A DNA stretch of 20,005 nt from an uncultured Methanosarcinales archaeon (GCA_964354085.1 CAYGYA010000010.1:1-20005), one strand, 5' to 3'; shown: positions 1 to 20,005, counted from the first letter of the stretch. Translations and numbers: made by a program. The notes: generated by a model from the letters alone, not told the origin.

Positions 1-8100: not shown

Positions 8101-8649
8101 GCAGAAACCGAGTATAAAGAACTGATAAGAAAGAAAGACAAGCTAGGGATAGAAAGAGAAGACGTTCTAGTAATGATTAATGAGATTGACAGCAAAAAGA
8201 AAGAATTATTCATGAGAACCTATGATGTGTTGAATGAGAACTTCAAGAAAATATTTGCTACCCTTAGTGCTAAAGGAGATGCTTTCTTTGAACTAGAGGA
8301 ATCAACAGAGACAAGCCCTGGGGGGATGACTATCAAGGTCAGATTGGTAGGCACTAAGTTCATGGACATCAGAAGCCTGAGCGGAGGAGAAAAAACCCTC
8401 ACAGCACTAGCATTTATCTTTGCAGTGCAGGATTATGCGCCAGCCAGCTTCTACATACTGGACGAAGTAGATGCAGCCCTTGACAAGCACAACTCAGAGA
8501 AATTTGCAAAGCTAATCAGGAGCTACTGCAAGAACGCGCAATACCTGATAATCAGCCACAACGACTCAGTAATAAGCGAAGCAGACAATCTCTACGGAGT
8601 AAGCATGAACGAAGACAGCATAAGCAAAGTGACGAGCTTGAAGATATAA
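5149..8649 (+). CDS. smc: Chromosome segregation protein SMC
   Basis: 1166-aa ORF with Walker A GPNGSGKSN and long Lys/Glu-rich coiled-coil arms. It also has a central hinge (GTVSELGQV...GLAIDLV), the signature LSGGEKT and Walker B FYILDEVDAALD. A GGTGA Shine-Dalgarno-like element lies about 10 nt upstream. Confidence 0.95.
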   Translation: MTRINRLVMKGFKSFANKTEMVFGDHFNCILGPNGSGKSNVLDALCFVLGKSSVKDMRAEKSANLIYNGGKRKSPSKEGSVGIYFDNKSKIFGAEFGEEVEITRIVKHNGQSTYKINTKTRTRQQIIDLLSKARINPNGYNIILQGDIVRLIEMSPMERRSMIEEIAGISIYEDKKNKAIRELTRVEEKLNEATIILAERENYLKDLKKERNQALKFRDLNDKIKQNKATVLDRKINIKKTKRDELECKIGDNNKRIDALKKDIEKLRDSIAKKKKEIEDINKEVEEKGEKEQVALHKDIEKIKVETALNKQRIQTVEGEIKKINDRTVELNNSYKELLDKITILENNKKELEGRIKTNEKDLGLVEKSIVDFRKKNKLEDAQKIDTDVTEIDKKADAIQEEVHKLREKQQELLREKDRLDLKIQSIDDKIEKVLGIEKENKVSLEKLKSNRESLKKKENELTKALDYDASLATQLGDARDKHLAKKEEESGMRARSVSIRESMEGGFALKRILELKANGTIKGIIGTVSELGQVKEEYALALEVSAGPRLSSVVVETDEIAAKCIKYLKENKLGIATFLPLNKLKPREVRDGLRKLEKPGVIGLAIDLVTFPEKYRKVFEYVFGSTLVVETVETARKVGVGEERMVTLTGDLIETSGAMQGGFRQRKKGIGFQDKEINEKLKSLEAEIKDLSNIIANLDVKKKNNETRIEDLRKEKAEHEGEVIKLEKTLHLDSADLDANKKEKEGIAGELANINTESEKIRKELIDKNKELTNLKEQKQKLREELARLKSPALLAELNSFEQKKTELKEELSKLHLEIKNNDIQHSTILGPEGGKIQQILKQHEKEKTDFSREKKEVQELIQTQELELKEKEKNQAQFFAQFKALFTKRTKLSEEINKLEAEIIIKDNGTREHEQKNNITGLENAAIKAELAGLEQEFRQYEGVPLFKEKSDEDMEKEIRQFEKMMSDIGAVNMKALEIYEKAETEYKELIRKKDKLGIEREDVLVMINEIDSKKKELFMRTYDVLNENFKKIFATLSAKGDAFFELEESTETSPGGMTIKVRLVGTKFMDIRSLSGGEKTLTALAFIFAVQDYAPASFYILDEVDAALDKHNSEKFAKLIRSYCKNAQYLIISHNDSVISEADNLYGVSMNEDSISKVTSLKI

Positions 8650-8669
8650 TTGTAATTTTTCTTTTATCT

Positions 8670-9578
8670 TTATATATAAACAGCCATTAATGGTCCGTTC
8701 AAGTCAAAAATTAAATTAAGAATCCGATCTAGCAGGTTAATAATCTTTATTTCTTTTTTTGAACACGAAATTGATATCTGATCTAGTCTTTTTTGCATGG
8801 TTTCTTTGTTTTTTCCAAAGTCAACAATTTTGCTCAATTCAAATGTATAGAATAAATCATAAAATGACTTCTGAAACCCAGAAAGATCCTTTATGAAAGA
8901 TTTTATTTTATTATCTACTTTGATCTTGTTTGCAGAAACATACTCGCATAAATCTCTATACCTGTCAACAACTTTTTCTGATTGTTCAATAATGGTGTAT
9001 AACGGGGCTGTTCTTCTGGATTCTGTCTCAAGACCCAGATTGATTGCTCTTCTGCAGTAATCTGCACATTTATCAGACTCAATTTTCATCAAGGTGATGT
9101 TTTTCAGCCAGTCAAAATCATCCTTATTAATAGCCTCAGCAACTTCCGAGGCAATATTGCTTAAAACAAAAAAAAACCTTCGGAGTACATTATCAAACTC
9201 TTCAAAGCAGGTTTGCGATATATTCTTGATAGTTATGCTGTTTTTGGTCTGGTTTATTATCTCAAATCCAGAGAATTGCTCTCTCATCAAGTTCTGAATT
9301 GATTTTAGCTCTTCAAACGAATCAAAGGCAATATGGACCTCATCATATCCTGACTTGAAGGCAGATCCGATTATTTTCCGTATCATCGGTTGCGCATTAG
9401 AAACGTTCAAATCTATTTTTTTATGCTCGTAATGTTTTTTTGTAGTAATAGCAAGCTTTCCTTTGAACTCATCTAATTCTATTTCATCACCTTTCTTTAG
9501 ATTATTTTCCTTAACCCATTTTCTAGGTAATGAAACTGTCAATGAGGACAAGCCATGCTGGATTAATTTCCTTCTCAT
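8670..9578 (-). CDS. AbrB/SpoVT-domain plus PhoU-like regulator (archaeal phosphate-uptake-regulator type)
   Basis: The N-terminus MRRKLIQHGLSSLTVSLPRKWVKENNLKKGDEIEL is a typical AbrB/SpoVT swapped-hairpin domain. The remainder is helical and PhoU-like. I chose the ATG at 9578 rather than the ORF-track TTG at 9629, because TTTATAAA (9601-9608) is centred about 27 nt upstream of 9578. That fits a leaderless arrangement. Confidence 0.7.
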   Translation of the reverse strand: MRRKLIQHGLSSLTVSLPRKWVKENNLKKGDEIELDEFKGKLAITTKKHYEHKKIDLNVSNAQPMIRKIIGSAFKSGYDEVHIAFDSFEELKSIQNLMREQFSGFEIINQTKNSITIKNISQTCFEEFDNVLRRFFFVLSNIASEVAEAINKDDFDWLKNITLMKIESDKCADYCRRAINLGLETESRRTAPLYTIIEQSEKVVDRYRDLCEYVSANKIKVDNKIKSFIKDLSGFQKSFYDLFYTFELSKIVDFGKNKETMQKRLDQISISCSKKEIKIINLLDRILNLIFDLNGPLMAVYI

Positions 9579-9600
9579 GCTCAACTGTAACCTGTTCTGA

Positions 9601-9608
9601 TTTATAAA
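9601..9608 (-). promoter_or_regulatory. TATA box for the AbrB-PhoU gene
   Basis: TTTATAAA lies 23-30 nt upstream of the ATG at 9578 on the minus strand. Confidence 0.4.
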
Positions 9609-9680
9609 TTTTTCTAAAAATGTATTCAAAACACATTATGTATACATTAAATTTAATAATGTACTTCATATAACTAGGTT

Positions 9681-10166
9681 GTGATTAAAATGATACTTAA
9701 CGATTTAATATACCACGCGGATTCTGAGAGCTTAGTTAAAAAATATCCTTTTATGAAAAGAATATTATCCTTAGAAGGTTTCTACTCAAAAGAAGATATA
9801 GTTGTTCTTGAAGGAATTATTAATTCTGAATTATTAGAAAGGCCGTCTCATTATACTAAATATCGTTCGGATGATGGACTTCCGGCTTACAGAATTTTTT
9901 CAGAAAATCCATTGATGCCAGATAAAGAGGGGCCTGTACCAACATATGCTGTACAAGGAGAGACGATTAAAAAATTAGGATTAGAATACCAATTAGTAGA
10001 TAAAGAATATATTGAGGATGACTATGATGCAGAAGTCAGATTAAATCCCTACCCGCTTTCAATAAAAAAAGAGTTATCTCTTAAACACGTAGAAAACCCA
10101 GATTATATTGTATGCAGAGACAGAAAAGTAAATCAATTGAAGTTTGATGTTTATAGAAAGGAGTAA
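9681..10166 (+). CDS. Hypothetical protein, A-type member 1 of the cassette (KYPF-motif family)
   Basis: 161-aa ORF starting at GTG 9681, with an alternative ATG at 9690. It is paralogous to 10523-11002: KKYPFMKRIL...VLEGIINSELLERPSHYTKY...ENPDYIVCRDRK aligns with EKYPFLRKMM...VIETVINQEILEMRTHSKTSY...CDPDFIVIRERK. No known family was recognised. Confidence 0.7.
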   Translation: MIKMILNDLIYHADSESLVKKYPFMKRILSLEGFYSKEDIVVLEGIINSELLERPSHYTKYRSDDGLPAYRIFSENPLMPDKEGPVPTYAVQGETIKKLGLEYQLVDKEYIEDDYDAEVRLNPYPLSIKKELSLKHVENPDYIVCRDRKVNQLKFDVYRKE

Positions 10167-10176
10167 ATGATTGAGA

Positions 10177-10530
10177 ATGCCAAAATACAAAATACCTAAG
10201 CAAGGGATAATAAAAGAGCTTGAAGAAGTGAAAAATGGCAAGCTTGAAGAGTTGCTAACAAAAAAAGAATTTCAGCAATTATTTGAGAAGTATCCTTACT
10301 GCCGTGATTTCTTACGAAAGTATGATAAGCCTGTCAGAGAGGTCAATGTAGAGCAAATCAGGCCAGATATTATGGAAGGAAGCCAATATTCCTACGATTC
10401 AGGATTCAATTACTTCTCCAGCACAATGAAGCACCAGGATATGTATATACATTGCTTTGATATATGGCAAGAAGAATCTGACAAAGACACAGAAATAACG
10501 TTTTATATCCCGGAGGCACAACATGGTTAG
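10177..10530 (+). CDS. Hypothetical protein, B-type member 1 (MPKYKI N-terminus plus KYPY motif)
   Basis: 117 aa counted from the ATG at 10177 (the ORF track starts at TTG 10171). An AAGGAG Shine-Dalgarno lies upstream. The start is 11 nt after the stop of the previous gene. The first 18 nt are identical to the start of 11007-11918. The segment FEKYPYCRDFLRKY...VNVEQIRPDIMEGSQYSY aligns with the N-terminal half of the A-type proteins. Confidence 0.7.
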   Translation: MPKYKIPKQGIIKELEEVKNGKLEELLTKKEFQQLFEKYPYCRDFLRKYDKPVREVNVEQIRPDIMEGSQYSYDSGFNYFSSTMKHQDMYIHCFDIWQEESDKDTEITFYIPEAQHG

Positions 10531-11002
10531 CGACGATGAAATGAAAAAATGGGAAGAGAAATACCCTTTTCTGAGAAAAATGATGAACGGCCCGGTTGTG
10601 AAGACTGAAAAAGTAATTGAGACAGTCATAAACCAGGAAATTTTGGAAATGAGAACCCATTCAAAAACATCATATGAAGGGCAAGAGGTGGCGTATAAAG
10701 AAGAATTATATCTGGAACATCCACGTAATGGGAGTAATTTTATACTTATTCCTGATATTGCTAATATATACAGAGGGCTATTAACTTGGTGTGTAAAAGG
10801 AAGAGATGTTAACATGCTTGGGCTAGAGCATGTCATAATTTCAAGCCTATATGATTATCACGATGAACCTTTTTATTCAGGTTATGATTGCTTAAGAGAA
10901 GAGCCACAACTTATCAAAGATGAAGTTTGCGACCCGGATTTTATAGTTATTCGAGAACGAAAATTTGATGCTGGTTCTTATATCATCGCTAGGAGGAGTT
11001 AG
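10523..11002 (+). CDS. Hypothetical protein, A-type member 2 (KYPF-motif family)
   Basis: 159-aa ORF. Its start overlaps the upstream stop (ATGGTTAG, 8-nt overlap) and is preceded by GGAGG. It is a paralog of 9681-10166. Confidence 0.75.
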   Translation: MVSDDEMKKWEEKYPFLRKMMNGPVVKTEKVIETVINQEILEMRTHSKTSYEGQEVAYKEELYLEHPRNGSNFILIPDIANIYRGLLTWCVKGRDVNMLGLEHVIISSLYDYHDEPFYSGYDCLREEPQLIKDEVCDPDFIVIRERKFDAGSYIIARRS

Positions 11003-11006
11003 AAAC

Positions 11007-11918
11007 ATGCCAAAATACAAAATAGAACTTTTTCATGGTGAGCCTGGCTGTGGCTGTGGTTGTTTTGACAATGACCTTAACATTGCAGAACAGAATTTCA
11101 CCAAAGCATATTACTTTTTTGGGACTGAGGAGCAGGCAGAAAAAAAGCTAGCTTGGTACAAGGAAACTGCATGTCCTTCTTACGGGAACCATTGGACCTT
11201 GACCGAAGAAGTAAAGAAGCCTCGCCTGGTTATAGTCTCTGGCCCATCAGGAGTTGGTAAAGGGCCTATTATTGATTGGGTGAAGAGGTTATTTTTTAGG
11301 GATTTGGATTTACGTCAGGTGAATGTAAGAAAGACAAAGACAGAAAGACATAATGGGAATGAAGAGGACTTGGGCTTCGTTGGGGTAGGGAGAGAATATT
11401 ATTCTTTTGATTGTAGAGGAGCACAACAGAGAATAGATTTGGATGAGCTGAATTCAGCATTAGCAAAAAACAATGTTGTCTTGCTTGAAGTTTATTATAA
11501 GGCACTTGATTTCTTGCAAGAAAGATACGGACTTCATACTGATTTTACTCCAGTATTCATTTCTCCGTTGAGGCTAGAAGAAATAAAAGAACTTCGTGAA
11601 AAAGAAAAAAATTTAGAAGACTATCTGCCTGGCCTGATGCTTGAATCTCTAAAAACAAGAGCAATGAAGGATGGAAAAGGATTAACAAATTCTCTGGTGA
11701 GTGAATTAGAGCTTAGAGCCAACGATTCCATTGATGAAATGAGATTTGCCCATAACTATGAGTATGTTATCCCAAATAGCTGTTATGAGTCAGATGCGAG
11801 ATGGAAAGCTCCTTTTATTGTTGGAGAGCCATTGAAAGTTGTTAAGTCTTTAAATGATATAATCGAAACAGGAAGCAGCGTTTATGCACTTAATGGAAAA
11901 GAATTTGGGTTGTTTTGA
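11007..11918 (+). CDS. Guanylate-kinase-like P-loop protein with a novel Cys-rich N-terminal domain (B-type member 2)
   Basis: 303 aa counted from the ATG at 11007, which sits 4 nt after the upstream stop with a strong AGGAGGAG Shine-Dalgarno. The ORF-track start at 10965 lies inside the previous gene. The N-terminus is MPKYKIELFHGEPGCGCGCF. The C-terminal roughly 220 aa resemble Gmk:
- LVIVSGPSGVGKGP resembles bacterial Gmk LIVLSGPSGVGKGT.
- KTKTERHNGNEED...YYSF resembles TTRxPRxGExxGxxYxF.
- NYEYVIPNS resembles YDYVVxND. Confidence 0.7.
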   Translation: MPKYKIELFHGEPGCGCGCFDNDLNIAEQNFTKAYYFFGTEEQAEKKLAWYKETACPSYGNHWTLTEEVKKPRLVIVSGPSGVGKGPIIDWVKRLFFRDLDLRQVNVRKTKTERHNGNEEDLGFVGVGREYYSFDCRGAQQRIDLDELNSALAKNNVVLLEVYYKALDFLQERYGLHTDFTPVFISPLRLEEIKELREKEKNLEDYLPGLMLESLKTRAMKDGKGLTNSLVSELELRANDSIDEMRFAHNYEYVIPNSCYESDARWKAPFIVGEPLKVVKSLNDIIETGSSVYALNGKEFGLF

Positions 11919-11919
11919 T

Positions 11920-13113
11920 TTACTGAATCATCGCATCTATTGTCTCTTCTATTTCCTTGGCTGTCTTGTCCCAGTTGAATTTTTTCTCAACAGTCTTCCT
12001 GGCTTCAAGGCTTATCTTTTTTCTAAGAGTTTCTTCTCTTATCAGGAACATTATCTGCCTTGCCAAATCATAGGAGTTCCTTTCCTTGAAGAATAATCCG
12101 TTAACCTGTGGCTTGATATAATCCCTTACAAATCCTACTTTTGTAGCTATTACTGGCACTCCGCAGGCCATGGCTTCAAGAGTGGCTAGGCTGGTTGTTT
12201 CTGTAAGGCTGGGCAGGCAGTAAATATCCATCGCCTGAAGATAGGGAACAACATTATTAGTGGCTCCAGGTAGTATTACACCATCTACTTGGATGAGTTT
12301 TTTCTTTATGCTCTCAACTCCTTCACCTATTATGAGCAGCAGGGTTTTGGGATAGGTCTTTTTAACAATAATAAAAGCTCTGAGCAGGGTTGGCAGGTCT
12401 TTTTCTCTTCCAATCCTTCCGTGCTGCCCTATTACAAACACTTCAGGGTCCAATCCAATCTTCTTCTTAGCATCTGACTTGCTAGTTGGAGGAATAAATT
12501 TTCTTGTGTCAACACCAAGATGGATTACTTTCTTCTTTGTGTTAATCTTTTGCCAGGACAGCATTTCTCCAATGCTCTCAGCAGGCACTATTAGCAGGTT
12601 AGACTTCTTGTAAATCCTTCTCACAACGCTCTTAGTCACCTTGGAAAGATATTTCTTTAATAAGGTCAAGCCCATTGCCCTTGTGACAAGCTCCCATTCT
12701 ATTGAATGTATGAAGGAGACAACTTTTTTCTTGTTTTTCTTGGCAGCAGTTATTGTGAGAAAGCCAATAGGACCGATTGTTTGTGAAAAAACAATGTCAT
12801 TTTTCTTTACTTCTTTCTTAATAATGTCATATCTTATTTTTGCAGGATTAAAATCGCCAACTCTAAAAGTTTGTATAGGAATCTTAACTATTCGCACTGA
12901 ATCCTCCCATCCAGTATCATAATGGCCAAAGTCTGGAGCAATCACTGTAATATCATATTTGTCTTTTAGCCTCGGGATTATCTCAGATAAGAATCTGGCA
13001 ATCCCATCCCATCTTGGGAAGAAATTATCAGTGGCAATCAACAGCCTTTTTTTCGCTCCTATTTCTTGCTGCTCTTTTCCTTTGCCAACAACACCTTTTA
13101 CAGCTTTATCCAT
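11920..13113 (-). CDS. Glycosyltransferase, GT4 (GT-B fold) family
   Basis: 397-aa ORF. It has the C-terminal retaining GT-B motifs GRIGREKD, LLIIGEG and PSLTETTSLATLEAMACGVPVIATKVGFVRDYI. The N-terminus LLIATDNFFPRWDGIARF is typical of GT4 enzymes. Confidence 0.85.
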   Translation of the reverse strand: MDKAVKGVVGKGKEQQEIGAKKRLLIATDNFFPRWDGIARFLSEIIPRLKDKYDITVIAPDFGHYDTGWEDSVRIVKIPIQTFRVGDFNPAKIRYDIIKKEVKKNDIVFSQTIGPIGFLTITAAKKNKKKVVSFIHSIEWELVTRAMGLTLLKKYLSKVTKSVVRRIYKKSNLLIVPAESIGEMLSWQKINTKKKVIHLGVDTRKFIPPTSKSDAKKKIGLDPEVFVIGQHGRIGREKDLPTLLRAFIIVKKTYPKTLLLIIGEGVESIKKKLIQVDGVILPGATNNVVPYLQAMDIYCLPSLTETTSLATLEAMACGVPVIATKVGFVRDYIKPQVNGLFFKERNSYDLARQIMFLIREETLRKKISLEARKTVEKKFNWDKTAKEIEETIDAMIQ

Positions 13114-13131
13114 GCTTCCTTACCTTTTTTA

Positions 13132-13818
13132 TTATCTTATCTTATAAAATACCTCTGCATATTTCATGTTGTATTTAATACCATTGAGAGTGTCTCTAAT
13201 ATATATTAGGAAAAACAGGAAATTATTCAACACAAAGTAATTATAGAAGTTTGACAAGTCTATCTGGCTCTTGAAAGCTTTCAAAGCCTTGATTTTGATC
13301 TTGAAAGTATCAGAGGTGTCAATTACTAGTTTGGGTTTGCTCCTTTTCTTAAGATTAAGCAGATTCCAAACTTCAAAAGTGTACAAATCAGATTTAAGCT
13401 TCACTCTCTTATACGCATTCAAAACAAGCCTGAGCGCAGCTCTGTGGTCTGGGTGGGCATCATCAGAAGAATGGGTGAATATCTTGACTGGCTTAAGTTT
13501 CTCAACTATTTTAATAAAATTCTGTGCCATGCCTCTTTTCTCAAAATCATCTTCAAAATGAAACTCTTTCAACCCTAGAAAGACCACTCCGCTACCACCA
13601 ATAATTTTGTCAGCTTTCTGAGCTTCCTTTACCCTTGTCCTGCTGATAACTTCTCTGCGCAGATGAGGCTTTACTCCCTCGCCAAAAGACAGTATTACTG
13701 TATGTACCTCAAATCCTTCCTTTGCATATTTTGCAATGGCTCCTCCTGCTCCGATAATCTGGTCATCAGAGTGAGCGCAAATCACCAGGATTGAACCTTT
13801 ACTAGTATCTTTAGCCAT
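13132..13818 (-). CDS. PIG-L / LmbE-family N-acetylglucosaminyl deacetylase
   Basis: 228-aa ORF with VICAHSDDQIIGAGGAIAKY (AHxDD motif) and the downstream HPDHRAA zinc motif. It lies 18 nt upstream of the GT4 gene on the same strand, so the two probably form an operon. Confidence 0.8.
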   Translation of the reverse strand: MAKDTSKGSILVICAHSDDQIIGAGGAIAKYAKEGFEVHTVILSFGEGVKPHLRREVISRTRVKEAQKADKIIGGSGVVFLGLKEFHFEDDFEKRGMAQNFIKIVEKLKPVKIFTHSSDDAHPDHRAALRLVLNAYKRVKLKSDLYTFEVWNLLNLKKRSKPKLVIDTSDTFKIKIKALKAFKSQIDLSNFYNYFVLNNFLFFLIYIRDTLNGIKYNMKYAEVFYKIR

Positions 13819-13881
13819 AATATAATATAGGTGGGAATATATGTTTAATTAGTTTTTGGTTTCAAGCCTTAAAAAGAATAT

Positions 13882-13895
13882 GATGCACCGGCTGG
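13882..13895. repeat. 14-nt direct duplicate of the tRNA-Gly 3' end (GATGCACCGGCTGG)
   Basis: This is an exact copy of 13941-13954. The duplicated stretch covers two 3'-flanking nt, the discriminator, the whole 3' acceptor strand and four T-stem nt of tRNA-Gly. Confidence 0.9.
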
Positions 13896-13942
13896 CAATC
13901 AGAAAACCAAAGGGTTTTCTGGGCCATCCGTTGCATCTACGA

Positions 13943-20005: not shown

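Follow-up and report, generated by a model that had tools for sequence, protein, structure and literature searches.

We found that four adjacent genes in a 20,005-nucleotide stretch of archaeal DNA (the window; all positions are counted from its first letter) are part of a conserved, undescribed locus found in tiny archaea of the DPANN group (Woesearchaeota/Nanoarchaeota type). The unit that is conserved extends beyond these four genes and consists of a divergent regulator, a control region, an operon of variable content, and a kinase related to guanylate kinases (GMKs). Judging from its residue pattern, the kinase keeps the residues for phosphotransfer and has lost most of those that bind GMP. 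We tentatively propose, at somewhat less than an even chance, that the locus encodes a regulator-controlled kinase that would act on a substrate other than GMP and would work with exchangeable adaptor or sensor subunits.

Conserved linkage of a regulator and a kinase operon

The operon in the window begins with A1 (9690-10166, + strand; 158 aa), the A1 subtype of a family, A, that carries a KYPF motif. It is followed on the same strand by B1 (10177-10530; 117 aa; family B), A2 (10523-11002; 159 aa; A2 subtype of family A), and a last gene (11007-11918) encoding an N-terminal domain C of about 68 aa (11007-11213) and a GMK-fold kinase domain of about 234 aa (11214-11918). The first-pass annotation had described four tightly spaced, translationally coupled ORFs, and the operon is indeed real and translationally compact, with gaps read from the sequence of 10, -8, and 4 nt, the stop of B1 being overlapped over 8 nt by A2 (ATGGTTAG). 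Shine-Dalgarno-like elements are present, as described, before A2 (GGAGG, 10512-10516, 6 nt upstream), the last gene (GGAGGAG, 10992-10998, 8 nt upstream), and B1 (GGAG, 10160-10163), although the 13 nt between the latter and the B1 ATG is a long spacing. The start of A1 had been left between GTG 9681 and ATG 9690. We now favor ATG 9690, since the GTG is out of frame or missing in the related loci L005 and L001; the ATG aligns with the ATG that opens the operon in L001, L003, and L005. Domain C has a conserved start (M-x-K/R-Y/W/F-K/R-I/V/L) in most of 8 aligned homologs, which supports ATG 11007 over the database start at 10968 (P0001, 316 aa). For B1, an alternative start at GTG 10231 would fit the length of its orthologs.

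In each of the 10 kinase-anchored loci that have an upstream flank (the window, L001, L003, L005, L006, L009, L011, L099, and the P0019 and P0024 loci), we found the regulator gene next to the kinase operon and divergent from it. The same linkage was found in 10 further independent regulator-anchored metagenome loci, while 8 more regulator-anchored loci show cassette genes before the contig ends, and the kinase is the last gene of the operon throughout. The earlier annotation had named genes that never co-occur elsewhere as evidence against a conserved system; since the linkage to the kinase recurs, at about 20 independent loci, that objection falls away. It had also placed the regulator in the flank. 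The regulator is real and belongs to the conserved unit itself. An accessory-type setting had been assumed as well, but the flanking genes are housekeeping genes (Dus, M48 peptidase, RNase HII, SMC, GT1, and PIG-L in the window). These neighbors differ between loci, with SMC in the window, LeuRS/AlaRS in L001, and exosome/SBDS genes in L003, and it is therefore the unit that is conserved and not its neighborhood. With housekeeping neighbors in the window and in other loci, we found no location in a defense island or provirus. All data come from metagenomic contigs, for which sampling was pattern-limited. Close relatives of the regulator sometimes face unrelated genes (L056, L063/L072, L066), and in L068 the regulator faces a gene for another small protein, BIG, without the kinase. 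By eye, PIN/VapC-like genes follow BIG in L068, where the kinase is missing.

The regulator (8670-9578, - strand; 302 aa) has an N-terminal SpoVT/AbrB domain (Pfam MazE_antitoxin, PF04014, E 5e-8) followed by about 240 mostly helical residues. PF04014 is found in five of five orthologs (28.7-33.6 bits against a cut-off of 24.7), which are 51-77% identical and 297-304 aa long. Since all of them begin with M(R/K)RKLIQHG, a start at TTG 9629 was rejected, and the alignment places the true start at ATG 9576-9578 (MRRKLIQHG...). The regulator had no sequence match in the PDB, and its C-terminal 240 aa had no match to a significant family; a full-length PhoU-like match (PF01895) at E 0.12 in one of the five orthologs is a hint of an AbrB plus PhoU-like type. 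There is also a weak match to an 'addiction module antidote' (E 1e-4). Relatives of the regulator at 26-37% identity adjoin Lrp/AsnC-like genes, identified by eye, and not kinases.

Between the regulator and A1 lies a divergent control region (9579-9689) of conserved non-coding DNA, in which A/T-rich, TATA-like boxes stand at each side of a central palindromic element (9619-9648, AATGTATTCAAAA/TTATGTATACATT). This palindrome is likely an operator, a role that, like that of the putative promoters, is assigned from the sequence. Across five loci the control region aligns with a mean column identity of 73% and contains the invariant blocks TGTA..A.AA.ACAT..GTAT.CA, and the spacer between regulator and operon is conserved in length (about 101-111 bp). 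The inverted repeats differ between the two regulator clades compared (AATGTATT-N3-AATACATT in L003; GTGTACA in L001 and L005). With its N-terminal domain above the Pfam threshold, its orientation divergent from a putative target, and a palindromic intergenic element, the regulator resembles archaeal AbrB/SpoVT factors, and through the palindrome-bearing region it probably regulates the operon as well as its own gene.

Small domains and their turnover

The A and B proteins had been thought to belong to no described family, and our searches agree: A, B, and C had no match in Pfam, NCBIfam, PHROG, PADLOC, or the PDB. Against PHROG, all four operon proteins gave chance-level matches only (E > 0.07). 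The AlphaFold model of A1 is mostly beta (pLDDT 79, pTM 0.77), is of moderate confidence and built from 9 sequences, and had no Foldseek match in the PDB or BFVD (best E 0.2-0.3, TM < 0.27). The tyrosine of the KYPF motif is invariant in family A. As a cassette A is rare, occurring in 3 of the 20 kinase loci, and it is never fused to the kinase. B1 carries the motifs KYPY, ...YSYDSGFNYF..., and a C-terminal ...ITFYIP. Its family has few members in databases (three matches), and the motif tyrosine is not conserved in B (RFNF, RFPS, KFPM); the B1 orthologs are P0046 (57% identity), a gene of L052 (54-58%), and a gene of L099 (45%). Domain C has the pattern MPKYKI..EPGCGCGC..F.GTEE..A.. and is modeled as beta-beta-alpha-beta with a low-confidence Gly/Cys loop.

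Fusions connect these domains to the kinase and to each other. Domain C stands alone in L005 (5497-5688), heads fusions with a further small domain, D (L009, L011, L050, L054, L069-71), and is fused to the kinase in the window, P0014/15, L001, L011, L054, L075, and L099. Among 177 kinase-family proteins, C precedes the kinase in 18 and follows it in 2, and B precedes it in 7 (including P0008, P0024, and P0025), making C the commonest partner of the kinase and C and B together its recurrent ones. Fusions of C reach kinases only about 30% identical to that of the window (P0065). Fusions among small domains comprise C with D, C with B (L058), B with A (P0040), and A with D (P0034/P0041). In each of the 20 kinase loci, the kinase is preceded by or fused to at least one further gene or domain. 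This partner belongs to C, B, A, D, BIG, or TPR in 18 of them; in L061 and the P0019 locus, the upstream protein is unassigned.

The number of cassettes per locus ranges from 0 to 4. Regulators that are 89-94% identical differ in the cassettes that they accompany, and the kinases beside them share only 62-79% identity; in L005 versus L069 the regulators share 93% identity and the kinases 74%. The kinase thus evolves faster than the regulator. In the opposite sense, the kinases of L003 and L069 are 81% identical while their regulators are 51% identical, a mismatch that indicates that operon modules recombine.

How did the arrangement in the window arise? A1 and A2 were described as paralogs along their whole length, which BLASTP confirmed (27% identity, E=6e-12), and from this the locus had been read as a duplicated A-B module. 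We found instead that A1 shares 59-63% identity with proteins encoded on other contigs (P0038, P0034, P0035), and A2 shares 58% with the gene that opens the L005 operon. Since both have much closer relatives elsewhere than each other, the sequence comparison points to two old subfamilies that were brought together, and not to a local duplication. The second B copy of the duplication model ('B2') was rejected: it is domain C and unrelated to B1. The MPKYKI start that had been taken to unite them is real, but their BLASTP alignment consists of these six residues only (E 0.16), and the identity corresponds to an exact 18-nt direct repeat, ATGCCAAAATACAAAATA, on the + strand at the start codons of B1 (10177-10194) and of the last gene (11007-11024). 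For this repeat 0.01 matches are expected by chance, and two matches were seen in 0 of 100 shuffles. The first six codons of B1 thus duplicate the beginning of the last gene, and two B1 orthologs, P0046 and that of L052, begin some 17 residues later and lack MPKYKI. An A-like N-terminal half of B1 had also been claimed; weak similarity exists over a segment of about 30 residues around (K)YPF (profile-profile E 5e-4, probability 30%, 31 columns). Given that the two repeat copies are 830 bp apart and bracket the body of B1 and A2, and that A1 is directly followed by a C-kinase fusion in L099, we infer that the present order probably arose when a B1 plus A2 cassette was inserted at the 18-nt repeat into an ancestral A1/C-kinase operon.

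The small proteins also occur away from the kinase. The A1 relatives at 59-63% identity include members on contigs with bacterial gene content: L007 carries an A and B pair without kinase or regulator, next to a weak HD-domain phosphohydrolase match (E 5e-4), and L008 carries an A-D fusion alone. These data indicate that A and B have a function independent of the kinase.

A guanylate kinase fold with an altered acceptor site

The last protein had been called guanylate-kinase-like, and its C-terminal domain proved to be so. In its AlphaFold model (pLDDT 85) we found the three-dimensional fold of NMP kinases and GMKs: the top 50 Foldseek matches in the PDB are all guanylate kinases (probability 1.0, TM (target) 0.54-0.67), and a PDB profile search returned GMK at E 5e-4. 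Its scores fall far below the curated family cut-offs, with 12 bits against 25.2 for Pfam GMK (PF00625) and 26 bits against 160-263 for NCBIfam (160 for TIGR03263), the latter over the P-loop stretch only (E 4e-6). The family comprises 29 clusters at 90% identity from Woesearchaeota and Nanoarchaeota MAGs. At E<1e-30 it has 21 representatives, and at E<1e-3 it has 254, which grade into proteins above the Pfam cut-off that join the window kinase to the canonical GMKs.

Alignment with the yeast (Guk1) and E. coli enzymes shows which residues were kept. The Walker A P-loop GPSGxGK is present, and SGPSGVGKGP is invariant in 29 sequences. In full-length numbering, G79-K85 of the P-loop, R218, R237, and K224 are invariant; R218 and R237 are the equivalents of Guk1 R131 and R146, while R135 is replaced and an invariant lysine lies two positions on. 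Among S34, R38, R41, Y50, E69, Y78, and D100, which we take to be the GMP-contacting residues of the Guk1-GMP structure, only R38 is kept, and its equivalent is invariant; S34 is a threonine, and the equivalents of R41, Y50, E69, Y78 (now an invariant glutamine), and D100 (now an invariant tyrosine) are replaced. Compared with Gmk/Guk1 (EC 2.7.4.8), the window kinase further has a long helical insertion of about 25 residues in the LID, a C-terminal extension (NHCYESDxRW...GEP), and an N-terminal domain C (or B in relatives), and its family is rare, evolves fast, and is linked with a regulator and an array of cassettes. By these residues, the domain retains its catalytic apparatus (the Walker A lysine, one acceptor-phosphate arginine, and two LID arginines) around a rebuilt acceptor pocket. 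Because the acceptor residues are replaced and the catalytic ones conserved, we propose that its phosphate acceptor is most likely not GMP. The P-loop lysine is followed by Gly-Pro and not by Ser/Thr, and Mg-ATP may therefore not bind in the normal way, which counts against our reading. The GMKs of Firmicutes have GKGT at this site.

The kept fold and catalytic residues are also what would be expected of a salvage enzyme, namely a GMP (or other NMP/dNMP) kinase of nucleotide-auxotrophic DPANN archaea under a nutrient-sensing regulator, with the small genes as unrelated ORFs at a permissive, well-expressed site. Consistent with this, the wider family members P0090, P0110, and P0067 have the canonical GMP motif (TR/PRPGE...DY.F) and exceed the Pfam GMK threshold, the A-B pair of L007 adjoins the HD-domain match, and canonical gmk is, to our knowledge, rarely annotated in archaea. 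However, a pattern-limited scan of 185,579 species-representative genomes found true members of the kinase family in at least 3 of them. This is far from a near-universal, single-copy housekeeping distribution and is too rare for an essential enzyme. Furthermore, the kinase has replaced most of its GMP-contacting residues, its sequence diverges rapidly, it recombines between lineages, and the recurrent fusions of C and B to it, in both orders, contradict unrelated ORFs. We therefore regard salvage as unlikely.

Proposed function and alternatives

We reasoned that repeated fusions of the small domains with the kinase and with one another, in differing orders, speak for physical association. C, B, A, D, BIG, and TPR, all of them small and cytoplasmic, may thus be kinase-associated adaptor, sensor, or regulatory subunits, which would set the timing or the target of kinase action. 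Against such a regulator-controlled kinase stand the rarity of A and its lack of kinase fusions, the A and B pair and the A-D fusion away from the kinase, and the close regulators that face unrelated genes or BIG alone.

The same modularity could serve conflict, be it toxin-antitoxin, abortive infection, or symbiont-host, with the kinase as a growth-arresting effector that would phosphorylate or deplete an essential nucleotide-like metabolite, the small domains as exchangeable inhibitors or sensors that would free it in response to a trigger, and the AbrB/MazE protein as repressor. P-loop kinase toxins exist (zeta/PezT). Like the type II modules epsilon/zeta and PezAT, and like fused sensor-toxin proteins such as CapRel, the locus couples a small upstream gene translationally to a P-loop phosphotransferase, has an AbrB/MazE-type domain nearby (here with the weak antidote match), and sets variable sensor-like domains on a constant enzyme. 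Cassettes turn over fast between conserved flanks, the kinase changes faster than the regulator, operon modules recombine between lineages, and PIN/VapC-like genes occur in the kinase-less L068. In contrast to epsilon/zeta and PezAT, the enzyme has a GMK fold and not a zeta fold, and cassettes number 0 to 4. The AbrB protein, at 302 aa and on the opposite strand, is unlike a type II antitoxin, and no short, co-transcribed, DNA-binding antitoxin is present. No type II toxin-antitoxin family of Pfam, NCBIfam, or PADLOC was found for A, B, or C, and assignment of the kinase to Zeta_toxin, Fic, or HipA was rejected. PADLOC-DB 2.0 gave 0 matches for all four proteins at E<=1, PHROG gave only the chance-level matches, none of the relatives was found on IMG/VR viral contigs, the neighbors are housekeeping genes with no defense island, and in the paper library searched there was no link between guanylate-kinase-like proteins and a defense system. 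Taken together, a conflict module seems improbable to us.

A GMK-like domain might instead phosphorylate A, B, C, and D in the manner of P-loop protein kinases, or merely bind them as a scaffold, which would make them substrates or clients and not regulators. The fusion network implies physical proximity, the acceptor pocket is remodeled away from GMP, and the KYPF tyrosine is invariant in family A. In MAGUK proteins, which are eukaryotic scaffolds, a GMK-fold domain whose GMP site is altered is joined permanently to a small domain on its N-terminal side (SH3-GK), and the window protein is analogous in both respects. However, the GK domains of MAGUKs lack catalytic P-loop function, whereas the P-loop and the LID arginines are strictly conserved here, and domain C is predicted to be beta-beta-alpha-beta and not an SH3 barrel, with no sequence relation. 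The motif tyrosine is not conserved in B, and we know of no precedent for a GMK-fold protein kinase, which leaves this explanation with a slim chance. A chance local duplication of ORFan genes lacking conserved linkage, which the paralogy of A1 and A2 in one operon and the three database matches of family B might suggest, is already refuted by the closer orthologs of each gene in the same operon type elsewhere, by an identity of about 60% among A1-type proteins of archaeal and bacterial-type contigs, and by a linkage that recurs at about 20 independent loci.

If the regulator-controlled kinase that we favor is correct, DPANN archaea would have turned a housekeeping nucleotide-kinase fold into a regulated enzyme that uses another acceptor, and its control or targeting would have passed to small domains swapped like cassettes. 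The kinase and the transcription factor would then give several families of 'hypothetical proteins' a functional anchor. We consider it doubtful, yet worth stating, that the locus is more broadly a modular signaling or conflict system of ultra-small symbionts, in which a GMK-derived kinase with a new substrate, combinatorial small domains of novel fold, and a dedicated AbrB-type switch would be combined and the domains recombined between DPANN lineages. Such a system would amount to a fixed effector of nucleotide-kinase fold with interchangeable sensors. Practical value would be modest pending a substrate or a phenotype. Lineage-specific operons without known function are common in such genomes, and it is the strength of linkage and the fusion network that distinguish the present locus. 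Family A, about 60% identical between archaeal contigs and contigs of bacterial content, would offer a handle on gene exchange and on the physiology of uncultured, ultra-small cells. The contigs with bacterial gene content that carry A, B, and D are possibly of CPR origin.

A regulator-linked operon

The four close-set open reading frames of the window lie on the plus strand with spacing of 10, -8 and 4 nt and carry Shine-Dalgarno-like GGAG/GGAGG elements, in agreement with the first-pass annotation. They encode A1 (9690-10166, with an upstream GTG at 9681 as a possible start), B1 (10177-10530), A2 (10523-11002) and a last protein of 303 aa (11007-11918). The database call of the last protein (P0001, 316 aa) begins at ATG 10968 and overlaps A2 by 35 nt. 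We favour ATG 11007 on account of the M-x-K/R-Y-K/R-I start kept by homologs and of the GGAGGAG element in the window. No RNA family was found across the window at the Rfam gathering threshold.

We found that the real conserved unit exceeds the four genes originally described and that a divergent regulator belongs to it. Wherever enough sequence upstream of the kinase is available, a divergent gene there encodes a protein of 297-304 aa with an N-terminal SpoVT/AbrB (MazE) domain. This holds for the window (8670-9578, minus strand), for the related loci L001, L003, L005, L006, L009, L011 and L099, and for two loci that lack a DNA record, those of the related proteins P0019 and P0024. The spacer between regulator and operon (approximately 101-111 bp) is conserved in sequence, with 73% mean column identity, and the form of its palindromes varies between the two regulator clades compared. 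Genes outside the unit vary, with SMC and glycosyltransferase genes in the window, tRNA synthetase genes in L001 and exosome/SBDS genes in L003.

We also ran the survey in reverse, searching metagenomes with the regulator. Among relatives that share 50% or more identity with the regulator of the window, 10 face a kinase-ending operon, 8 face cassette genes followed by the contig end, one faces a BIG gene without a kinase (L068) and 4 or 5 face unrelated genes (L056, L063/L072 and L066). At 26-37% identity the kinase is never present, and the regulator is often beside genes that are Lrp/AsnC-like as judged by eye from sequence. The linkage between regulator and kinase is therefore strong rather than obligate. 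The DNA-binding domain of the regulator is of a standard type, and a profile of the regulator had no significant match among PDB sequences. The regulator is only a candidate PhoU-type phosphate regulator; a study of P. furiosus (PMC6316755) establishes no more than that PhoU-like regulators are frequent there.

Several regulator loci hold further genes. In L080, L083 and L086 (regulator at approximately 5000, 5000 and 4032; 31-34% identity) the neighbour is a divergent protein of approximately 160 aa, Lrp/AsnC-like by eye, and a protein of approximately 715 aa follows as well in L080 and L086; this neighbourhood is a separate conserved context of the regulator family. L084 carries two such regulators in tandem. 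Beyond the BIG363-type gene of L068 (3803-4897, minus strand), where the kinase is missing, the genes at approximately 3389-2108 (minus strand) resemble, by eye, two pairs of an antitoxin and a PIN/VapC-like gene. An ADK/AAA_17-type NMP kinase (960-1508) lies near the regulator locus in L056, which contains no GMK-like kinase, and an AAA_33/APS-kinase-like protein (6860-7477) is convergent with the kinase near the regulator locus in L003; the presence of these other P-loop kinases may be coincidence.

A divergent guanylate kinase-like enzyme

The last protein was rightly called guanylate kinase-like, with matches to the NCBIfam GMK model (E 4e-6, 26 bits) and the Pfam GMK model (12 bits) that in both cases cover only the P-loop. 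The family profile has a 113-column match to Plasmodium GMK (E 5e-4), and the top Foldseek matches of the AlphaFold model of the kinase (pLDDT 85) are all guanylate kinases, with probability 1.0. When cluster representatives were searched exhaustively with the kinase, 21 scored at E<1e-30, a number that rose to 254 at E<1e-3. Some of the farther relatives, of approximately 250 aa, score above the Pfam GMK threshold, which indicates that the family is a new divergent branch of the known GMK superfamily.

We aligned the kinase family with the GMKs of yeast and E. coli. The P-loop Lys is invariant, and so are the residues equivalent to R38, R131 and R146; R41 and E69 are replaced, as are Y78 (by an invariant Gln) and D100 (by an invariant Tyr). 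Relative to the same enzymes, the kinase has a long helical LID insertion and a C-terminal extension. We take the roles of the aligned residues to be those in the Guk1-GMP structure. This pattern suggests that the kinase is an active phosphotransferase with an acceptor other than GMP.

True members of the kinase family were found in 3 of 185,579 species-representative genomes, a count that is a lower bound, and all are Woesearchaeota or Nanoarchaeota MAGs. Such rarity argues against a housekeeping role. Together with the loss of GMP residues and the fusions described below, it makes it unlikely that the kinase merely serves nucleotide salvage and that its neighbours are unrelated. Our literature searches on a missing archaeal guanylate kinase, on GMK-like proteins in DPANN and on a role of GMK in defence gave no relevant paper.

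Gene contexts in the wider family were not informative: the distant kinase P0065 adjoins an unassigned 357-aa protein whose Peptidase_M29 match is at chance level (E 0.07), and P0090 lies on a 1.4-kb contig. Distant members of the GMK-like clade are joined to further signalling or phosphotransfer modules; they include P0073, fused to a histidine-kinase ATPase domain, P0159, fused to a PEP-utilising mobile domain, and P0147, which is 3354 aa long.

Small domains, fusions and cassette turnover

As first proposed, A1, B1, A2 and the first 68 residues of the 303-aa protein (domain C, initially named B2) fall outside described families. Searches of Pfam, NCBIfam, PHROGs and PADLOC with all four proteins gave nothing but the sub-threshold P-loop/GMK match, and the A, B and C profiles had no significant match among PDB sequences. 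The A1 model from AlphaFold (pLDDT 79, pTM 0.77) is mostly beta and had no Foldseek match with E<0.2 or TM>0.27 in PDB or the viral BFVD set. Domain C is recognised by M-x-K/R-Y-K/R-I, a loop rich in Gly and Cys, and F-x-G-S/T-E. Like A and B, both C and D represent families that have not been described.

Gene content between regulator and kinase is highly variable across loci. The window reads A - B - A - C~KIN (~, fused to the kinase), L005 reads A - B - C - B - KIN, L099 reads B - BIGn - A - C~KIN, L011 reads TPR - C·D - B - C~KIN (·, fusion of small domains) and L058 reads TPR - C - C·B - x - KIN (with x an unassigned 95-aa ORF). The other arrays are C·D - KIN (L009, L050, L069, L070 and L071), C·D - C~KIN (L054), C~KIN (L001, L075 and L010), B~KIN (L006, L060 and the P0024 locus) and BIG - KIN (L003). 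Domain C is the commonest kinase partner, and A is present in just three kinase loci. Among 177 kinase-family proteins we counted 18 C+kinase, 7 B+kinase and 2 kinase+C fusions, including kinases only approximately 30% identical to that of the window (P0065). Small domains are also fused to one another, as B-A (P0040), A-D (P0034 and P0041), C-D and C-B. That these fusions recur in varying order is our chief reason to propose that the small domains would act in physical association with the kinase.

Regulators that are 89-94% identical have differing cassette sets, and their kinases are merely 62-79% identical; the kinases of L003 and L069 are 81% identical but their regulators only 51%. These mismatches indicate that operon modules recombine between lineages and that evolution is faster in the kinase than in the regulator.

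We tentatively propose, as the best-supported reading of these comparisons, an AbrB-controlled operon that combines a constant enzyme with variable partners. An AbrB-type factor would control the operon from a shared operator, the constant product would be a phosphotransferase that derives from GMK and uses a new acceptor, and the variable products would be its adaptor, sensor or regulatory subunits. The architecture of the locus is undescribed to our knowledge and in the literature searched. Lineage-specific operons of this sort are common in DPANN genomes, and that this one is a modular system of a genuinely new type is conceivable, if rather doubtful. Cassette turnover, recombination and the logic of a constant enzyme with variable domains would also suit a conflict or toxin-antitoxin-like module, a reading to which we give little credence; defence databases, viruses and genomic islands lend it no support. 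Nothing pointed to an origin from a virus or provirus, with no relatives in IMG/VR. That the kinase would be a protein kinase or scaffold with the small proteins as its targets seems quite improbable.

The null explanation, a chance local duplication, is refuted. A1 and A2 are true full-length paralogs (BLASTP E=6e-12), as the first-pass annotation held, but its further claim of a local duplication fails: the closest relatives of A1 are 59-63% identical to it and that of A2 58%, while A1 and A2 share only 27% identity, and they are therefore old subfamilies. Nor are B1 and C homologous proteins, as their common MPKYKI had implied. The BLASTP match consists of this motif only, and B1 orthologs on other contigs start approximately 17 residues further in, without it. 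In the DNA the shared motif corresponds to an exact 18-nt repeat, ATGCCAAAATACAAAATA, at 10177 and 11007 (chance expectation 0.01). Its copies bracket exactly the B1 body and A2, and an A1-type gene lies directly before C~KIN in L099 and, from adjacent locus tags, on the contig of P0039/P0015. From these two observations we infer that a B1+A2 cassette was probably inserted into an A1 - C~KIN operon by recombination at short homology. A second apparent repeat (10263/11089) was treated as chance because its copies are in different reading frames. The A-like half attributed to B1 shrinks to a segment of approximately 30 residues round the KYPF/KYPY motif. Here hhalign aligns only 31 columns (E 5e-4, probability 30%), and a single fold for A and B is unproven.

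Relatives of the small domains also occur apart from the kinase and the regulator, both of which are absent from contigs L007 and L008. In the region 6782-8911 of the 240-kb contig L007, an A1-type gene, whose product shares 63% identity with A1, converges on a B-type gene and is divergent from the gene of a 303-aa protein. This neighbour was ruled out as a regulator homolog and matches the HD domain weakly (E 5e-4), slightly short of the Pfam cut-off. The remaining genes of L007 are bacterial in type (GreA, LytR, pilin N-methyl motif and S11 peptidase), and L008, also bacterial in gene content, carries an A·D protein. Judged by gene content alone, the two would be bacterial contigs, possibly CPR.

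Other features of the window

A tRNA-like element at 13949-14016 (minus strand) scores 22.6 bits with the Rfam tRNA model, against a gathering score of 29, and has an anticodon loop of CUUCCAA (CCA, possibly Trp). Its D region carries a 9-nt insertion. ARAGORN reported no tRNA over the window. The element may be an archaeal tRNA that is atypical or holds an intron, and a second tRNA-like stretch may lie at approximately 13880-13940. The product of 2670-3815 (plus strand, 381 aa) strongly matches the Pfam family of microtubule-associated tyrosine carboxypeptidases (MATCAP; E 5e-49), on a contig that looks DPANN archaeal. The largest unannotated gene of the window, a 603-aa ORF at 14159-15970 (minus strand), has no Pfam family; NCBIfam only hints weakly at a C-terminal zinc ribbon and an anchor. 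Two small regulators are encoded at 16231-16752 and 17794-18459 (both plus strand); one, of 173 aa, has a sigma-70 region-4-type HTH (E 2e-8), which is unusual on a contig of archaeal type, and the other is an ArsR/MarR-type HTH protein.
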